NCBI GenBank assembly: GCA_002239045.1
Contig: MPNN01000010.1
Span: 9,245 to 73,244, forward strand
DNA length: 64,000 bases
Direction of reading: 5' to 3'
From: SAR202 cluster bacterium bin127
GTDB lineage: Bacteria > Chloroflexota > Dehalococcoidia > Lucifugimonadales > Lucifugimonadaceae
The notes under the pieces are model-generated. The model worked only from the letters and a program-made list of their open reading frames with translations, was not told the origin of the DNA and did not search any database. A program made the translations under genes and the position numbers. Every line of letters starts with the position of its first letter. Position 1 is the stretch's first letter. Below, one piece after another: positions 1 to 64,000 of the stretch.

Positions 1-81
1 GTTGATGTTCATTGCGATAGCGTTGTTGCAATCGCGTATCCTGCGTAACTATCCCGGGTCGAACGCCCAAGGAGGAGAATC

Positions 82-1074
82 GTGACAAGAATTACAGGTT
101 TGATCCTGTTAGGAGTAGCTCTTTTTGCACTCGTTGTCGCCTGCACATCCGAGCCAGAAACAGAAACGGTCTCAATTGAACTGGACTGGTCGCCGCCAAA
201 CGCCAACCACTCCGGCATCTACGCCGCCATCGACCAAGGATATTTCGAGGAAGAAAACCTTGAGGTCGACGTAAGCGTCCCCGCCGATGCCGCAGCCATC
301 GCCCAACTCGTCGGGTCAGGGCAGCGCGACTTCGGCATTTTCTACCAGACCGACACCACCCTCGCACGAGCCGCCGGCGTTCCCGTCGTCGCCGTTCGCG
401 CCATCGTCCAAAGCCCAATCAACTCGCTGATGGCCCTCAAATCTTCCGGCATAACCCGGCCTGGCGACCTGAAAGGTAAAAAGGTTGGATACCCGGGCAT
501 TGAGTGGGACGAACTGATGCTCGCCGCGATGCTCGAAGCCGACGGTCTGACCCTCGACGACGTTGAACTCCACGATGTCGGATACGCGCTGTCACAGGTG
601 CTCGCCGCTGGAACCATGGACGCCGTCATCGGCGCATACTGGTCATACGAATCCTTCGTCCTCGAAGACATGGGATTCCCAGTTGAGATCATCTACCCCG
701 AAGACTGGGGCGTACCCCGTTACTACGAGATGATGCTCATAACCTCAGACCAGATGATCGAAGAGAAGCCTGATGTCGTCCGACGCTTCGTAACCGCCTT
801 CACGAAAGGCTTCGAATATGTCGCCGAAGACGGACAACGAGGCATCGACATCCTAGTGAAGCTCAACGAAGACTCCATCGACGAATCAAGCGAATCCTTA
901 GACCGTCGAGGAATCCCCCTCCTCATTCCCGCATGGCTAGACAGCGAAGACGGCAAATTCGGCACCCTCTCCGAATCACAGTGGAAATCAGTCGGCGACT
1001 ACATGAAGAGCCGGGATCTGATCCCGCAGGATTTTGATGTGAGTACTGCTTGGACGGACGAGTTTTATAAGTGA
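82..1074 (+). CDS. NMT1/THI5-like ABC-transporter substrate-binding lipoprotein (thiamine-pyrimidine or sulfonate/nitrate-type SBP)
   Basis: GTG start a few nt after AAGGAGGA (69-76). Signal peptide with lipobox LVVAC. Pattern LDWSPPNANHSGIY, GKKVGYPG and AVIGAYW is typical of NMT1/THI5-like binding proteins. Confidence 0.8.
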   Translation: MTRITGLILLGVALFALVVACTSEPETETVSIELDWSPPNANHSGIYAAIDQGYFEEENLEVDVSVPADAAAIAQLVGSGQRDFGIFYQTDTTLARAAGVPVVAVRAIVQSPINSLMALKSSGITRPGDLKGKKVGYPGIEWDELMLAAMLEADGLTLDDVELHDVGYALSQVLAAGTMDAVIGAYWSYESFVLEDMGFPVEIIYPEDWGVPRYYEMMLITSDQMIEEKPDVVRRFVTAFTKGFEYVAEDGQRGIDILVKLNEDSIDESSESLDRRGIPLLIPAWLDSEDGKFGTLSESQWKSVGDYMKSRDLIPQDFDVSTAWTDEFYK

Positions 1075-1083
1075 GTACGAAAC

Positions 1084-1110
1084 CGCCCCTTTCGTACCAC
1101 GGAAGGGGCG
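1084..1110 (+). terminator. Hairpin directly after the SBP stop codon (possible terminator, no clear U-tract)
   Basis: 8-bp stem CGCCCCTT / AAGGGGCG with an 11-nt loop, 10 nt downstream of the TGA at 1072-1074. Confidence 0.3.
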
Positions 1111-1242
1111 CGAGCAAGCGTAGCGATGCCGCCCGGCGACGCAGGGTATGCCCAGAGCGGGTAAGAGCACCTGCCCCTTCGCCGCGAACACGCTGCCCAT
1201 TCAAACTGTCTATCCCAATTAACATTTACCAAGCAAATCGCG

Positions 1243-2295
1243 TTGCCTTCAACATATGAAGTTCAACCTGTCTCGATCAAGTTCGAGCTTCAACAAATCG
1301 GGCTTGAATCTCGAGGAACCAGGCGCAAATTTTGGATTTTGATTCCCGACGAGCAGATTTTGCCTCATGAACGCAACCTATGGTTGCTGAAATTCCCCCG
1401 AAAGGACACAGGTGAACATTGGGCTGAGAAGATCGCCGCCGAAGTCGGACGACTTATCGACGTCGACTGTGCACGCGTCGAACTAGCCAACTGCGACGGC
1501 GAGCTGGCCACGATATGTGAGTCGTTCAATCCAGGTAACTGGGACGAACTCTATGAGTACTACGTCGATGAAAGTGAAATTGCCGACGATGAATACCTCT
1601 GGACTACCGATACATTGTGGAGTACAGACATCGATCAGATCGACATCGAAGGTTCGATATTCATTCCAGGCTCAGAGATACTGGCATCAAGAATCGATGG
1701 ATACGACACTAGTCCGCAAGTACGTTTTCGCCAACGTGACCACAATGTTCGAAACATCATCAATGCTGTAAAGGAAACGATCAATGGAAATGATGACCAA
1801 GCAGGGCAGGACCTAAATCGAGTTTTGATTTCTCTCGCCTCCTACGCGATATTGGATGGCTTGATCGGCAACATGGACAGGCACCATGAAAATTGGGAGA
1901 TCAAAGACGAAATCTCAAACGGTGTCCGACGGTTCTCCGCGGCTCCCTCCTACGACCACGCATCCTCGCTAGGTCGAGAACTCAAGGACGAACGGCGTAC
2001 TCGGTATCTGGATTCAAACGGGGTCCTCAACTACTTGTGGAGAGGGCATGGTGCCGTTTTCAGTGACGACCAGCAAAAACGCGCTCCTTCCCCTCTCCAA
2101 ATCGCCAAATACATCTCTCAACACTGGCCTGACTACACCCGGCCAATTCTGCAGAGAATCGGTTCTACACCAGATTCCGAGTTTCGAACCACAATTGATA
2201 GAGTACCAACAGAGTTCATGTCCGATATCGCCAAAGAATTCGCGTACCAGATCATCGTCACCAGCAAATCAGAACTGCTCAAACTCACCCAATGA
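1243..2295 (+). CDS. HipA-like Ser/Thr kinase, kinase core only (HipT-like, lacks the HipA N-terminal subdomain)
   Basis: TTG start. Motifs: SRGTRRKFW (Gly-rich loop region), WLLKFP, catalytic loop LIGNMDRHHENW, and APSYDHASS (Mg-binding Asp region). Confidence 0.75.
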   Translation: MPSTYEVQPVSIKFELQQIGLESRGTRRKFWILIPDEQILPHERNLWLLKFPRKDTGEHWAEKIAAEVGRLIDVDCARVELANCDGELATICESFNPGNWDELYEYYVDESEIADDEYLWTTDTLWSTDIDQIDIEGSIFIPGSEILASRIDGYDTSPQVRFRQRDHNVRNIINAVKETINGNDDQAGQDLNRVLISLASYAILDGLIGNMDRHHENWEIKDEISNGVRRFSAAPSYDHASSLGRELKDERRTRYLDSNGVLNYLWRGHGAVFSDDQQKRAPSPLQIAKYISQHWPDYTRPILQRIGSTPDSEFRTTIDRVPTEFMSDIAKEFAYQIIVTSKSELLKLTQ

Positions 2296-3068
2296 CTACT
2301 CTGTTTCTCGCATGTCATGACCGACGAAATCGGAGTTGGTATCCCGTGGGACGACTCACTAGGAACGACTCCGAACCCGTTGAATACGAGTTTGAATACA
2401 TCCGAGGCGCTTTTGAGGCCAAGAATTCGGCGATCCCCCTCGCTGTTCCCGTTCCCGGATTCCCCGAGCTAGATAAGGCATACCGAGCAACCGAGATATT
2501 TCCGATTTTCCGCTACCGCGCAATGAACAAACGACGTCCTGACCGCCCGGAATATCTGAATCTCTTTGGGTTGGACCCCGACGATACCGACGTGCTCGCG
2601 GAACTCGCAATCTCAGGCGGTCACAGCGTCGCCGACACCTTCGAAATCTTCCCCGCCATCGAACCAGATACCCAAGGGCGTTTTAAGACTCGTTTCATCG
2701 TACAAGGTTTGCGATCGTCGGACCCCTCAACCATCGAACGCATCGCATCTCTCAATCCGTGCGACCTCCTCGAACTGGCCCTAACAGTCAAAGTCCAATC
2801 TCCGCAACATTCGATCCGCGTAACAACCATCGAAAAAGTGCACTTAGGTTGGCTACCAAGGCACCTCGCAGACTTTCTACGCCAACCCGACATCATCAAC
2901 CTCGCAGACATTCAACTCCGAGTCGTCCAAGTCAACCACCAAGCTCCACTGAGTCACCGCCTGCTAGTCGAAATCACTGGCCAACTGCCGACCGGCATCG
3001 ATCCGATGAGTGAACTAGAGCAGTATCAGCCGGTCTCTAGTCCTGCCAAGGGATCGGCGACCACCTGA
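2292..3068 (+). CDS. HipS-like (HipA N-terminal subdomain-like) domain fused to a C-terminal HIRAN-like domain
   Basis: ATGA start/stop overlap with the kinase gene (2292-2295). N-terminal pattern: WYPVGRL, YEFEY, FPIFRYR, LAELAISGGHSVADTFEIFP. C-terminal pattern: VQGLRSS, LNPCDLLEL, HSIRV, LGWLPRHLADFL, RLLVEI. Domain calls rest on pattern only. Confidence 0.55.
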   Translation: MTTLFLACHDRRNRSWYPVGRLTRNDSEPVEYEFEYIRGAFEAKNSAIPLAVPVPGFPELDKAYRATEIFPIFRYRAMNKRRPDRPEYLNLFGLDPDDTDVLAELAISGGHSVADTFEIFPAIEPDTQGRFKTRFIVQGLRSSDPSTIERIASLNPCDLLELALTVKVQSPQHSIRVTTIEKVHLGWLPRHLADFLRQPDIINLADIQLRVVQVNHQAPLSHRLLVEITGQLPTGIDPMSELEQYQPVSSPAKGSATT

Positions 3069-3110
3069 TTACCTTAGGTCACGCCAACCGGCTCACGAGA
3101 TAATCGACGA

Positions 3111-4064
3111 TTGACAGAAAACAGCATTTCTAAGCAACAGTTCAATTTCAGCATCGGTTGGACCGCGTGGATTGGAATGGCAGTCCTCTATGTACTGACC
3201 TACTTGGCGTACCAATCACCATACCGATTGCTACAAGGGACTGGTGTACATGTCAGCGACGCAGAACGGTTTTTGTTTCCGTTGATCCCGGTCGGGATTC
3301 TTGCAGGTTCGATAATCATCCACGAGGCGGCTCACGCCATCGCCATGGCGGCCAACGACATCAAAGTTGGCAAGATACGCCTGGAGATTTGGGGAGGGTA
3401 CACGGCGCCTACAGATGATAGTCCCTCATTACTGCATATCCCTGCTACCAAATCTTTCGCTATATATTTCGTGGGACCGTGTTCCAATCTAGTACTTGCA
3501 GCCGCATTTCTCTTTTTCGCACCTGAACCGCTTCGCTCTGATGAAATATCAAGCCCTATTGGGTTGTTTGTGCACGGTTGGTTCGAACGTGGCTTCGAAT
3601 TCAACTTGATTTTGGCGCTGTTCAATCTCATCCCGTTGTTTCCATTGGATGGCGGTCACGTGCTACGTAGCATACTGATGGGCATCTGTGGAAGTGCTAT
3701 GGCGGCGGGTTTGGTGTCAGGCACGTTCAGCATTCTTGTCGGCTCAGCTTACGTGCGCTACATCGCCACAGCGGTAATCGAGGCTAGAATAGCCAGTATT
3801 GAGGACGCATGGCCAGTGATTCAATCGTACGCCTTGCTAGGTATTTTTGCTGGAATTATTGTTCTAACTTCATTCCTGATGTTGGTGGTTACACTCTTCG
3901 AACGACCCCCAGCAGGTTCGAAGTCGATCAATTTGTCCCAACGACTGTTAACGATGTTGTTGATGGTGTCACTAGTCGGTTTTGGTTATGTTCTTCATTT
4001 CAAAGGTTATTGGGAACGATTACCCCTTCCGACCGAACTATACGCCGCCCTGTTAGGTTCTTAG
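3111..4064 (+). CDS. Site-2 protease family (M50) intramembrane zinc metalloprotease
   Basis: HEAAH (HExxH) inside a TM segment, plus NLIPLFPLDGGH (M50 NxxPxxxLDG motif). Multiple TM helices. TTG start is uncertain; an in-frame ATG at 3177 would truncate TM1. Confidence 0.8.
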   Translation: MTENSISKQQFNFSIGWTAWIGMAVLYVLTYLAYQSPYRLLQGTGVHVSDAERFLFPLIPVGILAGSIIIHEAAHAIAMAANDIKVGKIRLEIWGGYTAPTDDSPSLLHIPATKSFAIYFVGPCSNLVLAAAFLFFAPEPLRSDEISSPIGLFVHGWFERGFEFNLILALFNLIPLFPLDGGHVLRSILMGICGSAMAAGLVSGTFSILVGSAYVRYIATAVIEARIASIEDAWPVIQSYALLGIFAGIIVLTSFLMLVVTLFERPPAGSKSINLSQRLLTMLLMVSLVGFGYVLHFKGYWERLPLPTELYAALLGS

Positions 4065-4253
4065 CTAGGCATCTAACCATTCAAAGATGCTGATGGTGAA
4101 GCGTAGGGAGATGCCGAATCCCCCTCAAAACATCTGCCGCGGACAAGCCAGATGACCCGAAATCTCCGCAACCTCGCCTAGCAAACATACCCAGTCCCAA
4201 CAACCGCTTCAAAACGCTTGACAATTGTGCCAAAATGCGATTAACCTTTCGTT

Positions 4254-4481
4254 ATGGCAACTGAACCGAGAACTGACTCCCCATACGCCACGCAATTGGA
4301 CATCGAACGCCTCCGAGAAGCGACGCAGTCCGACATTGAGCGTCTGCGAGACTCGACCCAGTTGGACATCGAACGTCTCCGCGTCGAATTCCACAAGGCG
4401 ATAAACACCCAGACTTGGCGTATTATCGCCGCCGGGTTCACCGCCGCGGGCCTGTTACTAGCCGGTATCAAGTTCCTCTAG
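4254..4481 (+). CDS. Small C-terminally membrane-anchored coiled-coil protein with a triple DIERLR repeat (DUF1640-like pattern)
   Basis: 75 aa. Three 11-aa units (QLDIERLREAT / QSDIERLRDST / QLDIERLRVEF) followed by a hydrophobic helix WRIIAAGFTAAGLLLAGI. Confidence 0.55.
   Translation: MATEPRTDSPYATQLDIERLREATQSDIERLRDSTQLDIERLRVEFHKAINTQTWRIIAAGFTAAGLLLAGIKFL
4293..4391 (+). repeat. 33-bp x3 in-frame tandem repeat inside the small CDS
   Basis: Units at 4293-4325, 4326-4358 and 4359-4391, each beginning CA(A/G)T(T/C)(G/C)GACAT(C/T)GA(A/G)CG. Confidence 0.9.
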
Positions 4482-4531
4482 GCCGAACAAACCCGTCATT
4501 CCGATCGCTTAAGAATCCTTCAAATCCTAGT

Positions 4532-5428
4532 TCAATACCCCCGGCGCGGATATGCCAGATGTCCCACCATTCCCGTCTTCGCCACCCGGTAAACATGACC
4601 GGTAGCGAAAGTCACGAACAGCGCGTCTAACCCCGGACCGCCGAAGGCGCAGTTTGTCGGACTATCTGCCGGCGTCCGATAAGTCGCCCTAACCAGACCA
4701 CTGGGCTCGAAGACATAAATCGCCGAACCCGCGCCAGCCGTCGGCTCACCGGCTGTTGCCAGAATCTGACCATCTGTCGTCAGTGCCATGCCGTCGATGC
4801 CGCGACCCTCACCGAAGTCGAACAACACTGTTCCGTCGCCCAGCGTCCCGTCTGAGTTGATCGGATACGCCCTAAGTTGACGCCGAAGGCTCTTGTTGAC
4901 CGGACTCTCGGCGACATACAGGATCGACTGATCCGCCGACAACAGCACCCCATTTGGCCGGTTGGTATCGAACGTTACCCGTTTCGTGGTCCAGTTGCCA
5001 CCGAACGAGTGCGCTGCTAGGTATACCGATTCATGTGGAAGGTTGTTTGGCTGGGCAGAGTAGTTCGGGTCCGAGAAGTAGATGCGCCCTTGGCCGTCAA
5101 CGTCGAGGTCGTTCGGCATGTTGAGCATGGCGCCGTCGAGATTGTCGGCGATGACCGTCGTGTCCGAATTCGGATTCGCAGGGTCGATCTCCACGACGTG
5201 GTTGCCACCACCTTCACACGCGAACAACCGACCCGTACGGTCGAACTTCATCCCATTCGCCTGATTGGTGTCCGTCCGCCACACCTCGCTCTCGCCAGTC
5301 TTCGGGTCCCATCGATAAGTTGCCGCTGCGTAACACTCGTTGTAGAGCAGGGCGTTTCCGTCCCACGTTGGCCCCTCAGTGAGCGAATCGTGTTTGGCGA
5401 TTAGTTCCCATTCCCAAGAATCGTTCAT
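4532..5428 (-). CDS. SMP-30/gluconolactonase/LRE-family lactonase-like protein
   Basis: Six-bladed propeller-type pattern: LTEGPTWDG, PNDLDVDGQGRIYFSDP, PNGVLLSADQSILYVAE, GIDGMALTTDG. Confidence 0.85.
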   Translation of the reverse strand: MNDSWEWELIAKHDSLTEGPTWDGNALLYNECYAAATYRWDPKTGESEVWRTDTNQANGMKFDRTGRLFACEGGGNHVVEIDPANPNSDTTVIADNLDGAMLNMPNDLDVDGQGRIYFSDPNYSAQPNNLPHESVYLAAHSFGGNWTTKRVTFDTNRPNGVLLSADQSILYVAESPVNKSLRRQLRAYPINSDGTLGDGTVLFDFGEGRGIDGMALTTDGQILATAGEPTAGAGSAIYVFEPSGLVRATYRTPADSPTNCAFGGPGLDALFVTFATGHVYRVAKTGMVGHLAYPRRGY

Positions 5429-5482
5429 CGGTAATCCGGACCTTTGATTAATTTTGATGTCGGAGCTGCGTTGCGCTGATGA

Positions 5483-6352
5483 TCACTGCGGATAGAGCAG
5501 GTGTCCAGTCAATCCGGTGTCGCGGGAAACTAAGCAGTGGCCTTCGATGGAGGAGACGTATAGATTACCGTCGGCGAAGGTGCAGTTGGTCGGCCGTTGC
5601 GCGACTACTGGATGCTGTTCGATGATCATGCCGTCTGGATCGAAGTGGGTGACGTTGCCGCCCGGTCCAGACACTTCCCAACCGGTGCAGGCGACAATGC
5701 TGCCGTCTGAGGCGAGAGTCATGCCGTCGATGCCGCGATGAGGCCCAAAGTCGTGGAGGATTCTGCATTCGCCGAGCGAGCCGTCGTCGTTGACCGGATA
5801 GGCGCGCAGGTCTCGGCTCTCGCTAGCACGGAAATCGCTCTGTGCAACGTAGAGCGTCTTGTAATCGCTGGAAAAGATCAGTCCGTTGGGCTGAGTAGTG
5901 TCGAACGTGCGGCGTGTGCAGACCCAATTGCCGTCGTTATCTTGTTCAGCCGAGATGATCGCCGAGTAAGTTATGCCCACGTCGGGGTTCGACTCGCCGA
6001 CGCGGTCGGAGAAGTAGATCGCGCCCGAGGGAGTAATTGCCAGGTCGTTAGGGCTGTTAAGTAGAACGCCGTCTATCCGGTCGACAACGGTCTCGAAACT
6101 GCCGTCGTCGTTGAAATTGACCAATTTGCGACCGGCGCTGGCGCAACCGTAGAGGTTGCCGTCGGCATCGTAGTTCAGGCCATTCGTGCCTTCGGTGTTT
6201 TCAGCGAACACATCGACGAGACCGGACTCGACATCGAGTCGCATGATGCGGTCGAGGGCGATGTTGCTGTAGAGCATGTGCGAGCCGGTCCAGCAGTTGC
6301 CTTCGGTAATAGTGCCGATCATGGGTGCCGCGTCTTCAAATGTCCAAGGCAT
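5483..6352 (-). CDS. SMP-30/gluconolactonase/LRE-family protein (paralog)
   Basis: Pattern PNDLAITPSGAIYFSD, PNGLIFSSDYKTLYVAQ, GIDGMTLASDG. Start moved to the ATG at 6352 (MPWTFED), preceded by GGGAGA. The longer ORF start at 6400 would overlap the neighbouring gene. Confidence 0.85.
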   Translation of the reverse strand: MPWTFEDAAPMIGTITEGNCWTGSHMLYSNIALDRIMRLDVESGLVDVFAENTEGTNGLNYDADGNLYGCASAGRKLVNFNDDGSFETVVDRIDGVLLNSPNDLAITPSGAIYFSDRVGESNPDVGITYSAIISAEQDNDGNWVCTRRTFDTTQPNGLIFSSDYKTLYVAQSDFRASESRDLRAYPVNDDGSLGECRILHDFGPHRGIDGMTLASDGSIVACTGWEVSGPGGNVTHFDPDGMIIEQHPVVAQRPTNCTFADGNLYVSSIEGHCLVSRDTGLTGHLLYPQ

Positions 6353-6390
6353 TGTTAATTCTCCCGATTGGATAGGGGTTAGATGGTTGG

Positions 6391-7146
6391 TCAGGCACAA
6401 CCAAGTTGATTGGCCATGTCGTCGAAATCGGTAGCGGATACGTCGAAAGATGAAGTGTCGGGCATCTCGACGGGGTTTTCGGAACCACGTTCGAAGGGTC
6501 GGTAGACAAACCCAGTGGCTAGACCTTGGCGGGATGCCGCTTCCAAATCGCCAACATGAGCGGCGACCATCATGACTTGCTCGGTGTTTAGTCCGAGAAG
6601 TTTTGCGGCGTTGTTGTAGACCTTCGGCGACGGTTTGTATGCACCGTAGACATCAGGCGACATCACCGCGTCCCAAGGCAGGTCGGCATGTTTTGCCATG
6701 TTGACGAGAAGAGCGAGGTTGCCGTTAGAAGCGGTGGCGATGATGTATTTCGACTTGAGGCGGCGTAATCCTCCTGGGGAGTCCGGCCAACCATCTAGGC
6801 GATGCCATGCACGGTTGAGATGCTGCTTCGCCTCCTCGTTCATGATTTCGGATAGTCCGTATTCCTCAAGCAGCACGTCCAGTTTTTCTCGGTGAATTTC
6901 GTCAACCAGTCGCCAAGGTCCGTCGCCGCTACTGAGTTCACGGGTCGACTTTCCGTACCATGCTCGCCACTCGTCGGCGAACCGGCCCCAATCGCCGTCT
7001 GGCATCCCGTGCTCTGTCGCCGATTTTGAAACTTCGGCGATTATCGAATCACGCCAATTGACCACAGTCCCGAAGACATCGAATATCAATGCTTCGACCT
7101 TTGAGAGATCGTGTCGACGTTCTTTTGGGCGTGCATCTGGCATCAC
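6391..7146 (-). CDS. Haloacid dehalogenase type II / HAD-superfamily hydrolase
   Basis: HAD motif I in the FDVFGTVV context, ATASNGN, and YKPSPKVY, typical of L-2-haloacid dehalogenase-type HADs. Confidence 0.75.
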   Translation of the reverse strand: MMPDARPKERRHDLSKVEALIFDVFGTVVNWRDSIIAEVSKSATEHGMPDGDWGRFADEWRAWYGKSTRELSSGDGPWRLVDEIHREKLDVLLEEYGLSEIMNEEAKQHLNRAWHRLDGWPDSPGGLRRLKSKYIIATASNGNLALLVNMAKHADLPWDAVMSPDVYGAYKPSPKVYNNAAKLLGLNTEQVMMVAAHVGDLEAASRQGLATGFVYRPFERGSENPVEMPDTSSFDVSATDFDDMANQLGCA

Positions 7147-7161
7147 GCTTGCGTATTCTAT

Positions 7162-7995
7162 ATGGAAATGAACTCCGCAAGCCCACCTCGCGCGTTGACC
7201 ATAGCCGGGTCCGATTCCGGCGGCGGCGCGGGGATTCAGGCGGACTTAAAGACGTTCGCCGCACTTGGAGTTTTCGGTACCAGCGCGATAACCGCGATAA
7301 CGGCGCAAAATACTCTCGGCGTGACTGCTGTAGCGGAAGTGCCGGTTGAGGTTATCAACGATCAGATCGACGCGGTGGTGTCCGATATCGGCGTCGACGC
7401 CGTAAAGACCGGAATGCTGTCGTCAACGGAGATCGTAGAGTGCGTCGCCGAAGCCGTAAAACGGCTTGAACTCGCACCTCTCGTTGTAGACCCGGTGATG
7501 ATTGCCGCAACCGGGGCGCAGCTTTTGCAGGATGATGCTGTCGAGAGCGTGAGGAAACAGTTGGTGCCTCGGTCATCGGTAGTCACGCCCAACGTGCCAG
7601 AGGCAGAGACCTTGACGGGAATCGAGATCGATTCGGTGGAGGATATGGAGCTGGCTGGCGGTGAATTGGTGATGATGGGTGCGGATGCCGCCGTAGTCAA
7701 GGGTGGCCACTTCGATGACGGCACAGGGCGGGTCAACGACGTTTTGGTTACGAAAGCAGGTGCTCGCACGTTCACGACACTGCGGATCGACACGACCAGC
7801 AATCACGGTACTGGTTGTACCTTTGCATCGGCGGTTGCGGCGCATTTGGCGCACGGTCTTGATCTCGCGCCTGCCGTTGAACTGTCCCAGAGATATGTTT
7901 GGAACGCGATGGCGAATGCTGCCTCGATTGGTGGCGGACACGGACCGTTGAACCACATGTGGGCGCATTCATACGTCCCGAATGAACAGAATTAG
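7162..7995 (+). CDS. thiD: Hydroxymethylpyrimidine/phosphomethylpyrimidine kinase
   Basis: ALTIAGSDSGGGAGIQADLKTF, ITAQNT, VVDPVM, and the C-terminal HGTGCTFASA. Start placed at the ATG at 7162 rather than the ORF-track 7111. Confidence 0.85.
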   Translation: MEMNSASPPRALTIAGSDSGGGAGIQADLKTFAALGVFGTSAITAITAQNTLGVTAVAEVPVEVINDQIDAVVSDIGVDAVKTGMLSSTEIVECVAEAVKRLELAPLVVDPVMIAATGAQLLQDDAVESVRKQLVPRSSVVTPNVPEAETLTGIEIDSVEDMELAGGELVMMGADAAVVKGGHFDDGTGRVNDVLVTKAGARTFTTLRIDTTSNHGTGCTFASAVAAHLAHGLDLAPAVELSQRYVWNAMANAASIGGGHGPLNHMWAHSYVPNEQN

Positions 7996-8011
7996 AAAGT
8001 CTGGAGACGCA

Positions 8012-8965
8012 ATGACGACACCGCTATTCATAACGGAAGAGCAAGTCAAATCGCTGTTCACGATGCCAATCGCTGTTGAGGCGGTCGAAGAGGCATTCAA
8101 AGCCCGCGCGCGAGGCGACGCGTTCAACGAACCGCGGCGTAGGTTGCCTACGAGTTCGGGTGCTTACAACGTAATGTTTGCGACTTGGCGCGGGCACCAG
8201 ATCGCGGGATTGAAGTCATATCCCGGCGGTGCGGGCGGCATCAATTTCCACGTCATGCTGTATGACACATCCAACAATTCGCTGGTTGCGGTGATCGAGG
8301 CCAACCGAATGGGGCAGATGCGTACCGGCGCGGCGTCTGGAGTAGCGACGAAATACATGGCGCGCGACAACTCTGAGACGGTGGGAATCATTGGATCGGG
8401 GTACCAGGCAGAAACGCAGCTCGAGGCCATCGCGCACGTCAGAAAGATCAAGAGCGCCAAGGTTTACAGCCGCTCGGAAGAGAACCGTAATCGATATGCT
8501 GCCAAGATGTCGAATGCGTTGGGCATCGATGTCACGGCAGTTTCGAGCGGCGAAGAGGCAGCCGACTCGGACATCGTAGCCACGATAACTAATTCGCAGC
8601 AGCCAGTCTTGCTCGGGGAGTGGTTTAAGCCGGGCACACACATCAACGCGGCGGGAAATAACTCTTGGTTGAAACGCGAGATCGATACTCGGGCTATCGC
8701 GATGTCCGACATCGTCGCAACTGACGATGTGGAACAGGCTAAATTCGAGTGCGGCGAGTTGATGCGCGCGGCGGAGGTAGGACGATTTTCATGGGATTTG
8801 GCAGTCCCAATCCACGACATTGTTGGCGGGAAATCGAGCGGTCGCGATGACGACGAACAGGTGACATTGTTCGAGTCGCAAGGCCTCGCGTTGGAAGACA
8901 TCGCCGCTTGCGAACGGATAGTAGAGTTGGCACGAGAAAAAGGCATTGGCACACCGCTGAAGTAG
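8012..8965 (+). CDS. Ornithine cyclodeaminase / mu-crystallin family protein
   Basis: N-terminal LFITEEQVKSL...AVEEAF, Rossmann GIIGSGYQA, and NAAGNN are typical of the OCD/mu-crystallin family. The ATG at 8012 follows GGAGA; the alternative start is 7982. Confidence 0.8.
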   Translation: MTTPLFITEEQVKSLFTMPIAVEAVEEAFKARARGDAFNEPRRRLPTSSGAYNVMFATWRGHQIAGLKSYPGGAGGINFHVMLYDTSNNSLVAVIEANRMGQMRTGAASGVATKYMARDNSETVGIIGSGYQAETQLEAIAHVRKIKSAKVYSRSEENRNRYAAKMSNALGIDVTAVSSGEEAADSDIVATITNSQQPVLLGEWFKPGTHINAAGNNSWLKREIDTRAIAMSDIVATDDVEQAKFECGELMRAAEVGRFSWDLAVPIHDIVGGKSSGRDDDEQVTLFESQGLALEDIAACERIVELAREKGIGTPLK

Positions 8966-8992
8966 GCGGGTTTAGATGCAAGGAGGCAAACG

Positions 8993-10072
8993 ATGGCGCT
9001 CGATTTTCTGAAGATACCTGATGACAATGCCGTCCGCGTGCCTGCCGAGCCGCTTCGCCAGCAGGTCGCGGCGATCTTCGTGGCTGCAGGTACGCCGGAG
9101 CGGTACGCGCAAATCACCGCCGACGCCTTGACGTTGGCCAGCCTGCGAGGTGTGGATACCCATGGTGCGACGAACGTGGTTCGCTATACCGAGTCGATAC
9201 TCGAAGGCACGTTCAAGTCGCCGCAAGAGATCGAAGTGATCTCGGAGTCCGACACGACGGCGTTGTTGAGTTGCGGTTGGGGTTTGGGACATCCGGCTGC
9301 GCACATCGGCATGGAGATGGCGATGGACAAAGCGGCGGAGCATGGTGTCGGGATGTCGACGATCCGCGATGGGCATCACATCGGTATGGTTGCCTACTAT
9401 GCGATGCTGGCTGCGGAACGCGACATGATCGGCATCGCGATGACCAATGCCGGACCGGCAGTTCGCCCGGCGCACGGACGACAGGCGATGCTAGGTACCA
9501 ATCCCATCGCGTTCGCCGCGCCCGCTGGCGAAGAAAACGATTTCGTGCTCGATATGGCGACCTCGACGGTTGCTAGCGGCAAGATCGGTTTGGCGCGCCA
9601 ACTCGGCGTTCCGATACCTGAAGGATGGGCGGTTGGTGCTGAAGGCGAACCGATCACGGAGCCTCCGGGAGATAGGGGAGATCATTGGGCACAGAATCCG
9701 CTCGGCAATACGCGCGAGCAAGGTGCTCACAAGGGATATGGACTGGCGATGATGGTCGACATCTTGTGTGGCGTGCTTTCGGGCGGTGGCTACAGTTCGT
9801 TCATTGGCGGCGGCAGGAATATGTCGTTCGCCATGGCTATCGATATCTCGGCGTTCCGTCCCGTCGACGAGTTCAAAGAGATGATGGACGAGATGATCCG
9901 GGCGTTGCACGACACTCCGACGGAACCGGGTGCTGACCGGGTAATGGTTGCTGGTGACCCCGAGGAAGAGGCGATGAAGGACCGCGAGGCGAATGGAGTG
10001 CCGATATTGCAGGCGCGTTATGACGAGATCGTAGGAATCGCTCGACGCGTCGGGGCAGAGGTGCTCATCTAA
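8993..10072 (+). CDS. Ldh_2 family (malate/L-lactate/ureidoglycolate dehydrogenase type 2; Pyr2C/Pip2C reductase-like) oxidoreductase
   Basis: ASLRGVDTHG, GHHIGMVAYY, GTNPIAFAAP, MATSTVASGK and HKGYGLAMMVD are typical of Ldh_2. Confidence 0.85.
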   Translation: MALDFLKIPDDNAVRVPAEPLRQQVAAIFVAAGTPERYAQITADALTLASLRGVDTHGATNVVRYTESILEGTFKSPQEIEVISESDTTALLSCGWGLGHPAAHIGMEMAMDKAAEHGVGMSTIRDGHHIGMVAYYAMLAAERDMIGIAMTNAGPAVRPAHGRQAMLGTNPIAFAAPAGEENDFVLDMATSTVASGKIGLARQLGVPIPEGWAVGAEGEPITEPPGDRGDHWAQNPLGNTREQGAHKGYGLAMMVDILCGVLSGGGYSSFIGGGRNMSFAMAIDISAFRPVDEFKEMMDEMIRALHDTPTEPGADRVMVAGDPEEEAMKDREANGVPILQARYDEIVGIARRVGAEVLI

Positions 10073-10194
10073 GCTGCGCTTTCCAACCGCGAGAACGGTT
10101 CAGCCTCGATGGGAGACTCAAAGTTGGGCAACTATATCTTTAGGTCCCTGACTTGCGCGCTCACCTGATTTTCGTGGTTAGGGTTAGGTGTGGT

Positions 10195-10270
10195 TGGGAT
10201 GTGGTGTAACGTTAGCACGCGGCAGACTTACAATTCCGAGGTGCAGGTTCGATTCCTGTCATCCCAACCA
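10195..10270 (+). tRNA. Degenerate tRNA-like element (probable tRNA pseudogene or element-borne tRNA); anticodon assignment ambiguous
   Basis: 76 nt. Perfect 7-bp acceptor stem TGGGATG/CATCCCA, canonical T arm GCAGG-TTCGATT-CCTGT, and encoded CCA. However, the D loop (AACGTTA) lacks GG, and the anticodon arm pairs at only 3 of 5 positions. Confidence 0.4.
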
Positions 10271-10361
10271 TCACTGAATCGATCATATTTTGTAAAAGCG
10301 GGATGTGAGCGAGGGTTTGATAAACTCTATGCGCGATTAGAGCGAGGTTCATGGAGTTCCG

Positions 10362-10727
10362 ATGGAAATTCTGATAATACTGGCGGTAGTCCTCATTGGC
10401 ATCCCTTGCGCGATTCGCATCTTTGCGGCGATTGCGGAAGAGAACCGCCGCAAAAAGTTCCGAGACATCTACCCAGACATCATCGACCTCATCTATCTCA
10501 TTGAGATTTCGCCCATCGCGGCGAATGGCGAGATACAGGTGGACACTCGCCAAATGAACCAGTTGATCAACAGAATCGGACCCGTCCTCAACTCACTAGG
10601 CATCTACCTGACGCTCGGCGACGGACCGGCGGCGGCGGCTAATTTCCTAGAGAACCTGAGATACCTTGCCGTCTTTGCCAAAGAGGGTGAGATTGACGGC
10701 GCGCAGAAGTTGTTGAACGGGCGATAG
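10362..10727 (+). CDS. Hypothetical N-terminally membrane-anchored protein
   Basis: ATG start with GGAG upstream. N-terminal TM helix ILIILAVVLIGIPCAIRIFAAI. No recognisable family. Confidence 0.45.
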   Translation: MEILIILAVVLIGIPCAIRIFAAIAEENRRKKFRDIYPDIIDLIYLIEISPIAANGEIQVDTRQMNQLINRIGPVLNSLGIYLTLGDGPAAAANFLENLRYLAVFAKEGEIDGAQKLLNGR

Positions 10728-10729
10728 CC

Positions 10730-10921
10730 TCACGACTCCCATCCGAACACCACACCGACTAGCCACACCAGACCACCGAGTATCAGCAACAAAATCATTA
10801 TCTGAATCAGGCACCCCAGAAATCCCGCGAACGCGCCGCCGAAACAACCGACCACGGGTTTCGACGCTTCCAACCCTATATCGAACCCGTCGTTGAAATC
10901 AGGTCTGTTCCGTCTCGCCAT
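10730..10921 (-). CDS. Hypothetical small membrane protein
   Basis: 63 aa with two Gly-rich hydrophobic helices (GCFGGAFAGFLGCLIQIMILLLILGGLVWLVGVVFG). Convergent with the previous ORF. Confidence 0.35.
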   Translation of the reverse strand: MARRNRPDFNDGFDIGLEASKPVVGCFGGAFAGFLGCLIQIMILLLILGGLVWLVGVVFGWES

Positions 10922-12081
10922 CAGCAGGGATTGTAACCGAGTTTGCCCCTACAGCGCGACTTCGCCGTGTCGAAATCCGCTATCCTGGGACAGTGGTGCG
11001 GCCACACCCCCTCCTAGGTACTTTTGACCGCCGCACCGAAGGGTTGACGGACATGGATACGACTGCGATTAGGTCTTGAAATAGCCGATGTCATAACCAC
11101 GCGGTTCAATCTCCGTTCAAAGAACACGCGCCGTGCGATGGTTCATGAAATAGGGGAACTCGGTGCCAACATCGACAAAGACCAGAACTATCGCCGCCGA
11201 TCGGTCATAACTGGTAGCGCCTTGCGGAATTCAAAAGTCCCCTTGAAATATGGGAATAGAACGATTTGCAATATTATCATCCAGTATTTAAATCGCGCAG
11301 CATCTCTAATAGGGGCATGAAATTGAATCATTCAACTAACAGAACAAATACGCCGAACAAATGGTTGACTGAATACGCAGACGACAAAGATGCATCAGTT
11401 CGACTATCAGCGAAGCAACTGTTGCAAGGCTTCATTGAGCACGTTGCAAACTGCCACTGTAAACACGTCAATAAGTCATGAGTTGTGGTTCGTCGCCGCC
11501 TGCTGTTGGGTCTTGATCGCTCATCATTTGATAGCCCAGACGAACTTCCCCTGATTCTGCAATTCCGATCTTGAGGATATATTCTCCTGCACCATGTTTA
11601 CGGCAATTTTCCATCGCGTGTTTGAGTTTATTGGCGGTTTCTGCACCTTCGTATAGCCAATCCATGGCATGAGTTATCTGGTTTGGGTCTGCATCTGATG
11701 GGTTGTTCTGTTCCTATGGCATATCATTCAGTTCAGACATTAGGGATTCTTTTCATGTCGGTTGGGTCAACCTCACTCTACACTGAAATCATAGGTCGGT
11801 GCACGCCGACCGAGACAGAAGAATTATCCTCGGTCCTCATTGCCAACAGCATGTCCAACGTGCGAGAATCTAGGACACGGAGACTCAACATTGAAAAACC
11901 TGTCAAACCCGAACTCAAGATTCCGCCGCGCATCGACACATCGCCAAAGGACATCGCACGCGGGTTGTTCAACCACGACATTGACTGGAACAAGGTCGAC
12001 GAAGAGCTTGACCAGGAATTCGCCGAACATGAACGCAAGTTGGCTGAATAGGAGACGCAGTCCGAGTAGAAAGGAACTCAG

Positions 12082-12525
12082 ATGCTGTCGATCACAGACA
12101 CGAATGGGTGGATGCACGCGCAAAACAGGAGCGATGGACTGATACCACGCTTTGGACTCTTGACCAGCGAAATCGCAACCATTGTCGGCGAGGACGCGCT
12201 TAGCATCAGAGAACGCATACGCGCAGGTTCGATTCCCGGATACCGATTGAAAGAACTCGGATTCGTGGTCGCATACGCGATGACCTTCGATGACATCGCA
12301 CACCACTTTGCCCTTTCACGAGACCAAAAATTCCAGTTGGGGACTTATCCGAAGAGGAATCTAGTTCCAGGTATCAACAACGAATACAAGCACAGACTGA
12401 CATACACGAACGATGTTTTTAGTTACGCTCCGCTCAGAACAGAGTTCTCGACCTTGGACGAACTGAAGACGGAAAACCCGCAAACGTTCATAGCGGAAGC
12501 CAGCGAATCCGATTGGCTCGATTAA
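12082..12525 (+). CDS. Hypothetical protein with an excisionase/MerR-type helix-turn-helix (HTH_17-like)
   Basis: ATG preceded by AAAGGA. The segment LLTSEIATIVGEDALSIRERIRAGSIPGYRL fits the excisionase-family DNA-binding pattern. Confidence 0.5.
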   Translation: MLSITDTNGWMHAQNRSDGLIPRFGLLTSEIATIVGEDALSIRERIRAGSIPGYRLKELGFVVAYAMTFDDIAHHFALSRDQKFQLGTYPKRNLVPGINNEYKHRLTYTNDVFSYAPLRTEFSTLDELKTENPQTFIAEASESDWLD

Positions 12526-12535
12526 AGGATCAAAA

Positions 12536-13048
12536 ATGAACAAAGACGAGAGAAAAGCACGCGGTGATGAACTATGGGAAGAATGGAAGTCCAAACCGCG
12601 CACAGAGTGGGTTGACGATACACAACGACATTTCGACGAAACGTTCGAACTTCTAGCGAAATTGTCGTATGAGATCGAGGCATCTCAGGGTAACCTCGCG
12701 CTTCTCGCAGAGGATGCAGGGATGACCAAACCGGATAATCACGATATGGTCGCCCCATTCATCAGAGACGCGATTGCAACTGAGGGGTTGAACATTTCCG
12801 ACCAGCTGATTAAATTGATGGACCAATTGGAAGTAAAGAAAGATTTGGTCGCATCACAGTTTTTCGGCGAGCATTCCGAACTTGCCGACCATGTCGGTGA
12901 GTTGGTCGTGAAGTGTAATCAGATGAGATGGATTGTGGACGTGATAGTTGATGCCGCCGCCACCTCTAAATCCACCACCATGACATTGCGCGAACGGCGA
13001 ACTCGCGAAATTCGCTCAATAGCGGCGAAATCTCAGACCGGGACCTAA
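12536..13048 (+). CDS. Hypothetical protein (ORFan, predicted helical)
   Basis: ATG preceded by AAGGA, 10 nt after the previous stop. No recognisable motif. Confidence 0.5.
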   Translation: MNKDERKARGDELWEEWKSKPRTEWVDDTQRHFDETFELLAKLSYEIEASQGNLALLAEDAGMTKPDNHDMVAPFIRDAIATEGLNISDQLIKLMDQLEVKKDLVASQFFGEHSELADHVGELVVKCNQMRWIVDVIVDAAATSKSTTMTLRERRTREIRSIAAKSQTGT

Positions 13049-13066
13049 AGATATAGTTACCCAAAG

Positions 13067-14452
13067 TTGACCACTAAACCGAACATCCTAATCATCGGCG
13101 TCGACTCGTTGCGAGCTAGCAATCTCAGTTGCTACGACTACCCGCGCCTGACCTCGCCTCACATCGACCGTCTGGCATCGCAGGGGACTTTGTTCGAGAA
13201 TACGTTCAGCGCCCACATTCCGACCACTAGTGGTTACACGTCGATGTTAAGCGGGTTGGATGTGTTTTCATCACAGGTGGTGGCACTGCGGCACAAGGGG
13301 CCGGTCAGACCCGAAGTCACGTTGTTGCCGGAACTATTGAAGGACGAGGGGTACAACACCGCGTGCGTCGGACTTAGCGGCAATCCAAGTTCGAGAGGAT
13401 TTGACAAGTATCTCGACTACCGCGCATGGGGTTCTTGGGAAGAAGGTCGCAGTGACAAGGCTCAGGATCTGAATCGCGTCTTTTTGCCTGAGTTGGATCG
13501 ACTTTGCAGCGCCGATGAGCCTTTTTTCGTGTTGCTCCGGCACATGGATCCTCATGCGCCTTACCTTGCGCCAGAACCGTATGAGCGGATGTTTTATCAC
13601 GGCGACGAGTGTGATCCTGCCAACACGTCGATGGAACCGGTCATGGCGTTTAAGCCGTTTCGCGATTTTCTGTCTAGTTGGATGCCGCCGGGCATTACCG
13701 ACAAGGACTATGTGATTGCCCAGTATGACGGAGCAATCGCGTACATGGACGCCTGCATCCAGACGATTCTGACGAATCTCGAGAGTCGCGGCATCCTCGA
13801 CGACACGATCGTCGTGCTCAATTCAGATCACGGAGAAACCCTTTACGAACACGAATGCTTTTTTGACCATCACGGACTTTACGATTCGAACCTTCACGTT
13901 CCGCTGATCATCCGTTACCCGTCGAAAGTGCCGGCCGGAAGACGTATCAGTGGTTACAACCAGCACAAGGATTTGATGCCGACTCTGTTGGAGCTGGCTG
14001 GGATCGAGAGCGACATCGATTTCGATGGTCGCAGTCTGATGGGAACGGTCGAGGGCGAGGTCGCCTCACATGAATCAGAGATTTACATCACCGAGTGCAC
14101 TTGGATGAGGAAGCACGGATGGCGCACGCCGCAGTGGAAGTTGATTAGGGCGTTGGAACCGGATTTCCATTTCAAACCGCCCATCGAGCTCTACAACATG
14201 ATCGAGGATCCGCTGGAAATAACCGACGTGGCCGAGGCGCATCCAGACGTGGTCGCCGCGTTGACTAAGCGGATGGAGAGTTGGATCGCTAAACGTGAAT
14301 TTGAGACCGGACTGAAAAATCCCATATACAACCAGGGCGATTGGCACGGCATTGATGGGATCGGCTCATTCAAGTCGTCCCAACAGGCTTACGACACGCT
14401 GTACATCGGCGATTCATCGACGGCGAGGCGACTACAGGCGAAGTCTCGGTAG
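13067..14452 (+). CDS. Sulfatase-fold (alkaline phosphatase superfamily) hydrolase lacking the CxPxR formylglycine motif
   Basis: NILIIGVDSLR, and HIPTTSGYTSMLSG where sulfatases carry CxPSRxxxxTG; also LRHMDPHAPY and NSDHGE. No signal peptide. TTG start. Confidence 0.75.
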   Translation: MTTKPNILIIGVDSLRASNLSCYDYPRLTSPHIDRLASQGTLFENTFSAHIPTTSGYTSMLSGLDVFSSQVVALRHKGPVRPEVTLLPELLKDEGYNTACVGLSGNPSSRGFDKYLDYRAWGSWEEGRSDKAQDLNRVFLPELDRLCSADEPFFVLLRHMDPHAPYLAPEPYERMFYHGDECDPANTSMEPVMAFKPFRDFLSSWMPPGITDKDYVIAQYDGAIAYMDACIQTILTNLESRGILDDTIVVLNSDHGETLYEHECFFDHHGLYDSNLHVPLIIRYPSKVPAGRRISGYNQHKDLMPTLLELAGIESDIDFDGRSLMGTVEGEVASHESEIYITECTWMRKHGWRTPQWKLIRALEPDFHFKPPIELYNMIEDPLEITDVAEAHPDVVAALTKRMESWIAKREFETGLKNPIYNQGDWHGIDGIGSFKSSQQAYDTLYIGDSSTARRLQAKSR

Positions 14453-14488
14453 TCAACTTCACCATCATTTTTTAGGAGCGCAGGATTC

Positions 14489-15484
14489 GTGACATTGAAA
14501 GTCGCAATCGTAGGAATGGGTGGCATCGGCACGCGGCATGCCGACATCTATCAAGCGGATGAACGCTGTGAGATTGTCGCAGTGTGCGATGCCTTCGCAG
14601 ACAAGGCTGATGCGGCGGCTGAGCGATACGGATGCGCCGCGTACAACTCGGTTTCAGCGATGCTGGAAGGTGGGGAAATCGACATCGCGAGTGTATGCAC
14701 GGCGGGCGTCGAAAATGGTGGTGATCACTACGAACCTACGGTGACTCTGCTCAACGCCGGTATCCCTGTCTTGGGCGAGAAACCGATATCCAACGAGATC
14801 TCCAAGGCGAAGGAGATGGTCGCTCTGGCCAAGGAAAAGGGATTGCGGTACGGGATAAACCTTAACCACCGTTTCACTCCAGCGGCGTTAAGAGGGAAGG
14901 AATGGGTCGATATGGGACGACTTGGAGAGTTGAACATCGTCAATATGACGATGTGGATCAATAATCCGAACGAAAGTTCGCCTTATTTCCACATGCGGGC
15001 TCTGCATCCTCACTCTATCGACGTGATGCGTTATTTCTGCGGCGATGTTACGCGGGTTCATGCATTCTTCAAGAAGGGGCGAGGTAGGGCGATCTGGTCG
15101 AACGTGCAGGTAAATATGCAGTTCGAGAATGGGGTGATTGGGCATTTGACGGGAAGTTATGACGCGGGAGGCAGTTACGGGTTGGAACGGTTGGAGGTCG
15201 TGGGTTCCGAGGCGAGGTTCGTGCTGCTCGAAGCGTGCGAGCATTTGGAGTTTTATCCGCGCAGATCTCAGCAGGTCGAGAAGTACGCATATCTCGGCGA
15301 CATGATGAGTTTTGGCGAGACGTTCGAAAGTCGCATAACAAGGTGGATTGATCAGAACATAGAAGGTGCCGATCCGGACGAGATTGACGGATCAGGCGAA
15401 GACGCTCTGAAGTCGCAATTGATTATCGAGGCCGCGATTGAATCTTGGGAAACGGGATCAGTGGTCGAAATCGAGAGGAATTAA
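14489..15484 (+). CDS. Gfo/Idh/MocA family NAD(P)-dependent oxidoreductase
   Basis: GTG start after AGGAG. Rossmann motif VAIVGMGGIG and the EKP motif (LGEKPIS). Confidence 0.85.
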   Translation: MTLKVAIVGMGGIGTRHADIYQADERCEIVAVCDAFADKADAAAERYGCAAYNSVSAMLEGGEIDIASVCTAGVENGGDHYEPTVTLLNAGIPVLGEKPISNEISKAKEMVALAKEKGLRYGINLNHRFTPAALRGKEWVDMGRLGELNIVNMTMWINNPNESSPYFHMRALHPHSIDVMRYFCGDVTRVHAFFKKGRGRAIWSNVQVNMQFENGVIGHLTGSYDAGGSYGLERLEVVGSEARFVLLEACEHLEFYPRRSQQVEKYAYLGDMMSFGETFESRITRWIDQNIEGADPDEIDGSGEDALKSQLIIEAAIESWETGSVVEIERN

Positions 15485-15486
15485 AG

Positions 15487-16284
15487 ATGAAACTTGGCGC
15501 CAATTCAGTGCTCTTCGGCGGTCATAGTATGGAGGATGCTTTCAGATGCATTGCGATGGCAGGATATGACGGTATCGAGTTGTCGGCGATCGACGGCATG
15601 AGCGAGCATTTGGTGTTGGATCGATGGGAAGAACTCGTGCCGGAGATACGCGACCTCTCAGATGAATACGCGCTTGAATTGCTGGCCATGGAGCAACCTC
15701 TACGCGATCCAGACGTCATGGATCGAGCTTGCCGAGCCGCGTCGGTGTTGGGGATACCCGTGGTCAACTGCGGACCGGGGGGAACATCAGGTGATGAGGA
15801 TAGCTTGAAAGCATCGATCGTTTCTCTTTCCGAGATGGCGAAGATCGGCGAGGAACACGGCGTGACGGTTTGCGTCAAGGCACACGTCGGGGCCAGCATC
15901 TACAACTCGCCGACTACGCTGCGCGTGATGGAGACTATTCAGTCGCCCGCATTTGGCATAGACATGGACCCGTCGCACATCTATAGGGCGGGGGAGAACC
16001 CGGCGGAAGCGATCGCCGCGGTGATGTCGCGCGTCAAGCACGTTCACATCCGCGACTGCAAGGGAATGCAGTCGGGTCCCGGCAAGCCGGAAGATCAAGC
16101 TAACGGTCGTGGCGACATCGATCTCTTGGGATTTGTTCGTGTGTTGCACGAGCACGGGTACGACGGCGCGCTCAATCTTGAGATCATTGGTGCGAAGGAC
16201 TACAGTTTGGAGCAATGTTGCACCATCGCCGCGGAGTCGCGCGGGCACATGCAAGCGTGTTCGCAGGCTTGCGGGGCTAGGTGA
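15487..16284 (+). CDS. Sugar phosphate isomerase/epimerase (xylose isomerase-like TIM barrel)
   Basis: GYDGIEL, VHIRD, and the LNLEIIG pattern. ATG at 15487 immediately follows the upstream stop. Confidence 0.8.
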   Translation: MKLGANSVLFGGHSMEDAFRCIAMAGYDGIELSAIDGMSEHLVLDRWEELVPEIRDLSDEYALELLAMEQPLRDPDVMDRACRAASVLGIPVVNCGPGGTSGDEDSLKASIVSLSEMAKIGEEHGVTVCVKAHVGASIYNSPTTLRVMETIQSPAFGIDMDPSHIYRAGENPAEAIAAVMSRVKHVHIRDCKGMQSGPGKPEDQANGRGDIDLLGFVRVLHEHGYDGALNLEIIGAKDYSLEQCCTIAAESRGHMQACSQACGAR

Positions 16285-16345
16285 TGTACGATTTGGTTAT
16301 GTCGATTGATTGAATGCCAAAGGTATCGAAAGAGATTTAAGGACA

Positions 16346-16630
16346 ATGACTACGCCCGTAGCAGTGAAAGCGCTTGCTGGCTATCGCATTTGGATAAAGT
16401 TCGATGATGGCGTTGAAGGCGAGATCGACCTGTCGGATTTTGCTGGTCGCGGGGTGTTCACGGCGTGGGAAGATCGGGATTTCTTTGAGAGTGTCGAAGT
16501 TCCTGACTACGATGCAATAGCCTGGCCAGGTGACATGTCACTATGCTCTGACATGCTATACATGCGTCTGACGGGAAAATCCGTCGAGGAGATATTTCCG
16601 GACTATCAACCGATGACGACGCATGTCTGA
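16346..16630 (+). CDS. DUF2442 domain protein (copy 1)
   Basis: GYRIWIKFDDGVEGEIDL and GRGVFTAWEDRDFFESV. The ATG at 16346 follows AAGGA. Confidence 0.75.
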   Translation: MTTPVAVKALAGYRIWIKFDDGVEGEIDLSDFAGRGVFTAWEDRDFFESVEVPDYDAIAWPGDMSLCSDMLYMRLTGKSVEEIFPDYQPMTTHV

Positions 16631-16883
16631 ATTGTGTAGGTTTCATGGCATAGTCATACGAATGCACAGTGGCGATCATCCACCCCCTCACTTTCATGTG
16701 AAATATTCGGGCATCGATGGGCGAATTAGGATCGAGGATTTACAAGAGATGGAGCGTCGTTTACCTAGGCGAGTACTCCGGCAAGTCAGGCGATGGGCAA
16801 CGGAACACCACTCGGAGCTTCGACAGGCGTGGCGAGATGCAAGTGTCATGCGAACCCCGAGCAAAATAGAGCCGTTGGAATGA
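16623..16883 (+). CDS. DUF4160 domain protein (copy 1)
   Basis: FHGIVIRMHSGDHPPPHFHVKY. 8-nt overlap (ATGTCTGA) with the preceding gene. Confidence 0.75.
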   Translation: MSELCRFHGIVIRMHSGDHPPPHFHVKYSGIDGRIRIEDLQEMERRLPRRVLRQVRRWATEHHSELRQAWRDASVMRTPSKIEPLE

Positions 16884-17028
16884 TGCATCAAAGAAGGTAA
16901 ATCCTGGGTTCACGGTTCGGTTTGGTATCGACCAGGCAATCGGTTTTTTGCAGGCTTGTGGGTCGCGGTGAGGTAATATCAAGTTCAAGACTGACATTGA
17001 TTTCGATGTTCAATGCGAGGCAACGATA

Positions 17029-17316
17029 GTGACGATCAGACCGACCCAAATAAAAGCTTTAGAAGGGTACCGGATTTGGATCGCGTACGAGGATGGCGTA
17101 GAGGGCGAACTTGACCTGTCGCACCACGCCGGACGTGGCGTTTTCAAAGCATGGGAGGATCGAGCATTCTTTGAGTCTGTTCGTTTAAGCCCGTATCAAG
17201 TGATCGTTTGGGGCGATGACTTGGAACTGTGTGCTAATGCTCTCTACATGGAACTTACCGGCAAAACGGTGGACGAATTGTTGCCGATTGCCGATCCGGT
17301 GAACGTTCATGCCTGA
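17029..17316 (+). CDS. DUF2442 domain protein (copy 2)
   Basis: GTG start. GYRIWIAYEDGVEGELDL and GRGVFKAWEDRAFFESV. Colinear with copy 1. Confidence 0.75.
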   Translation: MTIRPTQIKALEGYRIWIAYEDGVEGELDLSHHAGRGVFKAWEDRAFFESVRLSPYQVIVWGDDLELCANALYMELTGKTVDELLPIADPVNVHA

Positions 17317-17563
17317 ACTGTGCCGGTTCAACGGTATCGTTATCTCAATCGTCTACGGGGATCATCCACCACCTCACTTTCACGTTAGATACTCTGGTGT
17401 TGATGCGACTGTCGATATCCAGAGTCTTAGTGTCAGATCTGAAGAATTGCCGCCTCGAGTGGTTCGGCAGGTGATCGAATGGGCGTCGCGACGCCAAGCT
17501 GAATTACGCAATGCTTGGAAACTTGCAAGTCAAGACATGCCGCCTGGCAAAATCGATCCGTAG
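17309..17563 (+). CDS. DUF4160 domain protein (copy 2)
   Basis: FNGIVISIVYGDHPPPHFHVRY. 8-nt overlap (ATGCCTGA) with the preceding gene. Confidence 0.75.
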   Translation: MPELCRFNGIVISIVYGDHPPPHFHVRYSGVDATVDIQSLSVRSEELPPRVVRQVIEWASRRQAELRNAWKLASQDMPPGKIDP

Positions 17564-17614
17564 TTGGTTATTGGGAGCAAGAAGTCTTGAGTTGATGTTC
17601 CGCAAGTATGCGAA

Positions 17615-18880
17615 CTAAGCCCGCCGCAACACCGGCGAAATCGCCAGGGCGATCAAGCTCGCAGCTGCGACGATCAAACCGGCACCTCCAATCGCCCAAC
17701 GCACCCCGAACGCATCGCCGACTGCGCCCATCGCAAGGTGACCAACCCAGCCGAAGCCGATTGCGAATACCCAGCCACCGATCACCCGGCCGCGCAGACG
17801 ATTCGGGACGTTTGCCTGAAGCAAGGTCCACTCCATCGCGTCAAACATTGATGCGGCGGCTCCGACCATCGTTACGAGGAGCAAAGCCGTGATCAGATTG
17901 GGACTGGCGGCAACTCCCATCAGACCTATGCCGTAGCCAACCGCAATACCGAGAAGCAACGGTCCTTTGCGGCTGAAATCACCCAAGAATGAGAGCGCGA
18001 TTGCACCGGCCACTGCACCTATACCGGCGGCGAATCTCAATGTGCCGAGACCTGATTCGGCGACGTTCAACTCGTCGCGAGCCATCGCGGGCATGACAGA
18101 GTCGTAGGCGAATCCGAATATCTCGACTACGATGGCCATCCAGAGGAGGGTGGATACCGTCGGGATTCGAATCATCGTCCTGATACCGATAACCGCATCC
18201 ACGAAGATGCGCTTCATGGATGCACTCGTTTGTCTAACGGTTGTCCGTACGGTTGGCACGAATAGCACCACAACACCACCGATCAATATAGATCCGGCCG
18301 CGGCGAGCAGTGCGGTTGGAACACCAAAGAACTCTGCGATGATTCCGCTGGCGAGCGCGCCGATGGCTGAAACGGATCTAGTGCCTACGGAATGAACGGA
18401 GATGGCGTTCATCCGGGATTCGCGCGGCACGATGTCGGTGATGAGGCCCTGCTTTGCCGGCATATCGAATGAATTGACTACGCCATGGATCGCGATCAGG
18501 ACGAAAATCGGCCATGGATTCGAAAATCCGTTCAATGCCACGAGTGTGATCAGTAATATCAAAACAGCCATTATCAGGGCTGTGATAGGTAGAAGACGGT
18601 TTCGGGGAAATCGGTCGGCAACGGCACCACCAACTGGCGCTGCGATGATGCTGGGTGCCGAGCCGGCAGCGAAAGTCGCGGCTGATAGCAGCACCGAGTC
18701 GGTCTGCTCAAGCACAAGCCATCCTACAGCTAAGCGTTCAGCCCAAATACCAAGCGCAACGAAGTTGGAACTGATCCAAACCAAGCGAAACGCCGGGTAT
18801 CGAAACGCGGCGAAGGGACTCGGTGTCCGTGGCAGCAATCGGCGCTTTTGCGGCGGCGATTGCGATTGTGACGGATCCAT
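17615..18880 (-). CDS. MFS transporter
   Basis: About 12 predicted TM helices. The motif GGAVADRFPRNR between TM2 and TM3 is typical of MFS. Confidence 0.8.
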   Translation of the reverse strand: MDPSQSQSPPQKRRLLPRTPSPFAAFRYPAFRLVWISSNFVALGIWAERLAVGWLVLEQTDSVLLSAATFAAGSAPSIIAAPVGGAVADRFPRNRLLPITALIMAVLILLITLVALNGFSNPWPIFVLIAIHGVVNSFDMPAKQGLITDIVPRESRMNAISVHSVGTRSVSAIGALASGIIAEFFGVPTALLAAAGSILIGGVVVLFVPTVRTTVRQTSASMKRIFVDAVIGIRTMIRIPTVSTLLWMAIVVEIFGFAYDSVMPAMARDELNVAESGLGTLRFAAGIGAVAGAIALSFLGDFSRKGPLLLGIAVGYGIGLMGVAASPNLITALLLVTMVGAAASMFDAMEWTLLQANVPNRLRGRVIGGWVFAIGFGWVGHLAMGAVGDAFGVRWAIGGAGLIVAAASLIALAISPVLRRA

Positions 18881-18934
18881 CGCGTAACGTTACGTCAACA
18901 TGGGTGCGCTCAACGACCAATGCCGTGTGATCGT

Positions 18935-20143
18935 TCAGGTCTGGATCTGGTGAATTTGGTGCTGGATTTCGCCTGTTGTCTCGATGTCGTTTTCATCGAC
19001 GTAGACGTCCATCTCGAGTCGGACGCCGAATTTGGGAAGGTAGATTCCGGGCTCCATGGTCACGCAGATACCGGGGATGAGTTGACGGGTATCGTGAGTC
19101 TCCCAATCATCGAGGTTTACTGCGTTGGAGTGAACTTCGGGTCCGACACTGTGGCCGAGGCGGTGGACGAAGTAATCTCCGTAACCGTCGTTGGTGATTG
19201 AGTTTCGAGCCACCCGATCGAGTTGCCAACCGCGCGTCGTTTCGCCGTTACGATGCCGGGTCCGCAGGAAATCGAACGCGGCGTCGCGACCGCGTCTCAC
19301 GGAATCGAACACCTCGACTTGATCGGGTGTCGGGTCCGAACCGATTTTGGCGACCCAGGTGATGTCGGCATAGACTGGTTCGCTGGTGGACGCAGCTTCA
19401 CCTTCGGCGAATGGGTCGATTGAAGTCGGTTTGGCCCAGGAGTCGATCAGGAGCCATCCGTCGCGCCGAATGATCGAGGAACTTTCGATGGTCGGTTCGT
19501 AATGAGGGTCGGAGGAGTTGGCGTTGAATGCGACAACTGGACCTTCGCTGGTGTGGAGACCCGCGCGGTCATAACGTCCGCGAATGAACTCAGCTACGTC
19601 GTGCTCGGTTAGTGCCCAGCGAACGTTTTCGCCGATGAAGTTGAAGGACTCGTGCATTATGTTCACAAGTTCTGTCATCGCGTACCGGTGAGATGCCAAT
19701 TGGGCGGCGTCCCAACGTTCTGTAGCGTACTGGGACACGTCGCCTGAGGAGACGACCTCCAGGCCGAACGATCGGACTAATTCGACTGATCCCGCGTCGA
19801 CTCTGGCGACACGGGGCAGTTCGTAGAGAGGGGAGTAGTCCATTGCGATTTTGCCGTGGTCGGGAAGTGATGACTTGAGAGAAGAGACCATCGCATCGCG
19901 GTTGCTGTAAACAGTGATTCCGATGTCGTCGCGTTCGAAGCGTTTAGCGTCGACATCGTGGGTTAAGAGGCGCGGTTCGTCTTGGGCCGGGATCCACAGC
20001 CAGACCGGGCGCGTGAGGTTGTTGGGTTGGTAACCTAGCGCGGCGAAGAATATTGGGTTGGTGTAGCGGTAGTCGCGCGTCAGCCAACCGGATATCCCAT
20101 TGTCAGTAAGGAACTCGCGGGCGGCGTTGAGGTCGGTTGCCAT
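18935..20143 (-). CDS. M24-family metallopeptidase (Xaa-Pro aminopeptidase/creatinase-like)
   Basis: HRLGHSVGPEVHS, TMEPGIY and RLEMDVYV are pita-bread fold metal ligands. Confidence 0.8.
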   Translation of the reverse strand: MATDLNAAREFLTDNGISGWLTRDYRYTNPIFFAALGYQPNNLTRPVWLWIPAQDEPRLLTHDVDAKRFERDDIGITVYSNRDAMVSSLKSSLPDHGKIAMDYSPLYELPRVARVDAGSVELVRSFGLEVVSSGDVSQYATERWDAAQLASHRYAMTELVNIMHESFNFIGENVRWALTEHDVAEFIRGRYDRAGLHTSEGPVVAFNANSSDPHYEPTIESSSIIRRDGWLLIDSWAKPTSIDPFAEGEAASTSEPVYADITWVAKIGSDPTPDQVEVFDSVRRGRDAAFDFLRTRHRNGETTRGWQLDRVARNSITNDGYGDYFVHRLGHSVGPEVHSNAVNLDDWETHDTRQLIPGICVTMEPGIYLPKFGVRLEMDVYVDENDIETTGEIQHQIHQIQT

Positions 20144-20145
20144 TT

Positions 20146-20757
20146 CTAGGGATTCTCGGCTAGGGACGGGTAGGTTTTGAGCGCGGTTTCGTAATCGTCC
20201 GGGGTGTTGAGGTCGAAGCGAACGACCGAGTTGTCGAAGTAGACCCGATTCATGGCTCGGTCGTATCGCTTCATGACTTGGCGTAGACCTTCATGCTTTT
20301 CGGAGATCTTGGCCAGTTCGGGGAACAGTGCCGCGTCGAATAGCAGGGGATGTCCACCGTGGCCAGAGTATCGCGGCGACGTTACGGGGCAATTGGAATT
20401 CAGGTGGGATTGGAGCGCTTGGTTGATGGCCCATGCAGGCCGCGGTTGGTCCACAGCTAGGACGATCAGGGTTTGGCAACTGGTAGAAAGTTCTCGGAGA
20501 CCAGTTTTGATTGAGGTCGTTTTTCCTCGGGACCAATCTGGATTGGCGGCGACCGTGATGTTTGGTTTATCGATGATGGTGTCTGAGATTTCGTCATGGT
20601 GGGCGCCGGTCACGACGATGACTCGGTTCGCTCCACCTTCGAAGAGCGCTTCGGCTTGGGCTAGGACGAGAGGTTGGCCGAACCAGTCGAGGAGGGCCTT
20701 GGGTTTGCCCATTCGGGAAGATTCGCCAGCTGAGAGGAGTATTGCCTCGACGACCAT
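20146..20757 (-). CDS. MobA/MocA-like nucleotidyltransferase (molybdenum cofactor cytidylyl/guanylyltransferase family)
   Basis: ILLSAGESSRMGKPKALL and VLAVDQP. Its stop lies 2 nt before the downstream gene's start. Confidence 0.75.
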   Translation of the reverse strand: MVVEAILLSAGESSRMGKPKALLDWFGQPLVLAQAEALFEGGANRVIVVTGAHHDEISDTIIDKPNITVAANPDWSRGKTTSIKTGLRELSTSCQTLIVLAVDQPRPAWAINQALQSHLNSNCPVTSPRYSGHGGHPLLFDAALFPELAKISEKHEGLRQVMKRYDRAMNRVYFDNSVVRFDLNTPDDYETALKTYPSLAENP

Positions 20758-20780
20758 TGGGGTGAAATATGCATCCGAGG

Positions 20781-21935
20781 CTAACTGCCGGCAGCAATTG
20801 CGCGTTCTGTGACGGGTGATCTGGCGGCGCGTTCGATGGCTTTGTCGAGGAGTCGCTCTTGAAGTTTCATGCTTCCGCCCGTGCCGCCGAGTCGGAATGC
20901 AATGATCTCGGACATGACGCTGATGGCGATCTCTTCGGGCGTGCGCCCGCCGATGTCGAGCCCAATGGGGGCGTTGATGCGGCGGAGTTCTTCCGCGTCG
21001 AAGCCATTGCGGATGAGTTCCTCGAAGATGAGGATGGTTTTGCGTTTGCTTCCGAGCAGACCGATGTACGACGCCGGAGTTCTGAGGGCGCCCGAAACCG
21101 CCGCGTCGTCGAATTGATGTCCGCGGGTGGCCACGACGACGAATGAGTTGGCGTTCACGGGTAGATCGTCGAATCCGTTGCGGTAGTCACCGACCATGGT
21201 GATGTCGGCATCTGGGAAGCGATCCGGGTTGGCGAACTGCTCGCGGTCGTCGAAGACAAAGATGCGGAATCCGACGCCCTTGGCGATAGGGACGATGGCA
21301 TTGCTGACGTGTCCTCCACCGATGAGGACGAGTGTGGGTGGCGTTGTGTACGCCTCGATGTAGCACTCGACACCGTCGTCGAAACGCAAGTAATCGTTCT
21401 TACCCATGGCCATCAGATCGCGCGCCTTTGCGACGGTCATTGCTTCGAGGACCGAGTCGCCGAGACCGCCTTGAGTGTCTCCGTTTTCGCGGACGAGCAT
21501 CTTGGCACCGACTTGAACGTCGGAGTGGGATGGGGCAGCAGTGACGTTGACGATCGCCATTGGCGGACCACCGGCATATGCGTCAGCAGCTTGGGCCGCG
21601 AAATCGCGGTACGGGTCAGGTTGGCGAACGGGGTCGATGAGGAAGTACATCGTGCCACCGCACACGAGGCCGTCTTGTGCAGCGAGGTCTTCGTTCAGTT
21701 CGTAATCGCGCAGTTCGGCATCGCCGCCGCGTTTGAGTAGCTCCTGTGCTGCGAACCAGATATCGCCTTCGACGCAACCTCCACCTAGTGTTCCTACGCC
21801 GCTGCCGTCTTCACGGACCAACAGTTTAGCGCCGGATTTTTGGGGAGTCGAACCAGACGTCCGCACGACCGTTGCGACGACCATTGGCTTTTGGCCATCC
21901 AACTCTTCGACGGCTGCTTTGAAAACCGATTCCAT
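20781..21935 (-). CDS. XdhC/CoxI-family molybdoenzyme maturation accessory protein
   Basis: N-terminal VVATVVRTSGSTPQKSGAKLLV and GGGCVEG; C-terminal Rossmann LVLIGGGHV. Confidence 0.8.
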   Translation of the reverse strand: MESVFKAAVEELDGQKPMVVATVVRTSGSTPQKSGAKLLVREDGSGVGTLGGGCVEGDIWFAAQELLKRGGDAELRDYELNEDLAAQDGLVCGGTMYFLIDPVRQPDPYRDFAAQAADAYAGGPPMAIVNVTAAPSHSDVQVGAKMLVRENGDTQGGLGDSVLEAMTVAKARDLMAMGKNDYLRFDDGVECYIEAYTTPPTLVLIGGGHVSNAIVPIAKGVGFRIFVFDDREQFANPDRFPDADITMVGDYRNGFDDLPVNANSFVVVATRGHQFDDAAVSGALRTPASYIGLLGSKRKTILIFEELIRNGFDAEELRRINAPIGLDIGGRTPEEIAISVMSEIIAFRLGGTGGSMKLQERLLDKAIERAARSPVTERAIAAGS

Positions 21936-22049
21936 GCTTCAGATTCTCCTGCGACGTGCCCGAACTGACGGACCTGACTCCACCACCGCACGGACTTACA
22001 CTACCATGCTACTATTCGTGACCGATTTGCGATGATTTTGGTTCACTTA

Positions 22050-22886
22050 TCAGTCGTTCAACTCGATCGTCGTTGACTCAGATCCGCGTTCCTCGGCTTC
22101 CATCGCTGCGTCTTCTTCCTCGCGTCTCTGTCGTCGGATTCGACTGACGACAACGCTGGTGACGATGCCACCGCCGATCAAGACGAACAGGGTGGTAATG
22201 ATGATGGGGCCGATGGCGAATTGGAAGCCGGGATCGCGGGTTTGCGCGTATACATCGATGCCTTCAAGGAGATTTGAGTCCCAAATGAGGACGCCATCGA
22301 CTTCTCGGTCGGCATTGTGCTCGATGTATTCGCCGGGTAGTTCGAGTGACAAGATGAAGGGCAACTCTAGCTCCCCGAGGTCAAAAGGAATGTCGCCCGT
22401 AAGACCGTCTAAACCTTCTGTAATCGACGAATCAGTGGTTTGGTTCAGCTCGACGACCCAGCCATCGTCTTGTTCGGTCCGAATGAAGTTGAATTTGCCG
22501 ATGTCAACCGTTTCGGTCAGATTGCCGAGAATCGACTCACCGTCAGAAATCGCAGCGATTGCTTGGCTACGGGGATCGAAATCGGCTTGGATCCTGACGC
22601 CGGTGTATCCGGCTTCGGAGTAGGGTTCGATTGTTGCACCTGCGAGCCCTTCGGATTCGAGCTCGTCGGTCGGGGCATCCAGGAAGTCGCCCAACGGATC
22701 TTCACCGCCGAGTTGGGCCATCGAGAGGATGGCATCGTTCACCGCGCCGATTATCTCGATTTCCCCATTGCCTTCCTCGTCGACCGATACATTGATTTCC
22801 GCTTTGCAGGCACTCAACAACATCAAAGCTGTCGCGGCTAACAACAGGCAAAACAGTGATTTAGACGATGCAATTCGCAATTTCAT
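22050..22886 (-). CDS. Putative lipoprotein with a C-terminal TM anchor (LppM/DUF3153-like pattern)
   Basis: Lipobox LLSAC, an acidic extracytoplasmic domain, a C-terminal TM helix, then RIRRQRREEED. Confidence 0.5.
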   Translation of the reverse strand: MKLRIASSKSLFCLLLAATALMLLSACKAEINVSVDEEGNGEIEIIGAVNDAILSMAQLGGEDPLGDFLDAPTDELESEGLAGATIEPYSEAGYTGVRIQADFDPRSQAIAAISDGESILGNLTETVDIGKFNFIRTEQDDGWVVELNQTTDSSITEGLDGLTGDIPFDLGELELPFILSLELPGEYIEHNADREVDGVLIWDSNLLEGIDVYAQTRDPGFQFAIGPIIITTLFVLIGGGIVTSVVVSRIRRQRREEEDAAMEAEERGSESTTIELND

Positions 22887-22962
22887 GTCTCAAGCTTCCT
22901 CAAACCGTAGGCAGATGCCCTTTGATTTATACGATACAGTGCATTCAAAACGTCGGCGGAGG

Positions 22963-24198
22963 TCATGCAATGATCGCTAGACCGGCTCCGGCTGCTGCGC
23001 AGATGATGACGACGAGCCAAGAGGGAAGTTTCCAAAACATGAGGAGGCCGAAGGCCGCGGCGGCGAGTGCGAAGTCTTTTGGTTCTTTGATCGAGGACGT
23101 CCATACGGGGTCGAAAAAGGCGGCAGCGAGAATCCCTACCACAGCGGCGTTGATGGCAACCATCGCGGCTCGGAAGTTCGATGCTCGGCTGAGTTGGTTC
23201 CAGAAAGGGAGAATGGCGATCACGAGTAGAAATGACGGCAGGAAGATGGCGACGAGTGCGATCAACGCCCCGCTGATACCGCCGGGTCCGATGTCCATCA
23301 CCGTACCGAGATAGGCGGAGAAGGTGAATAGGGGGCCGGGTATCGCCTGTGATGCGCCGTAACCCGCGATGAACTGCTCGGTCGAAACCCATCCGTTATT
23401 CACTACCTCGGTCTCTAACGTGGGCAATACGACGTGTCCGCCGCCAAAGACTAGCGACCCGCTGCGGAAAAAACCATCGAATATCGCTAGGACATCGACA
23501 TCCAAGAAGAATCGCGCCAGAGGCAAACCGACCAATAGCGCCACGAAAACGACCGCCACCGCGATGCCGGCCGATTTCGGGATGTCGTACGCGAAGTCTT
23601 CGGTCGGAGATTCGTCGACGTAGTGGCGGAATCGCCACCAACCGTAGGCACCCGCGATCAGTATCACGACCACGATGCTGATCGCCAGAGGAGACAGGAG
23701 GATTGCGACGGCGGCCAATACAGCAACGGTAGCGCGGGTTTTATCTGGCGCTAGGGTTGTGCTCATGCCCCAAAGCGCTTGGGCAACGACAGCTACGGCG
23801 GCGATCTTGAGTCCGATGAGCCATTCGCCTTCGAGGAGATTGTCGAATTCGGTTATGCCAAACCCAAAAGCTATGAGGAGCGCAGCCGAAGGCGCGGTGA
23901 AGGCGACCCAAGCTAATACACCGCCGAGCAGACCGCCACGGGTGATTCCCACCGCTATGCCCACTTGGCTGCTGGTCGGACCGGGCAGGAAGTGGCAGAG
24001 GGCGACGAGGTCAGAGAAGCGGCGTTCGGAGAGCCAGCGGCGATTCTCGACATATTCTTGCCGGAAGAATCCGATGTGGGCGATCGGTCCGCCGAATGAC
24101 GTTAGGCCGAGCCGCAGAGCTACAACGAAGATAGTCAGCAGATTGACTAGTCGGGAGTTCGAATCATTTGGATCGCTGGTTGAGGTCGCTTCGGTCAT
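22963..24198 (-). CDS. chrA: Chromate ion transporter (CHR) family protein
   Basis: Two CHR halves: FGGPIAHIGFFRQEYVENRRWL...LPGPTSSQ and VFGGGHVVLP...IPGPLFTF. Confidence 0.85.
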   Translation of the reverse strand: MTEATSTSDPNDSNSRLVNLLTIFVVALRLGLTSFGGPIAHIGFFRQEYVENRRWLSERRFSDLVALCHFLPGPTSSQVGIAVGITRGGLLGGVLAWVAFTAPSAALLIAFGFGITEFDNLLEGEWLIGLKIAAVAVVAQALWGMSTTLAPDKTRATVAVLAAVAILLSPLAISIVVVILIAGAYGWWRFRHYVDESPTEDFAYDIPKSAGIAVAVVFVALLVGLPLARFFLDVDVLAIFDGFFRSGSLVFGGGHVVLPTLETEVVNNGWVSTEQFIAGYGASQAIPGPLFTFSAYLGTVMDIGPGGISGALIALVAIFLPSFLLVIAILPFWNQLSRASNFRAAMVAINAAVVGILAAAFFDPVWTSSIKEPKDFALAAAAFGLLMFWKLPSWLVVIICAAAGAGLAIIA

Positions 24199-24255
24199 CG
24201 CTGAAGTTCCGTCAACCAGAGCCTTTGCCGTTCAATGAATTCGCGTGTCTGTCGA

Positions 24256-25353
24256 TCAAACGCGAAACTCTTCCAAGACGTCCCATTTAGGTTCTAGGCC
24301 CAAGCCTGGGCGGTCTGGAGCATGAACATAGCCATCGCGGATGTCGAGTTCGTGTTGCCAGATCTTGCCGTGCATGGGATCGACGGTGTCCCGGTAGTAT
24401 TCGAGGATTAGTCCGTTCGGAATGGCCGCCACTAGGTGGATGTGGACATATTGGGAGCCGTGAGGCGCAATATCGAGATCGTGGGCTTGCGCTAACGCGG
24501 CGATTTTCATAAACTCCGTGATGCCTCCGAGCACCAGAGCATCGGGTTGCAGGATGTCTACGGCGCGGTGATCGATCATGTCTCGGAAGCCGTAACGAGT
24601 GTATTCGTTCTCTCCCGCTGCGACGGGAACGGAGGTTGCCCGCGTGATTTCGCGCTGACCGATGTAGTCATCTGGTTCGACGGGTTCTTCGAACCAGAAG
24701 AGGTCGTATTTTTCGGCTTTCCGCGCAAATTCGATGGCTTGATAGTGACGGTACGCGTTGTTGGCGTCGACCATCAGACGGATGTCGGGTCCAATAGTCT
24801 CCCGGCAAACCCGGACGCGTTCGATGTCTTCGTTGATTGAGACGGCGCCGACTTTGATCTTGACCGCACGTGCGCCGAGTTCGACGTTTTCGGCCATTTC
24901 AGCGGCGAGTTCTTTGAGGCCTTTGCCTTCTTCGTAATATCCGCCGGCCACATAGGTATCTACGCGGTCAGTAAACCCGCCCAGCAGTTTATAGACGGGA
25001 AGGCCTGCGACCTTTCCTTTGATGTCCCAAAGAGCGATGTCGACACCGCCAAGCATCCTGGTAGTGATTCCGCGTCGACCGACGAGCTTGGGTCGCCACA
25101 TCTCGTGCCAAATGCGCTCGTTGTCAAGCGGATCCATGCCCACGAGCATCTTCTTGAAGTGACCGATGATCGCTTCACCAACTTCGGGGCTCGCTTCGAT
25201 GCCTCCGGCAAGGCCGATTCCGGTGATATTGGGGTCGTCGGTTTCGATGACCACGATGTTTAGCAAGTTGTGCGTGTAGGTGTAGAGGCCGTTGGTGATG
25301 GGGACCTCACGGGGCCACTTGTACATATCGAGGCGGACATCGGTGATTTGCAT
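24256..25353 (-). CDS. Mandelate racemase/muconate lactonizing enzyme family (enolase superfamily) protein
   Basis: KIKVG, LMVDAN, FWFEEP, AAGENE and DILQPD, typical of MR/MLE. Confidence 0.85.
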   Translation of the reverse strand: MQITDVRLDMYKWPREVPITNGLYTYTHNLLNIVVIETDDPNITGIGLAGGIEASPEVGEAIIGHFKKMLVGMDPLDNERIWHEMWRPKLVGRRGITTRMLGGVDIALWDIKGKVAGLPVYKLLGGFTDRVDTYVAGGYYEEGKGLKELAAEMAENVELGARAVKIKVGAVSINEDIERVRVCRETIGPDIRLMVDANNAYRHYQAIEFARKAEKYDLFWFEEPVEPDDYIGQREITRATSVPVAAGENEYTRYGFRDMIDHRAVDILQPDALVLGGITEFMKIAALAQAHDLDIAPHGSQYVHIHLVAAIPNGLILEYYRDTVDPMHGKIWQHELDIRDGYVHAPDRPGLGLEPKWDVLEEFRV

Positions 25354-25485
25354 CGAATTCCTGCTTTCGTGTCATCTGGAACTGATCGGCACAGTTGAAT
25401 GTTAGCGCAGGGCGTTTATGACGTGATCATGTGATCAGGTTTGGGTTAGGCTATTAGAATCGCCGTTACACCTAATTCACCACGT

Positions 25486-25561
25486 GGGCCCGTAGCTCAG
25501 GGGTTAGAGCAGTCGGCTCATAACCGATCGGTCGGGGGTTCGATTCCCTCCGGGCCCACCA
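25486..25561 (+). tRNA. tRNA-Met (anticodon CAT), elongator type; tRNA-Ile2 (lysidine) cannot be excluded
   Basis: Cloverleaf: acceptor GGGCCCG/CGGGCCC, anticodon arm GTCGG-CTCATAA-CCGAT, T arm GGGGG-TTCGATT-CCCTC, encoded CCA. G1-C72 pairs, so it is not an initiator. Confidence 0.9.
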
Positions 25562-25663
25562 TTGTTTGCTCATTTTGAGTTTGAACTTAGATGCTTTCGC
25601 TGGGCGCTGCATCTGGCGGAGCGAGGTGTTCCCCGTCACCACGATAAGCGAGCGACTTCTACC

Positions 25664-28360
25664 ATGATCTTCACACCTGCTGCTGCACGCAGCGCGCGAC
25701 GCTCCGCGACGCTGCTGTTCGCCGCTGTTCTGATCACTTTCACTGCCTGCACTCAAGATCCTCCACCACCGCCGAAGGAGGGACGCAGCGTGCCCCTTCC
25801 CACCAGCCGGCCGGCGCCGACGCCAACTCCCGTTTCGGCACCTGTTGCCACATCTGCCGCGACGACCTCAACGACACCAACATTCACACCAGCCCCAAAC
25901 GCAACATCCCAGGCGCTCCCGACGCAAACACCACATCAGACCTACGCACTCGCGTCGCCGACTCCCATAAACATCGCAACAGCTGGATCGACACCAACTC
26001 CGTCGTCAACTCAGCCACCGACCCACACACCCCTTCCGCCCTTCGTGCCCAAGCTTTCGAGCGTCTCGCATCCCGATTCCACTCCTACTTCCTTCGCTAC
26101 CGCTGTGCAGAAAACTACGCATACGCCAACTCCCAAGCGCCCGTGCGTATCACCACCGTCACAACGCGCCACGCCGGAACAGGAGCGCGTAATTAGCTCA
26201 GCGGATTCTTCGTCGGAGCACGGATTCCCGCAAGAGACTACGAAAATTCTGCACGACCTTGCGGGGCAGTCTCCGGATGCTTTTGACGCCCTGATGAAAC
26301 GCATCGGGCCTTTGTCACGCGCGTACAACGAGGGTTATTACTTCTATGAAACGTTGTTGCCGTATTACCAGGCTATAGCCGTCTGTGACGAGGCGGCAGC
26401 TAAAGAAATATTGGGGATGCCCTTCCTAAGTGACTCCTACCACGATGCTGATCGCCAAGAAGACTACGGCATGATCGATTCCTTGGGAGGCGCACTGTGG
26501 GATAGTCTGTCCAGATTGGCCGAGGCGGATTTGGACGGATTGGAGCGAGTACTCTCTCACCCTGATCTCGACGGCGGTATTACCAACGAACTAACGGCTC
26601 TCAGCATGCTGTTGGCCCTGGAACAGGAGGAACCTGAGGCCGCGGCCGCCATACAGGCGTTGCCTTGGGTTCGAGACGGTATAGAAAACAAGCGGCGCGG
26701 TGATTACCACGAAGATGAGGGCTTGGGGGTTGCGGACCTGGTTGGATTGGCATGGCGTTCCGACGAGTCGTTTTGGACTCTCTTGAACAAGCCCTGGGTG
26801 CATGATAGCTTTGGCGAAGATTGGTTTGTTGCTGTCCAGAGTGTCTTCTATCTGGCCGTGTCAAATGATCGAGCCGCGACATTGGTTCTGCAACTCTTTG
26901 ATCAGCCCGGCGAACCCATGTATCACATGACGTTGCTGATGAATGGTTTGATGGAGAATCACCCTGACGAGTTCGCACGAATTTTGTCCAGTCCCGAACT
27001 TTCCAACGACGAAGCGAACGACCGTCGGAAGGCCATCCTGCTGCTGCAGATTCTCAGGCTGACCGACCCCGATGCCGCCGCGACCGTGGAATTTCTGCCT
27101 TTTGTCCAAGACGGAATCGACCCGCGCGAGCAGTACGACATTTACTGGCTGTGGAGAATAGCACTTGTGTCGGATGCCGTTCTGACAGCCTTGGCAGACC
27201 TGTCCTGGGTACATGACGGACTTACGCCCGACGAACTATCGGCGACGCGGATTCTCGCGAACGTGGCGGGCAGCTACGCCTCTACTAGAGACCCGTTGGC
27301 AGCACAGCGAATTGCAGTCATGCCATTCCTGAAGGAAGTGGACACCTTGGACGTCGGGGTCCTGCGAGCCCTGCAGAACCTGAATGAGCAATCGAGAGAG
27401 TGGGATACGAGCAGCCCGGACTATCTGTGGCAGGTCTTGTCGCACCCGTCCTTAGGCGGCGGCATTGCGGACACCCAAAGGAGCGTCATCACCGTCGCCG
27501 ACGTCGTGGTTGAAGCCCGTCCAGAATTGCTGGACACCGTGTTGGATCCTGAGCAGACCATTGTAGTGGAGCGCCCGATCGTGCTGCCCCTTGCGGGCGA
27601 GGTGCTGCTGGTCACTATCTGGCCGGGAGCACCAGCATCGCAGGCGAAAGCGATCGAAGAGAAAGCGGTCCGCACGATCAACCTGTTGGAACACGCCGTA
27701 CGACATCACGAAGAGTTCATGGGTATACCCTATCCTAGGAAATTCGTGACTGCTATCGTTATGGATGTGGAGGAGGATTTAGAGAGGAAGCGGACTTCGG
27801 AGTTGGTATCGACCCTTGGCATCGCCCCGGAGTTCTTCGATGCAGGAGACGTTATCGCTTACAAAGCGGCCTATGCGTACTGGCGCAATTCGCCGGACTG
27901 GCGCGTCTCGCCGGGATGGATCAGCGAGGGTGCTTCCACGTTCCTAGCGTCGAGGTCAGAAAACGTCCGCCTTGGTGTGCCACTCCCGGACCCGCCCGCG
28001 TCTTGCTCCGAGTTTGGAAGTCTCCGCGAAATAGGAGACTTAAAGTTCGAATCGGGGGACTATGCCAATGCCAACACCGCTCTCATCACCTGCGACCGCG
28101 CACTGGGCGAGGGACTGTTTTTGAGGCTCTTCGATGCCTTTAAAATTGAGGATTTCCGTCAGGGGTTCACCACGTTGAGCTTTGTGATGAAGGAAGTTTA
28201 TGAGGCCGACTCGGCCGGTGGCTTCGCGGCTTGCCGCAATTCAACTGATTGGAAGTTTCGGCACCCCTGCTACCTTAAAGAGGCCTTCGCCATGGGAGAA
28301 GACGCAGTGGAGGCGCACGCCGTCCGGAGGACTATTGATCGGCTTTACGGGCGCGAATAA
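25664..28360 (+). CDS. Large secreted lipoprotein with a Pro/Thr-rich linker and repeated P(W/F)VxDG helical modules; function unknown
   Basis: The ATG at 25664 gives a signal peptide with lipobox ITFTAC. The ORF-track start at 25562 abuts the tRNA. About 170 aa of P/T/S-rich low complexity precedes the repeated motifs. Confidence 0.7.
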   Translation: MIFTPAAARSARRSATLLFAAVLITFTACTQDPPPPPKEGRSVPLPTSRPAPTPTPVSAPVATSAATTSTTPTFTPAPNATSQALPTQTPHQTYALASPTPINIATAGSTPTPSSTQPPTHTPLPPFVPKLSSVSHPDSTPTSFATAVQKTTHTPTPKRPCVSPPSQRATPEQERVISSADSSSEHGFPQETTKILHDLAGQSPDAFDALMKRIGPLSRAYNEGYYFYETLLPYYQAIAVCDEAAAKEILGMPFLSDSYHDADRQEDYGMIDSLGGALWDSLSRLAEADLDGLERVLSHPDLDGGITNELTALSMLLALEQEEPEAAAAIQALPWVRDGIENKRRGDYHEDEGLGVADLVGLAWRSDESFWTLLNKPWVHDSFGEDWFVAVQSVFYLAVSNDRAATLVLQLFDQPGEPMYHMTLLMNGLMENHPDEFARILSSPELSNDEANDRRKAILLLQILRLTDPDAAATVEFLPFVQDGIDPREQYDIYWLWRIALVSDAVLTALADLSWVHDGLTPDELSATRILANVAGSYASTRDPLAAQRIAVMPFLKEVDTLDVGVLRALQNLNEQSREWDTSSPDYLWQVLSHPSLGGGIADTQRSVITVADVVVEARPELLDTVLDPEQTIVVERPIVLPLAGEVLLVTIWPGAPASQAKAIEEKAVRTINLLEHAVRHHEEFMGIPYPRKFVTAIVMDVEEDLERKRTSELVSTLGIAPEFFDAGDVIAYKAAYAYWRNSPDWRVSPGWISEGASTFLASRSENVRLGVPLPDPPASCSEFGSLREIGDLKFESGDYANANTALITCDRALGEGLFLRLFDAFKIEDFRQGFTTLSFVMKEVYEADSAGGFAACRNSTDWKFRHPCYLKEAFAMGEDAVEAHAVRRTIDRLYGRE

Positions 28361-28645
28361 GGCAGTCGATTCCTCACATCGTCGACCCGGCCCCGGTGCA
28401 ATCGCGTTGGCGCCGACTAGGCAGCCAGTATCAGATGCCATCCCATCCACCGATCTAGTCCCTATGCTGGTCTACGCAATGTAGAGGGTAGGACAAGAAA
28501 CGACGGCATCTAACCCCGACCGGAGCTGATGCCCGCGCACCTCGCCGCAGTTTCTCCGAATACACGATCCAAGCCATAACAGTCGACAACCCGGCCAGAG
28601 TGCTCGCTCTGGCGTAACTGCCTTACTTCTTCTAGGGCGTTGGAA

Positions 28646-29524
28646 TTAAACGCTAGAGAAGGGGATAACTTCCATCTTGACGGTCGCGTCGAGAGTTGAG
28701 GGTTCCCCATCGATGAGGATGCCGCGGGTAGGGGAGACGTCGAGGTAGTCACGCCCAACGGCGATGCGGACATGCCTTTCGTCGGCGATGGTGGTGTTTG
28801 TGGGATCGAAACCGAACCAACCGAGGTCGGGCAGCAGACACTCGACCCATGCATGAGTGGCGGATTCCGAAACCTGCTCACCGTACATGCCAGTGAGGTA
28901 CATGTATCCGGATACGTAGCGTGTCGGAATGCCCCATGATCGAGCGATTGCAATCATGACGTGCGCGTAATCCTGGCAGACGCCTTGTCGGGTTTCGAGA
29001 ATCTCTTCAATCTTCGATGCCGCGTTCGTAGATCCAGGAGTGTATTCAAAGTTGCGGAATAAGGTGTCGCCGAGGCGAAGAAGCGATTCGACTGGGTCTG
29101 ATCCCGACCCGATGCGATATTTCGTTACAAAGTCATCGAGTGCTGGCGAGGCGATCGTCATCGGACTTTCGTGCGTGTAATGCCAGTGTTCGAACGAATT
29201 CTTCCAAGAGGCGATTTCTTGCCAAGCTCCGGATTCCATAGCACTTGGAAGTCGTGCCGCCGCGATGTTGTCGACCTCCGAATTGGCAGAGATGACGAGG
29301 GAATCGTGTTCGAAATTGACGGTGATGAAATGCTTGTTGTTACCGAAAGGGTCGGTTTCGGGACTAAGATAGACGCTCGGTTCAGTGTTTGCTTCGAATC
29401 GACGGACGTTCTGATCGAAATCGCTGCGTGGTTCGAGGCAAATCCACATTACGGAGCGCGCGACGGGTTCGCGATATTGGTATCGAGAATTGTGCTGGAT
29501 CGCGTATCGAACCATCTCGGTCAT
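28646..29524 (-). CDS. Transglutaminase-family protein (Bact_transglu_N plus transglutaminase core)
   Basis: Catalytic-core pattern GVCQDYAHVMIAIARSWGIPTRYVSGY, ATHAWVE, GFDPTN. Confidence 0.85.
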   Translation of the reverse strand: MTEMVRYAIQHNSRYQYREPVARSVMWICLEPRSDFDQNVRRFEANTEPSVYLSPETDPFGNNKHFITVNFEHDSLVISANSEVDNIAAARLPSAMESGAWQEIASWKNSFEHWHYTHESPMTIASPALDDFVTKYRIGSGSDPVESLLRLGDTLFRNFEYTPGSTNAASKIEEILETRQGVCQDYAHVMIAIARSWGIPTRYVSGYMYLTGMYGEQVSESATHAWVECLLPDLGWFGFDPTNTTIADERHVRIAVGRDYLDVSPTRGILIDGEPSTLDATVKMEVIPFSSV

Positions 29525-30498
29525 CGGATATCGCTCCTCGGCACACCTTGAAAGGCGTAGTTGAAATAGGTTTTCGAAAGTAGATTGTCGAGTTGTCTGG
29601 AATATTGCAAGACTTGGCGCAACACTTCATCGCGGTCATCCCGGTCTGGCCAATCGTACCGCAACAATGCGCCTAAGCGACCTGCTTGCCGACGCAGAGC
29701 GCCACTGGTGGCTGCGTCGGGTCCGTCACCTAAAGAGGACAATTCTTGTGTGGTTCGATCAACAGAACGTAGGAGTGATTCGGGAATCCGACGATCGGTT
29801 ACTAGGAGATCCAATACCAAGTCGGGTTGGATTTCGATGCTGTAGGTCCGGTCGTACGCTCCAGACGCATGGAATATCTTGAGCAGACTTCTCCAACTGG
29901 CTTCGGTGAGTTCACCGGTTTGGTTTTCGATCATTTTCTGCGTTAACAGAAGAGAGCAGCCAAATTGCACGCGCTCGATGAATTGCCCAACGCGGAAAAA
30001 GTGCCAGCCTTCGTCCCGATACATCGTCGCCGTTGCGACGCCGGAAAATCGATCGATGGCCGCAAGCAGTTCCTCGTAGAAAGAGCTCGGCGACGTTAAC
30101 CATATGTCAGTCAATTTGACGTCGCGGATGCGGAGAAACTCGGTGTTGAGCGCGGTCCACATCTGATCGCTGACGCAGTGTCGTATCTGCCGGGCGTTTT
30201 CGCGACCTCGTTCCAAACAGCTGAGAATCGACTCTGGGTTGTCGCGGACGAAGGTGAGTTCGTCAGTGAGCAAATACGCATCAACTAGGTTGTAATCATC
30301 GAGCAGTCCTACCGCTTGCACTCCGCCGAGCGGATTTCGGTTAATCGCTGCGTAAATCCGCCGCCAACCGAATTGAATCTCGCTGACAGGTCGGTCGACG
30401 AGCGCTTCGGACTGTATGTGTAGCAAGCGACACATATAGCCGGCACGTTCCATGTACCGAGCCATCCAGTAGATTCCGTTTGCGCTGTTGGAGAGCAT
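29521..30498 (-). CDS. Alpha-E domain protein (DUF403)
   Basis: N-terminal ANGIYWMARYMERA is typical of alpha-E. 4-nt overlap with the downstream transglutaminase gene. Confidence 0.8.
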   Translation of the reverse strand: MLSNSANGIYWMARYMERAGYMCRLLHIQSEALVDRPVSEIQFGWRRIYAAINRNPLGGVQAVGLLDDYNLVDAYLLTDELTFVRDNPESILSCLERGRENARQIRHCVSDQMWTALNTEFLRIRDVKLTDIWLTSPSSFYEELLAAIDRFSGVATATMYRDEGWHFFRVGQFIERVQFGCSLLLTQKMIENQTGELTEASWRSLLKIFHASGAYDRTYSIEIQPDLVLDLLVTDRRIPESLLRSVDRTTQELSSLGDGPDAATSGALRRQAGRLGALLRYDWPDRDDRDEVLRQVLQYSRQLDNLLSKTYFNYAFQGVPRSDIR

Positions 30499-30503
30499 AT
30501 CGG

Positions 30504-31937
30504 TCAGTCAGGTAGCACCCAGATATCTTTTGCGCCGCCGCCTTGACTTGAATTAACCACCAAACTGCCTCGCTTCAGAGCGATGCGGCAAAGACCACCA
30601 GGGACGATACGAGTTTCATTGCCGCGAAGCACAAACGGACGCAGATCGACGTGTCGCGGTTCAAACTGGTCGTCAATCAGACAAGGTGCACGGGAGAGGT
30701 CGAGGACCGGTTGCGAAATGTAGTTTTTCGGGTTCGCCTGGATCTGTTTAGCGTATTCCTGTCGCTCCTCGGCGGTCGAGTGCGGTCCAATCAACATCCC
30801 ATAACCGCCAGACCCACCAACTTCCTTTACCACGAGATCTGCGAGGTTGTCCAGCGTGTATTCGAGCCCTTCCGGTTGACGGCACAGATAGGTGTCGACG
30901 TTGGCGAGAATGGGCTCTTCGCTGAGGTAGTAGCGAATGATGTCAGGGACGTACGCGTAGACGCTTTTGTCGTCGGCGACACCGGTTCCCGGCGCGTTTG
31001 CAAGCGTTACGTTTCCGAGACGATAGGCGTGGAGGAGGCCGGGCACGCCGAGGTACGAATCGGGTCTGAAGACAAGCGGATCGATGAAGTCATCGTCGAC
31101 TCGACGGTAAATCACATCAACCCGACGCAATCCGCTGGTGGTTCGCATATAGACGTAGCCGTCGTTGACGATCAGATCTCGCCCTTCAACCAGCTCTGCA
31201 TCCAACTCTCGAGCGAGGAACATATGCTCATAAAAAGCGGAGTTGTAGACGCCTGGCGTCAACAGCGCAATGGTCGGGTCGGTGACGCCTGGCGGTGCGA
31301 GGTCACGGAGGGTGCTCAAAAGCAGCTTTCCGTAGTGTTCCACGTCTAGAACGTTCGATCTCCGGTAGACGCCCCGGAGGTTAGCCTTGACCGCCTTGCG
31401 GGTGGCAATCATGTAAGAAACGCCGGAAGGCACTCGAAGATTGTCTTCGAGTACGCGGAAGCCGTCATTGGTGCGAACGAGATCGGTACCGCAGACAGCG
31501 ACCCACGCGCCATGCAAAGCGGAAAGCCCGCGCATCTCGATCCGATATTGTGGACAGTCGCGAATGACGTCGGTCGGGATGACGCCGTCGGCGATGATGC
31601 GTGCTTCGTTGTATACGTCTTGCAGAAAAAGGTTTAATGCGCGAAGGCGTTGGTCTAACCCGGTTTCGATGTGGCGCCACTCGGCGTTCGCCAATACCCT
31701 AGGCACGCAGTCGATGGGGATGATACGTTCACCGGCGGCTTCATTGCCATAGACGATGAACGTGATGCCTTCGTTGTAAAACGAACGGGTAACACGCTCC
31801 TGCATCGTGCTAAGTTCAAGCCCGGTCAAGTCGGAGAGCGTCGCGTGAAGCTCGACGCAATGTTGCCGCGGCGAACCATCGCCGTGAAACATTTCGTCGT
31901 AGAACGACGGCTCTATTTCGTATTTTTGGAACTCCAA
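30504..31937 (-). CDS. Circularly permuted type-2 ATP-grasp protein
   Basis: About 477 aa with blocks PIDCVPR, LEDNLRVPSGVSY, VVKEVGGSGGYGMLIGP, SQGGGAKDIWV. Classic partner of alpha-E and transglutaminase genes. Confidence 0.8.
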   Translation of the reverse strand: MEFQKYEIEPSFYDEMFHGDGSPRQHCVELHATLSDLTGLELSTMQERVTRSFYNEGITFIVYGNEAAGERIIPIDCVPRVLANAEWRHIETGLDQRLRALNLFLQDVYNEARIIADGVIPTDVIRDCPQYRIEMRGLSALHGAWVAVCGTDLVRTNDGFRVLEDNLRVPSGVSYMIATRKAVKANLRGVYRRSNVLDVEHYGKLLLSTLRDLAPPGVTDPTIALLTPGVYNSAFYEHMFLARELDAELVEGRDLIVNDGYVYMRTTSGLRRVDVIYRRVDDDFIDPLVFRPDSYLGVPGLLHAYRLGNVTLANAPGTGVADDKSVYAYVPDIIRYYLSEEPILANVDTYLCRQPEGLEYTLDNLADLVVKEVGGSGGYGMLIGPHSTAEERQEYAKQIQANPKNYISQPVLDLSRAPCLIDDQFEPRHVDLRPFVLRGNETRIVPGGLCRIALKRGSLVVNSSQGGGAKDIWVLPD

Positions 31938-32045
31938 AGTGGTATTCGGCTTTGTTGATGGGCAACTTGCAGTTTTAGCTGCAATAACGGAAAAATCCGT
32001 TTAATAGGATACCAACCCTCGATTGCGAACCATATGCGAGGGCAA

Positions 32046-32945
32046 CTATATCTTCTGCCATGCGATGCCGATCGCGCCGCGCCCGGCGTAAAGTCCGATG
32101 AACGGATGGAAGTCGGAGATGAGCATGAGTTCGCAGTCGCACCTTGCTCGTATTTGAGCGGCGATCGATCTGGCACGTTCAGGTGCGTCAACGTGCAACA
32201 CGATGAATCGAGCGGTCTCGGTGCCTAAGTCACCTGAAATCTCCCGCAACATGCGGCGAATCGCTGATCGCATCGACAACGGTTTTGCAACTACGCGAAA
32301 TTCATCGATGTCGAACGTGACAACAGGTTTTACGTTCACCGCGTGCGCCAAATTGATCAGGGTTCGAGGAATGTTGGCGATATGGTGGATCCGATGGAGG
32401 TTGTCCAAAGTGGCGATAGTTTGAAGACTAGACTTGGTGAGCTCAATGTGCGCAATGACAGCGTCGGCATCGAGTCCTTGCTCGGTGGCGCGCACCGATT
32501 CCGTGGCGAGGAGATGCAACGCACCGGATATGGTGCCCGAGTCTACGACGCGGACATCGAGCTCTTTGTTTTCGGTCCGTGACATTTCGGCAGCGACGCG
32601 GGCGGAATCGTAAGATGCGCTCAGGCCGGCGGAAACGGTTAAGCAGATCACCGATTCGACGTTTGGCGAGGCATTTTTGATCGTTTCGAGCCACTCTGTC
32701 GGGACAGGCGCTGATGCCCATCCGCGGATTTCCGGTTCGCGCGCGCTGCGCCGGTAAAGATCGGAGTAGTTGAGATCTGGGTTGTCGATGAAGGAATCGT
32801 CACCGATGTTAATGCACATCGGCGCAACGGGCACGTTGTGAACGTCGACGAATTCGGGGCTCAACAAGGCGCAGGAATCTACAGCGATAGCGACTCGACG
32901 ATCAAGGCCGGTAACTGGATTCGTTTCGTCGAAGTGTCGGGCCAC
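32046..32945 (-). CDS. DegV-family (fatty-acid-binding) protein
   Basis: VAIAVDSCALLSPEF, TVSAGLSASY and DSGTISGAL fit the DegV pattern. Confidence 0.75.
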   Translation of the reverse strand: MARHFDETNPVTGLDRRVAIAVDSCALLSPEFVDVHNVPVAPMCINIGDDSFIDNPDLNYSDLYRRSAREPEIRGWASAPVPTEWLETIKNASPNVESVICLTVSAGLSASYDSARVAAEMSRTENKELDVRVVDSGTISGALHLLATESVRATEQGLDADAVIAHIELTKSSLQTIATLDNLHRIHHIANIPRTLINLAHAVNVKPVVTFDIDEFRVVAKPLSMRSAIRRMLREISGDLGTETARFIVLHVDAPERARSIAAQIRARCDCELMLISDFHPFIGLYAGRGAIGIAWQKI

Positions 32946-32967
32946 TTTAGGTTCGAGGTGAAGAGAG

Positions 32968-33043
32968 TGGCACCCCCGGCGCGATTCGAACGCGCAACCT
33001 AAAGATTAGAAGTCTTTCGCTCTATCCGTTGAGCTACGGGGGC
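32968..33043 (-). tRNA. tRNA-Arg (anticodon TCT)
   Basis: The reverse complement folds as acceptor GCCCCCG/CGGGGGT, anticodon arm AAAGA-CTTCTAA-TCTTT, T arm GCGCG-TTCGAAT-CGCGC, with CCA encoded. Confidence 0.9.
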
Positions 33044-33187
33044 GCGGGATGTGACAACTCTGATTCTAAATCGACGTTGTCGAAATGAATCAGTTAGTCA
33101 ATTGCCGGTGTTTCCCTGCTACCGAGACGCCGGGAGCCGCGAAATCGATTGGACGCAAAGTTGCGAATGCGGGACGCGTGAGCTTCG

Positions 33188-34252
33188 TCAATTGCTCGGT
33201 TCTGAAAACGTGAGCATCCTTGTCGGGTTGCTGACGAGCATCGTATTGATGTCGTCCTCTGATGTACCACGGGCCCGCATGCGAGGTACAACTCGGGCGA
33301 TGATGTGGTCCCAACCGTGCCCGCCGTACTTCTTGATCCGGTGCTTCGAGCAAATGTCGTGGGCGTGCAGAATTTGATTCACGTGTCCATTGGCTATCAC
33401 ATGCTCGACCTGCTCCAAGCGGTGCTGATCCGAGGCCATGTAGGTTGAAGGGTTCATGGGGTAGAAGGTAGATTCGTGCCCCCAAAGGTCCCAGTTCATG
33501 TAGGCACCAGTGGCGGCGACTTCGTCGAGGACGCCGAGGTCGAAGATAGTTCGTTCGATATGACCCATTACCGTGTGCGAAAGGTCGCCGCCCCAACGGT
33601 CCACGGCTTCAAGGAGTTGGATCGGCGCATAGTTGTCCCGGCCGGGATGGATGAGGAGGGGAGCGCCGGTTGCCCGTTGGGCCATGACGGCCGCTTCCAA
33701 GGTTTTCTTTTCGGTGTCTTCCCAAGGCCAAGAGTTTCCGATTTCGCCGATGATGCCGGTCTTGATGCCTGTGTCGCCGACACCATGTTGTACGTCGCGG
33801 ATGATCCCTTCGGCCAACTCGTCGACCGTGGCATTCTGAATGTCCTCGCCGTGCGTTAGATAGACGTAGTGTCCGCCGCCCATGACTACGTTCAGTCCCG
33901 TGGCACGGGAGATGCGCTGTAGGGCTAATGGATCGCGTCCGATCCCAATGGATGTGACATCGACGATCGTGGAACCGCCGGCGTTGTAAAACTCGCTGGC
34001 CTCGGCGATCGCGACATCGACATCGAGCAATCTGAGATTATCGATGTTGCTGTTCCAGTAATGTCGCACCCACCACAGGTTTTCCAAACTGACAGGTTCC
34101 AGCTTCCTCTTTAGGTTGCTGGCACCGGGAAGCTCCTCCAAGACGGGGATGAAGTCGATCAGAAGGTGCTCATGGGTTATCGTGGCGCCTACTTGGCTCG
34201 GGTCGATGAGGCCTTGAACGGTTTGGACTTTTCCGGCGATGGAGTTTGCCAT
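33188..34252 (-). CDS. Phosphotriesterase-related (PTE/aryldialkylphosphatase family) amidohydrolase-fold protein
   Basis: ITHEHLLIDF (HxH metal motif), VDVTSIG, IIGEIG, and the HPG and HxD patterns. Start set at the ATG at 34252 (MANSIAGK), which avoids overlap with the upstream gene. Confidence 0.8.
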   Translation of the reverse strand: MANSIAGKVQTVQGLIDPSQVGATITHEHLLIDFIPVLEELPGASNLKRKLEPVSLENLWWVRHYWNSNIDNLRLLDVDVAIAEASEFYNAGGSTIVDVTSIGIGRDPLALQRISRATGLNVVMGGGHYVYLTHGEDIQNATVDELAEGIIRDVQHGVGDTGIKTGIIGEIGNSWPWEDTEKKTLEAAVMAQRATGAPLLIHPGRDNYAPIQLLEAVDRWGGDLSHTVMGHIERTIFDLGVLDEVAATGAYMNWDLWGHESTFYPMNPSTYMASDQHRLEQVEHVIANGHVNQILHAHDICSKHRIKKYGGHGWDHIIARVVPRMRARGTSEDDINTMLVSNPTRMLTFSEPSN

Positions 34253-34305
34253 TGAGATGTCTTTCTGGTGGATGATGTTGCGACGGTTCGCGGTAGTTGA
34301 GACCT

Positions 34306-35166
34306 TTAGAGGTTGCGCCAACTGTGTTGTTGCTCCCAACCGAGAATGCGTTTAGCCTTGGCAGGACTGATGGCGGACGTGAAGCCAGGTAGCGGGGATT
34401 TCAACTCGGCTTCAGGGTAGGCCATCGCAATTGCTTCTTCCGTCGGTACTTCCAAAAAGGTGTCTGTCGCGTTAATGAAGAATGCTTCGTGACCGTCCCA
34501 CTTATTTTCGATCGCCAATCGGCACGCGGCCGCGGATTCTTCGATGTCGGAGTATCCCCAGAAATCCATGGCGTTGCGGCGGAGGGGATTGACCATGCTG
34601 GGATTGCGGGAATTTTTGCGTTCGAGCTGCTCGTGCTTGTGGCCTAGCCAATGGAAGCGCATCGATGCGATCTGCATCTTTCCTGGATTGCGACGAACAA
34701 AGGTATCCGCCATGATCTCGCCGTACCACTTAGACATCGCATAGGAGTCTTGGCACAGCGTTCCTTGTTCTTCGTCTAGAGGGAAATAGGGACGGGGAAC
34801 GCGATTGCGTGAAAAGGCGGCACCGATTGCGTTGATGCTGGATGCCATGACGATGTTGTAAATGCCATGTTTTTCGGCGGCTTCTAGGACTGCCCAGTTA
34901 GACATCGTGTTTACGCGGAGAACTTCCCACTCGGAGGCGATTAGCGGGTTGGGTATTGCCGCCATGTGGATGACTTTGTCGCAACCGTCCATTACGCGCA
35001 TCGCTTCATCAGGGTCGGTGACGTCGGATTCGATGAACTCGAAACCGTCTGTCGAATTCGGTGCTTTTCGGTCGGTGCTGACTACCTCGTACCCATTCGC
35101 CAAGAGGTCCTTGACGATTACTTGGCCCATTTTCCCGGAGCCCCCGGTTACTAGAACTTTGGTCAT
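34306..35166 (-). CDS. NAD-dependent epimerase/dehydratase (extended SDR) family protein
   Basis: VLVTGGSGKMG Rossmann motif and a YAMSK catalytic YxxxK. Confidence 0.85.
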   Translation of the reverse strand: MTKVLVTGGSGKMGQVIVKDLLANGYEVVSTDRKAPNSTDGFEFIESDVTDPDEAMRVMDGCDKVIHMAAIPNPLIASEWEVLRVNTMSNWAVLEAAEKHGIYNIVMASSINAIGAAFSRNRVPRPYFPLDEEQGTLCQDSYAMSKWYGEIMADTFVRRNPGKMQIASMRFHWLGHKHEQLERKNSRNPSMVNPLRRNAMDFWGYSDIEESAAACRLAIENKWDGHEAFFINATDTFLEVPTEEAIAMAYPEAELKSPLPGFTSAISPAKAKRILGWEQQHSWRNL

Positions 35167-35177
35167 GAACGGATTTC

Positions 35178-35642
35178 CTATCGGTTAGGTGGTGGTTGAC
35201 TTTTTTTGAGGGAACGATCAGGCGAATCAGATCCGTTTGATCGGTCGACTTCCAATGGAGAAGGTTCTGAGAATTCTTCACCTATTTCTTCGGCATGTTG
35301 CTTTCGCGCCATCCAATCAGCCCAACGTTGCTGTTCTGCTTCGCGGCCTTCCTCTTTGCCCTCCTCGATGCCTTCTTCGCGACCGCGCTCATACCGGTGT
35401 TTGAGGTATCGTTCTGCGAATATCATTGCTCCCTCCACGATTGTCGTGCTGATGGTTGCTGCTACTAAGATTACTGAAACCGCGCCATCGACCATAGTGT
35501 TTGTGAAACCGATTGCGTCGCCGCGTTGGTGTTGCGGCAACTCTTCGATTGCACGAAATCCCAAGCCAATTACGCAAAGGGTCATGAATAGCACCAAGTG
35601 CCAAGGAATCCAGTCCTGAGGGATCGGACGAAGCCATCTCAA
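35178..35642 (-). CDS. Hypothetical membrane protein with an acidic/basic coiled C-terminal tail
   Basis: Two TM helices, then EGREEGIEEGKEEGREAEQQRW. No family recognised. Confidence 0.45.
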   Translation of the reverse strand: MRWLRPIPQDWIPWHLVLFMTLCVIGLGFRAIEELPQHQRGDAIGFTNTMVDGAVSVILVAATISTTIVEGAMIFAERYLKHRYERGREEGIEEGKEEGREAEQQRWADWMARKQHAEEIGEEFSEPSPLEVDRSNGSDSPDRSLKKSQPPPNR

Positions 35643-35736
35643 CGTTTAACTCCTATGTTTACAAAACCGCCTCGACGTACGTTAAAGCACGTCGGGGGTT
35701 TCGTAATGTCGAGATGGCGAAAAATCCCGTACGGGA

Positions 35737-36450
35737 TTAGAAATCAGGTTCCATGCTCACGCTGAGCCAACCAATGGGGCCGCGGTCGTCGGCGTACCAG
35801 AGCCGATTGTCTTTGATGGTCATCCCGTGGACTTGGAGAGGGTGCGGTACGCGGAAGACGTCGTAGCAGCGGCCGTCTTCGATGCGCTGTCGACAGACGA
35901 TGCCAAACGACGTGTCTGAAACCCACATGTGGCCTTCTTCCTCGGCGAACGCAATGCCGTGGACGCGGTAGCCCGGCGCCTTGAATCGATGCACTTCCTT
36001 CCAAGTCGATGCGTCTAGGACGTGGACGAACTGCGATGGCGGCGAAGCGATGTAGATATGGCCGTCTTTCCACTCGAGACCATGGTCGCCGGTAGGCTGC
36101 GCGGCGCGGCCCATCGATTCATCGAAATGCTCGCGAGTGGCGTTGATACCCGCGCCGGGTGACGGGAATTTATCGATGGTGGCACCAGTCTCGCGGTCAA
36201 CGACGAAAATGTCGCAGGAGTAGGTCGATGCGATCCAGACGTTTCCCTCATCGTCGAGAGTAATACCGCTGGAGTGCACGGTCTCGGTAGGAGCTTCGAA
36301 CAGCGTCTCGCCGGTCTGCCAGTCTAGTTTGTAGACGTTGTTGTTGCCTTGGTCGATGTACCAGAGTCCATCGTCGGCGGCCTGCAAACCATTGGGTTTG
36401 GGTCCGGGCGATACGAACATCGGTATGGGGTCGGCGACTTTGTATGCCAT
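35737..36450 (-). CDS. Beta-propeller repeat protein (family undetermined; SMP-30/Vgb-like appearance)
   Basis: Repeated strand patterns: DGLWYIDQG, GNVWIAS, DGHIYIAS, GHMWVSD, NRLWYADD. Confidence 0.55.
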   Translation of the reverse strand: MAYKVADPIPMFVSPGPKPNGLQAADDGLWYIDQGNNNVYKLDWQTGETLFEAPTETVHSSGITLDDEGNVWIASTYSCDIFVVDRETGATIDKFPSPGAGINATREHFDESMGRAAQPTGDHGLEWKDGHIYIASPPSQFVHVLDASTWKEVHRFKAPGYRVHGIAFAEEEGHMWVSDTSFGIVCRQRIEDGRCYDVFRVPHPLQVHGMTIKDNRLWYADDRGPIGWLSVSMEPDF

Positions 36451-36533
36451 TGCTTATCTCCTTGCTGTATGACTACCAGCATTATTCACGAACAACATTC
36501 CGTTGTTAGAGCCACTCAAGATCGTGTCAGCAA

Positions 36534-37748
36534 TCATAGGTTACTCTCTCGGATGCGTGTTCCAGGATCACACACGAATGAATCCAACAGGGTTTGACAA
36601 GCCCCGATACCTTCTGGCGGTAGGGCGAACCCATCTTTGATTTCCGGGATTTTGTCGACTACATCCATGTACCACGTGGAATTGAAGGCGCGTACCGTCT
36701 CCTGAATCAATGCGTTGGGTGCGTTCAGCGAAAGGTGCACCGAGTACATGAAGGTGACCGGACCTACGCAATCATGCGGTGCGATCGGCATGTGATACGC
36801 CTCGGCCATGGCGGCTATGCGCTTTGCTTCGGAGATGCCGCCGACCCAACAGATGTCGAACATGCAGATCGTCATCGCCTGCTTCTCAAACATCTCTCGG
36901 AACGCCCAGCGCGTTGTGACGGTTTCGGACGCGGTCACCGCGATATCGGTTGAGCGGCGGAACTGCACCAGCGTGTCGATGTTGTCCATTGGCACCGGGT
37001 CTTCGAACCAGAACGGAACATAAGGTTCGACGTTTTTGGCGATGCGAACTGCCGATGGCAGGTTGTAAATCGAGTGCATCTCCAGCATTACGTCGATTTT
37101 GTTGCCGACCTTTTCTCGGATGAGGCGGAATGGTTCGGTGCACATCTCGAGGTCTGGACCCGAGATGAATTGGCCGTTCGACTTTGGTGCAACCTGATCG
37201 AATGGCCAGATCTTCATGGCGGTGTAGCCTTCGGAGAGCAGATCGTCGGCGAGAGCGCCGGCGTCGGTGAGAAATGCTTGTTGGTCTTCGTATCGATACT
37301 CGGGGCGATGATCGAGGTCGCCCGTTTCCAACCTCCCTGCACGATTAACGCCATAGGAGTAACCGGCGCAGGTGTTGTAGACACGGATTGATGGACGGCT
37401 GAGGCCGCCCAAGGCCTCGTACAAGGGCACACCGGCGCGTTGGGCGTAGAGGTCCCACAGAGCCATATCAATCGCGGACAATCCGCTCATATCGGCCGCG
37501 CGTGCCATCACTTTGCCGCCGAAACCGTTCAGCTTGTTCCAGTGCCAATCGAGCTGGGTTGCGTCTTTACCAAGCAGATATCTGGCTCCCTCTTCGTGCA
37601 CCCATGCTTCAACCGTTTCGGGACCGAACGCCGTCTCGCCTATTCCGATTCGGCCATCATCGGTGAACACCCGCACCCAGCTAATGTGTGCAGCAGTTGG
37701 GTTTCGTAAAGTCTCGATGCGCGTTACGATTGGAGGTTTCTTGGACAT
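36534..37748 (-). CDS. Enolase-superfamily (mandelate racemase / D-galactonate dehydratase-like) protein
   Basis: WDLYAQRAGVPLYEALGG, MKIWPFD, FWFEDP and IAPHDC. Confidence 0.85.
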   Translation of the reverse strand: MSKKPPIVTRIETLRNPTAAHISWVRVFTDDGRIGIGETAFGPETVEAWVHEEGARYLLGKDATQLDWHWNKLNGFGGKVMARAADMSGLSAIDMALWDLYAQRAGVPLYEALGGLSRPSIRVYNTCAGYSYGVNRAGRLETGDLDHRPEYRYEDQQAFLTDAGALADDLLSEGYTAMKIWPFDQVAPKSNGQFISGPDLEMCTEPFRLIREKVGNKIDVMLEMHSIYNLPSAVRIAKNVEPYVPFWFEDPVPMDNIDTLVQFRRSTDIAVTASETVTTRWAFREMFEKQAMTICMFDICWVGGISEAKRIAAMAEAYHMPIAPHDCVGPVTFMYSVHLSLNAPNALIQETVRAFNSTWYMDVVDKIPEIKDGFALPPEGIGACQTLLDSFVCDPGTRIRESNL

Positions 37749-37879
37749 ATTGGGTGAATGCAGGGTGGTTGCAAGGCAACATTCAATTTACCACGCGTGA
37801 TTGTGATCACAACGTCCAGAGGTCGCCAGTTCCACTCCGGATTAGACAATAGGTTGACGGATAGATTGTAGACACCGCC

Positions 37880-38809
37880 ATGAACATCGTCCAAGTCGCC
37901 ACCCTCGCGTTCATGCAGGGTTTCACAGAACTGTTGCCGATCAGCAGCAGCGGATACATGATCATTGCGTCTTGGGTTCTTGGCTGGGATCCTCCGTCAG
38001 CAGCGTTCGATGCAACGGTTCATTTGGGGTCATTGCTCGCTCTTGCGCTCTTTTTCAGACGAGATTGGATGTTGATCCTGCGAACGTTCCAGCGTGGTCG
38101 AACCATCCCGCTAGGCGGTGATGATGATCTGATGTCGATGCAGACGCTAGAGAAACACCGGAGGATCGGCGACATGCGGCGGCGGTTGTCCATCCCAATG
38201 TCGATGCCGTCGAAGAACCTCTTGAAAGCCGTCGGACTGGGTTCGCTGCCCGCCATCGCCATAGGGGCTGCCACGTACCAGGCGATCACCTCCGACGCAT
38301 TTCGCTCTCCCGAAGTCGCGGCTGGCATGTTCATCGTGACGGGCGGTGCATTGCTACTCGGACATCACTTCACCAACTTGCGACTGACCGGCAAAGACCG
38401 CCGAACCCGATCGAAGGTCATCGACTACACCGACGCGTTAATCATTGGTTTCGCTCAGGCCGCGGCATTGATACCTGGCATATCGAGATCGGCAGCAACG
38501 ATTACCGCCGGATTGACGCGCGGCATGCCCCTAGTGGTAGCAGTCAGATTCTCTTTCCTGCTCTCCGTGCCCGTGATAGCCATCGCGTCCATCGCCTCAT
38601 TCATTCAAGTGCTAGCATCATCCTCCGAATCGCTACCCGAGTGGGATGAACTCGCCGTCGGGTTCGCCATTTCATTCGTCGCCTCATACATCGCCATCAA
38701 CCTATTCATGTGGCTAATACGCAGGATGGGAACGCTGACCCTCTGGCCCTTCGCCATGTTCACCGCGGCAACGGGGGCGATTGTGTTGGTAGTGGTGTAC
38801 GGGGGGTAG
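37880..38809 (+). CDS. uppP: Undecaprenyl-diphosphate phosphatase
   Basis: GFTELLPISSSGYM (BacA/UppP motif 1) and IPGISRSAATI (motif 2). Carries a roughly 40-aa basic insertion relative to typical UppP. Confidence 0.8.
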   Translation: MNIVQVATLAFMQGFTELLPISSSGYMIIASWVLGWDPPSAAFDATVHLGSLLALALFFRRDWMLILRTFQRGRTIPLGGDDDLMSMQTLEKHRRIGDMRRRLSIPMSMPSKNLLKAVGLGSLPAIAIGAATYQAITSDAFRSPEVAAGMFIVTGGALLLGHHFTNLRLTGKDRRTRSKVIDYTDALIIGFAQAAALIPGISRSAATITAGLTRGMPLVVAVRFSFLLSVPVIAIASIASFIQVLASSSESLPEWDELAVGFAISFVASYIAINLFMWLIRRMGTLTLWPFAMFTAATGAIVLVVVYGG

Positions 38810-38922
38810 GGTAGTCCATAGTCGGGTGTTGCCTACGTCCGTAGATCATTTGATCTTCAAAATGTACAATTTGATTTCACACGTTAAATCGTGATTCTTC
38901 ATAAACCAGCCAAAATCGAACC

Positions 38923-40902
38923 ATGACTCTGAAGTCCGATCCGACAACCTACGAAGCATTTCGAACAGAGTGGGTCTCCGAGATCGAAGATGCCCCCAAC
39001 ACAGTTGAGAAGGGCAGACAGTTCGCGATCAAACTGGCGGGTGATTGGCTTGACGTTGACCCTAACGAGGACGACTTCCATTACGTTGACGGAAGCGGTG
39101 ATGGCGGCATAGACATTGCCTATCTGCACAGAAGTCCGTCGGATAACACAGAATTATCACCTGAGATTGACAATGCTGAGAAAGAAGGGGACACCTGGTA
39201 CCTATTCCAATCGAAATATGGAACAGCCATTCAAGGGTCTGACGTAATCGTACGCGAAGCAAAGAAAGTGTTCGCCACTCTTTTCGGAGACCGCAAAGTT
39301 AGCAATGATGCGGCAGATGTCGTCGAGCGGTTGCAAAACTTCATGCGCCAACGATCAGACGGAAGAGACCGTTTGGTTTTGGTGATCGCGTCTGTTGATC
39401 CATTAGATGAAAAACAGAGCGCGCAACTTGACGAAGTTCGTCAACATGGGCGCGATTTGATGTCGAAACGTGGGCCGACCTTTGACGTGGAATCAGCGAC
39501 GGTTCATCGAATTTTCGAGATATCCAACGAACGTGATCAAGCTCAAAACCGTATCGTTTTAGAGTTGCCAGGTCAGTTCTCAGAGCTTGCGCCAGATGCT
39601 CAAGTTGGAACTGTGTCGTTGTTCGACCTCTACGAATTCCTCAAAGCATATCGAACCAAATCAGGCGAGCTTGATCGTCTGTACGAAAAAAACGTACGAC
39701 GTTGGCTCGGCATGACCAAGTCACAAAAGGTCAATTGGGGCATCACTAAGACGTTGAACGAAAATCCAAATCGTTTCGGACTTTACAACAATGGCATTAC
39801 GTTTGTTGCCGACGCGTTCAAGCAGACCGGCTCCAGCAATGTGTGGACCATATCCAACCCTTACGTCGTTAACGGTTGCCAGACGACGCGGACATTGTTC
39901 GGCGTTGCTGACCCACGACTCGACGGCGGTACGGGGGACGATGATGAGCGCGATGCGTGGAAATTACAACTGCAAGACAGCTCTCTGGTAGTCAAAGTCG
40001 TGACGATTGACGATCCCAAAGAGCTACTAAACATAACTCGTTTCACAAACTCTCAGTCTGCAGTCCGCGATCGCGATTTAGTTTCACTTGACAAGCATTA
40101 CAACCGGTGGCAAGTCGAGATGAGTTATCGTCATGTCCGCTATCTCGAGATCCAGCGAGGAGGGTGGAATTCTCGTAAAGGATTCGAGAAACAACATCCG
40201 GACGCTTCGCCGCGGTTCACAGCAGTCTCAGGTGCTCGTGAAATCAAAGCCAACGACATGCTGAAACTGTTCGGTGCCGCTTGGTTGGGTTATGCTGGTT
40301 CAGCCGCCCGGCGGAGTGAGGATTTTATCCCGAGTCCTATGGGCGAAGACGCACCGGGTAACGCGGGTAGAGTTTTCAGGAAGATCGTGGCCCTTGAAGA
40401 TTTTAGTGCAGATGATCTGCTTGCTGCAGATCATCTTTTCGCGTGGGGCAAGCAGGAGAGATTCGGCGGACGAGGTGTGGGAATCAGCCGTTCATACACT
40501 CGATATCTCTTCTATTACACATATGTCCAGTTGCTTCGGACCATCCTTGCAACCAATAGTTCACCTGAAACAGTCCCTACACACGTCATAACTCAGGCTA
40601 CTCTGAGGCTCGCAAAATCGGATGGGTTCTCGGATCTTTGTCGCACCGCATGCCAAGTCATTGATGGATACGTCAACGACGATCCCAATGCTCCGATTTT
40701 CAACGACCCCGGGTACTTAGAGGCTGGGACGGTTGAGGTATTCTTCAAGTCCGAGCGGTTGGACTCAACGAATATACAGACAAAAGCGCCCAATTACATC
40801 AACGCATTGGGGCAAACAACAGCAGGCATGGCCATCTCTTTCGGCGGCCAACCCACAATAATGGACGGTTATCGCGAAGCCCTCACCGACCTGCTAGTTT
40901 GA
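38923..40902 (+). CDS. AIPR-family (abortive infection phage resistance-type) protein
   Basis: N-terminal DGSGDGGIDIAYL...WYLFQSKYG; central LYNNGITFVA and VVNGCQTTRTL, typical of AIPR. AT-rich upstream region. Confidence 0.75.
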   Translation: MTLKSDPTTYEAFRTEWVSEIEDAPNTVEKGRQFAIKLAGDWLDVDPNEDDFHYVDGSGDGGIDIAYLHRSPSDNTELSPEIDNAEKEGDTWYLFQSKYGTAIQGSDVIVREAKKVFATLFGDRKVSNDAADVVERLQNFMRQRSDGRDRLVLVIASVDPLDEKQSAQLDEVRQHGRDLMSKRGPTFDVESATVHRIFEISNERDQAQNRIVLELPGQFSELAPDAQVGTVSLFDLYEFLKAYRTKSGELDRLYEKNVRRWLGMTKSQKVNWGITKTLNENPNRFGLYNNGITFVADAFKQTGSSNVWTISNPYVVNGCQTTRTLFGVADPRLDGGTGDDDERDAWKLQLQDSSLVVKVVTIDDPKELLNITRFTNSQSAVRDRDLVSLDKHYNRWQVEMSYRHVRYLEIQRGGWNSRKGFEKQHPDASPRFTAVSGAREIKANDMLKLFGAAWLGYAGSAARRSEDFIPSPMGEDAPGNAGRVFRKIVALEDFSADDLLAADHLFAWGKQERFGGRGVGISRSYTRYLFYYTYVQLLRTILATNSSPETVPTHVITQATLRLAKSDGFSDLCRTACQVIDGYVNDDPNAPIFNDPGYLEAGTVEVFFKSERLDSTNIQTKAPNYINALGQTTAGMAISFGGQPTIMDGYREALTDLLV

Positions 40903-40933
40903 ATCTTTGCGATTGACCGTCCGTCGCAACGTG

Positions 40934-42007
40934 TCATCCCTCCGGCAACACCGCCATCGGCAGCACCTCTCTCGAAGCCTCCAACTTGGGTTCGAGTGAT
41001 TGCATGCGGTCGCGGCGTTTGAGCGAACTCGCAACCTCGGGGTTCTGACCAGCTGACGGCCAGTTGCCGCGTAGAACCGCTGCGACCTGCTGCGAGGCGC
41101 GTTGTCGGGCGAGCCATGCGGACCGTGTCGATTGACCAGCGGAGTGCGGGGCAACGATGACGTTGTCCATCTTCAAGAGCGGGTTGTCGGGATCAACGGG
41201 TTCCTGTTCGAATACGTCGAGACCGGCGCCGCGCATCTTGCCTTCTCGGAGCGCTTGAATTAGGTCGACTTCACGGACGACTCCGCCGCGGCATACATTG
41301 ACGAAGTAAGCGGTTGGCTTCATGCAGTCGAAGTGTTCTTTGCGCATCAGGTGATGCGTCTCTTTGTTGAGCGGGATTTGGACGGAGATGTAGTCCGAGC
41401 GCTCGAAGAGTTCGTGAAGCGAGAAGACCTGTTCCACGGCGTATTCCTGCGCGATCCAGGGCGGGCAGTAGGGGTCGTAGGCAATGACCTTCATGCGCCA
41501 TCCGTTGAACATCTTGCGTGCCACTTGACGACCAATGTTGCCAAGACCGACCAGTCCAAGAACCTGCTGGTCAATCGGCTCGATCGGAGGTCCCTCGGTC
41601 CGTCCCCATTTACCGGCTTTCGTTCGTTCGTTGTATTGAATGAGTTGCCTATTGAGGCACAGGATCATGGTGACGGCTTGGTTAGAGACCTCCTCCATGC
41701 ACATGCCGGCACCGTTTGTGATGATGATGCCCATCTCGTTGCAGACATCGGTATCGATCTGGTTGAAGCCGTGTGAGTAGACGGCGAGGACTTGTGCTTT
41801 TTCGGCGGCGCGTAGGACCTGCTCGCCTTGGTAGGGCGTCGAGCGCATCATCAGCGCGTCAGCATCTCGGACGAGTTCCATCGCCTCGCCTTCGGACTGC
41901 GGGTTGCCGCGCACGAATTCGACGTCTAGGTCGGCCATCTCAGCGCGCTCATAGTCAAGGGGATCGTTCTCGTCGATTCCCAGGATGAGGACTTTGTGTT
42001 CTGCCAT
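40934..42007 (-). CDS. D-isomer-specific 2-hydroxyacid dehydrogenase family protein
   Basis: GLVGLGNIGRQVA NAD-binding motif, NVCRGGVV, GAGLDVFEQEP and APHSAG. Confidence 0.85.
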   Translation of the reverse strand: MAEHKVLILGIDENDPLDYERAEMADLDVEFVRGNPQSEGEAMELVRDADALMMRSTPYQGEQVLRAAEKAQVLAVYSHGFNQIDTDVCNEMGIIITNGAGMCMEEVSNQAVTMILCLNRQLIQYNERTKAGKWGRTEGPPIEPIDQQVLGLVGLGNIGRQVARKMFNGWRMKVIAYDPYCPPWIAQEYAVEQVFSLHELFERSDYISVQIPLNKETHHLMRKEHFDCMKPTAYFVNVCRGGVVREVDLIQALREGKMRGAGLDVFEQEPVDPDNPLLKMDNVIVAPHSAGQSTRSAWLARQRASQQVAAVLRGNWPSAGQNPEVASSLKRRDRMQSLEPKLEASREVLPMAVLPEG

Positions 42008-42382
42008 CGTTTGTCTGTTCCTTTCAGACGTGGTTGTAGCGGATCAAAGAATCATATCCGATACAAAGGCTACTACGCAGACTCTAGCTAGAGTCGAAAC
42101 GCCAGAAAATTCAGTCTTCATCACCTTAACGGTGTGCTGCAACTTTTCAAGGCAAAGGATCGTCCTACTCAAAACCGAGCCCCAAACCTTTCACCATTGG
42201 AATTACGCAATTTCTGGCTGGCACAATGTCTCGATTTGGCGTCGCAGACGATTGACGGAATTGGGTGTTGCGTCGAACAAACTGTGGTGCATGCGTGTCC
42301 AGATCCTCCAGATGCTTAGCCATTTTCGATGGGAGGGTAACTCGTTGAATCAGGGTACGTTTGATGAATCGAATTCCGTTCG

Positions 42383-42907
42383 TCAATCACTTACTCGGCT
42401 TCGTGTCACTTGCCAGTTGACGCCCGCACGGCTCACGGCAGTGGCCGTTCGTTCAACGTCCCTGACCAAGTTACGAATCTTATCTGTGCCGAACTGGACA
42501 TGGATGAAATCCATCACCGGTCCTATCTCAGTCAGACCAAGATTAACTTCGCCTACTACCTCATCCATCCGATTGAGGAATGGTTCGCCCAGGATCGTCT
42601 CATCAGAATAACCTGCTAGTTGTCGTCTGCTCGTTTCTATCAGCTGGTCCATTAATGCTGTCATGGATGCTAATTCGAGCTGAGCACTGAAATTCACAGG
42701 TAGCGCATCCAACAGTTCATTGATGGCATCGAAATTCCGCTCCAGCGCGTTGATGTAGCTGCGCGCGCTACTCCTCAAATCCGAGGCCAATTCTTCATCG
42801 ATGTTGTCGCCGCATGCAACGCTACTCGCAAAAATCGCGCTCAGCATCGTAAAGAGGACAAGGAACCTTATCAGAGGACGGAGGGCATTACGCGCAATGG
42901 GAAGCAC
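42383..42907 (-). CDS. Hypothetical helical lipoprotein
   Basis: Signal peptide with lipobox SVAC. No family recognised. Confidence 0.5.
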   Translation of the reverse strand: MLPIARNALRPLIRFLVLFTMLSAIFASSVACGDNIDEELASDLRSSARSYINALERNFDAINELLDALPVNFSAQLELASMTALMDQLIETSRRQLAGYSDETILGEPFLNRMDEVVGEVNLGLTEIGPVMDFIHVQFGTDKIRNLVRDVERTATAVSRAGVNWQVTRSRVSD

Positions 42908-42967
42908 AGGTCTTGAACTCTTGCGATCTTGGGATTTCGTAATGCGCGATTTCGTTGATGACGGAAA

Positions 42968-44029
42968 TCAGCGATTCGCCATCATCACTTCCCATGAGAT
43001 GGGATCCTGACGCGGTGGCGAGTTGTGCTTGACATCCGGGTTGATCAGCGACATCGGCCAGTAGCCATCGGCGATTCGGACGGCTTCTTCGCCAAGCTGG
43101 GTGTTGGCGCGTTCCCATGCAACCTCGCTGTAGGAAGCGTAGTGGTTGGTGACAGCGACGTTGTCCATCTTGAGTAGCGGGTTGTTTGGGTCGACGGGTT
43201 CCTGTTCGAAAACGTCGAGGCCAGCGCCAGCGATCTCGCCGTTTTGAAGCGCTCGGATTAGCGCGGGTTCATCAACGACCGGACCTCTTGAACAGTTGAT
43301 GAAGTATGCGGTTGGCTTCATCGCCGAGAAGAACTCGTCGCTAAACATGTGATAGGTGCCTTCGGAGAGGAAGACGTGCGGCGATACGTAGTCGGAACGT
43401 TCGGCTACCTCATTGAGCGTCGGCACGATCTCGACACCGTACTCCTTAGCGTCCCACGAGGAACGGTAGGGGTCAAATGCGATCACGTTTAGACCGAATG
43501 CTTGCGCTTTGCGCGCAACGGCGCGACCGATGTTGCCGAGCCCGACGATTCCGAAAGTTTCGCCAGAGATGTGACCCATCGGAGGCAAGTATTGGCGCGT
43601 CCATTCACCAGCTTTCACGAGCTTGTCGTGGAGGACGAACTTGCGGGAGCAGACGAGGAAGTGCATCATCGTCTGGTTGCTGACTTCTTCGGTGCCGAAC
43701 GACGCGGTGTTCGAGAGGACGACGCCGTTCACCGACGCGGTCTCAAGGTCCATACCGTCGTAGCCGTGCCCGAACGATACGAGGCCTTTGCAGCGACCGT
43801 TGTTGCCCATATGGACGAAGAGTGCAGGGTCCCAACCGTGACCTTGGTTGATGACGGTATCAGCATCTTTTAACGCTTCGATCAGCTCACCTTCACTACT
43901 TCCAGAATAGTGCTCGAATTCTGCACCGTATGCGTGGGCGGCTCTCGACTGTTGCTCGGTAGAACTGGCATCGTGGGTGTCACCGCCTTGGGGGCCCAGA
44001 TACAGAATCTTCAAGGTTTCTTCAGCCAT
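42968..44029 (-). CDS. D-isomer-specific 2-hydroxyacid dehydrogenase family protein (paralog)
   Basis: GIVGLGNIGRAVA, NCSRGPVV, GAGLDVFEQEP and TNHYAS. Confidence 0.85.
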   Translation of the reverse strand: MAEETLKILYLGPQGGDTHDASSTEQQSRAAHAYGAEFEHYSGSSEGELIEALKDADTVINQGHGWDPALFVHMGNNGRCKGLVSFGHGYDGMDLETASVNGVVLSNTASFGTEEVSNQTMMHFLVCSRKFVLHDKLVKAGEWTRQYLPPMGHISGETFGIVGLGNIGRAVARKAQAFGLNVIAFDPYRSSWDAKEYGVEIVPTLNEVAERSDYVSPHVFLSEGTYHMFSDEFFSAMKPTAYFINCSRGPVVDEPALIRALQNGEIAGAGLDVFEQEPVDPNNPLLKMDNVAVTNHYASYSEVAWERANTQLGEEAVRIADGYWPMSLINPDVKHNSPPRQDPISWEVMMANR

Positions 44030-44070
44030 TCAATTTCTCCTCAGTTTTGTCGTGATTGGAAGTGTAACGC

Positions 44071-45033
44071 TCATTCTTCAGTGACGACGCTCTCGGGAGC
44101 CTCGCCGCGCCAGACTCGTTGCATGTTTGAAAACGCGAAGTCGACTCGGCGCGGGTACGACTCCCAGCTTTTACCTGCGACGTGCGGTGCCACGACGACG
44201 TTGTCCATCGAAAGCAGCGGGTTATCGGCCTCCACAGGTTCAATCTCGAAGACATCGAGTCCGGCTCCCCAAATCTCGTTATTGCGTAGAGCTTCAATTA
44301 ATGCGGCCTCATCGACGACTGGACCGCGGCAGGTGTTTACAAGCAATGCGCTTTTCTTCATCAGACCCAGCTCTCGGGCACCGATCAGTTTGCGAGATGA
44401 GGCATTGAGGCTGGTGTGGAGCGAGACGATATCCGACTCGCTTAACAGTTCATCAAGATCGACGCGTTTGGCGCCATAACTCTCGGCTTTCTCGGATCGC
44501 ACAACGTCGGTATAGAGAGTGGTCGTTTCGAACCCGCGCAACATACCAGCCAACGTCGAACCGATACGACCCGCACCCACGATGCCGACGGTCTTGCCGA
44601 AGAGTTCGTAGGAATCGTAACCATCAATCTCGGGTCTCATCCACGCATCGTCGCGGGTGTCGTTGTGGGCGATAGGGAGGTGCCGGTGGCACGCCAGAAT
44701 GAGCGTCATCGCGAATTCGGCGACTGGCAGTGCGTTAGCGCCGCCATTATTGGCTACGGGAATCCCTAACTCGCCGGCGACACGGAGATTAACACCGTCG
44801 TAACCGGCAGAGCAGAGTTGAACTAGTTTGAGCTTGTTGCCGGCGCGCAGAATCTCTTCGTCAACGCCGTGACCGAATGCGAGCACAAAGTCGGCTACTG
44901 ACGCGAGACGGTCAACGTGATCCGCCTCGGTTTCAGAAGTGCAGACGCTTAGTTCATAGCCCACAGGTTTCATCTCTTCGGCCATTTTCAACAGTGGTAG
45001 GGCAGGGCCTGACAACACCAACACATTAGGCAT
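44071..45033 (-). CDS. D-isomer-specific 2-hydroxyacid dehydrogenase family protein (glyoxylate/hydroxypyruvate reductase-like)
   Basis: GIVGAGRIGSTLA, NTCRGPVV, GAGLDVFEIEP and APHVAG. Confidence 0.85.
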   Translation of the reverse strand: MPNVLVLSGPALPLLKMAEEMKPVGYELSVCTSETEADHVDRLASVADFVLAFGHGVDEEILRAGNKLKLVQLCSAGYDGVNLRVAGELGIPVANNGGANALPVAEFAMTLILACHRHLPIAHNDTRDDAWMRPEIDGYDSYELFGKTVGIVGAGRIGSTLAGMLRGFETTTLYTDVVRSEKAESYGAKRVDLDELLSESDIVSLHTSLNASSRKLIGARELGLMKKSALLVNTCRGPVVDEAALIEALRNNEIWGAGLDVFEIEPVEADNPLLSMDNVVVAPHVAGKSWESYPRRVDFAFSNMQRVWRGEAPESVVTEE

Positions 45034-45145
45034 ATCGATTTTCCTAGATTCAGGACGTCAACCAGGATCGGTTATCCGACGTTTCGAAAGGGATTCTACA
45101 TTCGCTTCGAGCTTAGGATGCGGATCAGAAACATCGGGAATTCCA

Positions 45146-46963
45146 TCATTCAACGATCGGTTGGCAGCGATAGCAGAAGGTGAAAGCTGCGGTGCGGTTC
45201 AATAGCGTCGCGAATTCGAGGGTCGTGCTGTCGCTTCCGAGTTCGATCGCCATCTGACGGACTTCGTCGTATGTCTTGACCGACAGCCCATGATTATTGC
45301 CGGCGACCACTAGCGTTCCAGTTGAGATTTCGGACGCATCAGGGATGTCGTCCGTTCTTTCCGTAGCAAAGTTGCGGTCAGGGTACAGCCAGATTTCGTC
45401 ACCAAATCCGCAGTCGGAATTCCCAATCACTATCAGTTGATCGAATTCATAGGGCTGTTCGGCGACAGAACGACATACGGTGTAGTTGTTGTTTGTGTAC
45501 TCGATTAACGATTTTTCATCAATCGACAGGCGAGCCGAGCCGACGAAGTTGACGCTCACAATCGCGATAGTGAGGACCGCGATTCCGATCGTCACGACGC
45601 GTGCGTCAACCAATCGCTGGCTCTTCACAAAAGGAATCGCCTGATTCAGGGCCAATCCAGACAAAAGCGCAAGTATCGGCACCAGCGGCGTAAGTCGCGC
45701 TTCATAGTACGTGAGCGATGTCATGGAAATCAGCAACAGGAACGCTGGCACGCTGATCGCGAGAATGAATGGCAATAGCTGCTTCGGGTTGTTTAAGGCA
45801 CTCAGCACGGCGGCGATGAAGATCAATCCTACGATGAGTGGTACGACTGATCCATCCGCAGTTCTGAAGTAGGGAGATGACATTTCCGATTTGATCCCGA
45901 AAATCGTGCTTATGTAACTCGTAAAGTGAGTCTGCATTTTTCCGACGTCACCGATGATTCCGGTTTCGGGACTGGTTTCGTAGACGTTGTGCCTCAAGAA
46001 CGAATCACCAACGTGGGTGATCTCAGGTTCGAAGATGAATTGTGCGACGAGTGGCGCAGCGACTACAGACATCGCGACGACAAACCAAAGGCTTTTTACG
46101 AGGGCGGAGCGGCGTACTGCGAAGCGACGACCGATGCTCGCCGAAATGAGCCAGTAAATCGGTGGAACCGACAAGAAAAACACGAATGGGGTGTACTCGT
46201 ACATCAACATACCGGCAGCGATGCCGCCTAAACCGGCCCAGAAATACTGGTTACGCCTAGAAGTTTCGGTCAATACGATCAGCAAGATCAACAGCATCAA
46301 CAGGATGCAGGGGCCGAAGGATTCTTCTGCGAGTCCTCCGATGATGACGGCCCAGCGAAGGCTCGCGAAAACGAATACTGCGACGAGTGTTGCGTCCCAA
46401 TCAACTTTCAATCGACGCAGGCATATGGCCAAAAGCACGATAGAGGCCGCGCCGGCAATCTGATATCCAAGCCGCAGATCCTCCAATTCGTGTCCTGAAA
46501 ATGTGAAGCCGATGGTCGACAACACGTTTGAAAACAGGAAATGAAATGACAGAGCGGCTTCGTTGTAAACGATGTCGTGAGCAATCTTCCCTTGTTGCAT
46601 CTCCTCGAATCCTGGGAAATCGGGAGGGACGATCTGCAGCATGGCGAAACGCAGTCCGACGGCCGCCGCGACAAAGATCCAATTTCCGTCGATATTCCTG
46701 ATTTGGTTGGGAATCTGCTGGACGGCGGGCCGCAATGTCGAACGGTTTATCCAGGCAATCGCCGCGACCAACAGTACGAGGACGAACCCGATGCCGGTGT
46801 ATTGGGGGCGTTCGTAGATTCCTTCCAACGACTGACCAATGAAGACGCCGAAAACCAGAGGAATGAAAATCCAACAGGTCCCAGATGCCAATGCCGGGTA
46901 CCAGTAAACTACGGACTTGAACGTCTTGACAAGCGAGAGCGTATTGGTGACTTGGCGTCCCAT
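45146..46963 (-). CDS. Polytopic membrane protein, GT-C-fold glycosyltransferase-like (ArnT/PMT-type), putative
   Basis: More than 10 TM helices, an acidic first loop (DFPGFEEMQQGKIAHD), and a C-terminal soluble domain. Assignment rests on architecture only. Confidence 0.5.
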   Translation of the reverse strand: MGRQVTNTLSLVKTFKSVVYWYPALASGTCWIFIPLVFGVFIGQSLEGIYERPQYTGIGFVLVLLVAAIAWINRSTLRPAVQQIPNQIRNIDGNWIFVAAAVGLRFAMLQIVPPDFPGFEEMQQGKIAHDIVYNEAALSFHFLFSNVLSTIGFTFSGHELEDLRLGYQIAGAASIVLLAICLRRLKVDWDATLVAVFVFASLRWAVIIGGLAEESFGPCILLMLLILLIVLTETSRRNQYFWAGLGGIAAGMLMYEYTPFVFFLSVPPIYWLISASIGRRFAVRRSALVKSLWFVVAMSVVAAPLVAQFIFEPEITHVGDSFLRHNVYETSPETGIIGDVGKMQTHFTSYISTIFGIKSEMSSPYFRTADGSVVPLIVGLIFIAAVLSALNNPKQLLPFILAISVPAFLLLISMTSLTYYEARLTPLVPILALLSGLALNQAIPFVKSQRLVDARVVTIGIAVLTIAIVSVNFVGSARLSIDEKSLIEYTNNNYTVCRSVAEQPYEFDQLIVIGNSDCGFGDEIWLYPDRNFATERTDDIPDASEISTGTLVVAGNNHGLSVKTYDEVRQMAIELGSDSTTLEFATLLNRTAAFTFCYRCQPIVE

Positions 46964-47122
46964 GCGAAAGCGACCCTAGCGCTTGGCGGTCGGGAAGGAG
47001 CGCGAGTGCTGTCTACGGATTTTGTGACGCAATGCGAGTGATTATTTTACTTGAGGTCGCAACGGCAACCGCGACTGGTTCACCCGATACGCATTCATCG
47101 CCGTAACTTATGATTTTCGATC

Positions 47123-48274
47123 ATGGAAGCGCTTCAAATCCTCGAAAGGCTCTGCCAGCAACCCGCAGTCCCGTTTCACGAGTGGCGAGTTGCCCGTGAA
47201 ATCTCAACGATCCTCAATAGTCGCGGACTCAACGCGAAGCGAGACCGTTGGAGGAACGTAATCGCGGAGATCGACGGCGATGACACTATGGCGCCGCTGG
47301 TGTTCGTGGCGCACATGGACCACCCGGGCTTCGAAGCGATCGAGGCCGTGGAGGTGAATGAGGATGAGGAACTGATCGTCGCCGAGCCACGCGGCGGGTT
47401 GGGGAAGCGAGCTTTCGATGTCGGGACGGCCGTGCGCATGATCGCACGCGACGGAACGGTGATTTACGGAACCATCGAATCGCACGGCCTTTTGCGCCAG
47501 GTCGGCAACGGCCGATTCGCGCGGACTGACCGGGTGATGATCAAACCCGAAACCGGTGCGATTGGGGGCAAAGCATCTGATGTTGCGTACCCAGCACCTG
47601 CGGTCTTGGATCTGCCGAGTTTCGGTGTCGAAGGCGAATTGATCAAAGGAAGACAGTTGGACGACCTCGCGGGTTGTGCTGCGATCTTGGCATCGTTGGG
47701 CACTGTCAAAAACGATGGTTCGAACAGCCGACCCATTGTTGGACTATTTACCCGAGCCGAAGAAGTGGGCCTAGTGGGTGCGGCGCTCGCGGCGACGGAC
47801 GAATTTGTTCGCAAGGACGCCATCGTCGTTTCCGTCGAGACTAGTTTGAAGAGTGAGAACGCCAAGCAGGGCGATGGTGTGGTTATCCGTGTGGGTGATC
47901 GGATGACAACTTTCGACCATGACGCCGAGGCGGTATTACATGCCGCGACGAATCGTGTCGTGGAGCATAGGAGCGCGGATGGTTTCAGGGTCCAACGCGC
48001 GCTGATGGGTGCGGGTGGTTGTGAGGCAAGCGCATTCAAGGCGCATGGTTATCGAGTCACGGGAACGTCGTTTCCACTCGGTGCATGGCACAACACCGAA
48101 GATGACGGCTCGATCGTTTCGGAATACATCCATGTCGATGATTTCAATTCGGGGGTTGCACTGATCACGGAGGCAATGCGCGACGATGACGAACCACTAC
48201 ACAACGACCCGTTGCGATACCTTTCTTCGTTTCCTGAGACTGGTGCTATGCGCTTGAGGGAGACACAGATTTAA
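47123..48274 (+). CDS. M42-family (FrvX/YsdC-like) metallopeptidase/hydrolase
   Basis: VFVAHMDHPGF, DDLAGCAAIL and FTRAEEVGLVGA fit the M42 metal-ligand blocks. Confidence 0.7.
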   Translation: MEALQILERLCQQPAVPFHEWRVAREISTILNSRGLNAKRDRWRNVIAEIDGDDTMAPLVFVAHMDHPGFEAIEAVEVNEDEELIVAEPRGGLGKRAFDVGTAVRMIARDGTVIYGTIESHGLLRQVGNGRFARTDRVMIKPETGAIGGKASDVAYPAPAVLDLPSFGVEGELIKGRQLDDLAGCAAILASLGTVKNDGSNSRPIVGLFTRAEEVGLVGAALAATDEFVRKDAIVVSVETSLKSENAKQGDGVVIRVGDRMTTFDHDAEAVLHAATNRVVEHRSADGFRVQRALMGAGGCEASAFKAHGYRVTGTSFPLGAWHNTEDDGSIVSEYIHVDDFNSGVALITEAMRDDDEPLHNDPLRYLSSFPETGAMRLRETQI

Positions 48275-48368
48275 AGCTCGATACCTAGTCACTTTGCGGT
48301 CGTCGGTTGTTCGTATTCAAGACACACGGCGGCTTTCGGCTCTGGAACAGCGATGTACCCTTTAATCC

Positions 48369-50003
48369 ATGCCCAAAGTTGATGGAAGCTATCTGATAGC
48401 CCGAACCCTGAAGGAGGAGGGCACCGACTGCCTTTTTTACCTGATGGGCGGTCCAAACTACGAAATAGTCAATAATTCGGAAGATTTCGGTATTCGTACG
48501 GTAGATTTCCGTCACGAACAGGCGGCTGCAATGGCGGCACATGCCTATGGACGCGTGAAGCGTGTGCCAGGTGTGACTACGTCGGCTTCCGGCCCCGGTA
48601 CTCTCAACCTGTTGACGGGCATTTACAACGCGTTTGTGGATGCGGCTCCGATGGTCACTCTAGGAGGAGCAGGACCTTTGCGGGACGTTTACCGCGACGG
48701 GTTCCAAGAGGTCGATTTACCTAACATCTTTGCACCGGTGTCGAAGTCCGTGATCAGACCCGCGTACACCAATCGTTTGCCAGAACACATTTCATCGGCA
48801 TTCAGAACCGCGACGAGTGATCGTCCGGGACCAGTCTACGTTGAGTGCAATGAAGACATTCTCTATGGCGAGGTCGACGAAGGTGCGGTCGAATCGCCGC
48901 CGCGCGCCGCGCGAGTCTCGCCACCCAGCGCGAATCCCGACCAGATCGTTGAAGCTGTCAAGATACTTTCGGAGGCCGAACGCCCCATCTTGCTCACCGG
49001 AAGTGGCCCATGGTGGTCAGGTGCTTCGGATGAACTCCAAGAATTCGTTGATCGCACCAGGATCCCGTTCTACACGACGCCAATCGCCCGTGGTCTGATC
49101 CCGGAAGACCATCCAGTATCGTTTCCGGCGGCTCGTTCGACCGCATTTAGAGAGACGGATGCGGTATTGGTCATCGGGACGCGCTTCAACTGGATCATGA
49201 CATTTGGTAGAAGGATTTCTCAGGGTGCCAAAATCATCCAGATAGATGTTCATGCGGCTGAAATCGGCCATAACCGTTCGGTTGATATCGGCATCGTCGC
49301 CGATGCCAAGTCCGCGATGCGAGATATGGTATCCGAGGTTGCACGAACCGGAATGAGGTCAAAGGCCGATTCTGCTTGGGTCGATTATTTGCGGGACATT
49401 GAGATGAACAGGCGCCAACGTTCGGAACCATTGGAAAACTCTGAACAGGTTCCGATTCATCCGTTGAGATTGTGCAAGGAATTGCGTGAGGTGATGGATC
49501 GCGATGCGATCTTATCGGTTGATGGCAATGAGATCTTGCACTACGGCCGGCAATCAATCCCGACGTTTGAGCCCGGCCATAGACTGAACTCGGGCGCCAC
49601 GGGGTGCATGGGCGTAGGATTGCCGTTCGCGATCGGCGCGAAATTGGCGAAACCAGACAAACAATCAGTAGCCCTTCACGGCGACGGATCGCTGGGAATG
49701 AACATTCAGGACTTCGACACCGCGGTTCGACACAACTTGCCTATCGTCGTTGTGGTTTCCAACAACGAAGGCTGGACCGCCCGAGTCGAAGGTGTCCGAA
49801 AACCTGGTAGGGAACTCGGTTGGACTCGCTTCGACGCGATTGCTGAGGCGATGGGCGGATATGGCGAGGAAGTGACTGAGCCGGCCGGCATTGGGCCAGC
49901 TTTCGAAAGAGCATTCGACGCAGGAGTTCCGGCCATCGTGAATGTGCGTACAGACCCGACGGCTCGGGCATTGTCGCGTTTCGTTGGATCAAAGATGGAG
50001 TAG
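48369..50003 (+). CDS. Thiamine-pyrophosphate-dependent enzyme (acetolactate synthase large-subunit-like)
   Basis: N-terminal pyrimidine-binding GGPNYEI...HEQAAAMAAHAY, and the C-terminal TPP motif GDGSLGMNIQDFDTAVRHNLPIVVVVSNN. Confidence 0.85.
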   Translation: MPKVDGSYLIARTLKEEGTDCLFYLMGGPNYEIVNNSEDFGIRTVDFRHEQAAAMAAHAYGRVKRVPGVTTSASGPGTLNLLTGIYNAFVDAAPMVTLGGAGPLRDVYRDGFQEVDLPNIFAPVSKSVIRPAYTNRLPEHISSAFRTATSDRPGPVYVECNEDILYGEVDEGAVESPPRAARVSPPSANPDQIVEAVKILSEAERPILLTGSGPWWSGASDELQEFVDRTRIPFYTTPIARGLIPEDHPVSFPAARSTAFRETDAVLVIGTRFNWIMTFGRRISQGAKIIQIDVHAAEIGHNRSVDIGIVADAKSAMRDMVSEVARTGMRSKADSAWVDYLRDIEMNRRQRSEPLENSEQVPIHPLRLCKELREVMDRDAILSVDGNEILHYGRQSIPTFEPGHRLNSGATGCMGVGLPFAIGAKLAKPDKQSVALHGDGSLGMNIQDFDTAVRHNLPIVVVVSNNEGWTARVEGVRKPGRELGWTRFDAIAEAMGGYGEEVTEPAGIGPAFERAFDAGVPAIVNVRTDPTARALSRFVGSKME

Positions 50004-50025
50004 TTGCAGAAGGAAGCAGACCGAT

Positions 50026-50346
50026 ATGGATGCCGATCAGACTAAGAAAGTCAACACGTACATCATGTTCTCCAAGTTAACCGAACGGGGGCGGGACCGC
50101 GTACGGACCCATCCCGAGCGGATTTTGGAAGTGAATCATGAAGTGGAGATGCGTGGGTGCAACGTCGTCGCCCAGTACGCGATGATGGGTGACCACGATT
50201 TCGTAACGATCATCGAGGCGCCCGACAACGGCGAAATGTCTCGCATAGCAATCGAACTTGGGGCACGCGGGACGATCGATACGACGACTTATGCTGCGAT
50301 CCCGATTGAAAAATTCATCGAGATCATGCAGATGAGCGACAGCTAA
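50026..50346 (+). CDS. GYD domain protein
   Basis: YIMFSKLTERG...MGDHDFVTIIEAPD is typical of the GYD family. ATG at 50026. Confidence 0.7.
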   Translation: MDADQTKKVNTYIMFSKLTERGRDRVRTHPERILEVNHEVEMRGCNVVAQYAMMGDHDFVTIIEAPDNGEMSRIAIELGARGTIDTTTYAAIPIEKFIEIMQMSDS

Positions 50347-50393
50347 CGGGATAACCGCATCTGCATCGCGGTCTGGCTTGACATTGGAGTTGA

Positions 50394-52454
50394 ATGAACG
50401 GTCTGCAGACAGCGAGCAATCTGGTAAGCAATTCTGCTTTCGAGGCGATTTATAACAAGGGTCGCGATTGGCAACTGCTGCTGATCGGGATCGGCGTCGT
50501 GTTTTTCTCGCAGTTCGTTTTGATTGCGGGTGGTGAGTCGACAGACGGGACGATTCCGAACTCTGGTCGATTTGGGTTAATTTTGGGTTTTCTGATGGTG
50601 GCGATTGCTGCTTATTTTTTCGATGCCCGATTGCGCCACGCCCCTTGGAGTGTGTCGTTTCCGCGAACCCTTAGATTCAACATCGAAGGTAACCGAAAAT
50701 TCATCTTAGGCGTCGGAGTTTTCGCTTTCGCTTTTTTGATCCTGAGGTTGATGGGCGGGTCGACGTCAGGAGACGATCTTTGGATTTGGATCGTCGGATT
50801 GTTGGGGTGTGCTTGTCCGTTCGCACCTTCGGTGACGCGTATTATGGTCGGGCTGAGAGTAGCTTGGCGATCGATCAGATGGTTCGACGTAGTGATCGTA
50901 GGGGTTTTGACTGTTATTTTTCTTGCGGTCAACGCGACCGATTTGGACGATTGGTACTACGCATCGATCGGAGACGAGTACAACTTTTACGAACTCGCCG
51001 TTCACTTTTCACAAAACGGTATCGACGATCCCTTCAGCCAGCGTGGAGTTTACGATTTTCATCCGCGACTCGGAATGGTGCTGAAAAGCGTTCCGATGGA
51101 CGTGTTCGGCCCGGGACATTTTGGTTGGAAATTCGGTTCGATGTTGATCATGTGTTTGGTCGTCTTGGGTGTATATGTCGTTGGTACTTTATGCGGTGGC
51201 CGGATCGCCGGAGCTGTTGCATCGACCATCATCGCCTTCAGTCACTATCTGGGGCAACTTGCTCACGTCGGATACGATCACACCGACTCGCTTTTGCCAG
51301 TGATTTTGGCTGTTGGCGTTTTTTTCGTGGCGACGCGAACAAAAAGTCCGTTGATGTTTTACGTCGCGGGAGCGTTAGTGGGGATGTGCTTTTACACCAA
51401 CGTCGCAGCCCGCGTAGTTCTGCCTACCATCGCCGTGTTTGCCGTATTGCAGCAACTTGCCGTTCCAAACCGCCAGGTTGTGAAATGGCTTGTCCCACTC
51501 GTTGTCGGAATCGGTTTGGCTGTATTGCCGATGTTGTTAGTCGATGGCAACGAGGTGATCACCAGGATGTTTGGGCGTGTGCTCGGTGGTCAAGGTGAGA
51601 TTTCGGACCTATCGCTCTACGAACGAATCGCGTCGAACATCAACTTCAATTTGTTCGCGTTTAACTTCAACGAGCACAGCTCGCACTATGTCTCTGGTTC
51701 GCTGCTCGACCCGATTTCGGGAACACTGGCGGTTGTTGCAACAGGGTTCGGCTTGGGCCGTTTCAGAGATCCAACGTCGTCGTTCCTGACCATTTGGCTG
51801 GCTTTGGTTTTTGCGGGAGCTGGAGGTTTGAGTCCTTACGATTGGCACACCGCGATCACTCGTCTATTTCCGATGATGTTGCCATTGACATTGCTCGCAG
51901 GTCTATTCATGTCCAAATTCATCTGGCCTATCCAAATGAACATCTTTTGGGGCGACAACAATAGGATTTTCAATCCGAAAGTAATCACCATCGTGACCTT
52001 GACCGTTGTCGGTGCGGTCACGTTGGTGCAGAACTATCAAAGAGCTGAGTACGAGACGCCAATGGTCTTTCACCAATCTCCGGTGGCGGTGACGATCGGA
52101 GCAATGCAGTCAGAGATCTGCGGATACCTCGAGCATGACCGCATCGCGATTGTGTCAAGGGATCAACACGTTGTGCGACGGATACTGAATGCGTATGATC
52201 CGGGCAGTGTGTCACTGTATCCGAATGAAGCCGGGGAAGTGCCCGGCACACCATTGTTGCTAGATCATCAACAAGCCGTCGCCAGAGGATTTCCGGATGC
52301 CGGAGATTTTGATTGCATCATTTTTTCTCATCCGTGGGAGGACGAACCGCGACAACTGTTGAACGCCATCCAATCGGCAAATCCGCGGGCGGTCACCATA
52401 CCCTTCTCGGATCAATCCGGACTGACGACCATCAACATTCTCAGAGTCCCTTAA
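50394..52454 (+). CDS. Polytopic membrane protein, GT-C-fold glycosyltransferase-like (ArnT/PMT_2-type), putative
   Basis: More than 12 TM helices, first-loop acidic motif DLDDWYYASIGDEYNFYE, and a C-terminal soluble domain. Confidence 0.55.
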   Translation: MNGLQTASNLVSNSAFEAIYNKGRDWQLLLIGIGVVFFSQFVLIAGGESTDGTIPNSGRFGLILGFLMVAIAAYFFDARLRHAPWSVSFPRTLRFNIEGNRKFILGVGVFAFAFLILRLMGGSTSGDDLWIWIVGLLGCACPFAPSVTRIMVGLRVAWRSIRWFDVVIVGVLTVIFLAVNATDLDDWYYASIGDEYNFYELAVHFSQNGIDDPFSQRGVYDFHPRLGMVLKSVPMDVFGPGHFGWKFGSMLIMCLVVLGVYVVGTLCGGRIAGAVASTIIAFSHYLGQLAHVGYDHTDSLLPVILAVGVFFVATRTKSPLMFYVAGALVGMCFYTNVAARVVLPTIAVFAVLQQLAVPNRQVVKWLVPLVVGIGLAVLPMLLVDGNEVITRMFGRVLGGQGEISDLSLYERIASNINFNLFAFNFNEHSSHYVSGSLLDPISGTLAVVATGFGLGRFRDPTSSFLTIWLALVFAGAGGLSPYDWHTAITRLFPMMLPLTLLAGLFMSKFIWPIQMNIFWGDNNRIFNPKVITIVTLTVVGAVTLVQNYQRAEYETPMVFHQSPVAVTIGAMQSEICGYLEHDRIAIVSRDQHVVRRILNAYDPGSVSLYPNEAGEVPGTPLLLDHQQAVARGFPDAGDFDCIIFSHPWEDEPRQLLNAIQSANPRAVTIPFSDQSGLTTINILRVP

Positions 52455-52560
52455 TCCGGCGCTCCTAGTCAGTTTCGGCCGAGGCCGCATGAACCGTGGG
52501 TTGGGCGGTAACGTAGAATCTTGCACATCCAGAATTCTCTTTCGCATCCAAGCGCAAAAA

Positions 52561-53544
52561 ATGACACCGCAAGCCATCGAAAAACGCTCGATCATCATCA
52601 CGATCGTGGTTAGCGGTTCGTTCGGTCTGTTGGGTATCGCGATTTCGGTCGCCAGCAATTCTGGTGCTGTGTTCTTGGATGGGCTCTTTTCTCTCGTCTT
52701 TGCCGTGGTTGGGTTGCTTTCCCTATACGTGTCCCAATTGGTATCCCGACCGCGCGATGAGTCATACCCCTTCGGCTACGCGACATTCGAGCCGATGTTG
52801 AATCTGTTCAAGGGGTTGCTCATCGGTTTCGCGTTGATTTACGCCGTTTGGAGTGCAGTCACAACTATTTTGCAGGGCGGACAAGACATCGCCGCGGCGG
52901 GTGGCATCATATATGCGGCGATTGCCGTCAGCGGTGGCGTGGCCGTCGTAGTCGTGCTTAAACGTTACGCAAAACTGTCCGGTTCGCCCATCGTCGACGT
53001 GGACGCTAAGAACTGGACCGTCGACACGCTCATCAGCTCTGCAGTTGGCATCGCATTCGTGGCAACGTTGTTGATCCAGAACTCGGATTGGTCGAATTTC
53101 GCGCCCTATGCCGATCCCGTAATCATGCTTGCGATCGCGGCAATAGCGGCGCCGCAACCGTTCCAGACGATTCGAGACAATTTGAGGCAGATCGTAGGTA
53201 AAGCACCGCCAAAGGATGTTCAAGATCAAGTAGCCGATCTCGTTGAAGACGCAATCGCCGACGTTCCACATGTCGAGACCCATCTGCGCATTGTCGACGT
53301 CGGGCGATACATTCACTTGCAGGTTTACGTCATAATCTCGCCGGATACACGAGAGACGATCGACATCCGTCGGCACGATCAGATTAGGCGCAGCATTTAC
53401 AACAGTGTGTCGAAGGTTTATCAGCACCTGTCGTTAGACGTGGGCTTCACGATGGATCGACGCTGGGCACTGAGCAGCGTCCATGCAGAAGAACAAGACG
53501 TGGTCGTAGTACCGCCAGACAACCCGAAAGTTGACGCACAATAA
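52561..53544 (+). CDS. Cation diffusion facilitator (CDF) family transporter
   Basis: SNSGAVFLDGLFSL, ESYPFGYATFEP, and a C-terminal cytoplasmic domain. ATG at 52561. Confidence 0.85.
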   Translation: MTPQAIEKRSIIITIVVSGSFGLLGIAISVASNSGAVFLDGLFSLVFAVVGLLSLYVSQLVSRPRDESYPFGYATFEPMLNLFKGLLIGFALIYAVWSAVTTILQGGQDIAAAGGIIYAAIAVSGGVAVVVVLKRYAKLSGSPIVDVDAKNWTVDTLISSAVGIAFVATLLIQNSDWSNFAPYADPVIMLAIAAIAAPQPFQTIRDNLRQIVGKAPPKDVQDQVADLVEDAIADVPHVETHLRIVDVGRYIHLQVYVIISPDTRETIDIRRHDQIRRSIYNSVSKVYQHLSLDVGFTMDRRWALSSVHAEEQDVVVVPPDNPKVDAQ

Positions 53545-53567
53545 ACTCGGTCAAAATATCGATCTCG

Positions 53568-54026
53568 GTGCCATTCATCGTAGCGATCTTCATTGCCGCA
53601 GCCGCCTGTGGCACGGTTGGGAGCCTCGCTTCGCCAACGGCACCGGTGGACGTCGCAGAAGTTACACCGACTCCTTCGTTTACCGATATCGCAAAGACGA
53701 ACATCGTGGATCTGTTTAATCGTCAGACTATGGCGATCAGAGACGGTGATTGGGAAGCTGCATTCCATAACTGCAGTCCAAACTATCGATCTCGGCGTGA
53801 CGTCGAACGTTTCACCGAGGATGTCCGGGAATACTTGAGTCGGTTGGACACCACACCCGACATGTTGGACGCACGGAATCCGGTCGCCACCAAAGGACGA
53901 GACGATCGCTTCGACCTGAACTACGATCTGTATATCGACGACGAGTTTTCGGAGACCGTGCGCGCCGGTGGGGCGTACGTAATAGTCAGAAACGATTGGT
54001 ACGACGACGGCGTTTGGTGCCGTTAG
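53568..54026 (+). CDS. Hypothetical lipoprotein (NTF2/SnoaL-like appearance)
   Basis: GTG start, lipobox AAAACG. No firm family assignment. Confidence 0.45.
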   Translation: MPFIVAIFIAAAACGTVGSLASPTAPVDVAEVTPTPSFTDIAKTNIVDLFNRQTMAIRDGDWEAAFHNCSPNYRSRRDVERFTEDVREYLSRLDTTPDMLDARNPVATKGRDDRFDLNYDLYIDDEFSETVRAGGAYVIVRNDWYDDGVWCR

Positions 54027-56143
54027 TTAGAGCTTGCTACTGCCGGCGCGATCTGGTCGAATTGCATCGGTTGGACACCGGGCACGACAGTGAACTGTTC
54101 CTCGTATAGCCGTCGATAGAGACTGGATTCGTTGATTAGCTCGTCGTGAGGTCCGCGCGCTTGAATATCCCCGTCCTGCACGACTAGTATCTGGTTGGCC
54201 GCGATTACGGTCGACAAGCGGTGAGCGATCGCGATCGTGGTACGGCCTTCTCGGAGCCTTGTAATCGCCTCGCGAATCAATCGTTCCGATAGTGTGTCGA
54301 GCGCGCTTGTCGCCTCGTCGAGCAGCAGGATACGAGGGTCCGCGAGGATCACTCGCGCGATCGCCAAACGCTGCCTTTCGCCTCCGGATAGACGGTATCC
54401 GTGTTCACCCACAATCGAGTTGTAACCCTCTGGCATCGCCGCGATCGTGTCATGGATCTGAGCTGCCTTTGCGGCCTCGATCAATTCGGGTTCGGTCGCG
54501 GAAGGGCGCCCGTACAGAAGATTCTCGCGGACGGTTGCGTGGAAAAGAAACGGATTCTGCGACACCACTCCGACTAGCTGCGTCAGATTGTCGTGGGTGA
54601 TGTCTTTGACATTGACACCATCGATTCGAACCGCGCCTTGGTTAGCGTCATATAGCCGGGATGCCAAGTAACCGATTGTTGTCTTCCCGGAACCGCTCGG
54701 ACCAACGAGCGCGGTGAGTTCACCAGCCCTCGCGACGAACGAGATGTCGGTCAGCGAGAACAGCTCGTCATCGGTTTCGTGTTCGTTTTCTCCGCCGATC
54801 AACCCAGTTGACGGAGATACTGGACTCCCATTCCCGCGCCCGGCGCGGCCGCTTATCGGCGGCGGTACGGGCATGTCGGAGCCGATCTGGCCGTCTCCTC
54901 CTGGTTGGCCATCGGTTGGGGCGTTAGGCGAACGACCGATAGGTCCAGATGAGGATTGGGAAACCTGCGCTCGATGCCGCGCCGCGATGATTTCGAGTTC
55001 TGATTGCTGGTAGGTGAAGGAAACGTTGTCGAAAACTACCTCGCCTTTGGTGGTTGACGGATCCAAGCGCTTGGGATTCACGGGATCGACGATGGTTGGT
55101 TTGATGTCCATGTATTCGAATATCCGCTCGAACAAGGCAAGGGATCCCGTGATTTCGACTCCACGTTGCAACAGATTAGCCATTGGGAACAATAGTCGCG
55201 CTTGAATGGTCGAAAAGGCGACGATATCGCCAAGCGTCACCCGGTCGCTGCCGTCGATGATCAGGATCCCGCCGACCAACCAGATAAACGCGGGTGCCAT
55301 GGTGAAGAATGCTTGAACCACGATGAAGAATCCCCGACCGGTCATGTACTGGCGTATCGACACGTCGGTGAGGCTCGTGTTGGTCTCCTGAAACTCGCGG
55401 AGTTGCTCGGCTTCTCTACCAAAAGTTTTGGCGACTATCACGCCAGATACAAACAGTGTTTCCCCGGTTTTTGCCGTCAAATCCGCCAACGTGCGCTGCA
55501 TCTGGCTCGTCAATCTCCGTCTACGAGAACCGACGATGCGGGACAGATAAGCGAATATCGGCATCGTGAAGACGGCGACGATGGTCAGTTCCCAGGAAAG
55601 GATCAACATCGCAACGAGCGCAGCGGCAACGACCGTGACGCTGGACAGGATGTTGACGACGGTATCGGTCAACACGAGCTGCGTGCTCGAAACATCGTTG
55701 GCCAATCGGGATTGAATGTCGCCAGTCTTGGTTGAGGAAAAGAAGGAGATAGGTTGTTTAAGCAGATGGTTGTAAACGGTGTGCCGCATGTCCTCCATCA
55801 CCTTGAAGCCGACTCGAGCGTTCAGCCGCGATTGTGCGAAATTGAGAATTCCCGAGATCCCCGCCGCCGCGACCATGCCTCCAATCAACCACATCAGAAG
55901 GTTCATGTCTTGCTGCGGTAAAGCGTCGTCGATCACTCGCTGGATCAACAGGGGAGTGATGACGCCGAGGGCAGAGGTAATGAGAACGAGCAGCCCTACA
56001 ATCGCCAAGGTCACCTTGTAGTCGGCATATAGCTTGACGACGCGCTTGAACGTGCCACGGGGAAACGGTCGGTTACGGGATTCTTCGTGGAACGCGCCGA
56101 ATCCGGGGCCGCCCATACCCCCACGCATACCCCCTTGCCGCAT
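54023..56143 (-). CDS. ABC exporter, fused permease/ATPase (MsbA/type-I exporter-like), with a low-complexity insertion in the NBD
   Basis: Six-TM domain. Walker A GPSGSGKTT, signature LSGGERQR, Walker B ILLLDEATSALD, and H-loop IAHR. Confidence 0.85.
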   Translation of the reverse strand: MRQGGMRGGMGGPGFGAFHEESRNRPFPRGTFKRVVKLYADYKVTLAIVGLLVLITSALGVITPLLIQRVIDDALPQQDMNLLMWLIGGMVAAAGISGILNFAQSRLNARVGFKVMEDMRHTVYNHLLKQPISFFSSTKTGDIQSRLANDVSSTQLVLTDTVVNILSSVTVVAAALVAMLILSWELTIVAVFTMPIFAYLSRIVGSRRRRLTSQMQRTLADLTAKTGETLFVSGVIVAKTFGREAEQLREFQETNTSLTDVSIRQYMTGRGFFIVVQAFFTMAPAFIWLVGGILIIDGSDRVTLGDIVAFSTIQARLLFPMANLLQRGVEITGSLALFERIFEYMDIKPTIVDPVNPKRLDPSTTKGEVVFDNVSFTYQQSELEIIAARHRAQVSQSSSGPIGRSPNAPTDGQPGGDGQIGSDMPVPPPISGRAGRGNGSPVSPSTGLIGGENEHETDDELFSLTDISFVARAGELTALVGPSGSGKTTIGYLASRLYDANQGAVRIDGVNVKDITHDNLTQLVGVVSQNPFLFHATVRENLLYGRPSATEPELIEAAKAAQIHDTIAAMPEGYNSIVGEHGYRLSGGERQRLAIARVILADPRILLLDEATSALDTLSERLIREAITRLREGRTTIAIAHRLSTVIAANQILVVQDGDIQARGPHDELINESSLYRRLYEEQFTVVPGVQPMQFDQIAPAVASSN

Positions 56144-56262
56144 AGATTCCTCCGAGATTCCGCGATTCGAAACTAACGCCTTATTTAAGACGGCATATTA
56201 CCTCAACGCGTTTTGACGACCACCCAAGGTATCGGGAAAAGAGAGAGCACCGCGATGAGGAT

Positions 56263-56338
56263 TGGTAGCCCGTAGGGGAGTCGAACCCCTGTTTCAGCCT
56301 TGAGAGGGCCGTGTCCTGGGCCACTAGACGAACGGGCC
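56263..56338 (-). tRNA. tRNA-Glu (anticodon CTC)
   Basis: The reverse complement folds as acceptor GGCCCGT/ACGGGCT, anticodon arm CGGCC-CTCTCAA-GGCTG, T arm AGGGG-TTCGACT-CCCCT, with CCA encoded. Confidence 0.9.
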
Positions 56339-56388
56339 ACCGTAATGGTGCGCGAGCCAGATTTCGCAATCCGTGCTGTCAGCGTTGT

Positions 56389-56462
56389 TGGCTGCCGATG
56401 CAGGATTCGAACCCGCGCTCCCAGATCCAGAATCTGGTGTCCTACCACTAGACGAATCGGCA
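56389..56462 (-). tRNA. tRNA-Gln (anticodon CTG)
   Basis: The reverse complement folds as acceptor TGCCGAT/ATCGGCA, anticodon arm CCAGA-TTCTGGA-TCTGG, T arm GCGGG-TTCGAAT-CCTGC, with CCA encoded. Confidence 0.9.
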
Positions 56463-56755
56463 ACGGCTCGCTGAAATTCATGATAACAAACCCTCCCGTG
56501 CTCAGATTCACCGCTGAATCAAAGGCAAGGTTGCTGTTCGTTATCGGCGATGCTGGTCCTTGATTGTCGCTTCGAATCCCCAATCCCGTTCCAAGTCGCG
56601 TTATTTGGTATATAGTGAGCGCATCGTTTGACGCAAAACGTGGCGAGATTTGAGTTGGTTGCGTCTCGTTGCAACCGCGAAGGTCCGCCACTCAATGCCG
56701 ATACATTGCGCTCGAACCAGAACGATCGGCACGCAGGCTACAGGAGTATGTTGCT

Positions 56756-58690
56756 TTGAAATTAAGAAACAGGTCAAAATACCTCATAGGAGTGGTTGCG
56801 GCACTAGTCGCTGTCGCTGCTTGGGCGTGTGGTGGCACGGAGACCGTGATCCAGACGGTCGTGGTCGAGAAGGAGGTCGCGGGTGAGACCGTGATCCAGA
56901 CCGTCGTCGTCGAGAAGCAAGTCGCCGGCGAGACCGTGATTCAGACCGTTGTGGTCGAAAAAGAGGTCGAGGTTGAGAAGGTAGTCACCGTGGAAGTCAT
57001 GGTGGAAGACGAGGAAGTCGCACCGACCGCCATGGCGGAGACGCCACGCCAGGATCTTCCCCAACCTGAATCGGCAGTCGGCACGTTGGTAATGATCCCC
57101 GAAGGTGTCGCGCCCGGCGTCGGTATAAACCGATCCCAAGCTCCCGAATCATTGATGTACTGGGGTGTTACCGAGCAATTGTTCCGCCCGAATGACGATG
57201 GAACTTTGGTTGGGCCATGGCTCGCCGAGAGTTGGGAAGTTAGCGAAGACGCTTCACAGGCGACGGTCAAGATTCGCAGCGGTGTCGAATTCCATGGCGG
57301 ATGGGGAGAACTGACGGCGCAAGACTTCGCTTGGAGTTTGAACGACACGAACGGAGCCATCACTCCTGAGAGTATCCACGGTCAGGCCGGTGACTTTGCG
57401 GCATTCATGGATGCCGCCGAAGCTACCGACGACCGCACGTTAGTGCTCAATTTCAACGCCGACGAACCTCGGTGGACAACATTGCTGTTCAACCAGGCTG
57501 GCGACGCATTTGGTGTCTTCTCGAAGAAGGCCTTTGACGAGATGGGTGCCGATTGGATGCGTGAGAACGTCATCGGTACGGGCCCATACACCGTGCAGGA
57601 ATGGCGTCAATCTGACAGCGCAACATTGATCGCTCAAGATTCTCACTGGGACAAAGCCGCCGAAGTCTCAACATTGCGCCTCATCGACGTTCCCGAAACA
57701 GTTGCGCGCGTTTCTGCGTTGCGTTCCGGTGGCGCAGACTGGGCGGTTTTGCCAGTACGCGAGATGAAGGACCTCACGCGCGATGGATTCGGTGTGTTGA
57801 CGACCGGACGACAAAGCGGTGTGCCGCTGAATATGGCTGGGAACTACTGGGAATCGACCCTCTCTAAGACGGGCGAACCAGTTGTCCACGTCACTTATAC
57901 CCACGACATCCCGTGGATCGGTAACCCACACAAGCCAGATGACGGCAATAACCCGGCCGGTATCGATGACATGGAACAGGCGAGACTGGTTCGATGGGCG
58001 ATCGCGATGTCGATCAACCGACCGTTGGTCAACGAGTCGCTCTACGGCAACAACGCCTCTGAGTACCACATCGGCATGTTCCACGTGAACTCACCGGATT
58101 GGGACGACAAGTGGCGGATCCCGTACGACCCCGCAAAGGCGAACGATTACCTTGACATGGCGGGATACCCGAGAGATGATGACGGCAAACGGTTCGACAT
58201 GCCGATTTACGCGTTCACCTCAGTCCGAGACTGGGCAGAGATCGCCGACACCACGGCCGGTTTCATCAACCAGCTTGGCATCGAGACCAACGTCGTAAAG
58301 GTCGCATACTCCATCGTGCGCCCGAGCCTGGTGGCAAGAAGCACAACCACGCCGGCGACCCAGTGGTGCAGGTCTGACCTGTGGAAGCCATATGATTGGG
58401 TAACTGGTGAGGAGGAAACGACGTTGACACGCGGCGGTTTCGGCTGTCACATGGAAATCCCGTTTATCCTCGAAACTGTCCAAAAGGTAGCTTCCGAATC
58501 CGATCCGGCCAAACGGACCGAATACAACATCGCTTTGGCAGATTACTTCTACGAGCAGCAGTTGAAGATCGGCATCATAGCCTTACCGTTCGTGTCGGCG
58601 TACAACCCGAATTCGATCGCGGCATGGCCGATGCGACCTGGCCCGCAAGCGCCGCATACCTCGCCCGAACTGATTGTTCCGGCAAGGTGA
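56756..58690 (+). CDS. ABC transporter substrate-binding lipoprotein, family 5 (peptide/nickel/opine type)
   Basis: TTG at 56756, 10 nt after CAGGAG, gives the signal peptide MKLRNRSKYLIGVVAALVAVAAWAC. The ORF-track start at 56669 is possible but lacks an RBS. The body is an SBP_bac_5-like domain. Confidence 0.8.
   Translation: MKLRNRSKYLIGVVAALVAVAAWACGGTETVIQTVVVEKEVAGETVIQTVVVEKQVAGETVIQTVVVEKEVEVEKVVTVEVMVEDEEVAPTAMAETPRQDLPQPESAVGTLVMIPEGVAPGVGINRSQAPESLMYWGVTEQLFRPNDDGTLVGPWLAESWEVSEDASQATVKIRSGVEFHGGWGELTAQDFAWSLNDTNGAITPESIHGQAGDFAAFMDAAEATDDRTLVLNFNADEPRWTTLLFNQAGDAFGVFSKKAFDEMGADWMRENVIGTGPYTVQEWRQSDSATLIAQDSHWDKAAEVSTLRLIDVPETVARVSALRSGGADWAVLPVREMKDLTRDGFGVLTTGRQSGVPLNMAGNYWESTLSKTGEPVVHVTYTHDIPWIGNPHKPDDGNNPAGIDDMEQARLVRWAIAMSINRPLVNESLYGNNASEYHIGMFHVNSPDWDDKWRIPYDPAKANDYLDMAGYPRDDDGKRFDMPIYAFTSVRDWAEIADTTAGFINQLGIETNVVKVAYSIVRPSLVARSTTTPATQWCRSDLWKPYDWVTGEEETTLTRGGFGCHMEIPFILETVQKVASESDPAKRTEYNIALADYFYEQQLKIGIIALPFVSAYNPNSIAAWPMRPGPQAPHTSPELIVPAR
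56840..56974 (+). repeat. 45-bp x3 in-frame tandem repeat encoding the ETVIQTVVVEKEVAG linker units
   Basis: Units at 56840-56884, 56885-56929 and 56930-56974, each starting GAGACCGTGAT. Confidence 0.9.
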
Positions 58691-58701
58691 AAACAGCTTA
58701 A

Positions 58702-58746
58702 TTCGTCGCCCTAGCCGCGCAAATTGCTAACGTCTAGGGCGACGAA
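58702..58746 (+). promoter_or_regulatory. Intercistronic perfect 13-bp stem hairpin between the SBP and permease genes
   Basis: TTCGTCGCCCTAG (58702-58714) and CTAGGGCGACGAA (58734-58746), with a 19-nt loop, 11 nt after the SBP stop. Confidence 0.5.
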
Positions 58747-58853
58747 ACTTGGGTCGAATCACAATACGGATCGACGTTATGGTTCTACCCAGGGCGACGC
58801 GATCGATTGCTCGGTCGCGTCGCTGGTGTTCATCAACGAGATAGACGCAACCC

Positions 58854-59807
58854 GTGCGAAAGTTCCTTATAAGGCGATTTTTCGCTGGCATCCTGTCAAT
58901 ACTGGCGGCCACAGCGATCGTATTCGGCCTGTCAAGGGCAGCAGGTGACCCCTTGTTGCTTTATGCCAAGCCGGGCGGATACGGGGTGACGCCGGAGCAG
59001 GAACAGGCGCTTAAGGAGAAATTGCGTCTAGATAAACCTTTGATTGTCCAATACCTCCTGTGGCTTACCGATCTGCTACAAGGCGACTTCGGAAAGACAC
59101 TTCTAGCGGAACAAGAAGTCACGAAGGTCATCGGTGACAAGATGGGCGCGACGGTGCAGCTGGCAGTTGCGTCATGGGTCCTGGCAACAATCATGGGCGT
59201 GCCGTTAGGCATTCTGTCTGCGGTTCTCAGGGGTAGCGTATGGGACTACTTAGGCCGCGGATTCGCGCTGATCGGCCAGTCTCTGCCGACATTCTGGTTG
59301 GGTTTGATGATGATACTCCTCTTCAATACGAGGTTGGACTGGTTACCATTTGGGACTCGCGGATCGGGTGAGTCGTTTTTCTTAAGCTGGGACAATCTCC
59401 GCTACTTTATTCTTCCGTCGTTTGCGGTTGCCTGGGGTGCGGCCGCGGTCTACCTCAGACTCACGCGTTCCGCCATGTTGGAAGTTCTCGACTCGGAGTT
59501 CGTCAAACTGGCGCGCTCAAAAGGTGTCGGGGGCACAACGATAATCTGGAAACACGCCTTCCGCAATGCGTTGATTCCGCCCCTCACGGTATCTTCATTG
59601 ATGATGGCTGGTTTGATCACCGGTAGTGTTGTAATCGAAGTCGTCTTTTCGTGGCCCGGTCTAGGTAGACTTGCGGTGCAGGCGGTTCAAGACAACGATT
59701 TCCCAATCCTTACCGCCACAGTCCTTTTCTTCGCCTCGGTGTTTGTCTTCGTGAATTTCATCACCGACGTGCTTTATGCCTTGATCGATCCACGCATCAG
59801 ATATTGA
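58854..59807 (+). CDS. ABC transporter permease (DppB/OppB-like)
   Basis: GTG start. N-terminal MRKFLIRRFF, EAA-loop region SEFVKLARSKG, and six TM helices. Confidence 0.85.
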   Translation: MRKFLIRRFFAGILSILAATAIVFGLSRAAGDPLLLYAKPGGYGVTPEQEQALKEKLRLDKPLIVQYLLWLTDLLQGDFGKTLLAEQEVTKVIGDKMGATVQLAVASWVLATIMGVPLGILSAVLRGSVWDYLGRGFALIGQSLPTFWLGLMMILLFNTRLDWLPFGTRGSGESFFLSWDNLRYFILPSFAVAWGAAAVYLRLTRSAMLEVLDSEFVKLARSKGVGGTTIIWKHAFRNALIPPLTVSSLMMAGLITGSVVIEVVFSWPGLGRLAVQAVQDNDFPILTATVLFFASVFVFVNFITDVLYALIDPRIRY

Positions 59808-59825
59808 GAAATCAACCAGCGCGAC

Positions 59826-60836
59826 ATGGCCATCGAAAGCACAACAAGAGAGACTGCATCGGTTCAGACCGATTCTGAGCCGGTCGCCCGTCAGTGGCGC
59901 TTCACGCCTGCTTATCTTTGGTACGTGGTGCGACGTTGGCCAATCATCCCGGCAGTGATCTTGGCGGTCCTAGTCATTACTGGTGTATTTGCAGATCAGT
60001 TGGCGCCGTACGACGAAAACGAAAACGATCTTAGATTCCGCAACGCTCCACCCCGGATTTTCAACACCAATTCCGAGTACTGGGACAACGCAGCGGACCT
60101 ATCACAAGCGTTGTTCACTCCAGGTGATACCGCAGGTGCCATCAAAGATCCAAGCAACCGATACATACTCGGTGCTGACCATGCAGGTCGAGATGTTCTT
60201 AGCCGTATCATCCATGGGGCGCGAATCTCGCTGGTAGTCACTTCCGTTGCCCTGTTCTCCGGTTTGATACTCGGTGTCACGATTGGTGTCGTCTCGGGAT
60301 ACTACGGAGGCATCGTCGATGAAATATTGATGCGGATGGTCGATATTTGGTACGCCGTACCGTTCTTGTTGCTCGCCATGGTCGCGGTAATCATCTTCGA
60401 AGCGAGTCTTAACCTGATAATTGTTCTACTCATACTGCTGGCTTGGAGCGGATACGTTCGAAATCTTAGAGGTGAGGTCCTGAGCTTGAAAGAGCGCGAC
60501 TACGTTGCCTCGGCACGCGTCAACGGCGCTTCAACGTTTAGGATCATTGCCAAGCACCTGTTACCCGGACTCGTCAACACGATCTTCGTCATTGCAAGCC
60601 TTAGAGTAGGGCAGTTGATTCTGGCCGAAGCTTCGCTTAGCTTCTTGGGCGCTGGTATTCCCGGACCCACACCTGCGTGGGGCGTATTGATCGCGGATGG
60701 TAGGGAGTATGTAGGTTCCGCCTGGTGGCAAACGGTATTTCCGGGCACGGCTATATTCCTCGTCGTTCTCGCCTTCAACTTCCTCGGCGATTGGGTAAGG
60801 GACCGGTTGGATCCGCGTTTGCGGCAATTGGACTAA
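59826..60836 (+). CDS. ABC transporter permease (DppC/OppC-like)
   Basis: LGADHAGRDVLSRIIHGARISL, KERDYVASARVNGAS, and the C-terminal LGDWVRDRLDPR. Confidence 0.85.
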   Translation: MAIESTTRETASVQTDSEPVARQWRFTPAYLWYVVRRWPIIPAVILAVLVITGVFADQLAPYDENENDLRFRNAPPRIFNTNSEYWDNAADLSQALFTPGDTAGAIKDPSNRYILGADHAGRDVLSRIIHGARISLVVTSVALFSGLILGVTIGVVSGYYGGIVDEILMRMVDIWYAVPFLLLAMVAVIIFEASLNLIIVLLILLAWSGYVRNLRGEVLSLKERDYVASARVNGASTFRIIAKHLLPGLVNTIFVIASLRVGQLILAEASLSFLGAGIPGPTPAWGVLIADGREYVGSAWWQTVFPGTAIFLVVLAFNFLGDWVRDRLDPRLRQLD

Positions 60837-60876
60837 GGGAATTTGTGAACGGGTCCGGGTTTGCGCCGGGCGAACT

Positions 60877-62094
60877 TTACACCTTAGTCAACTCGTCCAG
60901 GATGTCTTGGAGCTGGTTGTGTTTGATGTAGCCCTGGTGGACGCTCAAGACGTTGTGGTCTCTATCTAAGAAAAACGTAGTTGGTGCCGCGGTGATCTGG
61001 TAGGCGATGTGGATGGCACTGCCGACGTCTGGGATTGCCGGGTAGTTGGCACCCATTTTGCCCAGAAACTCCAGACCCTCAGCAGCAGTGTCGAAACCTA
61101 CGGCTTGGACTCCGATGAAGACGACCTCATCGGTGCCCGGCGTTCCCATCGTTTGATAGGCGTGCTCAAAGTTCGGAATCTCGGCTCGACAAGGGGGACA
61201 CGACGGAAACCAGAAGTTGATGACTACTGGTTTACCTTCGTGTTCGGAGAGATCGAAAGATCCGTGGTGAAATGTGTCGCCTTTGAACCCCGGAGCGTCA
61301 CCCAAACCTGTGAAGGTCTGAGTGCCGGCATACACAATTTCAGGTTCGGCCAACTCGGCCTCAGCGCTACCCGAATCGTTAGCGACCAAGGGAACCGCGA
61401 CCGCATCGCCTTCGGCCGGAATTTGACCATCATCGATCGCCGAGGTTGCGCTCTCAGAAATCTCCCGGACGATCTCGACTAGATTTTCCTCGTCGATGGC
61501 GCCTTGCCAAACCCGATGCTCATTGTGGTTGTGATCGAGAAAGACAGTGGTCGGGTACGAGAATATGTTGTAACCGATCTGGATCGATGAGTTGTTGTCG
61601 GGCAACCCTGGGAAGGTCACACCGAGTTCCTCAAAGAGATTCGCTCCATCTTCTATTGAGTCGAGGCCAAGTTGCTGAACGCCGACGAACTCAACGTTTC
61701 CGCCAGAGGGTGCGCCGAATTGTTGGTAGACGTTTTCGAAATGCTCCAACTCGGCGCGGCACGGAGGACAAGAAGGGAACCAGAAGTTGACGACGATCGG
61801 TTTGCCGGCCAGTTGACTGGTGTCAAATGTCCCATGAGCAAAAGTCGTACCTTGGAACCCATCCACGTCTCCTAACCCGTCGATGATCGCCGATTCGAAG
61901 GAGTCGGGCAATCCCATGGGCTCCGTCTCTGCAGCCGGAGAATCCGGCTCGGATGCGACGGTTGGGGCGGGAGTCGGAGGTTGTGGAGTTGGCTCGGTGT
62001 CGCTGCCACATGCGACTACCAACGCTACCGCGACCAACGCGCCAAACGATGCAATCAGTCTAGCGCTTGGTAAACGACGCAAACGCAATTTCAT
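60877..62094 (-). CDS. Lipoprotein with two tandem TlpA/ResA-like thioredoxin-fold domains
   Basis: The ATG at 62094 gives a signal peptide with lipobox VVAC. Two copies of NFWFPSCPPCRAE (CxxC). The ORF-track start at 62241 would overlap glyQS. Confidence 0.8.
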   Translation of the reverse strand: MKLRLRRLPSARLIASFGALVAVALVVACGSDTEPTPQPPTPAPTVASEPDSPAAETEPMGLPDSFESAIIDGLGDVDGFQGTTFAHGTFDTSQLAGKPIVVNFWFPSCPPCRAELEHFENVYQQFGAPSGGNVEFVGVQQLGLDSIEDGANLFEELGVTFPGLPDNNSSIQIGYNIFSYPTTVFLDHNHNEHRVWQGAIDEENLVEIVREISESATSAIDDGQIPAEGDAVAVPLVANDSGSAEAELAEPEIVYAGTQTFTGLGDAPGFKGDTFHHGSFDLSEHEGKPVVINFWFPSCPPCRAEIPNFEHAYQTMGTPGTDEVVFIGVQAVGFDTAAEGLEFLGKMGANYPAIPDVGSAIHIAYQITAAPTTFFLDRDHNVLSVHQGYIKHNQLQDILDELTKV

Positions 62095-62188
62095 CTTCTC
62101 ACCGCCATTCGGACTCAGCGTGTTTCTATTAGATGATACGTGTCGAAATGATCGAGAGTTTCCGATGGTCGACCCGCGATCAATCCGG

Positions 62189-63529
62189 TCATTCTGACAG
62201 AACGTCTGAGGCGATACCGTCAAGCTGATCCTGCAAGGCATGCCTCAATCCGGAGACCGGGACCCTAACCTGCGCCATCGTGTCGCGGTGCCGGATGGTA
62301 ACCGCATCGTCCGACTCCACTGTATCGAAGTCGACGGTCACACACAACGGCGTACCGATCTCGTCCTGACGGCGGTAACGACGCCCGATGCTCTGCGTCT
62401 CGTCATACTGCGTGCTGAAACCTGAACGCACCATGTCATAGACCTCGCGAGCCTTGGGTGTCAACTTCGGGTTGCGGCTCAACGGCAAGATGGCGACTTG
62501 GTATGGCGCGATGTTCGGGTGAAAGCGCAGAACCACACGTTTATCGTTGTTGACTTCCTCCTCGTCATACGCATCGACGAGGAACGCCAATGCCGATCGG
62601 TCGGCACCCATAGCTGGTTCGACAACGAACGGTACGTATCGCTTATTGTTCGGTTGGTCGTAGTACGACAAGTCTTTGCCAGATTTTTCGATATGGGCTT
62701 TCAAGTCGTAGTCGGTGCGATTGGAGATCGTCTCCAACTCGCCCCATCCCCAAGGGAACAGAAACTCGATGTCGGCGCTACCTTTCGAGTAGTGGGGCAA
62801 TTCGTCCGCTTCGTGTTCGCGCACCCGCAATTTCGACCGGCGGAGGCCAAGTCCGGTAAACCAATCCGACGAAAAATCTATCCAGTACCGATGCCACTCC
62901 TCGTCAGTGCCGGGTTCACAGAAATACTCCATCTCCATCTGCTCGAATTCGCGCGTTCGGAAAGTGAAGTTTCCGGGCGTTATCTCATTTCGGAACGACT
63001 TGCCTTGCTGCGCGATTCCAAACGGTATCCGAACTCGGCTACTGTTCACCACGTTGTCGAAATCGACGAACATTGCTTGAGCCGTCTCGGGGCGCAGAAA
63101 GACGATGTTGTCGTCGCCTTCAACCGGCCCGATATGGGTACGAAACATGAGGTTGAAATGACGTGGTTCGCTAAGTTCGCCGCCGCAGTCCGGGCAACCA
63201 TCGGTTTCCAGCAAGTCTGAGCGATGCCTTCGATGACACTCTTTGCACTCCGCCAATGGATCAGTGAAACTGTCAACGTGGCCGCTGGCAACCCAAACAT
63301 CCGGGTGCATAAGGATCGATGCGTCGATGCCGACCACGTCCTCGCGGTCCCGCACCATCGACTTCCACCACTGGTCCTTGACGTTGCGTTTGAGTTCTAC
63401 ACCGACTGGCCCGTAGTCGTAGAGGCTTCCGATGCCTCCGTAAATCTCGCTGCTCTGAAAAATGAACCCTCGCCTTTTGGATAGGCTGACGACGGTGTCC
63501 AAGCTGACGTTATCGAGGTTGCGTTTCAA
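62189..63529 (-). CDS. glyQS: Glycine--tRNA ligase (class II, dimeric GlyQS type)
   Basis: RRGFIFQSSEIYGG, YDYGPVGVELK, FRNEITP, and the C-terminal anticodon-binding domain. TTG start. Confidence 0.9.
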   Translation of the reverse strand: MKRNLDNVSLDTVVSLSKRRGFIFQSSEIYGGIGSLYDYGPVGVELKRNVKDQWWKSMVRDREDVVGIDASILMHPDVWVASGHVDSFTDPLAECKECHRRHRSDLLETDGCPDCGGELSEPRHFNLMFRTHIGPVEGDDNIVFLRPETAQAMFVDFDNVVNSSRVRIPFGIAQQGKSFRNEITPGNFTFRTREFEQMEMEYFCEPGTDEEWHRYWIDFSSDWFTGLGLRRSKLRVREHEADELPHYSKGSADIEFLFPWGWGELETISNRTDYDLKAHIEKSGKDLSYYDQPNNKRYVPFVVEPAMGADRSALAFLVDAYDEEEVNNDKRVVLRFHPNIAPYQVAILPLSRNPKLTPKAREVYDMVRSGFSTQYDETQSIGRRYRRQDEIGTPLCVTVDFDTVESDDAVTIRHRDTMAQVRVPVSGLRHALQDQLDGIASDVLSE

Positions 63530-63564
63530 TTTGACTTGCCGACCTTAGGCTGTTGCGGTTTCGT

Positions 63565-63595
63565 GAAAATAAGACGGTGCCAGTGGAAACACCGC
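63565..63595 (-). promoter_or_regulatory. Terminator-like hairpin plus U-tract in the glyQS 5' leader (possible attenuator)
   Basis: On the minus strand: GCGGTG-(10 nt loop)-CACCGT followed by CTTATTTTC, about 35 nt upstream of the glyQS start. Confidence 0.35.
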
Positions 63596-63656
63596 ATAGT
63601 TTCAGTGTAAAGATCGACGGCTCCAAACCCCGGCATCTGCGGAGATCAATCCGCAC

Positions 63657-64000
63657 TCATAGCCCAGATTTCATCATTTCTACAGCGAACCATAGCGCCA
63701 TAGCGCCCCCGCGATCGTCTCGCCCGGTAACCGAATCACGAATTAAGTAGTCATCGAGGCTCTCCAACGGGCCAGTCCCGACGCAAACCCGACGGACGCC
63801 GCCATCATCGTCGATCCCGTCGGCCGCACCACACCACGCATTGGTAAGCACCTCGCCCCAATCGTTCTTTGTCAACCAACCGTGATTGATTCCAAGCGCA
63901 ATCGATATACCGATCATGCTCGTCGAGCTATGCTCCAGATAAGAACCAGAATCATCGATGACTTGCCGCCACATGCCAGATTCCGGATCTTGGAATGCCT
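63657..64000 (-). CDS. Glycoside hydrolase family 88/105-like protein, C-terminal part (ORF runs off the window)
   Basis: Pattern GMWRQVIDD, HSSTSMIG, RVCVGTGP, DDRGGAMALWFAVEM. The reading frame stays open to position 64000. Confidence 0.55.
   Translation of the reverse strand, partial: AFQDPESGMWRQVIDDSGSYLEHSSTSMIGISIALGINHGWLTKNDWGEVLTNAWCGAADGIDDDGGVRRVCVGTGPLESLDDYLIRDSVTGRDDRGGAMALWFAVEMMKSGL

What the first reader, a model, noticed from the sequence alone, without database searches (positions are those of the whole stretch)
1243..3068. Split HipA-like kinase coupled to a HipS-like/HIRAN fusion protein, with no HipB
**Seen in sequence.**
- Two ORFs overlap by ATGA (2292-2295).
- ORF1 (350 aa) carries only the HipA C-terminal kinase core: GTRRKFW, LIGNMDRHHENW, APSYDHASS. 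It has no N-terminal subdomain.
- The first ~120 aa of ORF2 follow the pattern of the HipA N-terminal subdomain / HipS: WYPVGRL, YEFEY, FPIFRYR, LAELAISGGHSVADTFEIFP.
- The last ~110 aa of ORF2 follow the HIRAN pattern: VQGLRSS, LNPCDLLEL, HSIRV, LGWLPRHLADFL, RLLVEI.
- The gene order is kinase first. No HTH (HipB-type) gene is adjacent.

**Established knowledge.**
- HipA/HipT kinases arrest growth by phosphorylating aminoacyl-tRNA synthetases.
- HipS neutralises HipT in HipBST.
- HIRAN domains of HLTF/Rad5-type proteins bind 3' DNA ends at stalled forks.

**Inference.** This may be a toxin-antitoxin or abortive-infection-like module in which kinase release is gated by a DNA-end or replication-fork sensor. 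The block also looks AT-richer than its flanks by eye.
Basis: partly seen in the sequence, partly recalled or inferred. Interest (0 to 1): 0.7.

Follow-up and report, generated by a model that had tools for sequence, protein, structure and literature searches.

The report
HipI kinase with HipN (HIRAN) partner

Summary
ORF1 (1243-2295, 350 aa) and ORF2 (2292-3068, 258 aa) overlap by ATGA, and every quoted motif is present.

ORF1 is a HipA-superfamily kinase core with intact catalytic residues and no N-subdomain-1. ORF2's C-terminal half has a HIRAN fold. Its N-terminal half links to the HipA-N/HipS family (Pfam Couple_hipA) only through diverse relatives and natural fusion proteins, not directly.

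The pairing is strongly conserved. A kinase lies directly upstream of the partner gene in 73 of 79 genome loci. The partner domain accompanies the kinase in 25 of 26 assessable viral-contig loci, 4 of them as single-chain fusions. ATGA-type overlap occurs in at least 56 of 69 loci. All segments are under purifying selection.

The module is not new. It matches hipIN of Gerdes et al. 2021, who proposed the same DNA-end-sensing abortive-infection idea, and PADLOC's PDC-M03 (both E about 1e-59). No experimental test was found.

New here:
- It is a Chloroflexi member.
- The canonical HIRAN 3'-end pocket (N91/P92/Y93/D94) is lost in this copy.
- The kinase 5' part is a recombinant mosaic.

Verdict: new member of a known, uncharacterised kind, of modest interest.

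The parts
1243..2295 (+). ORF1: HipI-type short HipA-superfamily Ser/Thr kinase (350 aa, TTG start), the putative toxin
   Evidence: PADLOC PDC-M03A at E 1.8e-59. Pfam HipA_C is weak on this copy (21.5 bits, below the 30.5 cutoff), but most homologues carry PF07804. The family profile matches the CtkA kinase 3akj at E 3.6e-10. dN/dS is 0.13-0.33.
1306..1335 (+). Gly-rich (P-loop-like) motif E22-S-R-G25-T-R-R-K29-F-W31; its position 25 residues from the N-terminus leaves no room for HipA N-subdomain-1
   Evidence: E22, G25 and W31 are invariant, and R27 and K29 are at least 90% conserved, in 47 homologues.
1531..1668 (+). Acidic insertion in the kinase N-lobe (residues 97-142; 14 D/E, 0 K/R), variable or absent in relatives
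   Evidence: Alignment A2 shows the insertion as a variable block. Identity to syntenic relatives in this stretch is only 24%.
1861..1896 (+). Catalytic loop L-I-G-N-M-D212-R-H-H-E-N217-W
   Evidence: D212, R213, H214, H215, N217 and W218 are invariant. The stretch aligns to HipA 'LIGATDGHAKNF', which contains D309 and N314.
1942..1968 (+). Mg-binding motif A-P-S-Y-D238-H-A-S-S
   Evidence: P235, D238, H239, S241 and S242 are invariant. The motif aligns to HipA 'TPFYDIIS', which contains D332.
2292..2295 (+). ATGA stop/start overlap, implying translational coupling of ORF1 and ORF2
   Evidence: Read directly. The same 4-nt overlap is present in 52 of 69 related loci, and a 1-nt overlap in 4 more.
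2292..2675 (+). ORF2 N-terminal domain (residues 1-128): divergent Couple_hipA/HipS-like domain, the putative kinase-binding and neutralising part
   Evidence: It is the most constrained segment (dN/dS 0.06-0.11 against L005-L007). The family has 1305 representatives at E <= 1e-3. 16 of 109 diverse relatives hit Pfam Couple_hipA. hhalign to HipA residues 12-109 gives P 0.0054. In HipL-like fusions the domain lies between the kinase and HIRAN, and L109 hits Couple_hipA above the Pfam cutoff. Direct tests on this copy are negative.
2676..2984 (+). ORF2 HIRAN-fold domain (about residues 129-231) with a degenerate 3'-end pocket
   Evidence: The AF2 model has pLDDT 86.9. The top 16 Foldseek PDB hits are all HIRAN domains (3k2y and HLTF; probability 0.98-1.0, target-normalised TM 0.45-0.66). 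45 of 50 close homologues and 68 of 109 diverse ones hit PF08797. This copy has K-V-Q-S-P where HLTF has N90-N91-P92-Y93-D94.
2985..3035 (+). Conserved C-terminal tail of ORF2 (residues 232-248, 'LPxGxxPMxxLxQYQPI'), function unknown
   Evidence: P233, L242 and P247 are invariant, and L232, G235, M239, Y245, Q246 and I248 are at least 90% conserved, in 50 homologues. It is modelled with pLDDT of about 86.

Best explanation
The locus is a hipIN-type (PADLOC PDC-M03) two-gene module. ORF1 is a catalytically competent, short HipA-superfamily Ser/Thr kinase. ORF2 (HipN) is its dedicated partner and is translationally coupled to it. The most likely mechanism is that HipN's N-terminal Couple_hipA/HipS-like domain binds the kinase and holds it inactive, as HipS does for HipT. 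The HIRAN-fold domain would provide the regulatory input: nucleic-acid or other ligand binding, and possibly autoregulation in place of the missing HipB. Release or loss of HipN would free the kinase to phosphorylate an essential host factor, by analogy with HipA and HipT most likely an aminoacyl-tRNA synthetase, and so stop growth. At family level this is most plausibly used for abortive-infection-type phage defence or for element addiction. What is shown here: the domain identities, intact catalytic residues, obligate pairing and natural fusion, purifying selection, and carriage on prophages, on plasmids and inside R-M operons. What is inferred: toxicity, neutralisation by the N-domain, the trigger, and the target.
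For: The link from the N-domain to Couple_hipA/HipS comes, with a positive control. Pairing seen from the HipN side: 73 of 79 genome loci across many phyla have the kinase directly upstream, and no third gene is conserved. Pairing seen from the kinase side: 25 of 26 assessable viral-contig loci have the N-domain, 21 in the next ORF and 4 fused in one roughly 550-aa chain that matches both PDC-M03A and PDC-M03B. The ATGA overlap is conserved. Purifying selection is strongest on the N-domain. The family occurs in defence or mobile contexts: between hsdS and hsdR in L080, with HsdR downstream in 12 loci from at least 4 phyla; as cargo next to the integrase in PM2-like Vibrio prophages; and on cyanobacterial and actinobacterial plasmids. 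Ten of 79 loci keep HipN but lack the kinase or carry a disrupted one, which is the pattern expected if the kinase is the toxic part. The published hypothesis is the same (PMC8262856).
Against: No experiment exists for any hipIN member. The window copy's N-domain has no direct sequence or structural match to HipS or HipA. The canonical HIRAN 3'-end pocket is lost in this copy, so DNA-end sensing is doubtful here. The window's own neighbours are metabolic genes, and the pair sits at a conserved chromosomal site in related Dehalococcoidia, not in a defence island. The split kinases in some long-read MAGs could be assembly errors rather than decay. No complex model could be computed.
Confidence: 0.55

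Rival explanations
1. A plain addiction or genome-stabilising toxin-antitoxin module with no sensing role. HipN is simply a labile antitoxin, and its HIRAN-fold domain replaces HipB as the DNA-binding autorepressor of the operon.
For: There is no HTH gene in the module. The family is carried on plasmids and prophages. The HIRAN 3'-end pocket is degenerate in this copy, so a role other than DNA-end recognition is plausible.
Against: HIRAN domains are not known to bind DNA in a sequence-specific way (established knowledge of HLTF). No inverted repeat or operator-like palindrome was found in the 168-bp upstream region, apart from a terminator-like hairpin that belongs to the upstream gene. The family is repeatedly embedded in type I R-M operons, which fits defence better than addiction.
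Confidence: 0.2
2. A non-toxic signalling or DNA-metabolism module. HipN is a targeting or activating subunit that brings the kinase to nucleic-acid structures, where it phosphorylates replication or repair proteins or phage proteins, rather than arresting the cell.
For: The pair sits at a stable, syntenic chromosomal position among core metabolic genes in at least seven related Dehalococcoidia genomes. Single-chain fusions of kinase, N-domain and HIRAN exist, which is awkward for a simple toxin/antitoxin released by dissociation. CtkA, the closest solved relative, is not a TA toxin (established knowledge).
Against: Ten of 79 loci retain HipN without an intact kinase, but the reverse was seen only once in 26. 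The family is mobile and embedded in defence loci. It is a PADLOC defence candidate.
Confidence: 0.15
3. A decaying, non-functional remnant in this genome.
For: The window copy falls below the Pfam thresholds for HipA_C, HIRAN and Couple_hipA. The HIRAN pocket motif is lost. The kinase 5' part is a divergent mosaic.
Against: Both ORFs are intact. All catalytic residues are present. dN/dS is 0.06-0.41 in all segments. ORF2 is found with an identical protein sequence, next to the kinase gene, on four independent contigs. The ATGA coupling is preserved.
Confidence: 0.05

Closest known systems
hipIN modules (HipI kinase + HipN), Gerdes, Baerentsen & Brodersen, mBio 2021 (PMC8262856)
   Same: A short kinase that lacks N-subdomain-1, with the Gly-rich loop near the N-terminus. 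The gene order is kinase first. [quoted passage not shown] There is no HTH antitoxin. The mechanistic hypothesis is the same.
   Different: Their set had only 14 hipIN modules, and the word Chloroflexi does not occur in their supplements. ORF1 is 350 aa, against 279-321 aa, because of a 46-residue acidic insertion. This copy's HIRAN domain lacks the DNA-end pocket motif. Placement in their clade XI tree was not tested.
PADLOC-DB candidate system PDC-M03 (A + B)
   Same: ORF1 hits PDC-M03A at 1.8e-59. ORF2 hits PDC-M03B at 1.4e-59 over its full length. The two genes are adjacent.
   Different: PDC-M03 is only a candidate and has no reported phenotype. The window locus is not in a defence island.
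HipL single-chain kinases (kinase, HipS-like domain and HIRAN in one protein)
   Same: The same three domains in the same order. Viral-contig examples L100, L109, L112 and L113 match both PDC-M03A and PDC-M03B.
   Different: In the window the domains are split into two translationally coupled genes.
HipBST (E. coli O127, Legionella, Haemophilus)
   Same: The kinase lacks N-subdomain-1, and that subdomain is supplied in trans by a separate protein that neutralises the kinase.
   Different: HipBST has three genes, including the HTH protein HipB. HipS is about 100 aa with no HIRAN domain, and it is encoded upstream of the kinase. True HipS chains are found by a HipA-N profile, but ORF2's N-domain is not.
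HLTF/Rad5-type HIRAN domains and the bacterial HIRAN protein lp_0118 (PDB 3k2y)
   Same: The fold, and the sequence blocks GLR, (H/N)AIxV and G-aromatic-L-P-R.
   Different: HLTF residues N91, P92, Y93 and D94, which form the 3'-OH pocket, are V, Q, S and P in this copy.

Membership tests
hipIN (Gerdes et al. 2021) | Short HipA-homologous kinase that lacks N-subdomain-1, with the Gly-rich loop close to the N-terminus | tested here: met
   G25 lies in 'ESRGTRRKFW'. In a PDC-M03A relative, HipA_C starts at about residue 21. ORF1 has no Couple_hipA hit.
hipIN (Gerdes et al. 2021) | Conserved core kinase motifs (Gly-rich loop, catalytic motif, Mg-binding motif, activation loop) | tested here: met
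   G25/K29, D212/N217 and D238 are invariant and align to HipA D309, N314 and D332. The activation loop was not mapped separately.
hipIN (Gerdes et al. 2021) | Partner gene immediately downstream of the kinase, with no HTH (HipB-type) gene in the module | tested here: met
   ATGA overlap. The neighbours are an NMT1 protein and an M50 peptidase. 73 of 79 related loci have the same order.
hipIN (Gerdes et al. 2021) | C-terminal HIRAN domain in the partner | tested here: met
   The top 16 Foldseek hits are all HIRAN domains. 45 of 50 homologues hit PF08797 at E <= 10, and 38 of 50 at E <= 0.01. This copy itself is below the Pfam threshold.
hipIN (Gerdes et al. 2021) | N-terminal HipS-like (Couple_hipA) domain in the partner | tested here: inconclusive
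   Direct tests are negative: Pfam, PDB profile and Foldseek. Indirect tests are positive: 16 of 109 family representatives hit Couple_hipA, the equivalent domain of fusion protein L109 hits Couple_hipA above the cutoff, and hhalign gives P 0.0054 over 97 columns.
hipIN (Gerdes et al. 2021) | [quoted passage not shown] | not tested
   The reference sequences of their Table S1 were not available to the tools, so no tree was built.
PADLOC PDC-M03 | Adjacent genes matching the PDC-M03A and PDC-M03B models | tested here: met
   E 1.8e-59 and 1.4e-59, with full-length coverage for B.
HIRAN domain (HLTF type, binds DNA 3' ends) | 3'-OH pocket residues equivalent to HLTF N91, P92, Y93 and D94 | tested here: not met
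   The window copy has V168, Q169, S170 and P171. Y93 and D94 are absent in all 50 close relatives. The broad family keeps N91 in 81 of 109 and D94 in 54 of 109.
HipBST | Tricistronic operon with an HTH HipB, a roughly 100-aa HipS and HipT | tested here: not met
   There are only two genes, no HTH, and the partner is 258 aa with a HIRAN domain.
Canonical HipBA | Full-length HipA with N-subdomain-1, preceded by hipB | tested here: not met
   The kinase has no N-subdomain and there is no upstream HTH gene.
Type II toxin-antitoxin / abortive-infection system (functional class) | The kinase is toxic, the partner neutralises it, and the pair protects against phage | not testable with these tools
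   There is only contextual evidence. No experimental report was found.

The most novel reading that the evidence does not exclude
In this Dehalococcoidia subclade the HIRAN-fold domain of HipN has lost the canonical DNA 3'-end pocket while remaining under purifying selection. The module also recombines at domain boundaries: kinase N-lobe, then kinase C-lobe plus HipN N-domain, then HIRAN. This would mean the HIRAN scaffold has been re-purposed to sense a different trigger, and that kinase and sensor domains are being shuffled in an arms race. More broadly, hipIN would be the first kinase-effector abortive-infection system gated by a HIRAN-fold sensor.
Probability: 0.25. Interest if true: 0.6.

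Novelty: new member of a known kind. Interest (0 to 1): 0.3.

Why it matters
The hipIN/PDC-M03 family is widespread. The N-domain has 1305 representatives at 50% identity, spread over many phyla, prophages, plasmids and R-M operons, yet nothing about its function has been tested. It would be a kinase-based growth-arrest system controlled by a HIRAN-fold module instead of an HTH antitoxin. This locus adds no new principle. It does extend the family to Chloroflexi. It also shows that the supposed DNA-end pocket is dispensable in some members, and it gives natural variants useful for experiments: pocket present or absent, acidic insertion present or absent, split or fused. The pocket variation matters for anyone who plans to test the DNA-end-sensing hypothesis.

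Tried and rejected
- **Is the downstream M50 peptidase (3111-4064) a third component?** Rejected. It follows the pair in only 3 of 79 loci and is part of an indel block that is absent from close relatives. It has no PADLOC hit.
- **Is there any universal third gene, such as the DEDD diDNase reported next to actinobacterial HipA/HIRAN pairs (PMC11706625)?** None was found by clustering the flanking ORFs.
- **Direct HipS/HipA similarity of ORF2's N-domain.** All of these gave nothing: phmmer and profile searches against the PDB, Pfam at E <= 10 on 50 homologues, hhalign against a single HipA sequence (shown to be underpowered), a shallow profile-profile comparison, and Foldseek of the N-domain model against the PDB and BFVD.
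- **The last homology search, on the HipA N-subdomain,** returned mostly near-identical E. coli fragments. It was useful only as a positive control.
- **Promoter, terminator and operator scans of 900-4700** found nothing above chance.
- **Literature hits for 'HIRAN' plus 'phage defense'** were mostly the surname Hirano.
- **The exhaustive N-domain search** was saturated by HipN-type proteins in its top 150, so it did not show remote architectures by itself.
Full report
**Observation.** The junction reads ACC CAA TGA with ATG at 2292-2294, so the ATGA overlap is real. Every quoted peptide motif is in the translations. Both start codons are supported by homologues: ORF1 relatives begin 'MPSTYEV...' and NCBI annotates the same 350-aa product, and ORF2 has an invariant M1 and a conserved 'MTTLYLAWQD' N-terminus. 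The window is contig JAPOPN010000019.1 of a Chloroflexi MAG (GCA_026712855.1), and the same locus occurs on three JGI metagenome contigs. The upstream neighbour is an NMT1/THI5 solute-binding protein that ends an ABC-transporter operon. Downstream is an M50 peptidase. There is no HTH gene. The 'AT-richer' remark holds for ORF1 (GC 0.493) and the M50 block (0.49), but not for ORF2 (0.544, against a window mean of 0.549).

**ORF1 is a HipA-superfamily kinase core.** On this copy Pfam HipA_C reaches only 21.5 bits, below its 30.5-bit cutoff. However, PADLOC PDC-M03A matches at 1.8e-59. Most of the 120 listed homologues carry PF07804. The family profile hits the HipA-like kinase CtkA (3akj) at 3.6e-10. 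In a 47-sequence alignment the Gly-rich loop (E22, G25, K29, W31), K50, the catalytic loop LIGNMDRHHENW (D212, N217) and the Mg motif PSYDHASS (D238) are invariant or nearly so. The last two motifs align to HipA D309/N314 and D332. Because the Gly-rich loop lies 25 residues from the N-terminus, there is no N-subdomain-1. ORF1 is longer than its relatives because of a 46-residue acidic insertion (residues 97-142; 14 D/E and no K/R).

**The ORF2 C-terminal half is a HIRAN fold.** Pfam HIRAN misses this copy. It hits 38 of 50 close homologues at E <= 0.01 and 45 of 50 at E <= 10, and 68 of 109 diverse representatives, with a best E of 2.2e-14. An AlphaFold2 model of ORF2 (pLDDT 86.9, pTM 0.85) has HIRAN domains as its top 16 PDB matches: lp_0118 (3k2y) and HLTF, with probability 0.98-1.00 and target-normalised TM 0.45-0.66. 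The deep family profile also finds these chains by sequence (3k2y at 4e-3, HLTF at 2e-2).

**The HIRAN 3'-end pocket is lost in this copy.** I verified my recalled HLTF sequence against the PDB and took the register from hhalign. The blocks GLR (HLTF R71), (H/N)AIxV and G-aromatic-L-P-R (HLTF K113) are kept. The HLTF pocket residues N90-N91-P92-Y93-D94 are K-V-Q-S-P in the window copy. Y93 and D94 are absent from all 50 close relatives. The broad family retains N91 in 81 of 109, P92 in 62 and D94 in 54. The fold is therefore secure, but binding of a DNA 3' end by this particular copy is doubtful.

**The ORF2 N-terminal half: the HipS-like question.** Direct tests all failed:
- No Couple_hipA hit in 50 homologues, even at E <= 10.
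- No HipA or HipS chain from the family profile against the PDB.
- No HipS or HipA among the top 50 Foldseek matches of a confident N-domain model (pLDDT 87), and nothing in BFVD either.

As a control, a shallow HipA-N profile readily finds true HipS chains (7vkb_B at 3.9e-5, 7ab3_B at 1.7e-3, 7czo at 2e-3). Genuine HipS is therefore detectable and was present in the libraries.

Indirect evidence reversed the picture:
- Starting from the kinase, viral contigs yielded four fused ORFs of about 550 aa in which my N-domain HMM aligns over its full length (positions 3-123 of 126) between the kinase and HIRAN.
- In one of these (L109), Pfam calls that same segment Couple_hipA at 26.6 bits, above the 22.5-bit cutoff.
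- Both PADLOC models, M03A and M03B, hit the single fused chain.
- 16 of 109 diverse two-domain representatives, retrieved by an exhaustive profile search (1305 hits at E <= 1e-3), hit Couple_hipA directly (best 1.6e-4).
- With that deeper alignment, hhalign aligns ORF2 residues 18-125 to HipA residues 12-109 over 97 columns at P = 0.0054.

I conclude that the N-domain is a divergent member of the HipA-N/HipS family at family level, and that this copy is too diverged to show it alone. The Foldseek negative remains unexplained.

**Conservation of the pairing.**
- A kinase lies immediately upstream on the same strand in 73 of 79 genome loci that encode a HipN relative. These span Dehalococcoidia/SAR202, Vicinamibacterales, Gamma- and Alphaproteobacteria, Nitrospirota, Cyanobacteria, Binatia, Verrucomicrobiota and others.
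- No third gene is universal. The M50 peptidase follows in only 3 loci and belongs to an indel block, window 3037-4531.
- From the kinase side, 25 of 26 assessable viral-contig loci carry the N-domain, either in the next ORF or fused.
- The 4-nt ATGA overlap is present in 52 of 69 loci, and a 1-nt overlap in 4 more.
- All segments are under purifying selection, strongest on the N-domain (dN/dS 0.06-0.11 against L005-L007), weaker on HIRAN (0.21-0.41) and on the kinase (0.13-0.33).

**Context.** The window's own locus sits among metabolic genes, at a site shared by at least seven related Dehalococcoidia genomes. It is not a defence island. Elsewhere the family is mobile and linked to defence:
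- It lies between hsdS and hsdR of a type I R-M operon in L080, and HsdR is directly downstream in 12 loci from at least four phyla.
- It is cargo next to the integrase in PM2-like temperate Vibrio phages, again with a 4-nt overlap.
- It occurs on cyanobacterial and actinobacterial plasmids.
- Ten of 79 loci keep HipN but have no kinase or a split or truncated one. Only 1 of 26 kinase loci lacked the partner. This asymmetry is what a toxic kinase would produce, although assembly errors cannot be excluded.

**Comparison with what is known.** Gerdes, Baerentsen and Brodersen (mBio 2021, PMC8262856) defined hipIN as follows: short HipI kinases of clade XI without N-subdomain-1, followed by HipN, which has a HipS-like domain plus HIRAN. 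They also described HipL as the single-chain version. They proposed that HIRAN senses phage DNA ends and releases the kinase for abortive infection. Their set held 14 hipIN modules, and Chloroflexi is not mentioned in their supplements. PADLOC lists the pair as candidate PDC-M03 (usage in PMC13245101). A 2025 paper still calls the HipA/HIRAN link uninvestigated (PMC11706625). No experimental study turned up.

**Mechanism.** The best-supported reading (confidence 0.55) is a kinase toxin held in check by HipN's N-domain, with the HIRAN-fold domain as the regulatory input. Toxicity, neutralisation, trigger and target are all inferred. The rivals are:
- A plain addiction module in which HIRAN acts as autorepressor (0.2).
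- A non-toxic targeting or signalling module (0.15).
- A decaying remnant (0.05, contradicted by selection and intact motifs).

**What is new.** Relative to its closest syntenic relatives, the locus is a mosaic:

| Segment | Identity to close relatives |
|---|---|
| Flanks and window 1936-3031 (DNA) | 87-94% |
| Kinase residues 1-231 | 47-60% (dS saturated) |
| Kinase residues 232-350 | 81-86% |
| HipN N-domain | 90-98% |
| HipN HIRAN domain | 62-86% |

The DNA identities are and the saturated dS. In L016 the N-domain has dS 0.02 but HIRAN has dS 0.70. These patterns point to recombination at domain boundaries.

**Verdict.** This is a real and correctly described feature. It is a new (Chloroflexi) member of a known but experimentally uncharacterised kind. 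Interest is 0.3.

Noticed in passing
window 1070-1936 (intergenic region plus ORF1 residues 1-231): The locus is a recombinant mosaic. Against syntenic Dehalococcoidia (L005, L006, L016) the flanks and window 1936-3031 are 87-94% identical in DNA. This stretch is only about 68% identical or cannot be aligned. At protein level it is 47-60% identical, with dS saturated. L007 carries the same allele, at about 82% identity throughout.
   Followed up: partly
L016:6001-6750 compared with window 2292-3068: There is a second apparent breakpoint inside the partner gene. The HipN N-domain is nearly identical at synonymous sites (dS 0.02), while the HIRAN domain has dS 0.70. This suggests domain-level exchange.
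   Followed up: partly
window 3037-4531: The M50 (site-2-protease-like) peptidase gene (3111-4064) and a 75-aa coiled-coil-like ORF with 'DIERLR' repeats (4254-4481) form a low-GC indel block. The block is present in the window, L005 and L014, and absent from L006, L016 and L007. It has no PADLOC hit.
   Followed up: partly
window 1084-1110: A 12-bp GC-rich hairpin (CGCCCCTTTCGT/ACGGAAGGGGCG, 3-nt loop) lies 10 nt after the stop of the NMT1 gene and has no T-tract. It is probably the terminator of the upstream ABC-transporter operon, which implies that the kinase operon has its own promoter in 1111-1242.
   Followed up: no
L046, L053, L067, L068, L070, L081; L012, L020, L022, L082: These are orphan HipN genes with no kinase within about 6 kb (for example in the cyanobacteria Cylindrospermum and Anabaenopsis). 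In other loci the kinase is split into two ORFs or reduced to a roughly 77-aa remnant. In L070 the orphan follows genes for Peptidase_M78, a PurA-like/AAA protein and DUF7002, and precedes hsdR.
   Followed up: partly
L100:3689-5335, L109:3686-5344, L112, L113 (IMG/VR viral contigs): These are single-chain HipL-like proteins of about 550 aa that contain kinase, Couple_hipA-like domain and HIRAN. Unlike the window copy, they retain the canonical HIRAN 'NEHDPNAI' / 'NEVDTNAI' motif.
   Followed up: partly
L086:10953-12646 (Vibrio phage 10N.286.55.A12_PE001, PQ189359): PM2-like (Vinavirales) temperate elements of Vibrio cyclitrophicus carry a PDC-M03A/B pair (E 9e-115 and 3e-87). The pair overlaps by 4 nt and lies between the lysis genes and the integrase. 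This is a cultivable system in which the family could be tested.
   Followed up: partly
window 2985-3035 (ORF2 residues 232-248): Beyond the HIRAN domain there is a strongly conserved C-terminal tail, 'LPxGxxPMxxLxQYQPI', with P233, L242 and P247 invariant. Its role is unknown. It could be an interaction peptide.
   Followed up: no
window 2292-2675 (ORF2 N-domain model mfdbf69f53b2e): This is unexplained. A confident AF2 model (pLDDT 87) has no Foldseek match to HipS or HipA N-subdomain-1 in the PDB, although sequence evidence links the family to Couple_hipA. Its order of secondary-structure elements (three strands, helix, strand, three helices, strand) does resemble what I recall of HipA residues 1-110.
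   Followed up: partly
window 11250-11750: The GC content dips sharply to 0.44, against about 0.55-0.60 nearby. I did not examine this.
   Followed up: no
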